A stretch of 64,000 nucleotides of DNA, taken from assembly GCA_010909165.1 (NCBI GenBank), contig MU008152.1, forward strand, positions 434,001 through 498,000, in the 5' to 3' direction. Positions 1 through 64,000 of the stretch are shown one piece after another; position 1 is the first letter of the stretch; each line of letters begins with the position of its first letter. A model generated the notes under the pieces. It was given only the letters and a program-made list of their open reading frames with translations, was not told where the DNA came from and ran no database searches. The stretch is from Anthoceros angustus (taxonomy: Eukaryota > Plantae > Anthocerotophyta). Made by a program: the position numbers and the translations under genes.

Positions 1-639
1 GTCCGCCCCGCCGTGGCCACTCAAGTCGGCCGCCATGGACACAGACGTGATTCGACGACATTGAGGCCGCCGCCACCGGAGGCCCCTTAAGCGCAGGCAT
101 GCCGCGGCCCCTGAAGCTGGCTGAGCTCACCAAGCAACAGCGCAAGCTAATCCTGGGATGCCATGGAAACCCGCGGGCAAGGCATCGGGAGCGGCTGCAC
201 GGGGGCTCGCGTCCCGCGGAGAGAGAGCAAACCGTGTGATTCCCTGACTCTTATCAGACAACCCTAAAAACACCATGTCCACGTAGCACACGGATAACGA
301 ACGCGTAAACACCAATCGCCTGACCCCAAGCCACGACCTCCACTACCCTGGCAGCAGCCAGGAACGCTTGAACTACTCACCGCGCGGGTCACAACAAGGA
401 GCGGCCTGCTTCCGCCATCCGCCATTGCCTTTGCTGATCACACTGCGGTCTGGGAGTAGATTACGTACCTTAGGGAGCAGAGCAACAAATCAGCCACCTG
501 GAAAGCATGTTGCCAAGGGCGGTCATCTTGCTGTGTGTGCATTTGTGGGTGAAGTGGTCAGTGGTCACCAAATTTGTCTCATAAATGCAGAACATCCAGT
601 TCCTGTAGGTAGTTGCCACCGCTGTAGCCGGAAGGCTTA

Positions 640-1050
640 TACCCTTTGAAGAGCCAGTGCCTCACTGGGCTGCCCTTAGCACAAAGTCGTCATGGTGCAA
701 CGGAGGCTGCACCAATTCGCACAAAGTTATTATGGTACAACTGAGGCCGCACCAATTCATTGTTGGCCATTGGTAACCAAAAAACAAAAAGTATTATCTC
801 CTTCTAAAGCCTCTCTATCCACAAACTTCAAATCTGGATTCAGTGTTGATTGAGTCCAGACTAACCACAATTTGCACTTCAAATCCTTCCCATCGCCTCT
901 CAATGAGACAACATGATTGCTGCCCTGCGGAGGGAAGGGTGGTAGGCATTCTACTGATCCCTTAAACCCTTCAAGCACTGTGTTGAAGGCCATTCAGGCA
1001 AACGCTGATGTTGCAAGATAGCTTCATATCTGGCTGAGCTCCCGGCAGGG
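640..1050 (+). repeat. Dispersed degenerate repeat (coding-like relic, possibly F-box/LRR-like); other copies near 2990-3400, 4390-4700, 8880-9290 (-) and 14500-14620 (-)
   Basis: Shared blocks such as CAGTCCAG...TTCAAA(A/T)CCTT(T/C)CCAT...ATGAT(T/G)GC(T/A)GCCC...GG(G/C)GGT(G)GG...TCCCTTAAACCC recur at these positions. All frames contain stops. The F-box/LRR label is a guess. Confidence 0.55.
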
Positions 1051-1210
1051 CATAAGGCAGCAAGTCCCTCGTCTATCAATACCGTGTTATGCAAGTTTGC
1101 ATTTGAAAATTATTCAACATCCCGACATCAACATCAATATTCTGAACAGACATAAGCTTGAACAGACGGTTTCCGTGTTTCTGCCAGATCAGCCTCTGCT
1201 AAAGTTGCAG

Positions 1211-2857
1211 ATGATGCCTGGTTTAGTTTGCACTTTGAGTCAACTGGGCTGGCTGCAATGCTGGTGCTGGTGCAAGAAGCTTCGGTGCAGCCGAGTACCT
1301 GGAAGCCCTGTCCAAGGCCATCCTCTTCTACGAGGGGCACCGATCTGGGCCGCAGCCCACGTCCCAGAGATTTACGTGGAGGGGGGATTCTGGCTTGACT
1401 GACGGCTCCTCCTCCAGCGTAGATTGTGGGAGGATACTACGACGCTGGCGACAATGTGAAGTTCGGCCTGCCCATGGCCTTCACCATCACGCTGCTGTCG
1501 TGGACGGTGATCGAGAAGGGCAAGGAGCTGGCTGCAGCGGGAGAGATGACGCACGCACAAGACGCCATCCGTTGGGGGACTGACTATCTGCTCAAAGCTC
1601 ACACAGGGCCAAGCGAGCTGTACGTTCAAGTGGCGGATCCGACGCCACCAACCCAGGCTCCGATGCTGCTGCGGAAACGGCTGCCGCTCTGGCTGCTGCC
1701 TCCATTGTGTTCCAAGCCACTGATGCCCAGTACTCTGCTACGCTTTTGGCGAGCACCACTGAGCTCTTCTCGTTTGCGGATGGGTACAGAGCGGCATACA
1801 GCGACGGGTCGCTCAAGTCGCAAGTGTGCCCATTATACTGCTCCTACTCGGGCTTCAAGGATGAGCTGCTATGGGGAGCAGCCTGGCTGTACTAGGCATC
1901 CAGGGACCACAAGTACCTGCAATACCTTGTGGACAACGGCGAGGAGTTGGGTGGCGCCACCACCTCCGCCCCCACACTCAGCTGGGATAACAAATACGCG
2001 GGCGCTCAGGTCCTGGCTGCCCAATTCTTACTTGCTGGCAAGGCCGATGGTCTGCAGGGCTACAAACGGCAAGCCGATGCATTCGTGTGCGGCATCATGC
2101 CAGGCGTCTCTGCAGCCAAGTATACTCCTGGTACGTAATGCTTCTACATTCATCTGCATCCCATTCCTGGCCCTGTTGAAGATTGAATGAATGCTCAGTA
2201 GTCTGCTTTCAGATCATATATGTCAAAGCTGATTGCATTGTGAACCTGTGTGTCGTGTGCTGCAGGCGGACTCTTCTATTTCGCGGCAGGCAGCAATCTG
2301 CAGTACGTGATCGCATCTTCCTTTCTCCTCGTCGTCTACGCCAAGTACCTGGATGCATCGCAGCAGACAGTCACCTGTGGCACCACGGCCATCACTCCCG
2401 CCCAGCTCTGTGCGCAGGCCGAAACCTATGATATTGGGCTCCTGCTGCACTGCGCAGTGATGGAATCTGCACTGTTTTTGCTTGTTGAGTCCAAAATCTG
2501 ATCACTTTCTCATGACCTTTATTGCCAGCCTGCTACAGGTGGACTACATTCTGGGAGACAATCCTCAGAGCATGTCGTACATGGTGGGATTTGGATCCAG
2601 TCCCCCAACGGGTTCACCATCGTGCTGCTTCAGTGCCGTGCATCAAGACTCACCCTGCCGAGATCGCCTGCTCTGACAGCTTCTCCTACTACCAGGCCAG
2701 CACTTCTGACCCCAACCAGCTGACAGGCGGCATTGTAGGAGGACCCGATGAGGCCGATGCTTATGGCGACGACCGCAGCAACTACGGGCAGGCTGAGCCC
2801 ACCACCTACATCAACGCCGGCATGGTCGGCCTCTTGGCACACCTTGCTGCAGCCTGA
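1211..2857 (+). pseudogene. Glycoside hydrolase family 9 endo-1,4-beta-glucanase, disrupted (copy 1)
   Basis: GH9 motifs [100 protein letters not shown]. Introns near 2133-2265 and 2425-2538. Lesions: frameshifts near 1290, 1425 and 2601; deletion of the [13 protein letters not shown] segment near 1641 (present in copy 2); TAG near 1893; donor lost near 2425. Confidence 0.9.
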
Positions 2858-3439
2858 TGCTCTTCACACTGTGAAGTGGTCAGTGGAAGATTACCACCCA
2901 AGCTTGTATCATATGGTTAGAACGTTCATTGATTAAGTCGAGTTACTACTATAGGCAGTTGCTAGTGCTAGCGCTGTGGCCGGGATGCGTATACCCAGCG
3001 AGGAATCTTGAGCCAGTGCCTCCCTGGGCTGCCGTTAGCAGATCACTCATTCTTTCTACAGTTTCGTTGTCCTGGTACAACAACTGAGGCAGCACCACTT
3101 CGTTCTTGGCCATTGGCAATAAACAAGTAGATGCATCATCTTCATCTAAAGCCTATCTATCCAGTCTACCCACCATCGTCACTTCAAAACCTTTCCATGG
3201 CGGCTTTGAACACTGAAACCTCATAATGGCAGCCCATCAAGAACAAGGGCGGTGGGAACTCTTATCATCCCTTAAACCCTTCAAGAAGTGTATGGATTCA
3301 CCTGCGAAACTTTGTTAGGTTGCACTGTTAAAGCTTGCGGCCAGGCACACTCTGATGCCTTCGATTTGGCTGTATTTCCTACTTTTCGCCTGGGGGCACG
3401 GCCCCCTGGCCTGGTGCCCCGTCGTGGGTTGTTCCCTTT

Positions 3440-3775
3440 CGCCCAGGGCCACGAACTACGTCATCCAGAAAACATTACACAGGCTTATCCAAATAAATAG
3501 ACACATTTATAAGAACGTCGTGATTAGATCGATACTTAGATGGGGTGCCTAAAGGGAGTGGATGCCCATGTGCAAGTAGCTTGGGAAATCTCGTTCTTTC
3601 TATAAAGTCTCCACATTCCCTTTTAGCCTAGGGCCACGAACTACGTCACCCAGAAAATATTACACAGGCTTATCCAAATAAATAGACACACATTTATAAG
3701 GACGTCGTGATTAGATCGATACTTAAATGGGGTGCCTAAAGGGAGTGGATGCCCTTGTGGAAGTAGCTTAGGCAC
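3440..3775. repeat. Tandem duplication of about 185 bp
   Basis: GGGCCACGAACTACGTCA.CCAGAAAA.ATTACACAGGCTTATCCAAATAAATAGACAC...GGGGTGCCTAAAGGGAGTGGATGCCC occurs at about 3446 and 3630. Part recurs at about 4700-4745, and 3880-3990 matches 4745-4870. Confidence 0.85.
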
Positions 3776-5237
3776 ACCATGGTACAAGTTGTTAAGTACC
3801 TTGTCCATAACGGAAATCCGTCTCATAACGGAAATCCGTCCTTAGTGGACTTCAATAAAATTCTTCTTCTTCTTACGTGTTTGCAGCTAGAGTTTAGGAA
3901 AAGCGTCCGAGGGCAATCGGAGCGGCCGTTCAACGATATACCGCAGGCCTATCGAGAGACAAGCGTTGGTTGCGGCCGCTTGACAGGAACAACGAGAAAG
4001 GCACAGGCGTGCTTCCGTCGTTTTTCCCTCCCGCCGCCGCTTTGATGGATGTTCCAACCTCCGTGCTGGTCCTCCCTTCTTCCGAACTCCCTGTTCCGCA
4101 GACAAAGCCATCCGTTCCAGGCTTAGTCCATCCGTTGGAATACGATGCCAAACCATCAAACGGGCCACAGATTGCAGCTGAAAACCAGACAGCAAAAGGC
4201 TCTTCACAAGCCACAAAACAGAGGACACCGGGCTCAGAACAGCAAACCCCGCACCTGTGTTTCCCCTTCCGCTGGTGTGTCGACTCCATTAGACTCGCCA
4301 GCATACTGCTCCTGTGCCGGGGTCTGCTTGGCACACATCTACCAGCGTTAGCCAAGGGATAACACATTTGCATAGCGCACACTGGGGTCCATTTGCAACA
4401 AACAAAACATCACCAATGACTTCCTGTATGTGGACAAACTTCAAGTCTGGACTAGATGTTTTATTCAGTCCAGTCTACCAACAATTGTCAGTTCAAAACC
4501 TTTCCATGGCGGCTTTGAACACTGAAACCTCATGATGGCAGCCCTTCAAGAACAAGAGCGGTGGGAACTCTCATCATCCCTTACACTCTTCAAGAAGTGT
4601 ATTGGTCCCCTGCGAAATGTTGTTAGTTGCACTGTTAATGCTTGCGGCCAGGCACACTCTGATGCCTTCGATTTGGCTGTATTTCCTTCCTATCGCCTAG
4701 GGCCACGAAGTACGTCACCCAGAAAACATTACACAGGCTTATCGTGTTTGCAGACAGAGTTAAGGAAAGGCGTCCGAGAGCAATCGGAGCGGCCGTTCAA
4801 CGATATACTGCAGGCCTCCCGAGAGACAAGCGTTGGTTTTCGGCCGCTTGACAGGAACAGCGAGAAAGGCACAGGTGGGCAGCTTGGCAAGGAGCAGGGC
4901 AGAGGCCAGAGACGGAACAAGAAAACAGAAAAGGGAATGATTTTGAATAAAATGATCACCGTCAGGAGAGGGCCATACAGATGCGGCTGTGACAAGCAGA
5001 GCCAAGATGGAGATATAAGACACGATAACGATAGCCGGTGGATTGATTCTGGATTTACAAGGACTCCGGTGAGCCTGAGGAGTCGGAGGCTACAATGGTA
5101 ATCCACCGGGTGCGTGCCAGGAGCCAGGCTCCAGGCACGCTCTTTATTGTGCCCATGTCAAGCTACGCGCAATTAAGACATGGCTCCCCTCCCCTCCCCG
5201 TCCCTTCCCTTCCCTGCCCAGCTGCTGCTGGAGCACA

Positions 5238-5474
5238 TCACTTGCAGTCGCACTTGTTTGCATCGTCGTCGCACTTGCTGCAGTCGGGGTCGCCAGACAT
5301 GGCGGCCAGCACGTTCTCGCTGCAGCCCACAAATTTGAAAGCTCAAACAATCGTCAAGTCACTCGGCTCAGCTGCAAAATGGACGAAGCTACCAACAGAG
5401 ACGCGGCCTACGCATCCAAGCAAGCACACAAGAGGAGGAACTGGCCCAAGAACTCACAACACGACAGAGGCCAT
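5238..5474 (-). CDS. Two-exon micropeptide gene A, 32 aa: MASVVFENVLAAMSGDPDCSKCDDDANKCDCK
   Basis: ATG at 5474; exon 1 5474-5458; donor GTGAGT at 5457; acceptor CTGCAG ending 5320; exon 2 5319-5238 (TGA). 99 nt in frame. Same intron position and phase as paralog B. Confidence 0.8.
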
Positions 5475-7217
5475 TGCGAATTGGAAGAGGAGCTGAAAGG
5501 GCGCAGAGAGCGTGTCGGAAGCTTGGTGAGAGCGAGAGGACTGTGATGGCTTGCTCAAGTGGCTCGCTTCCAGCGCGCATTTCTAGCCCGGAGAAGGCGG
5601 GAATCGCCGCGGGCAGGCGAAACCCGGCGAAGGAATCTGAGACGGTGGCGAGTCCAAGTTGGCGATGGGGTGTGTCCCGGTCGTGGAGGTAGCTGGGGGC
5701 CTCGTGGGCGAAGGACGCCGGCACGGGCTCGGCCCCACTAGTACTCTGCCCCCGCACTGGTTGCGCCGCCCTCCAATCGGAGAATGCGCCATTTAGCCGT
5801 GCGATTGCTCGGGGGTCGCGCAAAGTTGCGTGCCCGACACACGCCGAACTGCGCAAGTCTTGTGTCCTGCTGGCCTGGCCAGTTCGTTGCAGCTTGCTCC
5901 TTCTTGAGCCATGGCCGCCGGCTACGGAACGTAGATTTGTTTGTATGTCGACGATTTCACATACAGCTTCAGGGGCCAGGGTTTCAGACCGGCTACTCTA
6001 TGATTGTTCTAGCTTTCACTCGAAGCATCGATAGCGGACTGAAAATCGCTCTTGTCGTGCGACTTCTAGGGCATACAGGCCCAGTGACGTGATGACCAGT
6101 GCTTTGGCTGACAATTCTTCTCATCCAGACCTTGCAGACATTATGTGCAGCTCTCAATATCTCAGGCTAAACACCCAAGAGTCTCAAAAGAGTCCTCCTC
6201 ACATCAAGGGCTGACTCACATCAGCCCCATCCATATCTAGCACACTTGTATCTTGAAATCTATGTACCTTGGGTTTTACAGAGGCTGTACTGGGAAATAT
6301 AATGCTTCCAGAACTTCATGTCATCATCCTGCTTTTGGTAAAACGGAGGCTTTCAGGAGCATCCTTGGCACCAGTGGCAAGCTTTGTAGTAGTTTGGACA
6401 TGCGTAACACCTCATGGACAACTTTCAATGGCGATTGGCTGCGAGTTAAAAGTTCCACGTACTCCATGGACGAAGATGCACAGACAAAGGTGTACCTTCA
6501 GTTGACCTGGGTCCCTCAGCTGGAAAGGGTGCAAAGCAGTGGCTTCCACGGCAAGATTTGCAAGACACTTGGAAACAAATGTATGCACGCCGTAGTTGAA
6601 AGTGTGTTGTGTACAACGCACTACATACTGCATACACTACTGATGAGGACAATGTGTCCATCACACCATCTGGAAGTGTGGGATTGGTGTAGTTAACCAA
6701 GTTGGAGGGCTGCTGACGGCACTGCACCAAGTGCTTCGTGCTGCTACTCGCCAAGGGCTTGCAAAGGCGATTCCGGGAAACTTCCCAGATTCCCAAGTGG
6801 TAGCGCACTGACGTTTGATGCTTGCAAGCGTCCAAGCGGACACGAAATGAATCGCTCGGCCCCACGTGAAGTGCGGGCCAGCTACTTGCTACGCACACAA
6901 GCCGGGCAAAGGCAGACATCGCATGACGTACGTGTCAGTGCTCAAATTTGGCAAGCTGGGATCAGGCTCCTGGCTGTGATGAGCACCTAGACTAGTGAAG
7001 GACTGCGGGTGTGGAATCCCAGCCTCTCAGGTGGTCCTGGAGCCAATCCCTGGCGTCGTGCACGCCGGCACAGATCGCCGCCTAGGACGTCGGTGGTGGT
7101 TGCAACTTGCAACTTGGGCCAAGCCATCTGGACGACAAATTCCAAATCAGCTAAGCCAAGTGTAGCTGCCGGGGCCCAGGGGCCAGAGCCCGACCGATTT
7201 CAGGCCTCGCTTTTGAG

Positions 7218-7223
7218 TATAAA
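7218..7223 (+). promoter_or_regulatory. TATA box of micropeptide gene B
   Basis: TATAAA about 115 bp upstream of the ATG at 7337, followed by a pyrimidine-rich leader. Confidence 0.55.
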
Positions 7224-7336
7224 GGAGCGGCAGCCACTCGCCTCTTCCTACACTTGCAATTTGTCTGCCCACCGCCTTTGCCTTCCCTGCTCCAATTTCG
7301 GGCTCGTCTCTTGCGTCTCAGCCCCGCAGCAGCCTC

Positions 7337-7562
7337 ATGGCCTCCGGAAACGTGTATGTGCTGCACCGCTCATGCCGAGAGTGACTGGGCTGGCAAATGG
7401 GTTTCCTCTCTTTTCTTGAGCATGGCGATTTGGAGAGAGTCCACTCAATTTTTGTGCTGGTGTGTTTGCAGCAACACGAGCTTTGTCCTGGCGGCGGTGG
7501 CCGGGGGTGACCCCGACTGCAGCAAGTGCAACGACGATGCCAACAAGTGCGACTGCAAGTGA
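7337..7562 (+). CDS. Two-exon micropeptide gene B, 35 aa: MASGNVNTSFVLAAVAGGDPDCSKCNDDANKCDCK
   Basis: ATG at 7337; exon 1 7337-7353; donor GTATGT at 7354; acceptor TTTGCAG ending 7471; exon 2 7472-7562 (TGA). 108 nt in frame. Confidence 0.8.
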
Positions 7563-8343
7563 AGTGCGCAAATGCGCACGCGTCACCATGGAGGCGGATT
7601 TCAACTGGATGAACATGCTCCTCAACGCTGGAAAATTCTGCCTCCAGCCTGCTGCTGAAGTGGAAAATTTGGAAGTATGCATGTGCAAATGGCCTGTGTG
7701 AATCTTTCGGAAAACATATCTTGCTGGAGTTGTCAATAGAGGCCTCTTCACTGTCGGGTAGCCTATTTGCAGGATCTCACAGCTCGCAACTTGGATTGCT
7801 TGATGAGAAGGGGATTGTTGTCTTCACATTTGTAACTCATCAGATATATCAAAAGCCAAAAGTCTTTCCGTTTGGCTACTTGTTTGGCTCGATTTGAAAC
7901 AACACAACTCTTCACCAATCCCTACTGGAAATCCTTTGCCATGACATTCCCCGTCCCAGAGGTTTTTTTAATCAACTGACTTGAACACACTTATTAAGAG
8001 CTGTCTGCCTAACTGCAGAACATAGTTACACGGCAACCCATATCCTCGATGTATAATTTTGGCATCCCTGCTTGCATAACACTGTTTTAATAGACGAGGG
8101 ACTTTCTGCATCATGCCCTGTTGGGAGCATCTTGATGTCATGGCATTCCATGTCACCTCCGGGGCCCAAATCGATCGATGTAACGGTCTTGACGCCATGG
8201 GTGCGAAGTCAGCTTGGAGCAGCAGACTGCCAACAAAGGCGATAGCGACCACGGGCAGTACTGGAGAGAACGTTCTGAGTAGGACAGTTACCAAGTTCGT
8301 GGCCCCTGAGGGTAAGTACGAAGCACAGCCAAATATGAAACTA

Positions 8344-8878
8344 CAGTCCACCCCCCCTAATTGGGACTGGTTCGGAGTGCCTTTAGAGGTCCCATTAAGG
8401 GAAGTGTCCCGATTGTATTTTTCCTATTTAAAAATAATAAAAATGTTATAAACTTAAAAAATCAAAAAATACCCCAAAAAAGAAAATTTAAATTTTGATT
8501 GATAGGTTTCACTAAAAATAACTTTTACCAGTTCTTTATATAGTTGTTTGAAAGCTAGCACTCTCTCTAAGCAGCATCAAAAAACCTCTATCTATCATAA
8601 AGGAAAAAGCTTAGTTTAAGAGTCTTCAATCACACCTAAAAGTCTATTGTGCTCTCAAATAATGGAATTTTTTTTCTTTTTTTAAATTTTTTTAGTAAAA
8701 AAATTAGAAATCCCATTTAGGGAGGTGAAACTAACATGAATGTATGTTTCAAAAGGTCCCAATTATCATTTAGGGAAAAGTCCCATTTATTACATTGTAA
8801 ACTAAAGGGAGTAGGATGGGAGGTCCCATTTAGAGAGGAATCCCATTTATAGAATTCCCAATTAGGGGGGGCCGACTG
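8344..8878. mobile_element. Tc1/mariner-type MITE (535 bp)
   Basis: TIRs CAGTCCACCCCCCCTAATTGGGA (left) and reverse complement of the right end CAGTCGGCCCCCCCTAATTGGGA. Flanked by TA on both sides (8342-8343, 8879-8880). AT-rich non-coding interior with repeated TCCCATT motifs. Confidence 0.88.
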
Positions 8879-9406
8879 TATCTTGCAACATAAGACTTTG
8901 CCTGGCTGCAGCTTTCCATGTCACAAGCATCAAGAGTGAAACTTAGAATTTGAAGGGGATACGAGACAGTACTTGAAGGGTTTAAGGGATCAAGAGCCCA
9001 CCACCCTTCTCCTTGCACGGCTGCAATCATGTAGTCTCGTTAAAGCTGCCATCATATGGACAGGTTTTGAACTGGAAAGTGTGGTCAGACTGGACTGGAC
9101 AAAAGATCAGTCCAGATTTGAACTTTATGGATTGGTAGGCTCTTGATCGGGATGATGCATTTAATTATTGCCAAGAGCCAAGAATGAAATAGTGCAGCCT
9201 CAGTTGTACCATGATAAATTTGAACTACAGAAAGAATGAGTAATTTGCTAAGGCAGCACAGGGAGGCACTGGCACTTCAAAAGGTAAAGGCCTCCCGGCC
9301 ACAGCGCTCGTAGCTACAGTAACTCGACTTGATAAATGTTCTACACATATGATACAAGCTTGGGTACGGTGACCTTACCACTGACAACTTCACAGGTTGA
9401 AGAGCA

Positions 9407-10756
9407 TCAGGCTGCAGCAAGGTGTGCCAAGAGGCCGACCATGCCGGCGTTGATGTAGGTGGTGGGCTCAGCCTGCCCGTAGTTGCTGCGGTCGTCGCCA
9501 TAAGCATCGGCCTCATCGGGTCCTCCCACAATGCCGCCTGTCAGCTGGTTGGGGTCAGAAGTGCTGGCCTGATAGTAGGAGAAGCTGTCAGAGTAGGCGA
9601 TCTCGGCAGGGTGAGTCTTGATGCACGGCACTGAAGCAGCAAGATGGTGAACCCGTTGGGGGAAGCTGGATCCAAATCCCACCATGTACGACATGCTCTG
9701 AGGATTGTCTCCCAGAATGTAGTCCACCTGTAGCAGGCTGGCAATAAAGGTCATGAGAAAGTGATCAGATTTTGGACTCAACAAGCAAAAACAGTGCAGA
9801 TTCCATCACTGCGCAGTGCAGCAGGAGCCCAATATCATCCAGACAGTACCTGGGTTTTGGCCTGCGCACAGAGCTGGGCGGGAGTGATGGCCGTGGTGCC
9901 ACAGGTGACTGTCTGCTGCGATGCATCCAGGTACTTGGCGTAGACGACGAGGAGAAAGGAAGATGCGATCAAGTACTGCAGATTGCTGCCTGCCGCGAAA
10001 TAGAAGAGTCCGCCTGCAGCACACGACACACAGGTTCACAATGCAATCAGCTTTGACATATATGATCTGAAAGCAGACTACTGAGCATTCATTCAATCTT
10101 CGACAGGGCCAGGAATGGGATGCAGATGAATGTAGAAGCATTACGGACCAGGAGTATACTTGGCTGCAGAGACGCCTGGCATGATGCCGCACACGAATGC
10201 ATCGGCTTGCCTGCACCCCATCGGCTTTGCCAGCAAGGAAGAATTGGGCAGCCAGGACCTGAGCGCCCGCGTATTTGTTATCCCAGCTGAGTGTGGGGGC
10301 GGAGGTGGTGGCGCCACCCAACTCCTCGCCGTTGTCCACAAGGCATTGCAGGTACTTGTGGTCCCTGGATGCCTTGTACAGCCAGGCTGTTCCCCATAGC
10401 AGCTCATCCTTGAAGCCCGAGTAGGAGCAGTAAAATGGGCACACTTGCGACTTGAGCGACCCGTCGCTGTATGCCGCTCTGCACCCCCACGCAAAAAAGA
10501 AGAGCTAAGTGGCGCTCGCCAAAAGCGTAGCAGAGTACTGGGCATCAGTGGCTTGGAACACAATGGAGGCAGCAGCCAGAGCGGCAGCCGTTTCCGCAGC
10601 AGCATCGGAGCCTGGGTTGGTGGCGTCAATCTTGTAGGCAGTGCGGTCAGTCTGCATGTCCTCGGGCCTTTGCCAGCACGTATGATCCTTGGTCGGATCC
10701 GCCACTTGAACGTACAGCTCGCTTGGCCCTGTGTGAGCTTTGAACAGATAGTCAGT
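9407..10756 (-). pseudogene. GH9 endoglucanase copy 2, 5'-truncated, inverted relative to copy 1
   Basis: Near-identical to 1555-2857 including introns. Retains [18 protein letters not shown] but has frameshifts near 10490 and 10215. Similarity ends at CACAAGACGCC (about 10756), where unrelated sequence begins. Confidence 0.9.
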
Positions 10757-10766
10757 CCCCCAACGG

Positions 10767-11195
10767 ATGGCGTCTTGTGGTAGTGGCCGCCGGGGAGGAA
10801 ACAATCGTGGTCGGGCTGGCCCATTGAAGCGGAGGGGGCCTCGGCGTGGAGGGAGGAAAACTCGTGCCAGACGTAACCGCCGTGATGAAGAGCCTCAACG
10901 ACCTGAAGGTATGGGCTATGGTTCGATGACCATGACTACAAGTACAAATTTCATGGTGTTGGCTCCGAAGGGAAATTATGAGGAAATGGACTTTTATGTC
11001 TTGAAATGTATGGAACCTGTACAGAACTTGACGGCAGCCTTCAAGGATACTAATTGGGGAGGGGAGGAGTTTGAAGCAGGCACTATTGTTGTGAAAGCCT
11101 TCTACTATGAGCAGGTTCCTGACAGCATTGGTATGTACACTTTCTTTGGGTGGCGGCACCCAATAGTCCCTAGGAGGACTGGTCTTGGCAACTAA
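10767..11195 (+). other. Unidentified ORF (Arg/Gly-rich start, then FYVLKC...D.WG..F.AG..VV...YY), probably TE-derived; second copy 12398-12838
   Basis: ORF track. It replaces the 5' part of GH9 copy 2. No family recognised with certainty. Confidence 0.3.
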
Positions 11196-12094
11196 GTTTT
11201 GATGTGGCCAATGGAGAAGCAAAATGAAAGCAGAACAATGTCGGCTCCACCCACATGAGAGGAAGTACATAGAGTGGTTGGCAAAGGTCGAACATGCAAA
11301 GGTGAAAAAGTTGAAGACCGTGATGATTGAATGTGTTTGTCGTGTGGATCATGTGAGGGGTCTCTGTCAATTTGTCATGCACCTGGTTGTGAGTGTTTAG
11401 AGGCCATGTGACCAGACCCTTTTTTGGACAAATGCGATGTGAGTTGGGGATAAACACTTTGAGGCTGGATCCCATGTTGTATCAATGGGTGTACGCCTTG
11501 TGACGAAATGCCCCATTTTGTGAGGGAACACCGAGTGCTGACCCCCCTATGTACTGAATTGTTCAATGTATATGACAGCTTAGAATGAACGAGTGCCCTT
11601 CAAATTGCGTTCGCGCGTGACAATGGGGTCCAACAAAGCCTGCTTAACCTAGCATCCTCCACCCACAAATGGCACAAACTGATGGCCCAGTGAAGAGTGA
11701 AAAAACTCGAAGGGCTCAAGCACAATCTGCCCATCACCACACCGTCTGGAATTGGACTAAACATATATAAGGATGGCACCCAGCTACATTCCTACTCTGC
11801 CTGTGCATTCAAACTGGTGCATTGTGAACAACACAAATTGCTAACCAAGTGAAGTATGCGCTAGCCTATGAACAAAGGAACATGTAAGGCTGCGAAGTTC
11901 CTTCCCATCGTGCTTGGATGGATTAGGCATCCACAACACTTCCACCATCGTCATCCTCGCCCTCTTGCACCATATTATTGTCGACACCTCGGATCTGCAG
12001 ATTAGGCTCCCCGCCGCGTTCTTCCCGACCATACGGCGTGGCGCGGCGGCGTCTCGCCCCGCAGCCCAATACCGCTTCCGCCTTTATGCGGTGG

Positions 12095-12407
12095 TCGCTG
12101 TATGCCGCTCTGCACCCCACGCAAAAGAAGAGCTAAGTGGCGCTCGCCAAAAGCGTAGCAGAGTACTGGGCATCAGTGGCTTGGAACACAATGGAGGCAG
12201 CAGCCAGAGCGGCAGCCGTTTCCGCAGCAGCAACATCGGAGCCTGGGTTGGTGGCGTCAATCTTGTAGGCAGTGCGGTCAGTCTGCATGTCCTCGGGCCT
12301 TTGCCAGCACGTATGATCCTTGGTCGGATCCGCCACTTGAACGTACAGCTCGCTTGGCCCTGTGTGAGCTTTGAACAGATAGTCAGTCCCCCAACGGATG
12401 GCGTCTT
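12095..12407 (-). pseudogene. GH9 fragment (copy 3)
   Basis: [51 protein letters not shown]...; part of the tandem duplication. Confidence 0.85.
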
Positions 12408-13639
12408 GTGGTAGTGGCCGCCGGGGAGGAAACAATCGTGGTCGGGCTGGCCCATTGAAGCGGAGGGGGCCTCGGCGTGGAGGGAGGAAAACTCGTGCCA
12501 GACGTAACCAGCCTGATGAAGAGCCTCAACGACCTGAAGGTATGGGCCATGGTTCGATGACCGTGACTACATGTACAAATTTCATGGTGTTGGCTCCGAA
12601 GGGAAATCATGAAGAAGTGGACTTTTATCTCTTGAAATGTATGGAACCTGTACAGAACTTGACGGCAGCCTTCAAGGATACTAATTGGGGAGGGGAGGAG
12701 TTTGAAGCAGGCACTATTGTTGTGAAAGCCTTCTACTATGAGCAGGTTCCCGACAGCATTGGTATGTACACTTTCGGATCGTGGTGGCGCCACCCAATAG
12801 TCCCTAGGAGGACACAGTCTTGGCAACTAAGTTTTTGATGTGGCCAATGGAGAAGCAAAATGAAAGCACAGAACAACTGTATCGGCTCCACCCACATGAG
12901 AGGAAGTACATAGAGTGGTTGGCAAAGGTCGAACATGCAAAGGTGAAAAAGTTGAAGACCGTGTGATGATTGAATGTGTTTGTCGTGTGGATCATGTGAG
13001 GGGTCTCTGTCAATTTGTCATGCACCTGGTTGTGAGTGTTTAGAGGCCATGTGACCAGACCCTTTTTTGGACAAATGCGATGTGAGTTGGGGATAAACAC
13101 TTTGAGGCTGGATCCCATGTTGTATCAATGGGTGTACGCCTTGTGACGAAATGCCCCATTTTGTGAGGGAACACCGAGTGCTGACCCCTATGTCTTGAAT
13201 TGTTCAATGTATATGATGACTTAGAATGAGCAGGTGCCCTTCAAATTGCGTTGCGTGACAATGGGGTCCAACAAAGCCTCGCTTAACCTAGCATCCTCCA
13301 CCCACAAATGGCACAAGCGATGGCCCAGTGAAGAGTGAAAAAACTCGAAGGGCTCAAGCACAATCTGCCCATCACCACACCGTCTGGAATTGGACTAAAC
13401 ATATATAAGGATGGCACCCAGCTACATTCCTACTCTGCCTGTGCATTCAAACTGGTGCATTGTGAACAACACAAATTGCTAACCAAGTGAAGTATGCGCT
13501 AGCCTATGAACAAAGGAACATGTAAGGCCGGCTGCGAAGTTCCTTCCTACTGTGCTTGGATGGATTAGGCATCCACAACACTTCCACCATCGTCATCCTC
13601 GCCCTCTTGCACCATATTATTGTCGACACCTCGGATGCA

Positions 13640-14360
13640 GATCGGCCCACCCGCTTGGTGCCTCGTCCTTGCTCGGCCCACCCGCTTGGTGCCTCGCCCC
13701 GCAGCCCAATACCGCCTGCCTTGTTGCAGGACGCGGTACTCTACAGAGAGCTTAACGCCGCCATGGCTTGCATCAATCCTCTTGCTTCCACGGCCCAGGG
13801 GGGTGCTTCTACACTTGCGCGTGGCGCCTCTTCGACGCCGGTAGCAACGACAGATGTCGGAAGGCACTCGGCCGAGCATGACCCCATCCTCCTACTGGTG
13901 CGGACTTTGCAGAAGATGATCGGCTTCGCGGGTGAAGGCGAAGCATCACGCCAACAATGCATTGAGGGGTTCTCTGGCCTTTCTTGTGGGTGATCGTTCT
14001 CGACAGGCCCGATGGCAATGTTCCCAAGCAAAACCTGAGACAAAGCAAACAATTCGGCATCACCCTGGTCAGCAAGAAATGGGGACGAGGTTAGTAGGTG
14101 CTTGGTGCAGGGATCGGGAGGACTGATACCGTGGGTGCCTCCTCCCTGGTCGTCCCGCCCCGCCTTGGTGCCTCGTCCTTGCTCGGCCCACCCCGCTTGG
14201 GTGCCTCGCCGCTGCTCGGCCCACCCGCTTGGTGCCTCGCCCCGCCCGCCCGCCTCATCGTGCGCACTGCGTGCCTCGCCCGCCCGCCTCTATCGTGCGC
14301 ACCTGCGTGCCTCGCCCCGACTGCGGGCCTACGTGCCACGCCCGGACTACGCGCCTGCGT
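13640..14360. repeat. GC-rich short repeats (GGCCCACCCGCTTGGTGCCTCG and GCGTGCCTCGCCC motifs)
   Basis: The motif recurs about 10 times at 13645-13710 and 14120-14340. Likely subterminal or leader repeats of a TE relic. Confidence 0.65.
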
Positions 14361-14884
14361 GAAAAAAGGGAAGTTCCCTTTCTGTGTACCGGTGAGCGCG
14401 AAGTGGCCGCTTTGGTGCATCCGCTTTGGGCTACCCCATTTCGGTCGGTTTACCAAACCGGACACCAAAAAGACTTGTGGTGTGAACCAAAGTTTCGCGC
14501 GCGAAAATGTGCCCCGTCCCCTCTGTCCTCTTTGGTTTGCCATAGTGGTCTCATTGAGTAGCCATGGGAAGGATTTGAAGTGCAAATTATGGTCAGTCTT
14601 GACTGAATGGTGAATGTTTGAATCCTTGCATGTTTTTGAATGTTTGAATCCTTGCATATTTTTGCCATCATATTCCTATTCCTTTCGTCCACAGGGATAG
14701 ATAAGGTGCGAAAACCAGGAACCTTGCAGCATAAACAAATAGCGTGCAGTATTAATTAGGGTTGTCATATATACACTGCAGTACTAATTACGGTTTGTCA
14801 CTGGGAAGGTCGCGCGGAAGGTCCGTGCGTCTGGTTCTCTGTCCATCCCGGTGTCCCAACGGATGATGATGTGGCCCTCTACAT

Positions 14885-16045
14885 CAGGGTGTCATTTTGA
14901 CCCCGCCCCAAGCTCGGTCCCGGTCCGGGCATGTGTTAAAAAAAACATGGGACCGGAGGTTCTTCAGAAGTCCGGTCCCCACCCTCTGTCCCCTATTTTT
15001 TTCGGGGACCGAGGGTTCATAAAAGGTTCGGTTTAAAATTAGTAAATTACTTAATTTTATATCCAAGGATTTATATTTATTATGGACACATGGACCCATC
15101 TTATAATTGGTATGGTCATAAAGATACTTACCATGGATCTATGGGCTATGTCTTTATTTATCTAATTCCATCCATGGCCTATTAATGCAGCCTTTATTCT
15201 ATGAGATTTTATTAGCTTATTTTGATACATCTATAAAGTCATGGAGTGTATGAAGGTTTTGTAATATCTGACTACTCTGAAAGTGAACTAAGTTCTTGTA
15301 TTGCTGGTGCTAATAAATATGCTTTAGCTGTTGTTGAAGCAGTGAATAATAAGTTTCCTGATCTTTGCGTGTTGCATGCTTGTCGTCTATTCAGTCCTAA
15401 ATTTTATCCTGAACATGCAGATGAGCGTATGCAGTTAGTTAATAGTTTGTTAGAGGTATTGTTGAAAAAGTTTGGAACTAACTCTTTGGATGCAAATACT
15501 AATGTTGTCGACCCTTTTGTAGTTGATGAGGTGTGTCAAGCTGAGTTGCTAACATTTGTGTCCATCTTGAAATCTTCTTGTGCTGGATTGAGTATGTTAG
15601 CAGCTTACAAAATATACTCAACAACTCGGGAGTGGCTAGTACTGACACCCTCTATGTTACGTCTTTGGGAATTATGTTTGGTCATACCTTGTAGTACTGC
15701 TATATGTGAGCGAGGATTTTCTAAACAAAACTTTGTGACGAATAACATGAGAACTAATCTTAATATTTTGACCCTTGATGCATTCATGAGTATATCCATC
15801 AATGGTCCGCTTGTTAAGAAGATAGATTAGAATGGTATTTTTAAAGCTTGGAAACACCAGCCTCGACGATAGAATATCTTAGACATTTATATTTTTTATA
15901 TTATTATTTATAAATTATTTATTATATTTAATGACCAAGGGTCGCAAAAAGGCACCGTCCGTGCTCGGTCCGGGACCGAGCGTAGCCAGGCTAGGCGCTA
16001 GTAGGCGGTCCCGGGGACTGAGATAGTACTCGGTCAAAATGACAC
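14885..16045 (+). mobile_element. Internally deleted hAT DNA transposon
   Basis: Left TIR CAGGGTGTCATTTTGACC (14885-14902); right TIR remnant GGTCAAAATGACAC (16032-16045); 8-bp TSD CTCTACAT / GTCTACAT; subterminal GGTCCCGG/GGACC motifs. ORF 15246-15830 has hAT C-terminal dimerisation motifs (LCLVIPCSTAICERGFSKQNFV...R..L....LDA.M). Confidence 0.88.
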
Positions 16046-16129
16046 ATGTAGAGTCTACATCGTACGAGCCAGCGTTAATGGCTGTCGATGCGCAGGCAGG
16101 ACGCCAAACTTTCTATGGAGCAGTGCTGC

Positions 16130-16777
16130 TAGACGACAAGGCGATGGTGCGGCATCCACGTTGATGTCGGACATTTGCACCAGTTCCCAGATGCTGCGGG
16201 AACACGCACAGGGGTATAGTCAGGGGAGGAGATGAGATAGGAGGCATGGAAGCAGCCAGGCCAGAGCTGGTGTACCGACAGGCAAGCATTACTGCATAGC
16301 TGAATGGTTGGAGATGAGAAGAGGCACTCAACAGTCGTATACATTCCCCTAAAAACGTCCACGGTCATGAGCAGTTCTCCCAGGACTTGGGCAAACTTCC
16401 GCTTCTTTCATGGGCTCCAACAAACTCTACTGGTGCAGCCCTTCCGGCTGGTACACAAGTCTATACACGTTCATCCACTTGCTGCTTATGAAAACCCTCC
16501 TACTGCTTATGAACGAGAGTTGCAGGACAATTTTCATAAGGAAGAAATGTTGGGCATTTGCAAAGAAGCAGCACCCTGTTCACCTGTTCAGGGCCAATGC
16601 ATCTGGGACCTGCAGGCACAAGGACCTACATCACACGCACTCGTCCGCGCCAGGTTACTTGTTCCCATCTGTCCTTTCCAGCAAATTCTACTTTTCAAGA
16701 AACCCTGGGTGGTCAGAGACGCATCAGAAGACACCCATTTCGTGAAGCCAAAGCCCAGTCCTACAGAAGCTATGTGA
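16130..16777 (+). pseudogene. Unidentified protein-like relic
   Basis: 157-codon ORF 16304-16777 with protein-like composition. The same frame continues upstream (RWCGIHVDVGHLHQFPDAAG) through in-frame stops. Confidence 0.3.
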
Positions 16778-16802
16778 GTAGTTCGTTCGAACCTCTCTTC
16801 TT

Positions 16803-16836
16803 CCCACACCACACCACACCACACCACACCACACCA
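16803..16836. repeat. (CACAC/CCACA)n microsatellite
   Basis: About 6-7 pentamer units. Confidence 0.9.
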
Positions 16837-17070
16837 TAACAACATGGCCCAGCTGTGAAACCCGCAAACTTTGCAATTCTGCATCGCAATGCCAGCATGA
16901 GGAAACAAATATATGCAAGATGGTGCAAACTTCCCAGGAACTAAAGTGAGCAAAAGGCAAAGGAAAGGAGAGCGGCGTCCACCTGCTTCCTCCTCGATTC
17001 CGAGACAACTTGCGAAAAACGAGCGGAGCGGAATTGCGTTGCAGGCGACAAGCACACAACACGTCGTCCC

Positions 17071-18066
17071 CTACCACGCACCATCCAATACCTTATGGTA
17101 CTGGATAACGTGAGGGATAAGGACGGGCGAGTCGTCCTGCTGGGGCGGAAGCCCCTTCTCCTCATCCATCTCCTTCACGGACTTAACCCCCTGCAGCACA
17201 GCCGATCCGGGAACCGGTCTCCCGCCCTCATTGTACAGATCAAACCACGGATACCCATGTTGCGCATACGTGGCCGCGGACACAGGCGACTCGGGGGGAG
17301 CCTCCCCGGTCACATCCCTCCACATCTCCGAATCACACAGATGCACGAAAACCCGCCCTCTCGCCGACTGGTCCCAGCTCTGCAGCCCGTGGTCATCCTC
17401 GTAGATCTCCTGCTTCATCTTACCCCCCACGGCCACGCCCATCTCCACCTCCGAGGCCGGGCCGTCCGCGAACATGAGCCCCGGGCGACGGTAGCTAAGA
17501 GGCTGCTCGTCCGGGAACTTCCCGGGGACGGGCTCGAAGACGCAGAGCTGCAGCCCCCCGTGGGTCTCCTCCCCCGTCACCTGGCCCTCCACGCTGTAGC
17601 CCAGTCCCAAGTGCACCGCCACGAACTGCCGGATGGTGCCGTCCCCATTGTTGATGCCGTCCAGCCAGGGCTGATCCGGCACCACCACGTAGTCCTGCGG
17701 CTCCGCGTGGAGCTCCTCCGACCATGGAGTGCCGGTGATGGCGCACACCTTGCCCACGGCCACCTTGAGCGCATTGGGCCGCCACTCTCGCCCGTTGAAC
17801 CCTAGCCACATGGCCTCCCGCTGGAAGATCGGCAGGAACACCCCGCCGTGCTGCCGCCATTTCTCCGGGACCCTGTCTGCGTGGTCTGCCACTCTCCGCA
17901 GTGGGAAGGAGCCCAGCTTCGGTGGCAAGGGGTACGTTCTGCCATCGTCAGGAATGCGGATGGTGCGGTGGAATTGCACCGTCACTGCCCCGATCCTCAG
18001 CTTGTTCCCCTCCACGTGCACTTCCAGATCGGCCCAGCCCGGCGTCCGTCTTCCCGCATCCGCCAT
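17071..18066 (-). CDS. Intronless 331-aa protein of an uncharacterised bacterial/fungal-type family (HGT candidate)
   Basis: ATG at 18066 (MADAGRRTP), stop at 17071. Strongly GC3-rich. Motifs FHRTIRIPDD, YPLPPKLGSFP, REAMW, QDYVVVPDQPWLDG, IRQFVA..LGLGYSVEGQVTGEE.HGGLQ, MG.AVGGKMKQEIYED, RVFVHL, GYPWF resemble a widespread prokaryotic and fungal hypothetical protein family (recalled, not searched). Confidence 0.85.
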   Translation of the reverse strand: MADAGRRTPGWADLEVHVEGNKLRIGAVTVQFHRTIRIPDDGRTYPLPPKLGSFPLRRVADHADRVPEKWRQHGGVFLPIFQREAMWLGFNGREWRPNALKVAVGKVCAITGTPWSEELHAEPQDYVVVPDQPWLDGINNGDGTIRQFVAVHLGLGYSVEGQVTGEETHGGLQLCVFEPVPGKFPDEQPLSYRRPGLMFADGPASEVEMGVAVGGKMKQEIYEDDHGLQSWDQSARGRVFVHLCDSEMWRDVTGEAPPESPVSAATYAQHGYPWFDLYNEGGRPVPGSAVLQGVKSVKEMDEEKGLPPQQDDSPVLIPHVIQYHKVLDGAW

Positions 18067-18678
18067 GGCTCTCTCACCTCGCAGCTCAAGCCTCAAGCAG
18101 CCCTCTTCACACACACAGGTTGTGTGCAAGGGACAGACTTGACTGTGTCCACAGTGGTTTTCCCAAAAAGTTGTGGAGAGTGCAGGAAATATTTCGAAGA
18201 GTGAAGTTTACTCTCTCCCGGTTTACTTCTGGATGGGCTTTTCCCATCGGTTTTTCACCTCAATAAAAACTTTCTGCTCTCTCCCGTATGTGCATATGCA
18301 CTGTATGTACTACGTAGTATGTACATAGCCCACGATTAAGCCTGAGACAGGTCATAGATAGCGTGTACGAGGCATGTCATCAATCTCCGTGGCAAATAGT
18401 GCCTGGCCTCTACGCGTCATGTTATCCCCATCTGACCCATGCCCGGCACAGGGCATGGGGCCATAGCTTTTGGAACAAACTTGTGGAGGTTCGCAGGAAG
18501 GTTGCATCCAATGGCCGAGATCGAGGTCATGAAACTTGTGTGAGTGGGGCTATATGGGATGTGGCTGTACGGTATTAAGTGAAGGTAACGCTCTTTGCCA
18601 AATCTGCGACCATAGTAAAGCAACTATCATGCCTTCATCCGGTCGCAAGGCAAGGCTTCGCAAACAAAGCGACCGGAC

Positions 18679-19790
18679 TGTGAAAATGTACATGGTAGCT
18701 TAGGGATTATTTTCAGAGTGAATCAGTGTACAGGGCAAAGAGTTCACAAAGATGAATGTAAACCGACATCGTGTGAGTAACTGTTCATTAAATGTCTATT
18801 CGTAGCTAAAGCGAAACGTGCCCTAACTAGTGCCCTAACTCGCTATGATTCTAACACTCCCACTTAGTAAGTGGGCACTAATCTTCATTATTTAATGTTG
18901 ATTATTAACTTGGGATAGTTATAGTTAGGGGAAGGTAACTGTTACACTATCCTCTAGCTCTGATAGCTCTAAAAGTTGCCAAATACCTTCCTTACAAGCA
19001 TGAGTTAAGGAACAATATTCAGCTTCGATTGAGCTAAGAGCTACTGCTTGTTGCCTCTTATTACTCTAGCTTGTCACTGTGCCTCCAAGTAGATAGACAA
19101 AATTGCTCGTGCTCTTCTTGTTGTTGGAGTTTCCAACCCAATCGACATCGCTCAAACCTTCGAGCTGAAGAGACTCATCTTGCTTGATGTATGATTGATA
19201 TAAGAGTCCCATATCTGAGGTGGCTCTAGGTGGTTCTAAGATATCTATGAAGAGACTCATCTTGCTTGATGTATGATTGATATAAGAGTCCCATATCTGA
19301 GGTGGCTCTAGGTGGTTCTAAGATATCTAAACACACTTTTAACAGCTTTCCAACGATCCTGTATGGGGTTAGTTAATGAATTGTGAAAAGCTCCCACTGA
19401 GTATGCTAAGTCGGGTCTTGTACAAACCATGAGATACATGAGGCTCCCTATTGCCGAGGAGTAGGGGAGCTCATGAGTGTCAAAGTCTTGACCCTGTTGC
19501 TCATCAGCTAAGCTAAGTTTAAGATTCACCTCCATTGGTGTGGATATAGGTTTGGCCTCTAGCATTTTATAATTGGTTAAAATCTCTTGAATATATATTG
19601 ATTGATGGATAAATATGCTCCTAGCATTTCTATGTCTGAGAACTTGAATCCCTAAACAATGAGAGAGATCTCTACAAGTGGTTATAGCAAACTTCTTTGA
19701 AAGCATTGACATGGTCTCTTCTAGTATATCCTTGGAGTTAGACATGAGAAGGAAAAGAAGACTTTTAAGAGACGGGAAAAACTCATCCAC
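18679..19790 (-). mobile_element. Ty1/Copia 3' part: RT, RNase H, PPT and 3' LTR (about 18679-18856)
   Basis: RT motifs LSHCLGIQV, IHQSIYIQEIL, PISTPM, PYSSAIGSLMYLMVCTRPDLAYSVG; RNase H DVDWVG...KKSTS. PPT AAGTGGGAG followed by TGTTA at 18856. Contains an approximately 82-bp tandem duplication at 19168-19330. Confidence 0.88.
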
Positions 19791-19841
19791 CCCAAAAACA
19801 AAAGGGAGAAAAACCCAACGAAGGGCACCATGCCAAGGGGA

Positions 19842-20240
19842 CTAGCCCCCACAATCACGCATTTCAAAAGTACCAACCGCCCGAAGAACTTCGTGGTCAG
19901 TGATGTGAAAATGCCTACTTACTACTGGTATTGAAGAAGCTGCATCCCCCGCGCTCGCTGTCGTTCTGTACACAGCGTTGGCCAATGCCCTCTGCAGAGC
20001 GATGGAAACCCTCTGCCGGAAGAAAGCAACAATACAAGGAAGGGGGAGGCCAACCCCATTCTTGCAGCTATGATAAGCCTTGGCGCAGGCCTTGACGAAC
20101 CTAGAGAAATCCTTGCCCATAGCTCCGTGAGTCTCAATGACAAGGGGGATGAAGGCATGGTCGCCCTGCATAGGAGAGTACTTGTGGACCTTAGTCGTCG
20201 CTGTGGCACGACTCTCGCTGATGGTCAGCCGGGCGCGCAC
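19842..20240 (-). mobile_element. 3' fragment of a CRE-like non-LTR retrotransposon (restriction-like endonuclease region)
   Basis: KVHKY...HAFIPLVIETHGAMGKDF...CAKAYH...FFRQRVSIALQRA; homologous to 33100-33220. Confidence 0.7.
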
Positions 20241-21099
20241 AGTCCCGTGTCGTTGTAGTAAGGGGGTCCGTTCCCAAGGGAATGATTGGTTCTATTTTGC
20301 ACGTCGTGGACCGATTCTTGCCTCGTCGTCGTGGCCGTTTCTATCCGAGATCGCAACGCGATCGGTTTCACTCCTAATTACTCTTAAGCGTCCGACGAAC
20401 AGGCCCGGCGTGGCCAAACGTTTAAGGACTCGTTCACGTCCATATCCTACCAGTCCGTCCTATGTTTCGTCTAGTCCGTCTCCCTTTCCACGCTCACTAC
20501 GCTCATCACTAGTTGGGGAAGAGTGGGTGGGTTTGCGTGGTCCGGACCTCCGTCGCCGTTCCACCAGGCCTCTCCGTCCAGGCTCTACACGCCCTCCCGG
20601 AGTTCCACTGGTCTCACGCGTTCTGGTCCGCCCGACGTCGACCACCTGCTCCGGAAGAGCAAGGGTCTCTGATCGTTCGCCCCTGCACACACCACCACAC
20701 GTTAGGGTCCGTCACCAGGACCTTGATCAGTCTCTCCGGGGCTGTCTTGCCTGCTCAGTGACTCAGGACTCGCATTAGCAAAGGACACACAAGAGTCTGC
20801 AAAGAGAACGCGGTATCCACCCCAAAAGAAAGATGCCTTACTAGAGCAGCCCTTGCCCTCTTATACTACGCCCTAAGGCAGCGTCTTTATTACACTCCTA
20901 TTCTGAGCTGATGTCCAGCTCAGTGTGCCCTAGCCTCCAGCCCACTATTCCCCTTTGCTAGCCTATCTACGTCTATGGCGGTGGGGCTGGGAGCGCCTCC
21001 GGTGCTCTCCCTTGTCGCTCCACCTCGGGCAGGGCCACCAATCCCTTTCGGAGCGCCCGCTCCTCCTCTCCCTCCTTCAGGAGGTTAAGGTGCCCCCAC

Positions 21100-22750
21100 A
21101 CGTGAATGATAAACGGTGACAGCGCCGATGGGGGCGGCTTCTCGCTGCGCAGCTTCCTGGCCTCCTGGTTGATCCGGGCGAAGATGATTCTTCCCCAGTC
21201 GGCTCTCTTTTCTCTCTATAGGGCGTGGAGGAACACCAGAAAATTGTCACCAAGGTGGTCCACCTTGGTGAGCATGTTCCAATGGACGATGATCTTTGCC
21301 ACCGCCCTCACGCGCCTGTCCAGCAGGTCCGACATAACCATCCATTTGAGGACCGCTACGTCCCCGGCCTCAAGAGCGCCACCCTTGCTGCTTCCACCTT
21401 CCCCTTCACCTTAAAGGGCTCGGGAACTACACCCCCGACCTCCTCTGCTGGACGGTTGTAGACCGCCCTCAGGACCTCTACGGTCCATCTCCTGGGGTCC
21501 TCCCTCAGACTTTTGGAGCGGACCTCTTTGTTGGCCACCGCCAACATCTTCCGGGCGTACTCCCGGACCAAGGCGACGCTGTCGAACGTCCAAACCGCCT
21601 GGAAGATGTCCAGGTGCCAGTCCTCCACCAATTCTTCGGCCTCCTCCAGCCAAGGCCCGAAGTCCGGGTAACGCTTGGTGACGATGTTCCTCTCCACCAG
21701 GCGCCAGGGTTCCCAGACCTCCGCCGCCTTCTTGGGCCCCATAATTGCACGCCTCTCATTGCCAGGCTTGATGATCGACAACTCCTTCAGACTCCGCCGA
21801 ACGCCTGCTCACGAAGAGGGCCGCTGAGTTGCGCTTGGGCGCCAGAAAAGATAGCGCCAGAGAGCAGGGTGTCTGAACGCAGTGATCGCGAAACCGCCGC
21901 TTGCCGAGAGAATGGCCTTCTTCGGGGCCGGAGTAACCGGCGCGGAGGGCGTCCTTTCGCCGCGTGAATCGCCGTAGTCCGCATTGCTTACTCTAGCTTT
22001 ACGCTGCCGCCGCCGCTCGCGTACTCTAGCCTTACTATGGCGCATGTACCTGGAGCGTGGTTGCCTGCCCATAACGGCCACTGGCAACCCTACGGTCCTG
22101 GTCCGCTCCATGCCTGTCCCCTCTCAGCACCGTCCACGTGGCGCCCCTTGCCAAAATACGCTCCCCGTTCCAAAGTTACCCTTCCTGGCGTACTTATCGC
22201 AACTTACTCCGGAGTGCAGTCCGGACTCACCGCGGTCTACTCCGGAGTGCGGTCCGTAGCCGCTCCGGCCGCTCCGAAGTGCGATCCGGAGTCCCATGTC
22301 TACTCCGGAGTGCGGTCCGGAGTCCCATGTCTACTCCGGAGTGCGGTCCAGAGTCCCATGTCTACTCCGGAGTGCGCTCCGGAGTCCCCTTCTTACCCGC
22401 CCCGGTCTTATTTCCTCTTTCCCGTCTTATTTCTCACTCCACACCAAAAAAACAAAAAAAACTAGCTCATTACCTTTCTAAGGGGGAGAGCCTACAGTCC
22501 ACAGTCGCGCATCCCTCCACCGCCCAATCTGGAGGGTTAAGAATAACATATTCGCAGACTCTATCCCGGGTAGGATCGATTACAACCACATCAGGAACCG
22601 AAACCTATTCCCCCCGGGTCAAAAATAGATCTGCCCTAAGCGAAACCCCGTTGAGCGAGGTGTAAGGGCGCTCCCTAAATGGAAGGAACCCACCTTCCCT
22701 AGCAATAGAGAACATGACGTCCCGGACGGCATCATGCATAGCGATACATT
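21100..22750 (+). mobile_element. Gypsy-like 3' region: antisense accessory ORF (about 21760-21100, minus strand), 31-bp repeats, PPT-like AAGGGGGAGAG at about 22480 and probable LTR start
   Basis: Minus-strand MGPKKAAEVWEPW...WTVEVLRAVY...DWGRIIF resembles plant-transposon accessory domains and the 38-40 kb ORF (EIDWG). The element boundaries are uncertain. Confidence 0.55.
22204..22388. repeat. 31-bp tandem repeat TACTCCGGAGTGCGGTCCGGAGTCCCATGTC
   Basis: About 4 near-perfect plus 2 degenerate units, with no spacers. Confidence 0.9.
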
Positions 22751-23612
22751 ACCCACCCGCGGGATAGCGAGCCAAGTGCGTCCCAAAGTTCTTCATCATC
22801 GTCCAGCCGAGACATTGCATGTGATGTTCAGAGAGCACGACTATCTCGTGCTGGTGTTGCCTTGGGAAAGCTCATGTATGCAGAATTATCTGCATTCTCA
22901 TCAGAATCAGCATCTGCATATTCAGGAACTAGTGGATGCAAAGGACTGTTGTTAAATGGATTAGATACTTTGTGATTCAATTGATCAACGCGATTGCTAA
23001 GATCATAGATTTCGCTTGTTAGGAAGCCTAATCTATTTTAAACAAATTCGTAAAGTTCCTTTATATCTGACTGAATTAAGGTGACTCTTGGCTGCAAAGT
23101 GTTAGAGTTAGGAGTAGAAGGATCTACATTGATGTTAGGAATACCTTGCAATGCTAACTCAATAGCCTTAACTTGTATTGGAGATAATGAGGTAAGCAAT
23201 CTACTTCTAGCTACTTTGATTCTATGTCCTTGATTGTCAGACTTAATCAAAATTGAACCAATGAAATTACAAACTTGTTCTGAAAGTTCTTCAATTTCGT
23301 CAATTCGAGTATTTGTCTTTTTCAAACACAAAATATCGTGTGTCTTATAAAATTTCTTCTACTTTGCAGCCTTTAATTGCTCTCTAATTCTTATGCTTAC
23401 CAGGATTTAAGAGATCCATGGCAAATTGGAGAGAATTGGATGCACAAATTGTGCATCATATAAAAGCAATGTTAAACATAATGCAATTGCTGCCGAAGAT
23501 CAAATCTCCTCGATGCATATCTAGAAATTAGATGATTCAAACTAGAAGAGGCATTAGAAAATTGATAGCTTTGTAGGCAGCAAGTAGCACGCTCAAAAAT
23601 CAAGAGCAAGGT

Positions 23613-23857
23613 GCTCTGATACCATGATGAGAATCATGCTTGCTCAAAGGATTCTTAGCAGTGATTATGTTGCCTAGAGCGATATCAGTACAAACGGTTA
23701 GAGGTTGTTGCAACCGATATAACTGATATAACAACTAACTACTTTAATAACTTCCTAAGAAACTACTTCTAGCCCTAAGAATTAATTAATCATTAATTCT
23801 AGGGATTTAAAGGTGCCCTAGCGAATAGTGCCCTAAATAGGAATATATTTTATCACA
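23613..23857 (-). mobile_element. 5' LTR (23857-23625, TGTGATA...TCATCA) and tRNA-iMet PBS (23624-23613) of a Copia inserted into another Copia
   Basis: Minus-strand TGGTATCAGAGC directly follows the LTR. The LTR interrupts the host at LDP*AVRRI. A degenerate leader ORF lies at 23331-23038. Confidence 0.8.
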
Positions 23858-24649
23858 ATATACGTCGAACGGCCTAAGGGTCTAACTTGTTCCTGAGATG
23901 AGATGGCACATAGGAGTAAGCTGGGGACCAAAAAATGCGCAAGTGAGAAATAAGAGGCTTCTTTCCTGTCCATCGTTCATAAGGAGTCGTTAAACCTAGC
24001 TTCTTAGAGGGCAGTCTATTCTGAACATGATTGGAGGCCATAAGAGCCTCTGCCCAGTATCCACGAGTAAGACCAGCAACTGATAGACTGGAAAGAGTGG
24101 CCTCTTGCAAATTTCTGTTCTTGCATTCTGCAAAAGCATTCTGCGCTGGAGTGTAAGAGATTGTGAACTGATGGATGACTCCCTCTGCAGTACAAAGGTC
24201 ACGAAAGGTGTGACTAGTGTATTCTCCTTCGTTGTCCGTATGTAGGATCTTGAGGTGTGCTGCAGTCTTGTCGGTGTGCCATTGCCAAATATAGCTAAAA
24301 CATATCAAAAGCCTTGCTCTTATGTTGAAGGACATATATGGTATAGTATCGGCTCCATTCATCTAGAAGCACTGGACATTGAGCCACAGATATCATTATG
24401 TACAGTATGGAGGAGTCCAATGGCTCTCGATAGATGCTGATCCTTAAAGGGTTGAGAGATGGCTTTACTGGTTTGACAAGCATCGCAAAACGCTTGATTA
24501 TCAAAATGAAATACTAAGGGATCTCTATATATAGACCCATTAACAAGGTGGGAAAGACGTTGGAAGTTAACATGTCCAAGTCTACAATGCCATAACTGTG
24601 TAGGAGACAAAATAAAACCTTGAGCTATTCGAGCAGACTCATGGGGTAT
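23858..24649 (-). mobile_element. Host Copia GAG-pre-integrase and integrase region
   Basis: LWHCRLGHVN, FCDACQTSK, HNDICG, LHTDNEGEY, YTPAQNAFAECKNRNL, WAEALMASNHVQNRLP, TPYERWTGKKP. Confidence 0.9.
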
Positions 24650-27600
24650 TGTTAAAATCCTAGCAGTAGGATTGTGCATCTCTTGTATCTAGTCTAGCAT
24701 TATCGAGATGCTATGCTCACAAAGATATTTCGTGTTGAATTAGCTATAAGGTGTATACAAAGTGTGTCTTAAATAGTGTCTGTGGGTGTCTCTTCCGAAG
24801 AGGCACACCCGTTCGTTATTACTAAATACTATTAATTACTACTACCAGAACCAGCTGACTTATGGTTATGGATGATTAATTGTTTTGTAACACTCCTCTG
24901 TCGGACGAACTAACAGAGTGGAGACTATCTCCCATGGAGCGCGACGCTCCTCTATGGTGCGCTCCCTTTGAAGGGTAATGAAAGCTTGTACAGGCCGTCT
25001 TGAGGCACGGCACTGAATAGGCACAAGTCATGACTTGTGGTCTTGAAAAAGTAGCATGACCCTCTTGAAACGAGCATCTCAAGATCGCCTTGCTTCAGCA
25101 GCTGAGTCATGGAAACCAGGTTCTTGCCCATTTGTGGGACGAGGAGCACAGGCTCCAAGGTAAGCACCGAACCGTCCTCGAGGGGAAATTCGCAAATGCC
25201 TTGTCCCATAATTGGCAGGCTGGATCTACTCCGTTCGTCACCAAGTAAAACCCTTTCCCTGAGAGGATGAGTATCCAGCTTGGTGAATAGAGTACGATCG
25301 TTGCATATGTGGGCGGTGGCTCCACTGTCCACATACCACCCCGCATCCTGATGCAACTGGGTGTTGAGGCAAACCATAAGTATCTTTACGGTCTTTGCCT
25401 CCGCTATACTGGCGCTCCTCTATGGTGCGCTCCCTTTGAAGGGTAATGAAAGCTTGTACAGGCCGTCTTGAGGCACGGCACTGAATAGGCACAAGTCATG
25501 ACTTGTGGTCTTGAAAAAGTAGCATGACCCTCTTGAAACGAGCATCTCAAGATCGCCTTGCTTCAGCAGCTGAGTCATGGAAACCAGGTTCTTGCCCATT
25601 TGTGGGACGAGGAGCACAGGCTCCAAGGTAAGCACCGAACCGTCCTCGAGGGGAAATTCGCAAATGCCTTGTCCCATAATTGGCGGTGGATCTACTGGTT
25701 CGTCACCAAGTAAAACCCTTTCCACAGAGGATGAGTATCCGACTTGGTGAATAGAGTACGATCGTTGCATATGTGGGCGTGGCTCCACTGTCCACATACC
25801 ACCCCGCATCTGATGCGGTGTTGAGGCAAACCATAAGTATCTTCTGGTCTTTGCCTCATATCTGGCGCTCCTCTAACGCACATCTTGGCTGCCTCTTAAG
25901 TCGGCTCTCCAGCCTCTCTCTTGCGGCACTCTCGTGCCCAATGGCCGGCAGCTCCGCACCAATTGCAGTTTCCGGCTCGGCGAGGAAGAGCGGAGGTTGA
26001 GTCACCTTTAGGTTTGAAGTTTGCCTTGCCCTTCGAATTCCTCCCGGGCTTGAAATAGGTGGAAAGCGCCCTGTCTGCATCGGGCTTGGACCCTCCTGCA
26101 GAGCTAAGGCGGCTCTGCCTCCGCCGATCTGAGTAATCGATAATATCTTCCATTGTAAGGGTGGAGGGTGTACTTGACTTACCATGAGTCGATACCAACA
26201 TCAGGCTGGTCACAAAGTTATGGTTAGACGGTGGTAATCTCATTAACAGCTATGCAGCGGCATCGGTCTCCGACATGGTTGAGCCAAGGGAGGCGAGCTG
26301 CCCTCGCAGCTATTTGAACTTCGAGGTGTGGGTAGAAATCGCATCGGTCTCCTTCATCCTTAAGGAGTTGAATTCCTGCCGTACACTGTACAAGGTCAGA
26401 ACATTATTAACATTGTAGGTGTTAGACAACCGTCCCCAGAAGCCTCCGTGAGGAACTCCACGATGGGCACCAGGCTTGAGTCGAGTCCGCTGATGAGGAG
26501 GGCAATTGCAATCCCATTCAAGTAGTCCCATCTTTCAATACCAGCAACTGATGGGGGAGGTGTGGTTGAAGAGGTAGGCTTCGGAAGGGTGCCATCGACA
26601 ATCTTCCAAACACCTCGACCTATCAGTATGGACTTCATGCGAACTCGCCACACGGGGTAGTGTTGGCCATTGAATCGATCTTTCTCTTTAACTGGGTCGT
26701 GAAGACTTGCATCACTGCTGTGGGAGGAGGTACTGCCATGGAAGCGGTAGCGTCGGCGAAAGCGAGTTGAAGTGTTGTATAAGGTGATTCACCACGTCTC
26801 GTAAGTTGTGGTCATAAGACTTCAAGTTGAATCCTCGTCGCTTGTTGGTGTTGCGAGATCTCAAGAATATAGCTATCCGTCTCGACTTGTTTTTAATTTC
26901 TCCGTGAGAATTCTCCCCACCTTTTTTTTGCTCTGAGCTGCCCCTGGTCGCTTCTCCTCATATATGATTATATATATACATATATATTTTGAAAACGGTA
27001 TATTGTAAACCATGTCGGGTTAGTGTGGTGGTTGGTCCATCGGCCTAAGAGTTGGAGGTTGTGGTTGAATTCTACAAGTTAGGTAGGATTAGTTTTGGGC
27101 AACTAAAGTTGTATTAAGCCGCCGACCTCCGCCCACTCGGCGCGCCTGCGGACGCGGCGGCCGGGGGCGGCCCGTAGGCGGGCTCCACGCCGCTTCGCCG
27201 GCCTCGCCTCCGCCAACGCGCCCGGCTGGGAGGCCTCCCACGCCCGCGCACCGCCGTGCTCGGCACGATCCGCGGGGATGGTGGGAGGTCGCTGGGCGCA
27301 CCACCGCACGCCAGGCGCCCGCTGCACAACGCCGCGCCGGGCGCACACGCGACGCCCCGAGCGCACCACGCCGACGCCTGGGGTGAGGGCGCGGGATCGC
27401 CGCCTCCCTCACGGCTAGGGTGAGGCCAAATTGCTCTCTTGCCCGGAATTACCGCCATATCCAGATTTCCTTGAGCTGCACAGATGCATACGCATCAAGA
27501 TGGCTTCAATGCGGAGGAGGCTTTCAATTGTGTTATTTTGTTGAATTCCACCGTCGATGGAATTCACAGCATCATGTTATCTCGCAGGTGTAATTGGTGG

Positions 27601-28129
27601 GGGCCGTAGGTCCAAGCTTGCTGCAGTCCAGATCGTGGTGCCGCCAGAGTAGAAATTGAAGAAACTGCCGGCTACCGAGGTGGTGGGCCTAAATGCAACG
27701 ATGGAGCCTCACGGCAGCTGTGCACAAGGCTATTGTAGGCTCGTGGGTCATTCTCCGTCGAGGCGACCATGTGCCTTGGTTTGCATGCCACGACAGCCTC
27801 CATGTTGAGAACTTCTACAATGGGATCTGCAGATCTCCTTAGACTCCTGTGAGGATCATAAGCATGATGTAGGCTCTGATACCATGTTAAAATCCTAGCA
27901 GAGGATTGTGCATCTCTTGTATCTAGTCTAGCATTATCGAGATGCTATGCTCACAAAGATATTTCGTGTTGAATTAGCTATAAGGTGTATACAAAGTGTG
28001 TCTTAAATAGTGTCTGTGGGTGTCTCTTCCGAAGAGGCACACCCGTTCGTAATTACTAAATACTATTAATTACGGTCTACGGTAACTAGCGGACGGTATG
28101 GTTACGGACAGATTAATTGTTTTGTAACA
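24650..28129 (-). mobile_element. Non-autonomous LTR retrotransposon (gag + protease only, TR-GAG-like), nested insertion
   Basis: LTRs 24650-24892 and 27885-28129 (TGTTACA...TTTTAACA on minus); TSD GGTAT at 24645-24649 and 28130-28134; PBS 27873-27884; PPT AGAGGAG at about 24893. gag 26700-25900 with CNWCGAAGHWAREC; protease WYVDSGATAHIC (duplicated 24950-25860); no INT, RT or RNase H. Confidence 0.9.
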
Positions 28130-28134
28130 GGTAT

Positions 28135-29703
28135 GATAGACCGGACATTAAGCAAATAGAGATCATTGTAGGGAACACCAATAATTACATCACCTCTATG
28201 AGAAGGACGAGTGACTGAACAGCCTAAATGGTCAAATTAAACAAACCTGGCAGGAATGCTCATCTGTGAGCTTGATGACAGACATTGAGTTTTTAGTCAT
28301 GGAAGGAACAAATAGGACAACGGACAAAATGAGCAATGCTGAATTAGGTAGTTGTATCGGTACAGTACCCGAACCTTTTATGGCTAAGCCACTATCATCA
28401 CTCAAGAGAATGAATGGGTGACTATCAACAGAGGGGTTGAAGGTGGAAAATGCACGTCTGTCAAAACAAATATGGCTTGTCGCTCCAGAGTCGAGGAACC
28501 ACATGTCAGTCTGAATCTGAACTAAAGATAAGCAAACTGCTAGTATTGAGGCACCTTTTGATGAAACGGCTCTATTGATTGCCATGTTCGACTATGGTAC
28601 TCCAACCTCCTTCCTTGGTTCTCTAGCAGTCTTTCTCATAATGTCCTGGGATATTACACCAATTACAAGTAAAGGTTCGCCGTTGGAGGTTGGGTAGTCT
28701 CATAGTTGATGGAGAACCAAGTCCCCTACCTCCTCCGCGATAGCTTCCGCGACCACGACCCGAAAAGAGGACTCTGGAACTCTGGCCAGTTTGTGTCTTG
28801 GGCTTGTGGAACCCTCAAGTCCTCTCTTCTGCAAGGAGGGTTCCTAAAACCTCTTCAAGGGAGAATGAAGGAGTTGATCCTGCAGCAGTTGCCAGCACTA
28901 CTGCACGTATTGTGGCATTCTATCGGCTAACAGAGTGTATCAATAGCTGTCCGGTAAGGATGATAGCAGGCTGACAGCAACCTGGACTTCAGAAAAAATA
29001 GTGCCATAATAAGCCAAGTTAGCACGGTGAGTGGGAAACTTGTTGATATAGGACTCCACTGTATCCTGCCCCTTCATCTGCAAGTTGAAGAAGTCTCGGA
29101 AGGCTTAATGATGCCGAACTCTTATCCTTGTATATCAGTTTGAAGTTGTTCCATACAGCAGCTGAACTCTCAGCCCCAAGAGGATGAGGCATCATTGTCT
29201 TGTCAAGAGAAGCTATGAGGATAGACCGGGCTCTCCTGCCTTTCCTTTGCCATGCCAGTATATCTGCAGCATTTGTATTGTTGGGTTGGCATTGAGGAAT
29301 TTGCTCAGTCCCATCAACCACTCCCATCAGCTCATTGTCTTCAAGTATTTGGGTCAACCTCATGGCCCAAATACCGTAATGATTTCCATTGAACCTATCC
29401 CGGTCCTTAAACTCGATCTTGAGTGTCCCAGTCAATCATCGCCATGGCTTGATGCTGATTTGTGAAGTCATGCCTCAAATCACTCCCCGCACTAGCATCA
29501 ATACCACCATTAGTATTACGAGTACTAGGGTCTGCATTTTCTCTGATATTGAAAAAGGGCGTTGAGCGAGTGGAAGTAGGTGATGGAGATTCTGTTCCAG
29601 AGAAAACTTCATCATATGCTTCTTCAGCATTTACAATTCCACCAACGTCCAAGTCGACCTCTTCATTAGAATCAGGATGACTCGACGAAGAACCTGGGAA
29701 CAT
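28135..29703 (-). mobile_element. Host Copia gag and protease (degenerate)
   Basis: KDRDRFNGNHYGIWAMRL, CWQLLQD/CCFTC-type knuckle relic, WFLDSGATSHIC. An acidic ORF at 29703-29407 precedes and overlaps the gag start. Confidence 0.85.
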
Positions 29704-29984
29704 GTCACAACTTGTAGAGACAATCAGCGATGGGCCGCTCTTTGGCGGCGGTAAGTGAGTCGGGATGCAAGAGAGACAAACTCTTCACTTTCATGACATT
29801 CACAAGCCAAATTCAATTGCTTGATGCCTGCGTTGAGGGTTTCAACCAAATCCTGTAGCTGGCATATCATAGCGCTAGCTTCTAGAGCCCTACAGCAACT
29901 GAATGAACTTCACGAACCAGAGACCAATCCACACCCATAGCCGGAGGGGATTTTATACAAATATATAAAATCTGCGGTTATTGT

Positions 29985-30180
29985 TGCGGTTGAGTGTTAT
30001 GCCCTAGGTGTTGCGGTTGAGTGTTATGCCCTAGGTGTTGCGCTGAATGCTAGGCCCTAGATGTTGCGAGTGTGCCCTAGATGTTGCGTATGCCCTAGAT
30101 GTTGCGTTGAGTGTTATGCCCTAGGTGTTGCGGTTGAGTGTTATGCCCTAGATGTTGCGGTTGAGTGTTATGCCCCATTT
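29985..30180. repeat. 27-bp tandem repeat GGTTGAGTGTTATGCCCTAG(G/A)TGTTGC
   Basis: About 7 units, some shortened. Confidence 0.9.
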
Positions 30181-30329
30181 GCGTTAAACATTGACCACGT
30201 ATTTGTGAAGTTATGCCCTATGTGGTGTGGTGATTGTTGCTTGAGATGGTGGGATTATTTGAGATGGTTGATTGATTGTGTGATTGTTGTGAGCTCTATT
30301 ACATGTTCGTGAGTCCATTTTCATCTGAT

Positions 30330-33240
30330 TCTTTATACGCTTTTCGGTTGGGCTTCTTTCTCTGAGGATCTCCCGGCTTTTGAGTCTTGAGTTCTGGTGT
30401 GGGCGTTAGTTTGGTGGTTGGCGGTGGTCACATGGGTTGCACCCCTCTTGGCTGGGGCCCTTTGGCGGCCTTTTGGGGTTCGCCATACGACTCAAACTCT
30501 GTATGTCGGTCAGTGGTCATTTGCCCTCGGTCCCGGTACCTCTTGACCTGTACCCTTCAAGCGTTTGCGGGCCCTTTTCGTCCCCCATCCAATGGGGCGA
30601 TCCACACCCTCCGTGGTATGGACACTCCTTGTCGATCATGCTCAACTCTCTGCGTCAAGGGGTGAAAACTCACCTCGGGCACATGCATAAAGATTTCGAC
30701 CGGACTACAGGCTGCCCAAGTGCAGCTGCGACCTCCTCCACGTCCCGCTCGGCGCCGATAGCTTTCTCCTTGTGGTGCCTCTTTCTTCACAGGAATGGTT
30801 GCGGTCGGTGGATCACATCCTTGGGATGTTGAAACCCGCTTTCCATGTCCGCATCTTCCGCAGCTTCCTCGGCACCTTCACGATGATGCCGTCGGCATTT
30901 CGTCTTCCCTAGATCGCCTTGCACTCGATCCCGGATGAGCTTGGTGTCTCCTCCTTCTTCTCCCGATGGTGTCTTTGCACTAGGGGGCTTGAGCAAGTGA
31001 AGTTGCTAGCCGTCTTGGCGTTTTGGGGCGGCTCTTGAGGAGGGCTGCGTCTTTGCCAAGTCCCGGAATCGCTCGTTGGAGCAGTCGGGTAATGCAACAA
31101 ACCTCGCGCTGTTGCTTGGCAGGCGGGTGATATGCCGTGTTGCTAGGGCTCTTGACCCGTCCTCGGCCTCCGCTTGAAGAGACAATTGCTGCCCTCCGTG
31201 CCTCCATCCGCCACCTAAGGATGCCATTCCCGGACATATCCGACTATGTCCCGGAGGATCCCTTCTCCACTGGGCGGCTTTTGCTCGCTCTCCACAACCC
31301 TCGTCTTTCATCGGTTTGTCGGGAATGGTGTTCGAACACCTTAGGGACCTCTTTCTCCCGAAGATCCATCCGGCTTTCGAGCTCTTTTCTCTGCAGTGGC
31401 TCGTGGAGAGATGCCTCACTTCGGTGTTCTTGCGGCTAGTAGGCTTGTCGCTATGGACAAGCACACTCTCGGCGTCGCCCACTCGCGGTTGGGGAGGCCT
31501 TCATGCGGCTACTCGGCCGCACTATATCTGCGGTGCGCTCCCTTCTCCACACTTCAACCCCTTCAATTTGGCATTGCCACTCAGGGGGGCTGCAGTGCAT
31601 GGTGCTAGGGGTGGCTTGCCTTGATACCCACCCGGATTGGGTAGTCTTACGGTGGATGTCGAGCGCCTTCAATACCATTTCCGGGCGTCATCTTTGAGGA
31701 GCTTAGGGATCTTGTGGCGTCTAGGAGTCTTATACCCTTTGTCCGGTGCTTCTCGGAGGTCCTCCAACCTCTACTACCGGCAAACGTCTCTTGAGTTTTC
31801 GCCGTCTCGTCTTGGAATCGGCCACGGTGCCGAGCAAGGCCGGCGGTGCTCTCTTCGCTATTGCTCACTATAGGGCCTGTCTAGGGCCGCCCTCTCCAGC
31901 GGCTGTGTCTTCCCGCGTTGGCGGATTCTCACATCCTGCCCGGGACAAAGTCAAGGAGGCCTTTGAGATATTCTCTTCCGAGCCAGGGCTTGAAGGTCAA
32001 GATGTCCAAGTGCAGCGTCGGTCTCCGTCGGGGATCACGCCTACTCGGTTCTGCTGGGGAATTGCTCGGCTCTTGATGCAGTTCTTGGGGTCCCCTTTGG
32101 TTCCAGACTTCATTGGGAGCTTCGACAAGGCCCTTGCAGAGGACCTCTCCCATATTGGGGACCTCCCTTTCTTTGGAGGATGCTCGGGTGGCCTTTGGAA
32201 TCCTTTCCTTGTTTGCTAGGCGCCTGGTACCTCATCATCTGTTGCCTCAGTCTCGGTCCTTTTGTCCGGCTCGGGGTTTGATCTGAAGATTATGGATACT
32301 CTTGGGGACATCTTGGGCTCGGGGCTTTTGAGTGCCACAGGGGCGTCAGCCCCAGCAAGCATCTGCTGCAATTTGGGCGTGGGGTCTCATCGGAGGTCTC
32401 TTCGGCGGCTTTCTTGGGGAGTTGGGCCCTCTGCCTTGGCTTCCGTTTCATCCTCCATGACAAGCCCTTTCTCGAGGATCTCGTATCAAGTGTGGAGGAG
32501 GGAACCTTCTCTCTCGTCCTTGAGGCGGGCCGAGACATGTTATCGGAGATGCTCGGAAGGACTTCCTCCTTTCTCTACATTTATCAGATGGCTTTAGGGA
32601 TTGCAGGCATCTACGCGAAGCGGCTCGGCCGAGCTTTTATCATCCTCCGGACCCCTCCATCTCGAGTCCACTAGGCGGCTCGCTCTTGTTAGGAAGGAGG
32701 CGGGTGCTTGGCTCGCCCATGCATCAGGATTTCACATCGCACCAACCACCTTCACTCTGCGATGCGATTCCGTCTCGGCCTACTCCGACTGTGGCTTCTT
32801 CGCTCCTCACTTGTGAGTGCGGCTCTGCCCTTGGCGTCTCACGGTGTCCACCTTGCTCGTTGTCCCCACAGTCGCCGCATTGCCACTCACGCGCCATCCG
32901 TGGCGTCATGTTTGCCATTGCTCGCAGTGGCTATATGGCTGGAGGGCGGGAGTATACTCTTCTTACAGTCGTTCAATCGAGGCGGACTTATACCTTGTCG
33001 TGGCGACGGGTTGTGGTGGCGGATGTAGTGGTTCTTGACCACACTGCGTGGCGCCACCTCGTGTCATCACCAAGTCGGTGGGCTGCCGTCTGACTCTCAA
33101 GGTCCGCATAAGTGCGGGATGCAAGCGGGCCACCTCTTTATCCGCTTGCTCTAGAAGCGTATGGGGCAATGGGCGGGGACTTTGACAAATTAAATCAGTC
33201 TTGTGCCAAAGCTTACCATCGCGCCAGCAGTGTGGACTAC
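30330..33240 (+). mobile_element. CRE-like non-LTR retrotransposon, degenerate and 3'-truncated
   Basis: Frameshifted RT motifs LAASRLVAMDK, LAVGEAFMRLLGR, LQPLQFGIATQGGC, VDVERAFNTISR, LFAIAHYRA; FRLG..CECG..HLARC zinc finger; REL region ADVVV, KVRKY, FIPLALEAYG. Confidence 0.75.
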
Positions 33241-33289
33241 GGACTTCGGGGTTATTAGGTAGGGTTTTGTTTTGTAGGAGTAAAGGATA

Positions 33290-34126
33290 AAATGAGGCTA
33301 AAAAGGGAAATAAGCATGGTTAGCACTCCGGGGCACTCGGAGTATACTCGGACTCGGAGTGAGGGCATACCTAGGCCTACGATGGCGGGCGGCAGTAGCA
33401 GGATAAGTGGGACCCACTCCGGACCGAGGCGGGATAAATCGCGAAGTAACTTAAGTTGGTAGTAAGGGCCGGACTGGCGGCACGTGGGCGACCACAGAGT
33501 GGAGGGCGGGCATCGTGGTCGGGACCGTAACCTTGCCAGGCGTTATAGCGGTATTCACGCGCGCGTGGCGAGCAGTCTGTGGCGTAAGGCGTCTGGCGGC
33601 GTAGGGCGGAAGCCAGACCTCGGCGATTCACAGACGAGGAAGGCGCCCTCAGCCCGGTTACTCCGGCGTGGTCGCGGAAGAAGGTCATTTATTTCGACCT
33701 CGAGACAATTCTCGCGATCCTTGCGCTCCATGATCCGGCTCTCTGGCGGTATCTCGTGGGACACTCGGGCGTCTTGGCAGCTCACGTTGAGGTCGGAGGC
33801 GGCGAGCGGCGGCGCAGCGTGCCGGCGATCTCGACAAGCGGCTGACAACCAAGGAGGAGGCGATGGCACCCAAAAGCCAGCGGAAGTTTGGGAGCCATGG
33901 AACCTTGGAGCAACATTGTGACCCGGCGCTATCGGACTTTGGGCTCACGGCTCCGAGGCGGGAGGTGGTGCGGGTGGCATTTGGATGTGTTCGGATAGTG
34001 CGGACATTTGATAGTGTCACTCACAGTCGGGAGTTGCGTGGGACTGTATGTGAGGACCTATAAAAGGAGGGAGCTTGTGAAGTAAAATTATCGTGTCTTG
34101 CGCCCCATCCTCCCGAGTCCTTCACT
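33290..34126. mobile_element. Fragment of the same Gypsy-like accessory-ORF family as 21-22.7 kb
   Basis: ACTCGGAG/CTCCGG repeats at 33320-33360, and MAPK(K)PAEVWEPW starting at about 33863 matches MGPKKAAEVWEPW at about 21760. Confidence 0.55.
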
Positions 34127-34127
34127 N
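34127..34127. other. Single N (assembly gap or join)
   Basis: An ambiguous base; the sequence on the two sides is unrelated. Confidence 0.9.
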
Positions 34128-35599
34128 GAGAGGCACAAAATACCAAAACCTCCTCCAGACAATCTTGTAGGGGCATAACCTCACGTGATGCGTCACAATA
34201 AGGTGATAGGTGGGGACATGGGGGCCATGGGTGGAAGCCGTTGGCTATTGGTGACGTGGAAGGACAAACCGCGCATGCTATAAAGTAGGGGTAGAAAGAG
34301 CCGCTATTTACACGTATAGTAAATACATAATCGTACCATGAATATGTATCATGTCGTATGGAATACGCATAGTATACAAACTTATTTTATATGAAATTGA
34401 ATACGCCTTATAGCACTTAGAATAATATATTACATTTATCGCCGTAGACTACATGTGTATAGTATAAGGATGTATTCGTACAGGTATTTATATATGGTCG
34501 TATTGAAGGGCGTATTGGTGGTAACTACCAAGTAAAACGTGGTATTGCCAAGGGCAAAAGTAAAAGGGGAATAGTGGATGGGGAGGAGGTTCGGTACCAA
34601 GCCTCCAAAAGTGTTACAAGACCTCTCTTGTAACACTTTAGATGTTGCAATCATGTTGCAATTTTGAGAGAGCAAAACCACCTCTCTTCATCTTAACATA
34701 ATTGCAACACCATTGCAACATGATTGCAACAACGGCCGTGGTATGGTTTCCAAGCCAAAGTGTAACAAGGCAAAAGTGTTACATGACCCCAAAATTGCAA
34801 CATGAGTGTTACATCCAGGGGTCCAAATCTTAACATAAAGTGTAACATAGGGTGCCCTTTTCTAGTAGGGCATGCTCCTGCAAAAACCTCACTGCCCACG
34901 GCACTCAAGCGCTAATGCTAGCCCCTCAGCCCACTCCCAGACTTGGTGATGCAGGGGTTCCTACCTCCCCAGACTCGCGAGCTTCCCGCCGCCACTAGGG
35001 CCTGCCTTCACTGACCTCGTCTTGGGGCTCGTGCCACCAGAATTATCTGGAGCTACCCTGCTGCCGCCGCGCCTGGTGCCTTTCCGAGTTCCCCTAGGGT
35101 TATATTCCCCTTGGAACTCTACGACCGCCAACCGGCTTCCCTACCACTTCTTCCTCCAGCGACCGCCCTTCCAGTTCCTCTACCGCCTTCGGAACATAGC
35201 TACCGCGCACCCAAGTCGATGACCACACACCAATTCAACTACCGCCCTAGCTGGTTCGACAACTAGCCTATGGACTTGATAGCCTCTGCCAAATATGAGG
35301 ACCCCCTTTCCCTTATATAGGCTTCTTATTAAATATTCCAAGACCGAAGGCCAAGGAGTACCAAGTTCATAGTCCAAGGACCGATTATTATCCAACCCAG
35401 AAAACAACCCAAAACTCATAGGCCAAGGACACTTTCTACTACAAATATTCCTTCCTGCTGACAACCTAGCTCTTCTTGACACCAAACTTCGCAAAAAAAA
35501 CAAAAAATCACCCAAAGACACAATCCAACTGGGAGTTTCCAAATACCAGATCGTTTATAGTCTCCCCTGCCAAATACTCCAAGGAACTTAAGGGCTGAA

Positions 35600-37701
35600 A
35601 AGAGATCCCAAGTGAGGGAGGAGAGTTTGGCTGCTACAGCCCGTCATGAGGAAGAAGCTAAGGAGAGAACTCCAGACAAGGCTGAGGCTGTGGCCAATGC
35701 TCTCGGAAGCTCTGAAGGGGAAGGAGAGGACACTGCTCTAGAGCAAGATGAAGTTGAGCATAAGGACAGCGAAAGAAAGGAAGAGGCCATGGATGAGTTG
35801 CTTTCCGAGAGTGACGACCTTGGTCTTTGCTTCTCTGGGGGAAATTTTCGAATCAAGCTTCCTATGCCACCAGGAGGGCTTGGACATCGATTTTCTTCAA
35901 GTTCAACTTCAGATAGCTCAGACTCATCACCTACTGAGGAGGAAGATCAATCTTCCGAGAGTGGAAGCGAGGAGTTGAGAGATGGGGAGTTGCAAGAGGG
36001 AATTGCTTCTCTTACTAAGCGCCTTGAGGCCATCGACAGAGAACTTGACCGCCCAACCTGTGCACCACCCGAGGAGGCGCTTTTTGGGCGCAAAGATGAG
36101 TGGGCGGCCAGAGGAGGTAGTGGTGGAAGTGGTCGGGAGCGTGGTGTTGTCTGTAGGTCTTTGGTACACTAAACTCTTGGCAAATCTACCCCAAGTTTGG
36201 GGAAAAGAAAAGAGGTGAAGATGCAGAGACTTTCGTGAGGACGTTTGAGAACGTTTCTCGTGCAAACATTGAGGAAACTTTGCAAGATCTCGTCCGGATT
36301 TTTCCTGGCTTGTTGAGGGGGCATGCTCAGCAGTGACTTGTACGGGAGGATTTTTCCCACCCCACCAACGGATTGGGATGCACTGAAGGCAGCTTTCCTC
36401 ACTCGTTTTCGTGGACTGAGCTATGCCAATCATACTCTCGCACGTTTGCGAACGTTGTGTAGGCGGAGGAAGGAGACCTTGCTGGATTACATGGAGCGAT
36501 TCTACAGCTACTTGGAAAGGATTCCATGGCGGGCGGCGACGATTCCCAGCGGAGATACTACGCCTGGGTATTCAAAGGCTTAAGCTTGTCAGTGGGTTGT
36601 CGCAGAAGATGGAGCTCCACCATAGAAGAGGAACCACAGATTTGGCTGGAGTTGTATGATTGGCTGAAGAGTGGGAGGCTGCAGAGCTGGGGAGACGACG
36701 TAAGGGACGAACGAGTCATAAGAAACAGAAGGGGTCTCGTTATTAATCTAATTTATCTTCGGAGAGGTCGTCATCTTCATCTGGTTCCAACATTTTAGAG
36801 AGTAAGTCTAGTTCGGACTGATCCGATGATGACGAATCAGATCATGCCTACGATCATAGGCTGAAGAAAGATTTGGAACGTGTTTGTAGGAAGCAGAAGG
36901 AGGGTGAGAGAGAATTGGGGAAAGATAAAGAAAAGACTAGGAGAATGGAGAGGGGCGAATCTTCCAATCTCAACGCAGGGCTTGCGGAGAAGATGGATGC
37001 TTTGCTGAAACGTTTTGAGGACATGGAGGTTAAGTTGGTGAAAGATCGACCACCTAGGAGATCCCCTTCTCCTGGTCATCAGCAGGTCTTCCGTACAATC
37101 TGTCATCAGGCAAGTCATACTCACCGCGAATGTACTCGAGCATCTTGTCATAGTGTTAACCAAGTGGAGACCTACGTCCTTGGGGACTATTGGTATGTAG
37201 ATGATCTGTATCAAGTGAAGCCGTCAAAGGACGATGTCCGCCTAAGTCCATGAGGCCTACCTACCAGCCTATGACACTTGTAAGGATGCGGTACGGACCT
37301 CGTACTACATCCCCGGTGCACTGGAGGCCGGATTCTTCACAGCGTCCGTTAAGTGTTCCTACGGGACATTACTACAATTGTGGGCACCCGATCACTATGC
37401 TAATGCTTGTCCAGAGCCATGGAGACAAATGAGATTTGTGCCGTTCTGTCAGACTTGCAAGGAGTTGGGGCACAAGTTTGGAAATCCAAGATGCACGGGG
37501 ACAGTGCGAACAGCAGTTGCACGTCCGGGAGTGAAGGTTGCAGAACCAATTTCAAAAGTGATTCCTCCCAAGACTGAAACTGCGATCACAATTACATCTT
37601 CATCGGTGTTGGCGGTGGAGGAGGAGGATGATGGAGCTTGGGATGAAGCCGGAGAGCAAATACAAATCAAAAAAAGAGTTTCTATGGTTCAAAACGAATG
37701 A
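35600..37701 (+). mobile_element. Degenerate Ty3/Gypsy-type gag with zinc knuckles, no pol
   Basis: WGKEK.EDAETF, DWDALKAAFLTRF, CHQASHTHREC, CGHPDHYANACP, CQTCKELGH. Several frameshifts. It is followed directly by purine-rich non-coding DNA. Confidence 0.75.
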
Positions 37702-38272
37702 GTGAAGGATTTTTCTATTTTCAAATATGAAGTCTATGGAAAATAATGAGTGAGATAAAAGTATTGAAAAAAATTTGGGGGTGTTTAAGGAGAAAATAAA
37801 GATAGGGAAAGGGGGTAATAAAAATAAGGAAAAAAGATTTAAAAAAATGCGAAAAACCTCATTGGAAAGAGCGTGACGAGACATGCAAACAAGTAATTTA
37901 ACGAGAACCAGATTATGTCCTAGAGATGGAGAAAAAAAGCTATGAGAGGGGGCAAAGGGGGAGGGCTAAAAAACACGAAATATCTCATTAAAAAGAGCAC
38001 AATAAGATAAGCAAAAGGGTAATTTACTGAGAGTCAGAAAACATCCTAGAGATGGAAAAAAAGGCCATCAGAGGGGGCAAAGGGGGAGGGCTAAATGAGG
38101 GCTAAAAATCGCGACGTGCCTTATTGGAAAGAGTACGACGAGTTAAACAGGGATTCCATAGGTCTAGGCTTTTCGTTTGCAAAGGAGGCACCCCATCTTT
38201 GTGCATTAGTCTTTCACTATGCTTTAAAAGCTTCACTTATGATAATGATAATAATGTTTTAAAAGCGAGCTA

Positions 38273-40011
38273 TTACATCCATGATTTACAAATCTCTACC
38301 ATCTGTTCAATAGTGGCCAGCTTGTTGTTCACTTCCTCCTTCCTGTCTATCAACCGCTTCATCTCTTTCTCCAATATGCGACTGTCTTCCTCCGATTTTC
38401 CAACAGGGAGCATCTGTGTTTTTCCAAATAAATAGAATAAATAATTTTTAAGGGGGCTTTCCTTTAGATTATCTAGTAGCATCTTCCTCAAATTTAGAAT
38501 ATTTGAATCCACCTTCTGCCTCTTTTGAGCAGGCTCTTTTTTCTCGCTCTCCCGCATTAAGTGCCTCTTTTGAGCAGGCTCTTTTTTCTCATAAGTCCTC
38601 GTCAAGTGCCTTTTTTGGGCAGGCTCTTCTTTCTCGCTATTACCCATCAAGGTAATGTTCGCCGCCATTTCCATGGAATTCTCCTCTTCCTGGACATCCA
38701 TGGAATTCTCCTCTTTTAGGGAATCCATGGAATTCTCCCCTTCCGCAACGTCCATGGAATTCTCCTCTTCCGCGGCGTCCATGGGATTCTCCCCTTCCGT
38801 AGTGCCCATGGCATTCTCCTTTTCCGTGGCGTCCGTGGAATTCTCCCCTTCCATGGCATGCGTGGCATTCTCCCCTTCCACAACCTCAGTGGAATTCTCC
38901 CTTCCATGGCATCTGAGAATTCTCCTTCCGCGGTCTCCGTGGAATTCTCCCCTTCCGCGACATCCCTGGAATTCTCCCCTTCCGCAGCATCCCTGGAATT
39001 CTCCCCTTCTGTAGCATCCTTGGAATTCTCTTCTTCCGTGGCATCCCTAGAATTCTCCCCTTCCGTGGCATTCCTAGGATTCTCCCCTTCCATGGCATCT
39101 GTAGAATTCTCCTCTTCCGAAGCCTTCACAAAATTCTTTCTGTTCGGAAGAGGAGTCTTTTCTCTTGGAAGACGTAGGCCTGCAACTTCTTTGTGCTTAA
39201 TCGAATTGGAGGAAGATTTCCCCACCTTCACCTCCTTCTTCTCCTCTACGTCTCCCTCATGAAAATCTACAAAGTGGTCAACCCCTTGCAGATATAACAT
39301 AGAATCTTCTTCCTCCTTTGGGCTTAACACCCCATGGGCCTTATACAAATGAATGAGGAGAGGGGTCATGAAAGAAGAGACTTCACCCTTGTCCAAGAAC
39401 TTGAGCCTCTCTTTTGCTAGGGAGAGCAAGCTCGTACCCCAATCAATCTCTTTCTTCTGGAAGACCTGCTGGAGAAACCAAATGTGGCTATTACTGATGT
39501 AAGACTTCTTTCTACATCCTGCAATAGCCAAGAGAATGCGTGCAAATACTTGGTGATCCTTGTTGATAAGGAAGCTAACCCTCCATCCATTTCTAGGGTG
39601 ACGAGCTCCATCTTTGAACCAATTGTTTGTCAAAATCACTGCCTCTGAATCTGGAAACCTCGTAAGAACGACTCCACCCTCGGAAGGGTCTCTTCCCAAT
39701 GCCTTTCGAAATTGCTCTGCAGTCCATCCTAATGGATTTTTTCGAACGCATGCGCCTCCTTGGTTAGCCTTCCAGTTTTTCCAACATTCTCGGATGAGCG
39801 GAGCATGTCGTTATCGCCATTCCCATGTCAAGAAAGTGAGACCAAGCTCCTCTGCTTTAGGCTTGAATTTTTTCATGTCTTCAATCCTTAGAGGCAGTTC
39901 AGCGGCATGAATTGAAATTGGCTTTTGCCCTTTGGCCTTCCCCTTTGTCATTGTACACAATTCTTTCCTCAAGCTCACATGTTGAGTTGTTAGCCAAGAA
40001 GTTGCTATCAC
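38273..40011 (-). CDS. Antisense accessory ORF of the Gypsy-like element (about 570 aa, 2 frameshifts): N-terminal plant-transposon domain, acidic 9-aa repeats, KKEPAQKR repeats, C-terminal coiled coil
   Basis: Joins ORFs 40011-39811, 39699-38900 and 38881-38273. Motifs FLTWEW, EIDWGTSLL, MTPLLIHLY, (A/M)EGENS(T/M/R)DA repeats. Confidence 0.7.
38670..39120 (-). repeat. 27-bp coding minisatellite (GGAATTCTCCCCTTCCG core on plus), about 16 units
   Basis: The period is visible directly, and each unit encodes EGENSxDAx. Confidence 0.92.
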
Positions 40012-40939
40012 CCAAGCTTGTCAACTACGACTTGCTTGATATCCGCTTTATGTTATTCGTCGCTTTTTACCCTGTTTTACTTCTACTAGGCTCCTTTCTA
40101 AGGTCGAAGCCCTTAGAGAGACAATTATGTACCGACAGCCGCCACGATGTGCAGACGACTCACAACCATCTCGAGCAATAGTTGCAATAAACTTTTTCTT
40201 GCTAAAGCTCACATCAAGACTACTAGTAGGCGCTCCGTAAACTCGTATGTCAGTACATGATAGTGAAGAATTAGGTTGTGGTGCCTTTATACTATCAGAG
40301 TGCAAACCCTAAATAAGAAGCCATCTAAATTAACCTCTAGTTGGTACGATCTAATCTTAGTCTGTTACAATTTGTCAAACTTATGTGGATTAGAAGCAAG
40401 TTTCTCTTACCTACTATTATTAAATTATTCCTTACTTATTAGCCTTCTTGATTGTATATTTGTGAAACTTGTATTGTCTTTCCTTTTACAATGCTTGTTA
40501 CTTCCTTTCATACAAGAAGTTTACAAACACTTTCCGTAATGAGAGATCTCATCTATGTTGCTCTTGTTTAATCGCAAGTATCTAATCGTACTATCAAAGA
40601 GACCATCCTTATTGAGGGATATATTGTAGCATCATAGAGTTCAACACTCTTAAACATATATAGACTTCAACTTGCTCTTGTCTTGGAAAAGACAATCCAA
40701 AAGGCAATTCTTTCGGAGAAGTAAATTGTAAGGTCATAGTTCAACATTCTTAAAACATACAAAGACTTCAATTTGCTCTTGTTTTGAAAAAGAGGATCGA
40801 CAATTGCTTCATAGAGATATATTGTAGCATCATAGTTCAACATGCTTAAATATATGCAAACTTCATCTTGCTCTTGAATTGTAGAACTATACTTTCCTCT
40901 GGGCCAAGCATTTCTTAGATAAACTTCACAAGCTGCCTT

Positions 40940-43900
40940 TCAAATTGTGAAACTTTCTACGAGTTTCAAATTTTTTCGTTGAATTGTAAGACTTCTTTGT
41001 GCTTAATCGAATTGGAGGAAGATTTCCCACCTTCACCTCCTTCTTCTCCCCACGCCCCTCATGAAAATCTACAAAGTGGTCAACCTCGCATATATATATA
41101 GAATCTTCTTCCTCCTTTGGGCTTAACACCCCATGGGCCTTATACAAATGAATGAGGAGAGGGGTCATGAAAGAAGAGACTTCACCCTTGTCCAAGAACT
41201 TAGAGAATTTTATGAATATAAATAAAACTAAATACAAGTATTTTTTTTAATACTGAACCACACTCAATTAGTCATAAAAGATTAAAAGAGCACAATAAGA
41301 TAAGCAAAGGGTAATTTATCGAGAGTCGAAACATCCTAGAGATGGAAAAAAAGGCCACTGAGGGGGCAAAGGGGAGGGCTAAATGAGGGCTAAAAATCGC
41401 GACGTGCCTTATTGGAAAGAGTACTACGAGTTAAACAGTGATTCCATAGGTCTAGGCTTTTCGCTTGCAAAGGAGGCACCCCATCTTTGTGCATTAGTCT
41501 TTCACTATGCTTTAAAAGCTTCACTTATGATAATGATAATAATGTTTTAAAAGCTATTACATCCATGATTTACAAATCTCTACCATCCGCTCAATAGTGG
41601 CCGCCTTGTTGTTCACTTCCTCCTTCCGCCTATCAACCGCTTCATCTCTTTCTCCAATATGCTAACGTCTTCCTCCGATTTTCCAACAGGGAGCATCCGT
41701 GTTTTCCAAATAAATAGAATAAATAATTTTTAAGGGGCTTCCTTTAGATTATCTAGTAGCATCTTCCTCAAATTTAGAATATTTGAATCCACCTTCTCGC
41801 CTCTTTTGAGCAGTGCTCTTTTTCTCGCCTCCCGCATTAAGTGCCTCTTTTGAGCAGCTCTTTTCTCATAAGTCCTCGCTCATGCCTTTAAGTGTGCTCT
41901 TCTTTCTCGCTATTACCCATCAAGGTAATGTTCACGCCATTTCCATGGAATTCTCCTCTTCCGACATCCATGGAATTCTCCTCTTTTAGGGAATCCATGG
42001 AATTCTCCCCTTCCGCAACGTCCATGGAATTCTCCTCTTCCGCGGCGTCCATGGGATTCTCCCCTTCCGTAGTGCCCATGGCATTCTCCTTTTCCGTGGC
42101 GTCCGTGGAATTCTCCCCTTCCATGGCATGCGTGGCATTCTCCCCTTCCACAACCTCAGTGGAATTCTCCCCTTCCGCGGTCTCCGTGGAATTCTCCCCT
42201 TCCGCGGTCTCCGTGGAATTCTCCCCTTCCGCGACATCCTCGAATTCTCCCTTCCGCAAAGATCCTCGGAATTCTCCCTTCAGTAGCATCCTTGGAATTC
42301 TTCCGTGGCATCCCAGAATTCTCCTCCGTGGCATTCCTAGGATTCTCCCTTCCATGGCTCAGAGAATTCTCCTTCCTGCCTTCACAAAATTCTTTCCGCT
42401 CGAAGAGGAGTCTTTTCTCTGGAAGACGTGAGGCCCCGCAACTTCTTTGTGCTTAATCGAATTGGAGGAAGATTTCCCACCTTCACCTCCTTCTTCTCCC
42501 CACGCCTCCTCATGAAAATCTACAAAGTGGTCAACCCCTCGCAGTATATAATATAGAATCTTCTTCCTCCTTTGGGCTTAACACCCCATGGGCCTTATAC
42601 AAATGAATGAGGAGAGGGGTCATGAAAGAAGAGACTTCACCCTTGTCCAAGAACTTGAGCCTCTCTTGCTAGGAGAGCAAGCTCGCACTTCAATCAATCT
42701 CTTTCTTTCCGAAGACTCGCTGGAGAAATTCAAATGTGGCTATTACTGATGTAAGACTTCTTTCTACATCCCGCAATAGCCAAGAGAATGCGCAAATACT
42801 TGGTGATCCTTGTTGATAAGGAAGCTAACCTCCATCCATTTGATATATCCCACTTAACATGTAATTGCGTGAACCAACCTAACATGTACCTCATTTCCTC
42901 GTCCCAAGGATGTTAGCTTCGGACATTCTTGGAGTAGAACCGCAATACGATGTAAAAGAGCACAATAAGATAAGCAAAGGGTAATTTATCGAGAGTCGAA
43001 ACATCCTAGAGATGGAAAAAAAGGCCACTGAGGGGGCAAAGGGGAGGGCTAAATGAGGGCTAAAAATCGCGACGTGCCTTATTGGAAAGAGTACTACGAG
43101 TTAAACAGTGATTCCATAGGTCTAGGCTTTTCGCTTGCAAAGGAGGCACCCCATCTTTGTGCATTAGTCTTTCACTATGCTTTAAAAGCTTCACTTATGA
43201 TAATGATAATAATGTTTTAAAAGCTATTACATCCATGATTTACAAATCTCTACCATCCGCTCAATAGTGGCCGCCTTGTTGTTCACTTCCTCCTTCCGCC
43301 TATCAACCGCTTCATCTCTTTCTCCAATATGCTAACGTCTTCCTCCGATTTTCCAACAGGGAGCATCCGTGTTTTCCAAATAAATAGAATAAATAATTTT
43401 TAAGGGGCTTCCTTTAGATTATCTAGTAGCATCTTCCTCAAATTTAGAATATTTGAATCCACCTTCTCGCCTCTTTTGAGCAGTGCTCTTTTTCTCGCCT
43501 CCCGCATTAAGTGCCTCTTTTGAGCAGCTCTTTTCTCATAAGTCCTCGCTCATGCCTTTAAGTGTGCTCTTCTTTCTCGCTATTACCCATCAAGGTAATG
43601 TTCACGCCATTTCCATGGAATTCTCCTCTTCCGACATCCATGGAATTCTCCTCTTTAGGGAATCCATGGAATTCTCCTTCCGCAACGCTCCATGGAATTC
43701 TCCCTTCCGCAACGCTCCATGGAATTCTCCTTCCGTAGTGCCCATGGCATTCTCCTTCCGTGGCGTCTGTGGAATTCTCCCTTCCATGGCATGCGTGGCA
43801 TTCTCTCTTCCACAACCTCGAATTCTCCCTTCCGTGGCGTCTGTGGAATTCTCCTTCCGCGGTCTCCGTGGAATTCTCCCTTCCGCGACATCCTCGAATT

Positions 43901-46300
43901 CTCCCTTCCGCAAAGATCCTCGGAATTCTCCCTTCAGTAGCATCCTTGGAATTCTTCCGTGGCATCCCAGAATTCTCCTCCGTGGCATTCCTAGGATTCT
44001 CCCTTCCATGGCTCAGAGAATTCTCCTTCCTGCCTTCACAAAATTCTTTCCGCTCGAAGAGGAGTCTTTTCTCTGGAAGACGTGAGGCCCCGCAACTTCT
44101 TTGTGCTTAATCGAATTGGAGGAAGATTTCCCACCTTCACCTCCTTCTTCTCCCCACGCCTCCTCATGAAAATCTACAAAGTGGTCAACCCCTCGCAGTA
44201 TATAATATAGAATCTTCTTCCTCCTTTGGGCTTAACACCCCATGGGCCTTATACAAATGAATGAGGAGAGGGGTCATGAAAGAAGAGACTTCACCCTTGT
44301 CCAAGAACTTGAGCCTCTCTTTTGCTAGGAGAGCAAGCTCGCACTTCAATCAATCTCTTTCTTTCCGAAGACTCGCTGGAGAAATTCAAATGTGGCTATT
44401 ACTGATGTAAGACTTCTTTCTACATCCTGCAATAGCCAAGAGAATGCGTGCAAATACTTGGTGATCCTTGTTGATAAGGAAGCTAACCCTCCATCCATTT
44501 CTAGGGTGACGAGCTCCATCTTTGAACCAATTGTTTGTCAAAATCACCGCCTCAACTGGAAACCTCGTAAGAACGACTCCACCTCTAAGGGTCTCTTCCC
44601 AATGCCTTTCAAATTGCTCGCATCCATCCTAATGGATTTTTTCGAACGCATGCGCCCTTGGTTAGCCTTCCGCTTTTCCAACATTCTCGATGAGCGGAGC
44701 ATGTCGTTATCGCCATTCCCATGTCAAGAAAGTGAGACCAAGCTCCTCTGCTTTAGGCTTGAATTTTTTCATGTCTTCAATCCTTAGAGGCAGTTCAGCG
44801 GCATGAATTGAAATTGGCTTTTGCCCTTTGGCCTTCCCCTTTGTCATTGTACACAATTCTTTCCTCGAAGCACCTGTTGTTGAGTTGTTAGCCAGTAAGT
44901 TGCTATCACCCAAGCTTGTCAACTACGACTTGCTTGATATCCGCTTTATGTTATTCGTCGCTTTTTACCCTGTTTTACTTCTACTAGGCTCCTTTCTAAG
45001 GTCGAAGCCCTTAGAGAGACAATTATGTACCGACAGCCGCCACGATGTGCAGACGACTCACAACCATCTCGAGCAATAGTTGCAATAAACTTTTTCTTGC
45101 TAAAGCTCACATCAAGACTACTAGTAGGCGCTCCGTAAACTCGTATGTCAGTACATGATAGTGAAGAATTAGGTTGTGGTGCCTTTATACTATCAGAGTG
45201 CAAACCCTAAATAAGAAGCCATCTAAATTAACCTCTAGTTGGTACGATCTAATCTTAGTCTGTTACAATTTGTCAAACTTATGTGGATTAGAAGCAAGTT
45301 TCTCTTACCTACTATTATTAAATTATTCCTTACTTATTAGCCTTCTTGATTGTATATTTGTGAAACTTGTATTGTCTTTCCTTTTACAATGCTTGTTACT
45401 TCCTTTCATACAAGAAGTTTACAAACACTTTCCGTAATGAGAGATCTCATCTATGTTGCTCTTGCTTGTTTAACTGCAAGTATCTAATCAGACTATCAAA
45501 GAGACCATCCTTATTGAGGGATATATTGTAGCATCATAGAGTTCAACACTCTTAAACATATATAGACTTCAACTTGCTCTTGTCTTGGAAAAGACAATCC
45601 AAAAGGCAATTCTTTCGGAGAAGTAAATTGTAAGGTCATAGTTCAACATTCTTAAAACATACAAAGACTTCAATTTGCTCTTGTTTTGAAAAAGAGGATC
45701 GACAATTGCTTCATAGAGATATATTGTAGCATCATAGTTCAACATGCTTAAATATATGCAAACTTCATCTTGCTCTTGAATTGTAGAACTATACTTTCCT
45801 TCAGTTTCAAGCATTTCTTAGATAAACTTCACAAGCGTTTTCAAATTGTGAAACTTTCTACGAGTTTCGAAATTTTTTTTCGTTGAATTGTAAGACTTCC
45901 TTTGTGTTTGAGTTATTCGTCCTTGAATTGTAAGACTTCTCATGTGTTTCAGAAGTTATTTTTCCTTGAATTGTAGGACTTCCCATGTGTTTCATAATTT
46001 TCCTGTTTCTTTGTCAAGAATTTTATATAATAATATGATATTTTAATTAATATATAAAATTATTCACAAGAACTTAGAGAATTTTATGAATATAAATAAA
46101 AACTAAATACAAGTATTTTTTTAATACTGAACCACACTCAATTAGTCATAAAAGATTACAAGAGTGGGGTCACTCGCTAAATACAAGTCTATGGTTCATG
46201 GACTCTTGGAAGTTCGAAGTTCTTCTTCGACATACCTTTCTAAATTAGAGCTAAATAGTTTCAAGTGAATACATATGTTGGTTTATTAATGTGCATCCAT
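40940..46300. repeat. Two to three error-rich extra copies of 38.0-40.9 kb interleaved with pieces of 46.0-46.4 kb
   Basis: 41270-42840 and 42955-45900 repeat 38000-40940 with homopolymer indels. Inserts at about 41195-41285 and 42835-42960 duplicate 46068-46165 and 46295-46422. Confidence 0.85.
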
Positions 46301-46374
46301 TTGGATATATCCCACTTAACATGTAATTGCGTGAACCAACCTAACATGTACCTCATTTCCTCGTCCCAAGGATG

Positions 46375-49300
46375 TTAGCTTCGGACATTCTTGGAGTAGA
46401 ACCGCAATACGATGTAAAAGAGCGCTCTATAGACGACCCCCCAAAAAAGAAGAACCACAATATCTGTAAGTGTGCTGCCTTTAATGGAAAGAGCCTTCAA
46501 GATGTCTTGCCCATTGATATTGCAGTTCTTGACGACATCGATGGCGGAAGGCACAAGTGCCACCAGGGGACCAGGCACTGGGAAGAACGGCAAACTTGCG
46601 TTGTGGTAACAATCTATTTTTCGAAACTGGTTGTGGACCAGAGCTTCGTAGGGGTACTTGATTGTAGACAACCAGTGAAGCCAGATCCATATTTTCGGAA
46701 TGTGTTGACTATCCAGGAAGAACCCACAGGTGAGGAAGAACAGAGCCGTGAGAGCAATTACAGCTGCATATCCCATAATGTAGTTCGGCACCACAGCGCT
46801 CACAAACATGACGAAAGAGTTTGTTGTGATAAGAGATGAGTATAGGATGACCCAGAAGACCATGAAGCCCTGGAAGCCTCCTTGGTACTTCAGGACGATG
46901 AACCATGTGATGAGCACAAAGGTCATAGCCTGTATGGCCAGGAAAGGAAGGTAAATTAGGAAGTTCGCAATCACATATCTGCAGGAAACACACAGTTGTA
47001 AGATTAGTTCCAAATGCTGAGTTGGAATGGCAAATGACTCTGACTAGGTAAGTACTCGGAAATGTAGTAGGAGCGTGAGCTCAGCAGGTATGGCTTACGT
47101 TGAAGACCGGTAGGCATTGTGGGACGTTTCTCGGATGAAGATGAATCTTTCTTGAATGAACGTTGGAACTGCATCGTTGGAGGAGAAGAAGAGAAGGCAT
47201 ACAGCGAATATGTAGAAGGACAGGATATTCGTAGCTCCAGAGACAGTATGAGGCGGTCCCTTGAACAATGTGGCAAGCATGAATGCCATGGTGGTGATCA
47301 CCATTTGCCTGGACAGAAATAGCTCGGGAGTCCGCTTGATATTGAGAAAATTCCTCCACATAAGCACCTTCACCTGGAAGCATGCACACCCGTTGTCACA
47401 TGGTTTCTCAAAATTTTGTCTGTATTCAGCAGTGCGACCAGGTGAGCCAAGGCATCTGGAGCCTCACCTCTCTCATCCATGGATTAGCAAACTTTCTGTG
47501 TTCGACCAACTCGTCCGACAGTGTGTCGAAGTCGTCAGATTCAAGCGTCCCTTCAGACTCCGACATGGTGCGTCCGGGAGTAAAGGACTTCAGGTGATGT
47601 AACTTGTTTGCCCCTGCTCCAGGGGTTTGATTTGGAGTGGCAATCTTGCCAGTAGTAGTAGCAGGAGCTAGTGCCCTGCGGTTTTCGAAACTCATCTCCA
47701 GTCAGCGAAATTCTGAGCAATCATCTAGAGCTAGCCTGGGTCTGAGCATCCAAAGATCTTGAACATGATCCAAGAACTGGAAGGTTGCACAAACTCACCT
47801 CAAAGGAGTTCTGCGTACTGCATAGTTCGGTGTCTTTGTGGCTCCACCTGTTTGAAACAGTCCTCCCCGACTAGGTGTCCTTCCAGCTCCAGCTTTGTCC
47901 TTGTCAAACCAGTCTCCCAGATCCTTGTAGAACAGAACAGCCAGCTTAGGCACCTTGTCCCTGGCGTCCAAGGAGTGGTCATAGCTGTCGTAGGGATCGA
48001 AGTAGTCGTTCACTTGTTCTTGCCCTGTCCTGGGAGTGGCTGCTGGCGTGCGAGCCGGCGTGCTCTCCCGAGACGCCTTGTTGCTGTAGTTGGGGTAGCC
48101 TTTGGCCTCCGCAATGACATGCCCATGTCGGGGGACGGTCTTGATGCTGGTGAGCTCTCCAGACCGGGAGATAACCTGGCCAGGAGTCCGTGGCTGAGGT
48201 GTGCGGTCCGGCATGGGCTTTTTGCCATCCAGATTGAACTGCACCAGCGGGTCCAGCCCAACATCGGATCTGTCGTACTCCACTATAATGTCCAGAAGGT
48301 ACTCGATGCTGTTCTCGGATGGAGGAACCTCTCGCCCGAATGCCAGCAGGTGAGCGTCCACTCTGGAAGGCGAACCTTGGTAGATCAGCCGTCCTCTGCA
48401 TCCAAGAGCCCAACATATTACAGATCCCACACATGTAGGACGAAGTAAAATTCGAAGTCCATGATTGTGAAAGACTGTGACGAGAGCCCAGTAACACTGA
48501 GGGATCGTTCATCGGCATGACCTGAATGGAGTAGCTTGTACCTGGCAAGAATGATAATCTTGCTGAGAAGCTGCTGAATCCGGAAGGAAGGCTGGTGGAT
48601 GGTGAGGAGAACCGTGCTGCCAGCTTGAGCTATGGCCTTCAGCTTCTCCACCACGCTGAAGGCACTGGTGGAGTCCAGCCCGGACGTGGGTTCGTCCAGG
48701 AATAGCAGCTGAGGGCCGTGGATGATGTCCACCCCGATGGACACCCTTCTCCTTTCCCCTCCCGAAACCCCTCTCCGGCCCTCGTCCCCGATGTAAGTGT
48801 TGGTGGCTGCCTGCATGACATGCATCGAGGCAAACCTCCTCCCTTCAGCAGATGCTCCACGCCCATTACACGCTCTTGCATCCTCTTGATGTGATAACAA
48901 GAAGGCTTCGGATGTTGGGCAGACAGTAAACCTACCGTTAAGCCCAACTGGTCGATGAGGTGAACTACTTTGGCCCTCTTGTCCTCAGTCGACATCTGGT
49001 GAGGCAGTCTGACTTCCGCAGCAAACATGAGGGTTTCAAAGACGGTGAGCATGGGGAACAGCTGATCATCCTGCATCACGTACGCAGACAGTATCTTCAT
49101 CTCGCTGGCAGTCACAGGCTGGCCATCGACCATGACACTTCCTTCCAAAGCTCCGGATGAGATCCTTCCTGCCAGAGCATCCAGGAAGGTGGACTTTCCA
49201 GCACCACTCGGCCCCATGATCGCTGTCACCTGCCGGGAACAGAATTTCACACACAAGTATTCAGCTGGATTGATTCTTTCAAGAGCTCTGTCGACATGCG

Positions 49301-49905
49301 ATCCGATTTCCAAGCACCAACTCCATGTGTTGAGGTATTACTGCCTACCTCTCCTTGAGCAGCATTTCCAGTGATGCCATGCAGCAGGTTCACTTCCTTC
49401 TTCACAGTGGACTTGTTCTCCATTTTCACCTTCAGGATCACAGGTCTCGCATCTCAATTCCTTGCTGCTGCTGCCATTCCAGCCACTGCTACATACACCC
49501 TAGCTAGTATAATTCATCTCAACGCACGATGAAGATACCTTCTTGATGACAGTGTAGGTGAGATCCTGGAACTCGAGCCCGCCCCCGGGCAAGACGGTGA
49601 ACATCCCTGAGCTCCCGACCCGAGACTTCCTCATGGCTCGCTGTGTTGTGGAGGTGTAGTCACCTGCAGGCAGCAACACGAGTGGGCTCAGTCCTCAAAC
49701 GACTCCTCAAGTCTTGCCGGCAAGTCTGCAACGTTCTGTTGAAGTGCCCACCAACACTGGACTGGGTATGGGGACCGGAATTCGGCAGTTTTGGGTCATT
49801 TGCTGGAAGGTTGCTGTCATCAATGAGGAGGCTCTCGAGAGTTTTGATCGCCGATTCGTCCGGGGACTCATGATGTGCTGCAGCAGCAGACCTCCCTGGC
49901 GCCAT
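46375..49905 (-). CDS. STR: Half-size ABCG transporter of the STR/STR2 clade, most like STR (about 9 exons)
   Basis: [97 protein letters not shown], long TP-rich linker, [48 protein letters not shown]. First ATG taken as 49905 (MAPGR); the exon 1/2 boundary is ambiguous. Confidence 0.88.
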
Positions 49906-50063
49906 CTCTGCAGTCTCGACTCGTTCAAGACGTCTCACGAACGTCCATGAATCCGTCGAAACTGCAGTAGCGTGGTGCTGCTCAAAGGGAGCGAATGCGT
50001 GCAGGGGAATTGTACAACTACATGGGCTCCCGCATTTGAGTAATCGCCTGGAGACGACAATTC

Positions 50064-50077
50064 CATTGTGCTCAACG
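50064..50077 (+). promoter_or_regulatory. AW-box (CnTnG-N7-CG) CATTGTGCTCAACG upstream of STR
   Basis: Exact match to the consensus about 160 bp upstream of the ATG. The motif is degenerate. Confidence 0.45.
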
Positions 50078-50131
50078 GCTTTTCTGTCATGCGAGTTCCA
50101 CTTGTATGGCCACTCACGTGGACGATGAAAA

Positions 50132-50145
50132 CGAGAACTGCAACG
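50132..50145 (-). promoter_or_regulatory. AW-box CGTTGCAGTTCTCG upstream of STR
   Basis: Exact match on the STR sense strand about 230 bp upstream, within a tandem ACGAGAACTGC duplication and next to CACGTG (50115-50120). Confidence 0.45.
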
Positions 50146-50302
50146 AGAACTGCTAAACAGAGGAAAGCCTCTTCTTTTGTCGCTGCTCCTTTTACGTCGG
50201 AAAAGAAGTTTTCCAGTTTGACGCAGTAAAAGAATTGCACAAGGAACCAGTGCTCAAGAAGCACGAAGTCCAGCTCCGTTATTCTTAGATTCCAGACCAT
50301 TG

Positions 50303-53052
50303 TCAATTTTTGTCGGTCTCCCTTATACACAAGTCACCTAGTGATACAATGTCCCCAGTGTTGGGACTCCGGGGCAGGGTCGGAGAGGCCTGTTCAGGCA
50401 TTTTCCCTCCCCCTTCTGGTGGTCCATCAATCAACAGAGGAGGTCTTCTACTCAGCCTGGTGGGTAAACACTTGAACATTGCCCATCTCTTGGGTTGCTG
50501 TGGACCAGAATCCGTCCGCTGAATACGGCCCTTTCGTTGAGGTGAAGAAGGTTTGGACTCCACCTTCACAGGTTTGGCCTCCACCTTCACAGGTTTGGCC
50601 TCCACCTTCACAGGTTTGACCTCCACCTTCACAGGTTCTGGACCTCTGCTGGCAACGTGCTCTCTTGTCCGTTCCACAACAGAAAGATGAGAATTCTCAC
50701 CTGTCATCTTCAGCTGGGAAGCCCGGGAGTTACGGATGCCCTCCAGCAGAATCGAAGGTTGATCCTGTTGTCTTTCCTCCACTCTAGAGGGCTCCTCACG
50801 AGGCTGGAGGAAAGGAAGAGATCCTGCCCCGTGTTGCCTCACATAAGCAATAACTTTCTCCAAGACTTGTAAAGCCCATTTCACTTCTGGATCTGTCGCA
50901 TCATCGACAGGAGGGTTTGTTGCACTGCTCCCCTTGTCCGCCTCAGGTATCGGGCTCACAAGCTTCTGTGCACTAGGAGGTGACATGGGACTTCTGGACG
51001 AAGCAGGTTCCATGGCTCCTGAGTCAGCCAGCTTGACAGGAACAGTAGAGGCCTGATCAGTGACGATGGGATCTGGCTGAGCTTTTGGCAGCTGTGCCTC
51101 TGGTAATGGTGCCACCCGGTAGTTCTCGGCACTGCCCAGCCTCCGCAGACTCCCCTGCAGAGACTTCCCCTTGTCTCGAGTGCTCTCTTTCAGTGCCGAA
51201 ACCTGCTCAGCTGCGACATTCAAGTTCCCCAACTCGTACTTCTCTGCAGATTCCAGTGCCTGACGAACTCGTTCATATAATGGCTCAGTCTTGACTAGCT
51301 GCTGAAAGCTTTTTCCACCCTTTCCAGTATCCACTTGCAAGACAGCCTAAAAGAAGAAAGGTACACCACAAACCTAAGCACATGGAGCAACAGGAAGCGC
51401 CAGAAAGGGGACTTATACAGCCAAATCAACAGAGTACCTTCTGGAACAGCTTGTATCCCTGACCCGCTAATTGCCTGGACATAAAGTTTATGACCCAGGG
51501 TGGCACAAAGTCCAGCTTCATGTCCAAATTCATGATCGTTCTGCCAGCAGAAAAGGCATATGCTTGACCACACCGTCTATGCACATCTTCTGCCAGATGC
51601 CTCTAGTTTGAAAACGACTAGTATAGGAGTGTACCGGAAATATGAAACACCAGATGCCATTCTTTGCAAGACAAAACCACCACCAAGGTCCATGCGCACC
51701 ACAGAGTGAGGTGTTGGAGGGATATCCGTGACACTGAATCCATATGCTCTCTCTTCAATTCTATCCGTTGGAGGAACCTGGTCGAGATGTTCTACCCGAA
51801 GTCAGCCCAACTCTGGGAATTCCCCACTGATATGCACACTGTTGTGAAATGAGCAACTGTGGACTATCTGGTACATGTCGAAGCAGACAAGAGCTGCTAC
51901 TTACAGAATGCATAAGTACAAAAATAAGATCCTCCTGAAAGTACTCCAGCTCAAATAAAGAAAAAACAACTTCTCTCTGGGCGAACGGCCATGGTACTTT
52001 AAATCTGAGGATACCAGCCCAGCTCATCAGAACAAAAACAAGTACATCACGATGCATCCATAAATACGAAGCCTTCAGTATGAAATGTTCAGTCAAGAAT
52101 ACATCATCATTGGAACGATGGAGCATTCTTGGCTGCTTCCCATACCTGAGGGCAGCCAAGTCTTGCCCAACCCGTATTCGTCGCACCCACTTTGACTCCA
52201 AAATCTTGAAACTCGGCATTGAAAATTGCGGCCACCTTGAATCCAACTGAGTTTTCAGGTGAAGCTCACAAGAGATGATGAAAAGTCTAAACACCAAAGC
52301 ATCGTCTCGACTTACCACTCTCTGAACAGAGGTGCTTCCCAGCTCACGCAGAGTGCTGCAAGAAATACCGGAAAAGGAACTCCTTACTCCCAATACTTAG
52401 TGAAGCCAATGATGCACTTTATCAAAAAAAGACTCTTATGCTTCAGATGCACCGTTGGAAGCTTACCATTAGGAATATGACCCTCCAAGATTCCCTCCAG
52501 ACACAACGTGTGGATTGGTGTCCCTTCAGAACCTTCCCTATACATAACTCGGAATCGGCTTGTCTCCTCCTTCAACTGCACCAGGAGAGCAAGTCACACT
52601 TAATGCATGCCTCCTAAGTGACCTGCCTTCACTTGCTGTTAGGTTACACGACCACATTACCTTCCATCCGCCATGATCCTCATCACCTTCGCTAAGCTTC
52701 CCAAAGTGATCTCCCGAGGTGCTCCTCAAAGCTTCTAGAAAACCCCAAACTTCGCTACTATATGTATCAATCGCCTCTATGGGAGGCTTCCCCAAGTCCG
52801 CCCGAGCTAAATCATCCTTGCCATCTGTGGTTCACCACAACCCAAGCCGCAATATTACCAGACCGTTCACCGCATCTCCCAGACGCACAACCCCACCGCC
52901 CACACCGTTATTGCAACAGGCAAGTTACCTGGAACCACAGGAGACGATCTGAGGAGCTGGCTGTACACTAAATTCCTAACAGTAGCTTTGTCGGTCAAAG
53001 CAGGTGACGCTAACGTCTTGTCCAGCCTCTTCCTACCCTCTGCCACCGTCAT
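50303..53052 (-). CDS. START/SRPBCC-like (polyketide cyclase/lipid transport superfamily) protein with long disordered C-terminus, multi-exon
   Basis: RKRLDKTLASP, QLLRSS, FLEALRS..HGGWK, FRVMYREG..GTP.HTL..EG, WPQFSMPSFKIL, RIRVGQ, KVPWPFAQRE, FELEYFQEDL, VRMDLGGGFVLQ, DMKLDFVPP..INF.SRQL.G.G. A 21-bp repeat (PVKVEAK x4) lies at about 50558-50640. Confidence 0.82.
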
Positions 53053-54030
53053 GGCTCCTTCAACCAGGCATACCACAATACACCAACTCCAACCAGCTCC
53101 CAGCCTGCCTCCGAATTCCTTCACCGCCTCAGGCCTCAATTCCAACAATCCCACCACCCAAAGTCACCCCTAAAACCCCCTTCCCACTGCCCAACGCCCA
53201 ATTCTCCAAAACCTGGTCCCGATCCGACGCACTGCCACAGTCTCTCCATAGAACCCTGCTCTGCACAGAACCCACAACCACATTCCCAACGTTCACTCAT
53301 CCCGTGCAAAACTGACACCACTTCACTTCATGCGCCCCCGCAATGGAGAACTCTGACAAACGCCCAACAAGCGCCAATTCAGCTCCAGCTCACCTCCAAG
53401 CCACCTAGCCCGAGCTGACAACCTTCACATGCTCCACATGCATGCTACGCTCTCAAACCTCCTCCTGCCCCTGCTTGAAGCAAACGCTCTTTGCACTCCA
53501 TCACGGAAGGTAAAAAAATGGCAATGCCATCACAAGAGCCCACAACCTCGACGCTCCTCCTCACCGCGTCCAGCTCTCTGTCAATCTTAGAAATATCTCT
53601 TTCCTATTCTTCTCTGCCGAGGCAAGCAGATCTGCAGCTGCCCAAAATAATGGCAAAAGTACAAACACTGAGCAGAGGCCTAATTGTGGATCAAACGGCC
53701 GAACCTCGGGAAGGAGGCTGCGGAGGAAGAGGACAAAGGAGCAATCAAAGCCGAGGGAGCAAGCACCAGAAGCGAGGCCGGGCGAGGCGGGCGCGGTAGC
53801 CAGTCCTTTACCGCGTGGCCAGCAGCCGGAATCGACAGGCTCCAGCGCAATTTCGAAACGTCTCTAAGCGTGTATAAAAGAAAGAGAAAACAAGATTGAC
53901 TATATCGAGAAAGGAAAGAAAAATAATGTACAATGCCACATCCATTTTTGTGGGCACCCAGAAACGTTGTCGGTGAAGGTACAAGCAGGGGACCGAGCTT
54001 GTTTTGAATGCCATTGTGGGCCAATTGCGA

Positions 54031-54535
54031 GCTGGCCGGTGGAGCAACCAACCAGGTGGCGTTATCTCCAACAGTGAGGAGATGCATGTGTTACATGCCG
54101 TATGTTATCGGCCCTGCTCATCGAGGAGGGCATGGAACGTGCTGCAACCTGCAATGCTAGGGTAAAGCTTGGAGGCTGGGCCTTCGCAGTCCTAGTACTG
54201 TCGGTCCAACGCCCCCTGCACCATACTGTTGAGGCTTGATGAAAGGCAGGCAATGTTGATGTCATCTTGAAGTCATGTCGGCTGGCTGGTGGAGCAACCA
54301 ACCAGGTGGCGTTATCTCCAACAGTGAGGAGATGCATGTGTTACATGCCGTATGTTATCGGCCCTGCTCATCGAGGAGGGCATGGAACGTGCTGCAACCT
54401 GCAATGCTAGGGTAAAGCTTGGAGGCTGGGCCTTCGCAGTCCTAGTACTGTCGGTCCAACGCCCCCTGCACCATACTGTTGAGGCTTGATGTGAAAGGCA
54501 GGCAATGTTGATGTCATCTTGAAGTCATGTCGGCT
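54031..54535. repeat. 250-bp tandem duplication overlapping the stop codon and 3' UTR of the GIL1-like gene
   Basis: 54031-54280 is almost identical to 54281-54535. Confidence 0.92.
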
Positions 54536-56279
54536 TTCGGCTGGCGCAGTAGACCTGACTCTTGACTAGCATTTTGTTCTTCACATGGAAACCAGGTGTC
54601 ACCATAAACTCTACTTGAACTACGGCAGAGAACTTGGAGAGGAGTGTTTTGGGGATCTTTTGAGTGTACATGGGCTCCATGTGCAGAGGGTCGAAGGATG
54701 CCAAAGGAAACACTTGGAACATGGTAACGGGAGGCTCGAAAGCAAAGGCTAACTTATGCAATCCCCAAACCGATAGAAGTGCTCGGGAACAAGACCGGGT
54801 GAGAGGGTCAGGCCAATCCTCGCTCGGGTAGCCTAATGTCGCTGCCAATAACTCAGTCTTCATCTCCATGAACTGGGGGACAGAATCGTCACTGGCTGGC
54901 TGTGTGTAAAAGCCTTCCCTGAAGAAAATCTGGCGTGACGAAGGCTGTGAAAAGATGGGCGCCTTCTTGTTCTCCAGGCCGAAAGACTCCTGCTCGAAGT
55001 TGCGAAACATGGCCACAGTTACGCAAGCTTTTACGTAGGAAGCTGCTGCCTCTGATCCAAATGGCCACGTTTCCCTTGCGTTGTTGTTGGCATCTTGCAA
55101 TCTCCAATACATTCTGTGGCCTTCCTCTTCAGTCACAGACGAACTCAGCTGATCGAAGAACTGGTGAATACGCATCTTGCAGCTCATCGCCTCCTCGGCA
55201 AAGATGCCAGGATCTGCAATGTAGCCTGGTGCAATGCATCTTCTGTTTGGACCAACATGATCCATTAAGGTCGGATTGCGTAAGGCCGGTTGTTTCCCTC
55301 TCTTGAATGTGACCTTCTGCAGATTTCCCTTTGGAAATCGCTGGCCACCTCTGTCGCCATACTCTGTGTTACGAGAATGTTGCAATGACATCCCGGTATC
55401 CCCTGATGGTAGCCTCAAAATTTTCAGCTTCTGTTTGGCCCGCTGCATCTCTTGTTCCTCACTATCCTGTCCAGAGTTCACATCTGTACGTGCACTCTCT
55501 TCTTCTTCCTCCTCCTCCTCCTCCTCCTCTTCTTCTTCTTTTAGGACTTGCGTTCCCTTGTCTTGAGCAGCATGTTCTTCAACTCGGAGTGCAGCCACCG
55601 GCTGCTTCGCCAAATGTGTCATGACACCATTCATCCGTTCATTCAGGAATACCACATGGTCATTGGATCCTTTTCCTTTTGTCTGAGAGACATTTCCCGG
55701 GTCATCTCGAGCCTGCACCAGCAGCTCCGCTCTGCTTGAAACATCACACTCACTTGCTCCGCCTGTCGAATGTGCCTTTAGCGAAACCTGCTGATCTCTC
55801 TCCCGATGCCTCTTCTTCTCCCCGGAAGGCCAAAATATGTCCTCTTCGGAATCCTCCTCTGCAGCTGGGCGAAGCACGAGATGATCCTCGATTCCACCGT
55901 TGTTAATAAAGATATGAAACTTCTCCCCGGTAGACCGCATTTCTTCTTCGAAATCCTCCTCAGCAACTGGGTGAAACACGGTACCATCTGCAATTGGCTG
56001 AAACACGGTGCGATTCTTGCGTCGCTTCCAGGCTTCCCGTGGCTTGCATGAGCTGAATTTTTCACTCCTGTCCTCTGCGATTTGGCCAACGTGATTTTTT
56101 GGCGGTCTCCATAGCTGTACTTGCATATTTTTCACCTTGGGTACCGCCTCGTGGATTCCTTCAGCCAAAAGCTCCTCCAGGTCCTTCTTTGCTTGGCACC
56201 GCCCATGGCAGCCCACAAACCAGCGCTTCGTACGGGCCATGTTACATGTAGAAATTATGTGTGAGATTAGGTTCATCAT
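54525..56279 (-). CDS. Intronless GIL1/IRKI-like protein (about 584 aa) with poly-Glu tract
   Basis: C-terminal FEQESF, MKTELL, SVWGLHKLAFAFEPPVTMFQV...FDPLHME, VEFMVTPGFHV...VKSQVYC is typical of the GIL1/IRKI C-terminal domain. The N-terminal half is low complexity. Confidence 0.75.
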   Translation of the reverse strand: MMNLISHIISTCNMARTKRWFVGCHGRCQAKKDLEELLAEGIHEAVPKVKNMQVQLWRPPKNHVGQIAEDRSEKFSSCKPREAWKRRKNRTVFQPIADGTVFHPVAEEDFEEEMRSTGEKFHIFINNGGIEDHLVLRPAAEEDSEEDIFWPSGEKKRHRERDQQVSLKAHSTGGASECDVSSRAELLVQARDDPGNVSQTKGKGSNDHVVFLNERMNGVMTHLAKQPVAALRVEEHAAQDKGTQVLKEEEEEEEEEEEEEESARTDVNSGQDSEEQEMQRAKQKLKILRLPSGDTGMSLQHSRNTEYGDRGGQRFPKGNLQKVTFKRGKQPALRNPTLMDHVGPNRRCIAPGYIADPGIFAEEAMSCKMRIHQFFDQLSSSVTEEEGHRMYWRLQDANNNARETWPFGSEAAASYVKACVTVAMFRNFEQESFGLENKKAPIFSQPSSRQIFFREGFYTQPASDDSVPQFMEMKTELLAATLGYPSEDWPDPLTRSCSRALLSVWGLHKLAFAFEPPVTMFQVFPLASFDPLHMEPMYTQKIPKTLLSKFSAVVQVEFMVTPGFHVKNKMLVKSQVYCASRKPT

Positions 56280-58411
56280 GGGTGAAGTAGTTAATGAAAA
56301 TTGCTATTTTCCCGGAGCTATGATCAGGGCTTATAGCGCACGACACTCTTCTGAAAATGAACACTGAGCTCTTATATGGGTACAAGCTCACCATGCCCGC
56401 ACACTTTCAATAGTCTCAAATTTTAGCGTTTTTTTAGTTTAGTAATTTCTAGTAGTCTCAAATTTTAGGCGTCTCTAGTTTAGTAATTTTCAATTGTCTC
56501 TAATTTTAGGCTTAATTAGTTTCCATCGTCTCTAATTTTAGGCTTTTCTATCCATTTTTATTTAAGTAAGTTTTTATAAACCCTAATTGAATTCTTCATC
56601 AGAATTATCACATATCTTACATTCCACTATAGCTTAGACGTCCTCAAATGCCTTCACACAATTGTTCCAAAGGGCTTCATAACAAACATGCCACCAACCA
56701 CTTTAGTTTAGAGGTCCTCAAAGGCCTTCACAAAATTGTTCCAACGGGCTTCACAACAAACATTCCACCAAGCGCCAAGAATAATTAGGGAAAGGGTTCT
56801 CCAAGGTGGGTATCACTCCATCCCGGCCGTGGATCGATGAGGGTCATTTTTTCAACCGACTTCTTTACCAACTCATGGCAAACCCGGTCCATGGTCTCGA
56901 GCGCTCTCTTCTCGTTCCAATTTAGAGATGAAGACTGCTATATACTATTAAGATTGCAGACTGACATAATGGGGTCTAAACATACTTACAAATACACAGA
57001 TATGCGAAGTGAGAACGTGGATATTGTCTCAAACATACGTAGCTCATAACTCTACTGGATCTGGCAGAAATACTATGGTGGACACAAATGCATACATATG
57101 GGTATAATGGAATGAGCCTATAGGTGCACATTAGTGGTTTAGACATATGGACATATGCATGCTCATATTGTAGACATCCTCAGGTCAGTACAGCAAGAAC
57201 AGAATGCTACAGTTCACAGACGGAGATTGCTTCAATGAACTCCCTAGAAACGATCAGCAATGACGTTCAGGCATTCACTCGAATCCGTTGCTCCTGTACA
57301 TAAGACATTGGTGTGGTTCAGACACACAAGAGGGTTGTTGGCTTCAGCACTAGGAAGAGTGGCTTGCAGCCAAGACAGTGGGCGCAGGCATAAAGGCTTT
57401 GGCTTGTTCCTGTTGAATTGCCATTGAACATCCTAATAGAATATTGATTTATAGGATGTTCAAGGCATCCCTACATTCGCTTACGTAATTGCTCTGCCTC
57501 GCAGACTGTGAGACACACATTTCCCAATATTAAGATGCCCTTGATGCCCAGCTACAAGCGCATAGGCATTCATTGCTACTGTAAACACAAAAGAAACGTA
57601 GAAGAAACCCCCGCCCTGATAATATTTTAGAGACACATGAAGCTTTAGGAGAAAACTCACATAAGTCTAAAGGTTTGCATCCATTCATACATCGAGGCAT
57701 ATATGGAGTAGGGCTTTCTTTTTCCTAGGAGAACCTTAGCGCTTTCCAACACAACAAGGCTCATTCTAGTATGCTCTTCGTGGCTTCAGTGGCTTCAATT
57801 TTCTGATGCCTATCACCTTAACCCCATAGTGGTTACCGTTACTTTTAATTTTTACCTCAGAATACCCAACTCACTCAAATTAACGTTTTGACCTATAACG
57901 TTCTTTAACATTGTGCACAATTTTTGAATGAGACTAGTTCATATTAAGGCTGCCCTTTGTGGCAAAATTTTCCCTTGATTTTAAAAAATAATTAAAAAAT
58001 TTTGACCAATCTATTTAGTCAAAATACGAAAGAATGGTGTAAAAAACTCACAAACCCTCAAGAAGAAGAAACAAAGCCATTACTACGGCCATATTGAAAT
58101 TATGGACTTGATTTTAAATGAATTATATATATATATGGTAATAAAAATAAATTATCTTGAATGAGAGAAAAAATATAAAATTTGATAAGTGTGATAAGTA
58201 TATTTGCAAGTAACACAAAATAAATGCGATGTGAAAAATATATGTGCATTGATGCACCTCGTACAAATATATTTGACACGAGGATTATACAAACGAAAAG
58301 CGAGGATTTTATATCCTTACAAAAATTGTGTACAATGTTAAAACACATAGGTCAAAACAGTCGCATTAAGTGGATTTGGCATTATGGGGTTAGTAACAAT
58401 TAGAAATATTT

Positions 58412-58956
58412 TTAGTATATTTCACTAAACGTGACACTTCTAGCAAGTACTACTTGGTGAGACTTAGGACTAATAAGCTTGTATGCTTTGCTTTCCTCAG
58501 AATAGCCCAAGAAGATATAGGGGACAGCCCTATCATCTAACTTCTTCCTCTTTTCTTCAGGAACATACACAAACGCAGGAGAACCAAACACTCTCAAGTG
58601 GGAAATGCTAGGCTTTCTACCCCAGAAGCCCTCATAAGGAGACTGTCCTCGAAGAGAAGCAGCAAGGAGCCTATTAAGAATGTACGTTGCAGTAGTAATA
58701 GCTTCTGCCCAATACCTTTTAGGGAGAGCTGCATAGGATACATGCTGCGTGTCATTCCCATGAGTGTTTGATTCTTACGTTCTGCCACCCCATTTTGTTG
58801 TTGTGTATAAGGTACAAATAGCTGGCGGATGATGCCACACCGAGTGAACAACTCGTAACATGTAGTTACCGTAAGAAGTAAAGTAATATAGTAAGAATGG
58901 ATTGTTTCTTTTAATTGGTTTTGGAGAACCATACCTCTTCTTGTGTGTCTAAGCAT
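58412..58956 (-). mobile_element. Copia integrase relic
   Basis: YTQQQNGVAERKNQTL, RVFGSPAFVYVPEEKRKKLDDRAVPYIFLGYSEESKAYKL. Confidence 0.88.
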
Positions 58957-59639
58957 ATGATTCTGTTAAGCAAGTGTCTAAGTATATTTTTATGTTTAGC
59001 AAGCTGTTTTAAGGTCAGCAGGGTAAGTTAACACGAGGAAGTTTAGACGAAACCATAGACCTCAAAGAAATTTGTGAACTTTGAAAAAAGAGGAAAAGAA
59101 GACTTTATTATAAAAAAGAGATGGAAAAAACCCATCCACCCTGAAAACAAAAGGGGAAATAGAATATGATTTTTGAAAAATATTTTTTTATAGATGCCCA
59201 ATTTAGATTTTCTGAAAAAGAGAGCCAAAAATTACTTTTAAAAATTGAGCAATTGTGGTTAGAAACCTTAAGAGAAACAGACCCAGATGAAGGTTCTTTT
59301 AAAACCTCTTCCAGTTCACGATATTTTTGCTACATGTCCAGCAGACAGATGCCCCTCACTTGCATTTGGGCCGAGAGGAGCCGCAAGTCCCAAGGGTCGT
59401 CGAATGTGGATCGCAGAATCCCCTCCACTTTTTGAAACTCTCCCAATTGCTGCGCCTCAGCGGATGTGAGGCCCTGGGGCAATGAGGGGTGGCCATCTTG
59501 CGCCATGGGGGTTGGGGAGCTCGAGAGAATGCGGGAGAAAGGGGAGTGGTAGGGAGAGAGGCGGGGAGCCGGGAGCCTGGCGGAGGAGTGACAGGCCGGG
59601 GAGGGAGAGGGGGAGGACGAGGAGTAGCATTTGGGTATG

Positions 59640-60190
59640 GGGAGTATCCGAAGTTGCCGTAGTGTGCCAAGACTGCTGAATGATGTAGTGTTGGGCACCA
59701 AAGAGGATTGTTGAATGACGTAGTGTCGGGCACCTGCCTGGTTGACATGCATGCAAAATGTGCTGAATCTGGAAGATGCACGCCGGGTTATTGACAGCAT
59801 GAACATAAAGCGTGTGGTGACATGCAATGTCCTGATCGCTGGGCATTCACGGCAAGGACTCGGGCATGTGCTGCTTGTAGTGTAAGGACAAATATAATGG
59901 AGCAGGAGGGGCTGATTTTTGTTAACCACGTTACTCTGGCTTGTTAACCATGTTACTTTTGCTTTCCCTTGTGAAAGCCTGTGCAAGCACTGGTGCCGGG
60001 CAGAAGGGCGGCAGACAGCTGCATACTGACAGAATGTCCAAAGAGGACTGCTGGATGGCGTAGTGGTGGGGGCATCTGTCTGCTAGACATGTATGCAAAA
60101 ATGTGGTGAACTGGAACATGCACGCCAAGTTCTTGACATCCTGAACACTAAGGCTGTGGAGTCATGGACCGCCATGATATCCAAAACTTT
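59640..60190 (+). pseudogene. PLS-class PPR gene fragment
   Basis: Frameshifted LVDMHAKC..LEDARRVIDSMNIKRVVTCNVLIAGH and LLDMYAK-CGELEHARQVLDILNTKAVESWTAMIS. Confidence 0.8.
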
Positions 60191-60253
60191 CCGGGGTCCC
60201 GATTGGTTGATGTATCATTTTTTGATCCAAGTATCTCTTACATATTTTAGTTT

Positions 60254-60620
60254 TTAAAACATGTACTCGCCAATGGCAGAGGCAGAGGCTGTATGCATAT
60301 GCTTTCCGCGAGAAGCTCCGGGCCATAGATGGCATGTCTTCTGTGAAGATAGAATCACCTCAACCACACGCACACGATGACCGACGGCCGAGGCCGATAA
60401 GGGCTTAGGTACGAGATCGAATGACACGCGGATCTCCTCATCAGTGGTGAACTCTATAAAGCGCTGCAGCTCTCCCACGGAGCTCATCAAGTTTATGCAG
60501 CTCCGGCAACACACGGCCGCTTGGTATCAGGATCAGGGCTTAAGCTCTTCGTAAAACAAGGTCGGACGCACATTGTCAAGCACAAGCTGAAAGGTCACAA
60601 CCTCTGGCACGATCTTTCAC
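60254..60620 (-). pseudogene. Unidentified gene fragment
   Basis: Protein-like frame VPEVVTFQLVLDNVRPTLFYEELKP*..AAVCCRSCINLMSSVGELQRFIEFT with stops. Confidence 0.3.
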
Positions 60621-60759
60621 CACCTTGTCCATCTTCTACATTTCTTCGTTTCCTTTGCGTCTATGCTTATTGACAGAGATCTAGACTGTCCAGAGTTGGG
60701 AATCGCAAAATCTGAATAACGTCAAGCGTGAGTAGGACTACAGCTGCAGGCAGCTCACC

Positions 60760-61045
60760 ATGGCTGTCGGAGTGAAGCTCTGTGGACAGAAAGCAGTGGT
60801 GCTGCTGCTGCTGCAGCTACAGCTGCTTCGCATGGCCCTGTGCCAGACGCCGCGGCCGCCCTTGCTTGTGGATTTTAAAGCATACAGCTTGCCCAATTTT
60901 CAAGGCATCGAGAAAGGGATTGAACTGACTGCAGCACCGGTATCATTCGCGGTCTTCGGACCATTTGGGACTTCCCCGATTCAGTCTTGGACTTGGTCGT
61001 CTACACCACCGCCCATGTTGGGAGAAACGAGACGCACTGGAGCCT
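60760..61045 (+). pseudogene. 5' end of a secreted or membrane protein gene (possibly L-type lectin or lectin receptor kinase) interrupted by Copia
   Basis: Hydrophobic signal-like MAVGVKLCGQKAVVLLLLQLQLLRMALCQ, then DFKAYSLPNF..KGIELT...RTGAL. The frame runs into the LTR at 61046. Confidence 0.45.
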
Positions 61046-64000
61046 TGTTAGTTAGGGCACGTTTCGCATTTCATCGTGTAAGTCATATTGAACCGACACG
61101 TCATTTCCTCAGAGTCATGTCGTTTCATAATGTACCAGAATAAAACTCTCTCCCCCTTGTAACATAAACGCTTAATCAGAATCTCTCTCCTCAAAATCGC
61201 GTTATGGTATCAGAGCAGTAGATCAAGCATCTGAAGAATGCTCTTCCATCCCAACATGGGATCTATGTCCCAAACTAAGAAGATCAGACTCTAAGCAAAA
61301 TTGCAAGCAATGGATCCTAAGCAAATCCAACTGCAATGCTGCAAATGTTTCACTTGTGTGGACAAAGCACACCCTTGTAGAACATCTCAAAGACCTACAA
61401 GAAAAATGAGATATCTTGATCAATTATCAGATGTAGCACCCTGTAATCTAAACTACAGAGAGGCTAGCTATGAACAGCGTCTCACCTTCTTAGAACATAA
61501 AATTAGCAGACTTAACAATCATTATAGGCCTACAGTAGAGTCCAGACTTGCAGCTTTAGAAAATAGAATCATGTTGATTACACTCTACCTGGATCATGTA
61601 GCAGAATCTTCCTCCTCAAGCAACGCACCTAGACGACGCTAAACCTCGTCCAGGGCAATTAGATAGGAACATTCACTACAGTTGATACATAGAGCACATC
61701 CTCACAACATGGGTACCACCATTCACAACTATAATGTCGACATCAAAGATCGGGACCGTTTCAATGGTTCTGACTATGATACATGGGTGGTACGCATTAC
61801 CTCCATACTTGATGAGGCCGACCTCATGGGGATAGTGGATGGTACAGAATCCGAAGTCGTTCTCAATGCTGCAGGCACAAATCAGGCCGACGTGGATCAA
61901 TGGAAGAAAAAGGACAAGAAAGCAAGGAAGCTTATACTCGCATGACTTGAGCGACAAATGTTACATCAAGTCGATGGAACAACAACCTCAGCCCAAGCTT
62001 GGTCACAGCTTGCAAACCTGTACCAAGCGGAAGATCTTGGCACCATGGTGGTAGCAGTGAGAAATTTGTTCTCACTAAGAATGAAGGACACAGATATGGC
62101 CCAGCACCATATATCTACCTTCAGGACAGCCCATGCCAAACTTGCTAGCTCCGGCTGGCAACTCGATGAGGTGAAGGCAACAGCTGTGTTTTTATACACC
62201 TTGCCATCTAGCCACCATGACTTTATTACATCACAGAACCCTAGAATTCGGGACGCTCAAAAAGCCTTCAAGAAAGGCGGACAAGCCCAGAAAGATGCCG
62301 AGGGCATACTCACTGAAGTTCTCTCGGCCTTCATACAAGACAATCTTACCAGACAAACTTCCTCAAGCTCCAAACCTGGCCGCATCCTGTATGTGGGTCC
62401 TGGTCGTGGCCGAGGCCGGCCCAATAGACCACAACAAAGATCAGAAAGATACGATCGCTCATCAAGTAGACCACCCCAAACAAGACAAGGCCCAAACCAA
62501 AGGAAGAAAGGCAGTTGTAATTGGTGTGGAATCCCGGGACACTGGGAGAATGAATGCAGGAAGAAGGCTGCAGGAATACCTCAAAGAGCACTACTTGCAG
62601 CTAATGTCACCTCGACAAACAATACGTATACACGAAGATCTCCAGTGTCATCATCACCTGGAATTATGGCAGTCTACATTACCAGAAATCCAGTTGACCA
62701 TACTGGATGGTATCTTGACTCTTGTGCATCAGTGCACATCTGCCACACAAGATCATTCTTTACCACTTATTATCCAGCTCCTCCTAATAAATTCGTGTTG
62801 TTAGGAGATGATTCAGGACTTCGAGTGGAAGGCAGAGGGGAAGTACCACTTACCCTCACTGACCAAACCCAACTCCACCTGGTAAATGTCCTTCACGTAC
62901 CTACAATGGTGAAGAACCTGATATCAGTTTCATGGCTAATGAAGATGCGTCAATTTACTTTGACCTTTAATGACACCTGTTGTACACTAACAAAGATTAG
63001 GCATTTACAAGCCTCAAGTACAGGCTACCCTGTACAGGATATATACAAACTGGATGCCACATCCAGCAAGTACAAACAGTCACATGATGCTGCAATGGCC
63101 GTGACCCAAAACCAATCAAATAAGTCGAAGGAATCACTGAAATGGCACCTTCGCCTTGGTCACCTAAGCAACGAACGAAAACGACAGGTTACAACAGCTA
63201 GTCTATACATGGATGGAATCGAGAAGTTACCAGAACCTCCGTTTTGTGAGACATGTATCCTGGCCAACAAACGACAAGATATGTTTCCCACTCATCAGCC
63301 AGACCAGAATAACACATTACTAAAACTTGTTCATACGGATCTATGTGGCCCTATGGCCACACCCTCATTCGGGGGTGCAAGATACTTTTTGACATTTACG
63401 GACGATTTTTCCAGAATGTGCTTTACTTACCCATTGACTCTAAAAAGTCACACTTTTGAAACTTTCCAAACCTGGTTGGCACTTGTGGAGACACAGACAG
63501 AGTGTAGACTTCGTTGTCTACGTTCAGACAACGGCGGGGAATTTGTCTCCGAACAATTTGATTGCTTCTGTCAAGACAGGGGAATCGTTCGTCAACTCAT
63601 TGTAGCATATACAGCCCAGCAAAACGGGGTTGCAGAGAGGCTAAACCAAACCCTACAGAGGATGGCAAGAGCAATGATGAAACATGCGGGCTTGAGCAAA
63701 TGGGCCGAGGCCGCCCAATAGACCACATACCGCAATGTGCTTCCCTCTCGTTCCATTCACGTCTCAACACCTTATGAGTTATGGACAGGCTCTAAGCCAT
63801 CGATTCTGCATCTCCGTATATTTGGTTGCACAGCCTACAGCTTCATTCCTGAACCCGGGAAATTTGACGACAGGGCAGAAAGATTAATTTTCATAGGCTA
63901 CGGTGATGGGATCAAAGGGTATAAGCTATTCAACCCACAAACGAGAGCTGTTACCTTCGCAAGGAGCGTTACCTTCCACGAGGATCCTCTGCTTATACCA
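61046..64000 (+). mobile_element. Ty1/Copia element (5' LTR 61046-about 61204, PBS 61205-61216, extra ORF, gag-PR-INT), continues beyond the window
   Basis: TGTTAG start; TGGTATCAGAGC PBS; gag from about 61709; CNWCGIPGHWENEC; WYLDSCASVHIC; WHLRLGH; HTDLCGP; LRSDNGGEF; QQNGVAER. In-frame stops at 61943 and 63719. Confidence 0.93.
61301..61642 (+). CDS. Extra ORF (113 aa) between PBS and gag: Cys/His cluster plus two coiled-coil repeats
   Basis: CCKCFTC..AHPC, then YEQRLTFLEHKISRL and VESRLAALENRIML. The frame is uninterrupted. Confidence 0.55.
   Translation: MQAMDPKQIQLQCCKCFTCVDKAHPCRTSQRPTRKMRYLDQLSDVAPCNLNYREASYEQRLTFLEHKISRLNNHYRPTVESRLAALENRIMLITLYLDHVAESSSSSNAPRRR

Follow-up and report, generated by a model that had tools for sequence, protein, structure and literature searches.

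Two divergent spliced genes in a hornwort genome and the small, probably non-secreted Cys-motif peptides they are predicted to encode, with metal-thiolate binding as the leading hypothesis

Very high mRNA levels are usual for metallothioneins, and the fungal copper metallothioneins of the Neurospora and Agaricus type are about 25 aa long, with 7 Cys in a Gly/Ser-rich context. CxxC and CxC are given as the metal-binding motifs of metallothioneins in a review of metal biology in streptophytes (PMC8070800). The same review states that, as of 2021, three mosses and Marchantia were the only non-vascular plants with known metallothionein sequences, and that hornworts had yielded no information on metal responses (PMC8070800). 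We analysed a 64-kb stretch of the genome of the hornwort Anthoceros angustus, here called the window, which contains two divergently oriented genes, A and B. Their predicted products end in one CxxC and one CxC, and two further genomic copies of the same kind, L001 and L002, are described below.

In each of the four copies, one C-terminal cluster of the form C-x2-C-x6(7)-C-x-C contains all the Cys residues, and the N-terminal half is Cys-free. Of the CC, CxC and CxxC motifs that mark metallothioneins, one CxxC and one CxC were found, and both are invariant in every copy. The other mark, at least two Cys-rich domains separated by a Cys-free linker, was found in none of the four. The original prediction had stated that the peptides are not canonical metallothioneins, and the two-ended Cys layout is indeed absent from all four copies. 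Neither do the peptides resemble a zinc ribbon or zinc knuckle, which would have two CxxC-type knuckles on a beta-hairpin scaffold and a confident fold: their second pair is a CxC at a distance of only 6-7 residues from the first, and AlphaFold2, run on the four-sequence alignment, returned a pLDDT of 58.7 and no secondary structure.

We re-read both genes from the window and spliced them in a script (Table 1). The models proposed earlier, with 17-nt first exons, phase-2 introns and products of 32 and 35 aa, proved exact to the base. The last 18 codons of A and B had been said to differ by two synonymous changes and one D/N swap, and GGC/GGT, GCA/GCC and GAC/AAC were the only differences observed (3 of 54 coding bases). 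Introns and flanks had been described as unalignable; pairwise alignment of 520 nt per gene was likewise convincing over the tail only. A repeat finder reported a single 62-nt inverted pair (5233-5294 and 7506-7567, 94%), and the two loci could not be aligned elsewhere. A 21-mer from the tail occurred exactly twice in the window, and it had no match in 100 dinucleotide-preserving shuffles, even with 3 mismatches permitted. An origin of the shared block as a transposon fragment was rejected, as the 64 kb contain no more than two copies, each with unique flanks.

Table 1. Features of genes A and B, with positions counted from the first base of the window
Feature	Position	Strand	Details
Gene A CDS	5474-5458 + 5319-5238	-	ATG 5474-5472; stop TGA; spliced CDS 99 nt, 32 aa
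Gene A TATA-like box TAGAAAT	5579..5585	-	111 nt 5' of ATG; ~39 nt 5' of contig 5' end
Gene A exon 1	5458..5546	-	72-nt 5' UTR without upstream AUG, plus 17 nt CDS (5474-5458)
Gene A exon 1, 5' limit	5546/5545	-	termini of contigs X1 record 1 and X3 record 9
Gene A intron	5320..5457	-	138 nt; donor GTGAGT, acceptor CAG; phase 2; contig joint 5319->5458
Gene A second coding segment with TGA	5238..5319	-	sequence and translation
Gene A conserved tail block	5238..5294	-	G-DPDCSKC-D-DDANKCDCK and stop
Gene A 3' UTR	4924..5237, end approximate	-	X1 record 1, 485-nt contig, extends 176 nt past 5100
Spacer between divergent transcription units	5547..7259	.	~5634 to 7235 without contig cover
Gene B CDS	7337-7353 + 7472-7562	+	ATG 7337-7339; stop TGA; spliced CDS 108 nt, 35 aa
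Gene B TATA box TATAAA	7218..7223	+	119 nt 5' of ATG; ~42 nt 5' of contig 5' end
Gene B exon 1	7260..7353	+	77-nt 5' UTR without upstream AUG, plus 17 nt CDS (7337-7353)
Gene B exon 1, 5' limit	7260 in X1 record 2 and X3 record 10; 7274 in X2 record 7	+	contig starts
Gene B intron	7354..7471	+	118 nt; donor GTATGT, acceptor CAG; phase 2; contig joint 7353->7472
Gene B second coding segment with TGA	7472..7562	+	sequence and translation
Gene B conserved tail block	7506..7562	+	G-DPDCSKC-N-DDANKCDCK and stop
Gene B 3' UTR	7563..7858, end approximate	+	X1 record 5 and X2 record 7; contigs extend ~108 nt past 7750

The gene pair is placed roughly symmetrically between the arms of an inverted repeat, in a spacer of about 6.4 kb; the arms (approximately 1556-2930 and 9330-10780) are 96-100% identical, and the repeat carries exon pieces of Glyco_hydro_9. 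The resulting order (GH9> <A, B> <GH9) suggests that an inverted duplication took place long ago and that its outer arms were later homogenised or re-duplicated.

Transcription was assessed in five small public runs, each of which contains 12-19% of the sampled words of 5100-7750; their run type, 'RNA?', is a guessed label. Four of the five (X1, X2, X3 and X5, from four studies) were aligned to the window. Both introns of the original prediction were confirmed by these contigs. For gene A, contigs of X1, X3 and X5 join 5319 to 5458 and skip 138 nt (CT..AC on the plus strand, which is GT..AG for A). For gene B, contigs of all four runs join 7353 to 7472 and skip 118 nt with GT..AG borders. All contigs of X1 to X3 were at least 99% identical to the window, and none in the four aligned runs covered the stretch from ~5634 to 7235. 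The intron-less contigs, the exact GT..AG borders and the bare 1.7-kb spacer indicate that the contigs derive from mRNA and are unlike genomic DNA. These results demonstrate that A and B are transcribed into spliced mRNAs of about 480 nt each, which run from ~5546 to ~4924 for A and from ~7260 to ~7858 for B. The transcript ends are approximate and depth is no gauge of expression, since these are contigs and not reads; the very high depth of the X5 contigs (tens of thousands or more) is accordingly a hint of abundance and no measure of expression.

The proposed ORF opens at the first AUG of each spliced mRNA, at position 73 in A and position 78 in B (ORF scan). No conserved ORF of greater length was found in either mRNA; the remaining ORFs, of up to 39 aa in A and of 54 aa in B, have no conserved counterpart in the other gene. 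With the peptide frame at the first AUG and nothing else conserved, there is no main ORF for which it could serve as an upstream ORF. We also considered whether the two units might be the terminal exons of a larger gene, and rejected this, as the contigs start about 75 nt 5' of the ATG, just downstream of the TATA box, and show no joint to any sequence beyond that point. The ORFs at 5392-5856 and 6449-6919, in or near the spacer, had no Pfam match. A and B are real spliced genes, each independently promoted.

Further members of the family were found in the same runs. Loose contig ends of X1 and X3 contain another transcript, in which M-S-S-V-L-A-A-G-A-G stands in frame directly before DPDC and which has its own 3' UTR. 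With this third paralogue, the organism expresses at least three family members. In addition, X5 contains a near variant of gene A in which the exon junction is kept.

We then used the exon-2 translations of A and B as the basis of a profile, and an exhaustive HMMER scan of 1.84 billion representative proteins with it gave three matches, P0001, P0002 and P0003. P0001 (171 aa, LLAAYTGGDPxVRS repeats, no Cys) was dismissed, its match to the LAA..GGDP portion being attributed to chance, and the other two were accepted as relatives. P0003 (32 aa) and P0002 (65 aa) terminate in the same tail as A and B, with one additional Leu in P0002 that changes the spacing to C-x2-C-x7-C-x-C; both are bacterial-style ORF calls that run into the intron. 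Their loci are both on genomic contigs from one run, SRR33208241, where one adjoins a Golgin_A5 gene and the other a RETICULATA-like gene. These neighbours indicate that the sample comes from a plant-like genome.

Both loci could be given the same gene structure as A and B. In L001, ATGGCC and a further 11 nt (2621-2637) are followed by GTAAGT, and an acceptor 377 nt downstream lies in the required phase, which gives 33 aa. In L002, a 17-nt segment that starts with ATGGCC (2750-2766) is followed by GTAAGC and a 341-nt intron, which gives 35 aa. All four genomic copies thus agree in the length of the first coding segment (17 nt), in the intron phase (2) and in the position of the stop, and all have a TATA-like box 111-127 nt 5' of the ATG. 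Besides this box, no k-mer was common to all four promoters, and outside the CDS block the 6-kb loci of L001 and L002 did not align with the window. L001 and L002 could be orthologues in another species or, with lower probability, additional paralogues from a close relative, and the argument for selection stands either way. Exon 1 of B agrees with that of L002 at 15 of 17 bases, and AMSG precedes DPDC in both A and L001, which hints at two old paralogue lineages (B with L002, A with L001), for proof of which 18 codons are too few. Judged from the sequences compared, the family is characterised by a 17-nt first segment starting with ATGGCC, a phase-2 intron and an acidic 18-residue tail, [GE]-DPDCSKC-[DN]-DD-[AD]-[NS]-K-(L)-C-[DN]-CK.

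The conservation of the tail had been attributed to purifying selection from two copies, and this claim now holds on four genomic copies. In the proposed frame, pN/pS was 0.09-0.21 for all six pairs (Nei-Gojobori, 18 codons, about 8 synonymous sites). The same block gave 0.8-2.4 in frame +1, and frame +2 was interrupted by stops. In L002 a Ser codon is changed from AGC to TCC with the serine retained. These are small numbers, but all the lines of evidence agree. Among the last 18-19 residues, 14 positions are invariant in the four copies, including the four Cys as well as DPD, SK, DD and K (D14, P15, D16, S18, K19, D22, D23 and K26). The N-terminal 13-17 residues vary in both sequence and length.

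We weighed these values against the possibility that the transcripts are non-coding, the shared 57-62 nt being an RNA/DNA element or a product of gene conversion inside the palindrome and the ORF being incidental. Arm-to-arm conversion is plausible for two genes within the spacer of such a nearly identical inverted repeat, and A and B differ at very few coding bases. However, the copies at unlinked loci have kept the reading frame with its stop, as well as the 17-nt ATG exon and the phase of the intron, and their changes are mostly synonymous. Conversion is unable to account for conservation in L001 and L002. Moreover, Rfam gave no real match over 4800-8000, and RNA folding of the conserved block was no better than that of shuffles (z = 1.08 and 0.32). 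We regard a non-coding origin as very improbable. Transcription, an ORF at the first AUG and coding selection, features that mark a candidate small-ORF peptide (SEP), were all found here, and A and B are very probably two real spliced genes of a small peptide family under selection.

Searches of known families were negative, in agreement with the earlier claim that no described family matches: Pfam, PDB sequences, the ESM Atlas and published papers all remained without a match. Pfam-A hmmscan with E up to 10 returned no family for either peptide, the profiles of metallothioneins and secreted cysteine-rich peptides included. Against PDB sequences, a single peptide gave nothing significant and the four-sequence profile gave nothing. 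The ESM Atlas had no usable match to the exon-2 translation, and two degenerate DNA pattern scans of JGI metagenome contigs had none. A word-index protein search with a 40-aa query (10 residues of it derived from the intron) returned no candidates; this is a weak negative, as P0002 in the same collection was also missed despite nine 5-residue words in common. A literal search of 8.4 million papers for four tail strings gave no match, and a search of the literature for hornwort small peptides and hornwort metallothioneins yielded nothing relevant. As far as these searches reach, the family is apparently undescribed.

The mechanism that we favour, tentatively and with a probability well short of one half, is that of a minimal metallothionein-like metal or thiol buffer. 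The lack of a conserved signal peptide suggests that the peptide would be retained in the cytosol, and from the Met-Ala start the initiator Met is probably removed and the peptide N-acetylated. The four thiols (CxxC, 6-7 residues, CxC; all within 13-14 residues) could then create a single tetrathiolate site that takes Zn(II), Cd(II) or Cu(I), or alternatively a small cluster shared upon dimerisation. The peptide would work as a thiol scavenger or, like a metallothionein reduced to its minimum, would buffer or chaperone metal, and its variable N-terminal half would be a spacer. Indirect support for metal binding comes from the CxxC and CxC motifs, from the invariance of the four Cys in all copies and, as a hint of abundance, from the very high contig depth in X5. 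The absence of an autonomous fold in the low-confidence AlphaFold2 model would be expected of an apo metal peptide, and disorder would fit it equally well. Against metal binding, the peptide is atypical for metallothioneins: it has four Cys (about 12%), one Phe in 3 of the 4 members and a net charge near -5, and it has no Pfam metallothionein match.

The strong conservation of the non-Cys tail residues (DPD, SK, DD and K) is more suggestive of a specific fold or partner than of a generic thiolate cluster. The peptide might accordingly be a redox or partner-binding micropeptide, its tail being either a conditionally disordered thiol switch that has two disulfides in the oxidised state or a docking motif through which a specific protein is regulated. 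It would then resemble CP12 or other small regulatory microproteins and would not store metal. Conservation of these residues as strong as that of the Cys fits a specific interface, and the lack of a predicted autonomous fold and of metallothionein similarity in Pfam points the same way. On the other side, neither Pfam nor PDB revealed similarity to CP12 or a known microprotein family, no partner is known, and the geometry of CxC is poor for an intramolecular disulfide. We consider this explanation unlikely.

A varying N-terminus ahead of an invariant core at the C-terminus is also typical of processed peptides. If the N-terminal 13-17 residues were a leader, their cleavage would release a peptide of 17-18 residues with two disulfides that acts extracellularly as a signal or an antimicrobial. 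The even number of Cys and the small residues (G, or SG/GG) before the conserved DPD in 3 of the 4 copies would suit such a precursor. However, inspection of the four N-termini, which is a judgement and not a score, agreed with the original prediction that there is no convincing conserved signal peptide: the hydrophobic runs comprise just 4-7 residues (VLAAM, FVLAAVA, MAVAM, LVLA), are broken by E, N or K, and are not a conserved property. A chain of 32-35 aa would be released before a signal could engage SRP, the acidic charge is unlike that of known plant antimicrobial cysteine-rich peptides, and no secreted cysteine-rich peptide family in Pfam was matched. We judge a leader and core precursor to be quite improbable.

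Precursors of the a-factor type are about 35 aa long, lack a signal peptide and have a Cys four residues from the C-terminus. The peptides of A and B resemble them in these respects, and prenylation or palmitoylation of the C-terminal CDCK would yield a small membrane-tethered or exported lipopeptide like fungal a-factor. C-D-C-K is, however, poorly suited as a CaaX box, since a1 is acidic and X is Lys, and a lipid anchor would leave the equally conserved upstream CxxC unexplained, so that we assign it only a slight chance.

We return to metal-thiolate binding as the leading hypothesis for what appears, from the primary structures, to be a family of small, non-secreted Cys-motif peptides. Taken as a whole, the statement that joins the two genes with a metal-binding mechanism falls somewhat short of an even chance. 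A more specific form of it would make the peptides a micro-metallothionein of the hornwort lineage, an abundant cytosolic product of 32-35 aa with a single Cys4 cluster that fills the role of metal and thiol buffering; this form is possible and should be regarded as doubtful. To it belongs, under the same doubt, the suggestion that the coding sequences of A and B (99-108 nt, with a 17-nt first segment) may be among the smallest spliced coding sequences known in plants.

The pair is a clean case of real spliced coding genes that are invisible to ORF scans and standard annotation, with a CDS of about 100 nt split after 17 nt a seemingly abundant mRNA and a peptide under selection. It offers a specific candidate for a role in the metal or thiol homeostasis of a seedless plant lineage, for which the literature searched described none. 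The conserved gene architecture, in which a TATA box and a 5' UTR of about 75 nt precede the 17-nt exon and its phase-2 intron, supplies a template with which to look for the family in other genomes. If high expression is true, the two compact, divergent and apparently strong promoters could become tools for hornwort transformation.

Compared with known systems, the peptides share with the fungal copper metallothioneins of Neurospora and Agaricus a single short thiolate cluster and a comparable length, whereas they have four Cys instead of 7 in a Gly/Ser-rich context, and no sequence similarity was detected. They also resemble the non-secreted small-ORF peptides of plants (DVL/RTFL and the moss small-ORF peptides), which are shorter than 50 aa, lack a signal peptide, are conserved in the C-terminal part but variable at the N-terminus, and are overlooked by annotation. 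Those genes are mostly intronless, however, their products are not acidic Cys4 peptides, and Pfam gave no sequence match. With the conditionally disordered thiol-switch proteins of the CP12 type they have small size, acidity, Cys pairs and the lack of a stable predicted fold in common; CP12 itself is about 80 aa long and plastid-targeted, with Cys pairs 7-8 residues apart, and its AWD_VEEL core is absent here. From the plant metallothioneins (types 1-4; type 1 in bryophytes), which have two or three clusters with 10-17 Cys, the family differs in its one 4-Cys cluster, its strongly acidic tail, the presence of Phe, a first coding segment of only 17 nt and the lack of a Pfam metallothionein match. 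It is like them in its small size, the absence of a signal peptide, the CxxC and CxC motifs, the C-x-C-K terminus and its apparently abundant mRNA.

Gene B, the 35-aa member of the micropeptide pair, has an exon-2 frame that in the unspliced genomic sequence remains open for 102 codons across the intron and the 5' UTR (7254-7562, + strand), so an ORF-based caller would give a spurious protein of 102 aa or 46 aa. At L001 and L002, the loci of two relatives with the same four-Cys tail, the predicted proteins P0003 (32 aa) and P0002 (65 aa) were found to be read-throughs starting at an in-frame intronic ATG, and the true gene starts appear to lie in a 17-nt exon 341-377 nt upstream.

A word-index protein search with the micropeptide query returned 0 candidates, missing P0002 although it was in the searched collection, fell within the length range and has nine 5-residue words in common with the query; blanks of this search for very short Logan ORFs therefore carry little weight. 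The remaining match of the exon-2 profile search, P0001, is an unusual repeat protein of 171 aa built of E-L-L-A-A-Y-T-G-G-D-P-x-V-R-S repeats. Its match is confined to the Cys-free LAA..GGDP stretch of the profile, and it is probably unrelated.

The micropeptide pair is flanked by inverted repeat arms carrying Glyco_hydro_9 (PF00759) exon pieces, and a third, partial copy revealed a tandem unit of ~1.63 kb (10692 to 12323). The inverted repeat may be the product of gene conversion, of palindromic duplication in the recent past, or of the assembly itself. Copies of a degenerate, MITE-like short element also lie on either side of the pair. Elsewhere in the window, a 584-aa ORF gave a weak match to the C-terminal domain of GIL1/IRKI, scoring 21 bits (E 3.4e-4) where the cut-off is 27.

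Coordinates of repeats, related loci and the additional ORF
Feature	Position	Strand	Remark
Inverted repeat arms	1556-2930; 9330-10780	+; -	96-100% identity
Partial third repeat copy	12126-12410		tandem unit of ~1.63 kb
Short repeated element, inverted matches	609-1116, 3035-3308, 4455-4507 vs 8050-9317		71-88%
Family gene region, L001	2621-3099		Logan contig
Family gene region, L002	2750-3198		Logan contig
584-aa ORF	54528-56279	-	sub-threshold domain match

Follow-up and report, generated by a model that had tools for sequence, protein, structure and literature searches.

The window, by which we mean the whole stretch of 64,000 nucleotides of Anthoceros angustus DNA analysed here, contains a 996-bp uninterrupted open reading frame (ORF) that is best explained as a real, transcribed and intronless nuclear gene of this hornwort, acquired from a bacterium by horizontal gene transfer (HGT) and very probably identical with the published gene AANG011324. 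To the whole of this explanation, including the donor, the timing and the product, we assign a probability of about 0.7. The initial annotation of this DNA had already proposed a horizontally acquired gene, and the homology, the position in the phylogenetic tree, the sequencing depth and the presence of relatives in another hornwort and next to a COMMD9 gene all supported the proposal. Since the gene is already contained in the published A. angustus list, the case of HGT in itself adds little. The new points are that the gene is common to more than Anthoceros, that its product appears to be soluble, that the predicted beta-sandwich fold appears to lack a solved relative, that ubiquitin, UBA or RING modules occur in protist relatives, and that ECF sigma or XRE regulators often adjoin the bacterial copies.

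The gene, its apparent transcript and its probable published counterpart

The ORF, taken from the ORF list and its translation, is exactly as it had been described, and a reading of the sequence shows its start codon to be the first ATG of the apparent transcript. The features of the gene and its surroundings are summarized in Table 1. The reported difference in base composition was also confirmed: the GC content along the ORF is 0.62-0.67 versus 0.33-0.53 in the flanks, and the coding sequence (CDS) as a whole has a GC content of 0.65 and a GC3 of 0.82, compared with a GC3 of 0.54-0.62 in host coding pieces and of 0.30-0.42 in transposon ORFs of the same window. Since the translation matches thousands of proteins, with E values down to 9e-126, the ORF is no chance product of GC-rich DNA. 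Note that an antisense ORF of 236 amino acid residues (17095-17805) is the usual shadow of a GC-rich reading frame.

Table 1. Features of the gene and its surroundings, in positions of the window
Feature	Position	Strand	Remarks
CDS	17071..18066	minus	ATG at 18066, stop 17071-17073; 331 codons and stop; intronless
Probable 5' UTR	18067..18168	minus	about 100 nt, without upstream ATG; ends with the transcript-like contig at 18168
Probable 3' UTR	16243..17070	minus	about 830 nt, GC 0.51; extent of the contig from the probable RNA run
Codons of the variable surface loop	17464..17523	minus	residues ~182-201 within loop 180-207; low-confidence model segment 193-206
hAT-like transposase remnant, C-terminal dimerisation region only	15246..15830	plus	sub-threshold Dimer_Tnp_hAT match; GC3 0.30
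Copia-type reverse-transcriptase fragment	19308..19790	minus	sub-threshold RVT_2 match; GC3 0.39
GH9 gene	1426-2190	plus	corresponds to an annotated gene model
GH9 gene	9806-10777	minus	corresponds to an annotated gene model

The coverage by the run X2, which we guess to be an RNA run, was limited to positions 16243-18168 (depth 240-279), with 0 differences from the window and no splice joints. It was made up of two contigs, 16243-16793 (depth 240) and 16847-18168 (depth 279, 0 differences), and a GGTGT-type microsatellite at 16794-16846, inside the probable 3' UTR, interrupts the contigs. The depth was zero from 18293 onwards, and no coverage was found below 16235. The transcript start was deduced from the contig end at 18168 rather than from raw reads. 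Both putative UTRs have a plant-like GC content (0.51-0.54). This transcript-like coverage suggests that the hornwort gene is probably transcribed.

In the study of the A. angustus genome by Zhang et al. (2020, Nat Plants; PMC7027989, Supplementary Fig. 76), AANG000517, AANG011215 and AANG011324 were presented as an HGT family of three paralogues named 'integral membrane protein'. AANG011324 was published there as an Actinobacteria-derived gene from a transfer called Anthoceros-specific, and on scaffold60 it lies just after a pair of GH9 genes, AANG011320 (plus) and AANG011322 (minus). In the GH9 pair of the window, the equivalent residues are 9219 nt apart, compared with a start-to-end distance of 9183 nt in the publication, and the ORF lies about 6.3 kb beyond the second GH9 gene. 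Because the gene order in the window matches that on scaffold60, the ORF is very probably AANG011324, an identification made by map position and description, not by sequence. The description agrees in that the ORF is intronless, has transcript support, occupies the same place on scaffold60 and has closest relatives that may be of the Actinobacteria type, with fungal relatives more distant. The earlier claim of HGT was therefore right, although not new.

The family and the constraint on the hornwort copy

At least 3185 homologues of the window protein were found, mostly bacterial or metagenomic, the best of which are 55-61% identical to it. The family amounts to 3787 cluster representatives at 50% clustering, and 327 relatives from at least 12 phyla were present in GTDB species genomes. 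The exact window protein was not found in a collection of 15 billion proteins. A search of the window protein against Pfam with hmmscan returned no family at E values up to 1, and NCBIfam likewise returned none. The family is thus very large, strongly conserved, mostly bacterial and uncharacterised, and belongs to the larger strongly conserved families that have no Pfam model, solved fold or function. Roughly a quarter of the positions are near-invariant across bacterial phyla, and the alignment showed that the motifs listed in the initial annotation are real and are invariant or nearly so in the family. The attribution of the family to bacteria and filamentous fungi was correct as to the bacteria, but the fungi are represented only by distant relatives, which are Ascomycota clusters annotated as 'ubiquitin-like domain-containing protein' that share the fold of the hornwort protein with a TM of 0.62 (feature score 0.76-0.79, Atlas).

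The bacterial members, among them those of Thermincola potens (P0019), Rubrobacteraceae, Solirubrobacterales, Microcoleus and Polyangiales, are proteins of about 330 amino acid residues with 50-61% identity over at least 90%, and they have the same length, the same invariant motifs and the same predicted fold (Atlas TM 0.87-0.90) as the hornwort copy. The hornwort copy differs from them in its predicted eukaryotic UTRs, in its high GC3 and in changes at six near-invariant sites.

Two other eukaryotic sequences are of particular relevance. A transcript of the hornwort Nothoceros aenigmaticus (P0010) has 68% and 58% identity to the window protein in two conserved blocks, and the sequence of a third eukaryote (P0021) shares a spliced transcript contig with COMMD9, upstream of which it lies at a distance of about 570 nt; the three introns of COMMD9 are visible in the matching genomic contig. 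The window shows no synteny with the P0021 locus and contains no COMMD9. Both P0010 and P0021 have loop inserts of about 90 amino acid residues; the variable loop of the window copy is the shortest among the closest relatives.

The initial annotation had further suggested that the gene is kept under selection. In fact, dN was 0.33 and dS was 0.94 (dN/dS ~0.35), and 87 of the 93 family columns with at least 95% conservation are retained in the window copy. We interpret these values as purifying selection since the transfer, with this copy evolving somewhat faster, and some degree of relaxation or a changed function is possible. If the transferred gene were instead now drifting, it would still be transcribed, but selection would have ceased to maintain its ancestral function, and it would be either a young pseudogene-to-be or a neofunctionalised paralogue. 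The terminal branch of the window copy, which is the longest in its clade (0.94 versus 0.50 and 0.69), would fit such drift, as would the six departures from the conserved columns, which exceed the bacterial 95th percentile of 4 and include a change from Pro to His in the core AMPLGMGY motif, and the position among decayed transposons; the three reported paralogues also make redundancy possible. However, the ORF is intact over all 331 codons, all but one of the six changes are conservative, the transcript-like coverage is high, and a confident fold prediction was obtained from the window sequence itself. Together with the dN/dS value and the retention of most of the conserved sites, these observations make drift an unlikely explanation.

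Origin of the gene and its integration into hornwort DNA

In the midpoint-rooted phylogenetic tree, the window gene, the Nothoceros sequence and P0021 formed a clade (support 98/87), which was placed inside the bacterial diversity, where it shared a polytomy with Solirubrobacterales, Gaiellales and unlabelled clades of high GC content. Among the unlabelled contigs, the nearest ones have a GC content of 0.66-0.70, XRE neighbours and bacterial gene density. The best BLAST scores for Actinomycetota (372) and Cyanobacteriota (370) were nearly tied, and, as regards the published grouping of the AANG011324 family with Actinobacteria, the tree gave a polytomy, the best score of Actinomycetota was marginally ahead, and the only fungal relatives were distant Atlas clusters. 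Most likely, a soil bacterium of the Actinomycetota type with a high GC content was the donor, the exact sister group not being fixed by the tree. When a hornwort-weighted profile was compared with 5.8 billion proteins, the two other members of the clade scored about 740 bits and the next match 524 bits, and no closer plant orthologue was present among the best 120-150 matches listed, in a collection from which other plant proteomes may be missing. Because the Anthoceros and Nothoceros genes make one clade, we infer that the transfer predates the split of these two lineages and is older than the event of the literature, where the family is described as Anthoceros-specific, in contrast to the clade found here. 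An older transfer, shared more widely among hornworts, would change both the dating and the counting of such events.

It could also be supposed that the gene is an ancient eukaryotic one, linked to the ubiquitin system early, inherited vertically in hornworts and lost from nearly all other plants. Members of the family do occur in Amoebozoa (Clastostelium), in Euglenozoa (Entosiphon), in a EukProt species and, distantly, in Ascomycota, and the protist members with ubiquitin modules share the conserved domain with the window protein at E values below 1e-69. The AU test did not reject (p = 0.098) a tree in which all eukaryote-type rows form one clade, but the tree constrained in this way was 45.9 log-likelihood units worse, and in the free trees the other eukaryotes had long branches and were separate from the hornwort clade. 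The hornwort proteins are as close to bacterial proteins as noted above (55-61% identity), whereas the best identity found between the Clastostelium protein and any row of the tree alignment is 50%; moreover, the UBL, UBA and RING modules of other eukaryotic members are missing from the hornwort proteins. No other plant or green-algal protein ranked near the hornwort sequences among the best 120-150 matches listed, the GC3 of 0.82 far exceeds that of host genes, and vertical inheritance demands very many independent losses. An ancient eukaryotic gene is accordingly a quite improbable source, and one origin for all eukaryotic members is disfavoured.

The preferred reading, transfer from a bacterium, also has to be compared with a transfer in which the donor was a fungus or some other eukaryote. 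Hornworts live with fungi, fungus-derived genes have been published from the same genome, including the MFS transporter gene AANG011314 ten gene numbers before AANG011324 (PMC7027989), and structural relatives exist in Ascomycota. However, the fungal clusters are distant, and their ubiquitin-like domains are absent from the hornwort protein; the nearest sequences are the bacterial-type contigs described above, with their XRE neighbours and a gene density typical of bacteria, and fungal homologues served as the outgroup of the published tree (PMC7027989). A fungal or other eukaryotic donor is therefore very unlikely.

The gene had been placed between a hAT element and a Copia element among decayed neighbouring genes. 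Both types of element are present, but only as decayed remnants, as their domain matches are both sub-threshold (Dimer_Tnp_hAT, E = 0.004 and 17.3 bits against the Pfam cut-off of 21.4; RVT_2, E = 1.3e-6 and 28.7 bits against 31.6). The decay thus holds for the transposon flanks, but not for the two GH9 genes with their annotated gene models. Note that an intact Copia gag-integrase ORF is present elsewhere in the window (61958-63721).

The contigs of the DNA run had a depth of 16.4 over the gene and of 16.1-18.7 over the flanks. No single read-derived contig bridged the gene and its transposon flanks, the breaks being at 16242, 16794-16846 and about 18250, because repeats break the contigs; the linkage is therefore derived from the equal depth and the assembly. 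The DNA-run contig over the gene had 13 gaps of one or two bases, several of them in the CDS (17152, 17187, 17297 and 17304), which would be frameshifts if real; we read them as errors of the run, since the deeper transcript-like contig equals the window exactly. With the depth, the plant-type UTRs and the junction of P0021 with COMMD9 as the basis, the gene physically belongs to the host genome. Contamination or a chimeric assembly, in which the ORF would come from an associated actinobacterium or cyanobiont, is close to refuted: hornworts carry bacterial symbionts, and the bacterial-like composition, the lack of an intron and the lack of a single public-run contig joining the gene to its flanks would agree with it, but the DNA depth is the same as in the flanks, the transcript-like unit includes non-coding sequence of plant-like GC content on both sides of the CDS (about 100 nt at the 5' end and 830 nt at the 3' end), the sequences most closely related are transcripts of eukaryotes, one of them joined to a spliced COMMD9, the bacterial proteins found are all at most 61% identical, and the published assembly has the same gene order on scaffold60.

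Fold and possible function of the product

The predicted product has 331 residues and a mass of about 36.7 kDa, and is acidic (pI 5.3). Hydropathy analysis of the window protein detected no transmembrane segment and no signal peptide or N-terminal signal-like segment, the maximum 19-residue Kyte-Doolittle mean being 0.73 (0.95 in the Thermincola protein), versus a usual transmembrane threshold of about 1.6. With these values and a predicted all-beta globular fold, the name 'integral membrane protein' given in the publication seems to be mistaken. The same uninformative name is borne by the Thermincola relative, and this propagated name should not steer experiments.

The structure predicted from the window sequence (pLDDT 89, pTM 0.87, with pLDDT below 50 at residues 193-206) suggests a single beta-sandwich core, which is split by the variable surface loop and has a conserved C-terminal tail after it. 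The predicted fold appears to have no solved relative: a profile search of the PDB gave nothing meaningful, Foldseek gave no match against the PDB at E below 0.001, and two further structural searches against solved structures gave best Z scores of 4.0 and 3.3, to generic sandwiches. The best structural alignments were with beta-sandwich binding domains of the Ig-like, p53, TEAD and MSP types (Z 3.0-4.0 over about 105-125 residues), which is far below the level of kinship and comes with no sequence relation, and the functions of these domains are not transferable. Foldseek rows for GH16/laminarinase were weak (TM ~0.1) and were set aside. There was no significant Pfam match to DUF7918 (PF25534), a weak likeness in shape to one DUF7918 cluster (TM 0.47) was seen, and our literature search found no papers on DUF7918.

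Hints of function came from the neighbours and fusion partners of other members. ECF sigma or sigma70_r2 genes were neighbours at about 15 of 80 loci, and HTH_31 genes at 5 of the 80 loci and on 4 further contigs. These regulator neighbourhoods are seen at a minority of loci only and are partly due to common ancestry. Although ECF sigma or XRE regulators often adjoin bacterial copies, they have no counterpart at the hornwort locus. Fusions to TPR repeats were found in 15 of 50 cases, to a kinase in P0184 and to a UBA domain in P0126. As to the ubiquitin system, Entosiphon has a UBL-domain-RING arrangement, Clastostelium has a fusion to ubiquitin, and P0206 contains a whole ubiquitin domain in its loop, where it occupies residues 232-303 between the two domain halves, that is, the site of the variable loop; in P0202, ubiquitin is at residues 466-537, downstream of the first domain half and probably also in the loop. 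The N-terminal extensions of about 95 residues in several representatives gave no Pfam match as hidden ubiquitin-like domains. The eukaryotic fusions and the bacterial regulator neighbours together provide concrete, testable leads.

From these associations we tentatively propose that the protein may be a cytosolic module that recognizes proteins or peptides in the signalling of stress or proteostasis. The bacterial versions of such a module would be connected with ECF sigma factors or XRE regulators and have TPR repeats or kinases as fusion partners; those of protists and of the more distant fungal relatives would be fused to ubiquitin-like, UBA or RING modules. At about equal odds, the protein would be an enzyme with an active site formed by the conserved Asp, Glu, Gln, Trp and Tyr residues. 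The initial annotation had likewise suggested an enzyme or a ligand-binding fold, and either may hold. If the recognition module is accepted, a wider and rather doubtful extension would be that the domain arose in bacteria and was captured several times by eukaryotes, to become in protists and fungi, together with ubiquitin-like, UBA and RING modules, a part of proteostasis pathways that captures substrates or signals, and to be retained as a stand-alone version with a stress-related role in hornworts from a time preceding the split of their main lineages.

In Thermincola, the family gene is flanked by HD and ThsB-TIR genes and is close to cas1/cas2, and a role in defence was considered from this neighbourhood. 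It was rejected, as the neighbourhood is not conserved and PADLOC was unsupportive, with no match for the window protein, the Thermincola protein (P0019), P0010 or P0004. PHROGs, the phage families, likewise gave no match for the window protein. Hornworts are now transformable, and the plant copy therefore offers a route to studying the family in a eukaryote.

Reading frame, probable transcript and surroundings

An ORF scan with translation gave an unbroken frame of 331 codons on the minus strand that starts with the ATG at 18066 and is closed by the stop codon at 17071-17073, in agreement with the uninterrupted, intronless ORF described in the initial annotation. An alternative in-frame start, TTG, lies 5' of this ATG at 18129; the family alignments begin at residues 12-14 of the ATG-started protein, and the sequence from the apparent transcript start down to 18066 contains no ATG. 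The ORF had also been described as more GC-rich than its flanks, and in fact GC is 0.62-0.67 across it and 0.33-0.53 alongside. Its GC3 is 0.82; that of host coding pieces in the window (GH9, ABC transporter, GIL1-like) is 0.54-0.62, and that of the transposon ORFs in the window is 0.30-0.42. The antisense ORF was rejected as a gene, as were the other overlapping frames, 111-157 aa long, around the window gene; all are shadow by-products of GC-rich coding DNA.

The rest of the window clearly belongs to plant nuclear DNA: besides two GH9 genes there are ABC-transporter exons, a complete Copia gag-integrase ORF and an ORF of GIL1/IRKI type. The GH9 pair is inverted, with 83-97% protein identity over the shared exon. 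The hAT and Copia flanks noted earlier were recovered as ORFs with the weak Pfam matches that decayed remnants would give.

Features of the window in and around the gene under study
Feature	Position	Strand	Remark
GH9 endoglucanase gene	1426-2190	+	
GH9 endoglucanase gene	9806-10777	-	
Third, short GH9 fragment	12075-12408	-	
hAT-like flank ORF	15246-15830		sub-threshold Pfam match
X1 depth spike	about 16235-16381		depth 1136
Several loose contig ends	16241/16242		
X2 coverage, first part	16243-16793		
Microsatellite	16794-16846		GGTGT/GTGTG-type
X2 coverage, second part	16847-18168		
Window gene	17071-18066	-	996 bp
Antisense ORF	17095-17805	+	236 aa
X1 depth spike	about 18146-18292		depth 224
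Copia-like flank ORF	19308-19790		sub-threshold Pfam match

Two public runs from one sample contain this stretch, as contigs and not as raw reads: X1, a DNA run with a roughly genome-sized contig set of 98 Mb, and X2, which we guessed to be RNA, with 30 Mb. The depth of X1 was 16.4 in the window gene and 16.1-18.7 in the unique flanks. X2 covered only the two parts listed in the table, at a depth of 240-279 with zero depth on either side, and its contigs matched the window without a single difference or joint. With X2 taken as RNA, this coverage has the footprint expected of an unspliced mRNA, whose strand and exact ends are not given by contigs; the contig extents indicate a 5' UTR of ~100 nt and a 3' UTR of ~830 nt. 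The footprint is broken at one place only, by a microsatellite within the probable 3' UTR that splits the contigs of both runs. The X1 contig had 13 gaps of one or two bases relative to the window, some within the CDS, which we read as errors of that run because the far deeper X2 contig is identical to the window. Neither run yielded a contig bridging the window gene into the adjoining repeats. High-copy repeat ends bound the transcript unit on both sides, so that transposons may have relocated the gene or come to frame it. Note that X1 depth rises from about 16 to sharp spikes near both ends of the unit.

Probable published identity, relatives and origin

The genome paper of A. angustus (Zhang et al. 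2020, PMC7027989) reported 19 HGT genes in 14 families, among them three intronless 'integral membrane proteins', AANG000517, AANG011215 and AANG011324, on scaffolds 2, 59 and 60 (its Supplementary Fig. 76). These grouped with Actinobacteria, with fungal homologues as the outgroup, and were read as an Anthoceros-specific transfer. The gene tables of that paper place on scaffold60 the GH9 genes AANG011320 (435474-436857, plus strand) and AANG011322 (443407-444657, minus strand), together with the fungus-derived MFS transporter gene AANG011314. The order and strands of the GH9 genes in the window, plus and then minus, match this published tandem array; equivalent residues are 9219 nt apart in the window, and the published span from start to end is 9183 nt. 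The ORF lies ~6.3 kb beyond the second GH9 gene, and the UniRef name of its homologue from Thermincola potens is likewise 'Integral membrane protein'. From gene order, GH9 spacing and the shared name, the ORF is very probably AANG011324 (85-90%), so the HGT case itself is already in the literature. What our analysis adds is the presence of other hornwort-type genes in the clade, a soluble product and the character of the family; the significance is modest for the transfer itself and moderate for the family.

A transcript of Nothoceros aenigmaticus (EukProt EP00246) encodes the only match above 61% identity. Its protein is 68% and 58% identical in two conserved blocks and carries a ~90-residue insert in a variable loop. 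A third eukaryotic member, P0021, is encoded on the Logan contig L007 (SRR33208242), about 570 nt upstream of COMMD9. A genomic contig from a neighbouring run accession, L092 (SRR33208241), is 100% identical to L007 over four blocks, between which it has introns of ~139, 162 and 175 nt, and it reaches as far as 246 nt behind the stop of the P0021 gene. L007 is therefore a spliced transcript contig, and the P0021 gene lies in a eukaryotic nuclear genome beside an intron-bearing COMMD9. No synteny was found between this locus and the window. The Nothoceros and P0021 genes are 72-76% identical to the window gene in DNA. A profile of the three sequences scored the other two members at ~740 bits and the next protein, which is bacterial-type and metagenomic, at 524 bits, so that, as far as the search tool reaches, the 5.8 billion proteins covered show no further plant-like orthologue.

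In the maximum likelihood tree (104 rows, LG+C20+F+G4 PMSF), the window protein, Nothoceros and P0021 formed a clade (support 98/87), in which the latter two were paired (100/92); from this position beside Nothoceros, P0021 probably comes from another hornwort. The clade is part of a polytomy that also contains Solirubrobacterales and Gaiellales (both Actinomycetota) and several unlabelled soil-metagenome clades, whose contigs have a GC of 0.66-0.70, a gene density like that of bacteria and neighbours of XRE type. For each of the three proteins, the labelled group with the highest BLAST score was Actinomycetota, by a narrow margin. Together, these neighbours, contig features and scores point to a donor that was probably Actinomycetota-like. 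The horizontal acquisition proposed in the initial annotation is thus supported by homology search and tree. The published family was considered Anthoceros-specific, whereas the clade takes in Nothoceros and P0021, suggesting a transfer older than stated.

The rival explanation, vertical descent of the hornwort gene from an early eukaryote, was considered with an enlarged tree including Clastostelium (Amoebozoa), Entosiphon (Euglenozoa), P0126 and P0206; another EukProt protein, P0130, had already fallen apart from the hornwort-type clade in the 104-row tree. A constrained tree that keeps all eukaryote-type rows together as a single clade was 45.9 log-likelihood units worse but was not rejected (AU; P = 0.098), so this test alone leaves room for vertical descent. 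However, the distribution is patchy, hornwort identity is higher to bacteria, the ubiquitin-system modules of other eukaryotes are absent in hornworts and the codon composition is foreign, which makes vertical descent unlikely.

The acquired gene had been proposed to be kept under selection, and this holds. The window protein keeps 87 of the 93 near-invariant family positions; five of its six departures are conservative, and in the other the AMPLGMGY motif has His in place of Pro. In a comparison with the P0021 gene, dN is 0.33 and dS 0.94 (ratio 0.35), with dS probably underestimated because GC3 is 0.82 and 0.89 in the compared genes. The terminal branch of the window protein is 0.94, versus 0.50 and 0.69 for the other two members and a median of 0.29. 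The copy thus evolves faster than its relatives, yet is clearly constrained.

Family, fold and functional leads

Neither Pfam nor NCBIfam has a model for the window protein. Among 8000 candidates scored, 3185 proteins had E <= 1e-3, the best with 55-61% identity over >90% of the length, and an exhaustive HMMER scan at 50% clustering found 3787 representatives, with E below 1e-30 for 847. GTDB species genomes contain 327 relatives, the best 80 of which, from Myxococcota, Cyanobacteriota, Chloroflexota, Actinomycetota, Planctomycetota, Acidobacteriota and others, were used for a locus survey. Members named 'hypothetical' or 'putative membrane protein' also occur on six large plasmids (including those of Streptomyces, Bradyrhizobium and the cyanobacterium Kovacikia) and in two very large virus genomes, Virus Rctr197k (KX853510.1, 3216-4300; 46% identical) and the 595-kb uncultured phage LR756511.1 (33%); megaplasmids and large viruses are possible vehicles of spread. 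Conservation is unusually strong: 93 of 337 alignment columns are >= 95% identical in 100 bacterial rows, and the motifs first recognized from the sequence are found among the strongly conserved columns.

The product (pI 5.3, 36.7 kDa) has neither a signal peptide nor a hydrophobic stretch approaching transmembrane strength; the maximum 19-residue Kyte-Doolittle mean of 0.73 counters the published membrane label. It is instead predicted to be a soluble beta-sandwich. In the AlphaFold2 model from a 51-sequence alignment, which is a confident one (pLDDT 89.1, pTM 0.87), residues about 15-180 and 208-256 make up a beta-rich core, residues 193-206 form a disordered loop, and the C-terminal tail is helical in part. 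Foldseek found nothing in PDB at E < 0.001 for this model, and the best VIA Z scores, 4.0 and 3.3, were to generic sandwich folds of the Ig, MSP, p53 and TEAD types; judged from the model, the family has no convincing likeness in PDB and no solved relative. ESM Atlas clusters sharing this fold comprised bacterial hypothetical proteins (TM 0.87-0.90), VWA-fused Chlorobiota (0.87), Ascomycota 'ubiquitin-like domain-containing proteins' (0.62) and DUF7918 (0.47).

Two putative functions have roughly equal odds. One is a module for recognition or sensing in pathways of signalling and protein turnover, for which the fusion partners and neighbours are typical company; the other is an enzyme, which the very high conservation and the large number of invariant residues (Asp, Glu, Gln, Trp and Tyr) would equally suit. 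Among 50 extended representatives, TPR repeats occur in 15, a Ser/Thr kinase domain in two (one being P0184), and BTAD, MshEN, FGE-sulfatase and SH3 in single cases. The Entosiphon protein has an N-terminal UBL, the family domain and a C-terminal RING finger, and P0126 has a fused UBA. P0206 has an unusual architecture, with a complete ubiquitin domain (residues 232-303) inserted within a variable surface loop and not at an end; the ubiquitin of the Clastostelium protein (residues 466-537), downstream of the first domain half, is probably also within this loop.

In the 80 bacterial loci, a divergent ECF sigma-70 gene accompanies the family gene in about 10 Myxococcota. In five loci, spread over at least two separate clades of the tree and including Latescibacterota, Ignavibacteriota and Thermodesulfobacteriota, a sigma70_r2 gene lies upstream of the family gene, in four of them directly and with the same orientation, in the fifth on the opposite strand. 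An HTH_31 gene of XRE type occurs in five Actinomycetota loci and also beside the genes of P0001, P0004, P0125 and P0127. Many of the 80 loci have none of these neighbours, and the signal partly reflects shared ancestry. The family is large and strongly conserved without a curated model, and is linked to the ubiquitin system in eukaryotes and to ECF and XRE genes in bacteria.

Defence and phage libraries gave no match, and the context of the Thermincola gene is not conserved in other bacteria. There, on L001 (CP002028.1), the family gene (6001-6990) has an HD-domain gene on one side and a ThsB-type TIR gene on the other, inside a defence or mobile island with cas1/cas2, a Mu-type transposase and a Schlafen-like helicase close by.
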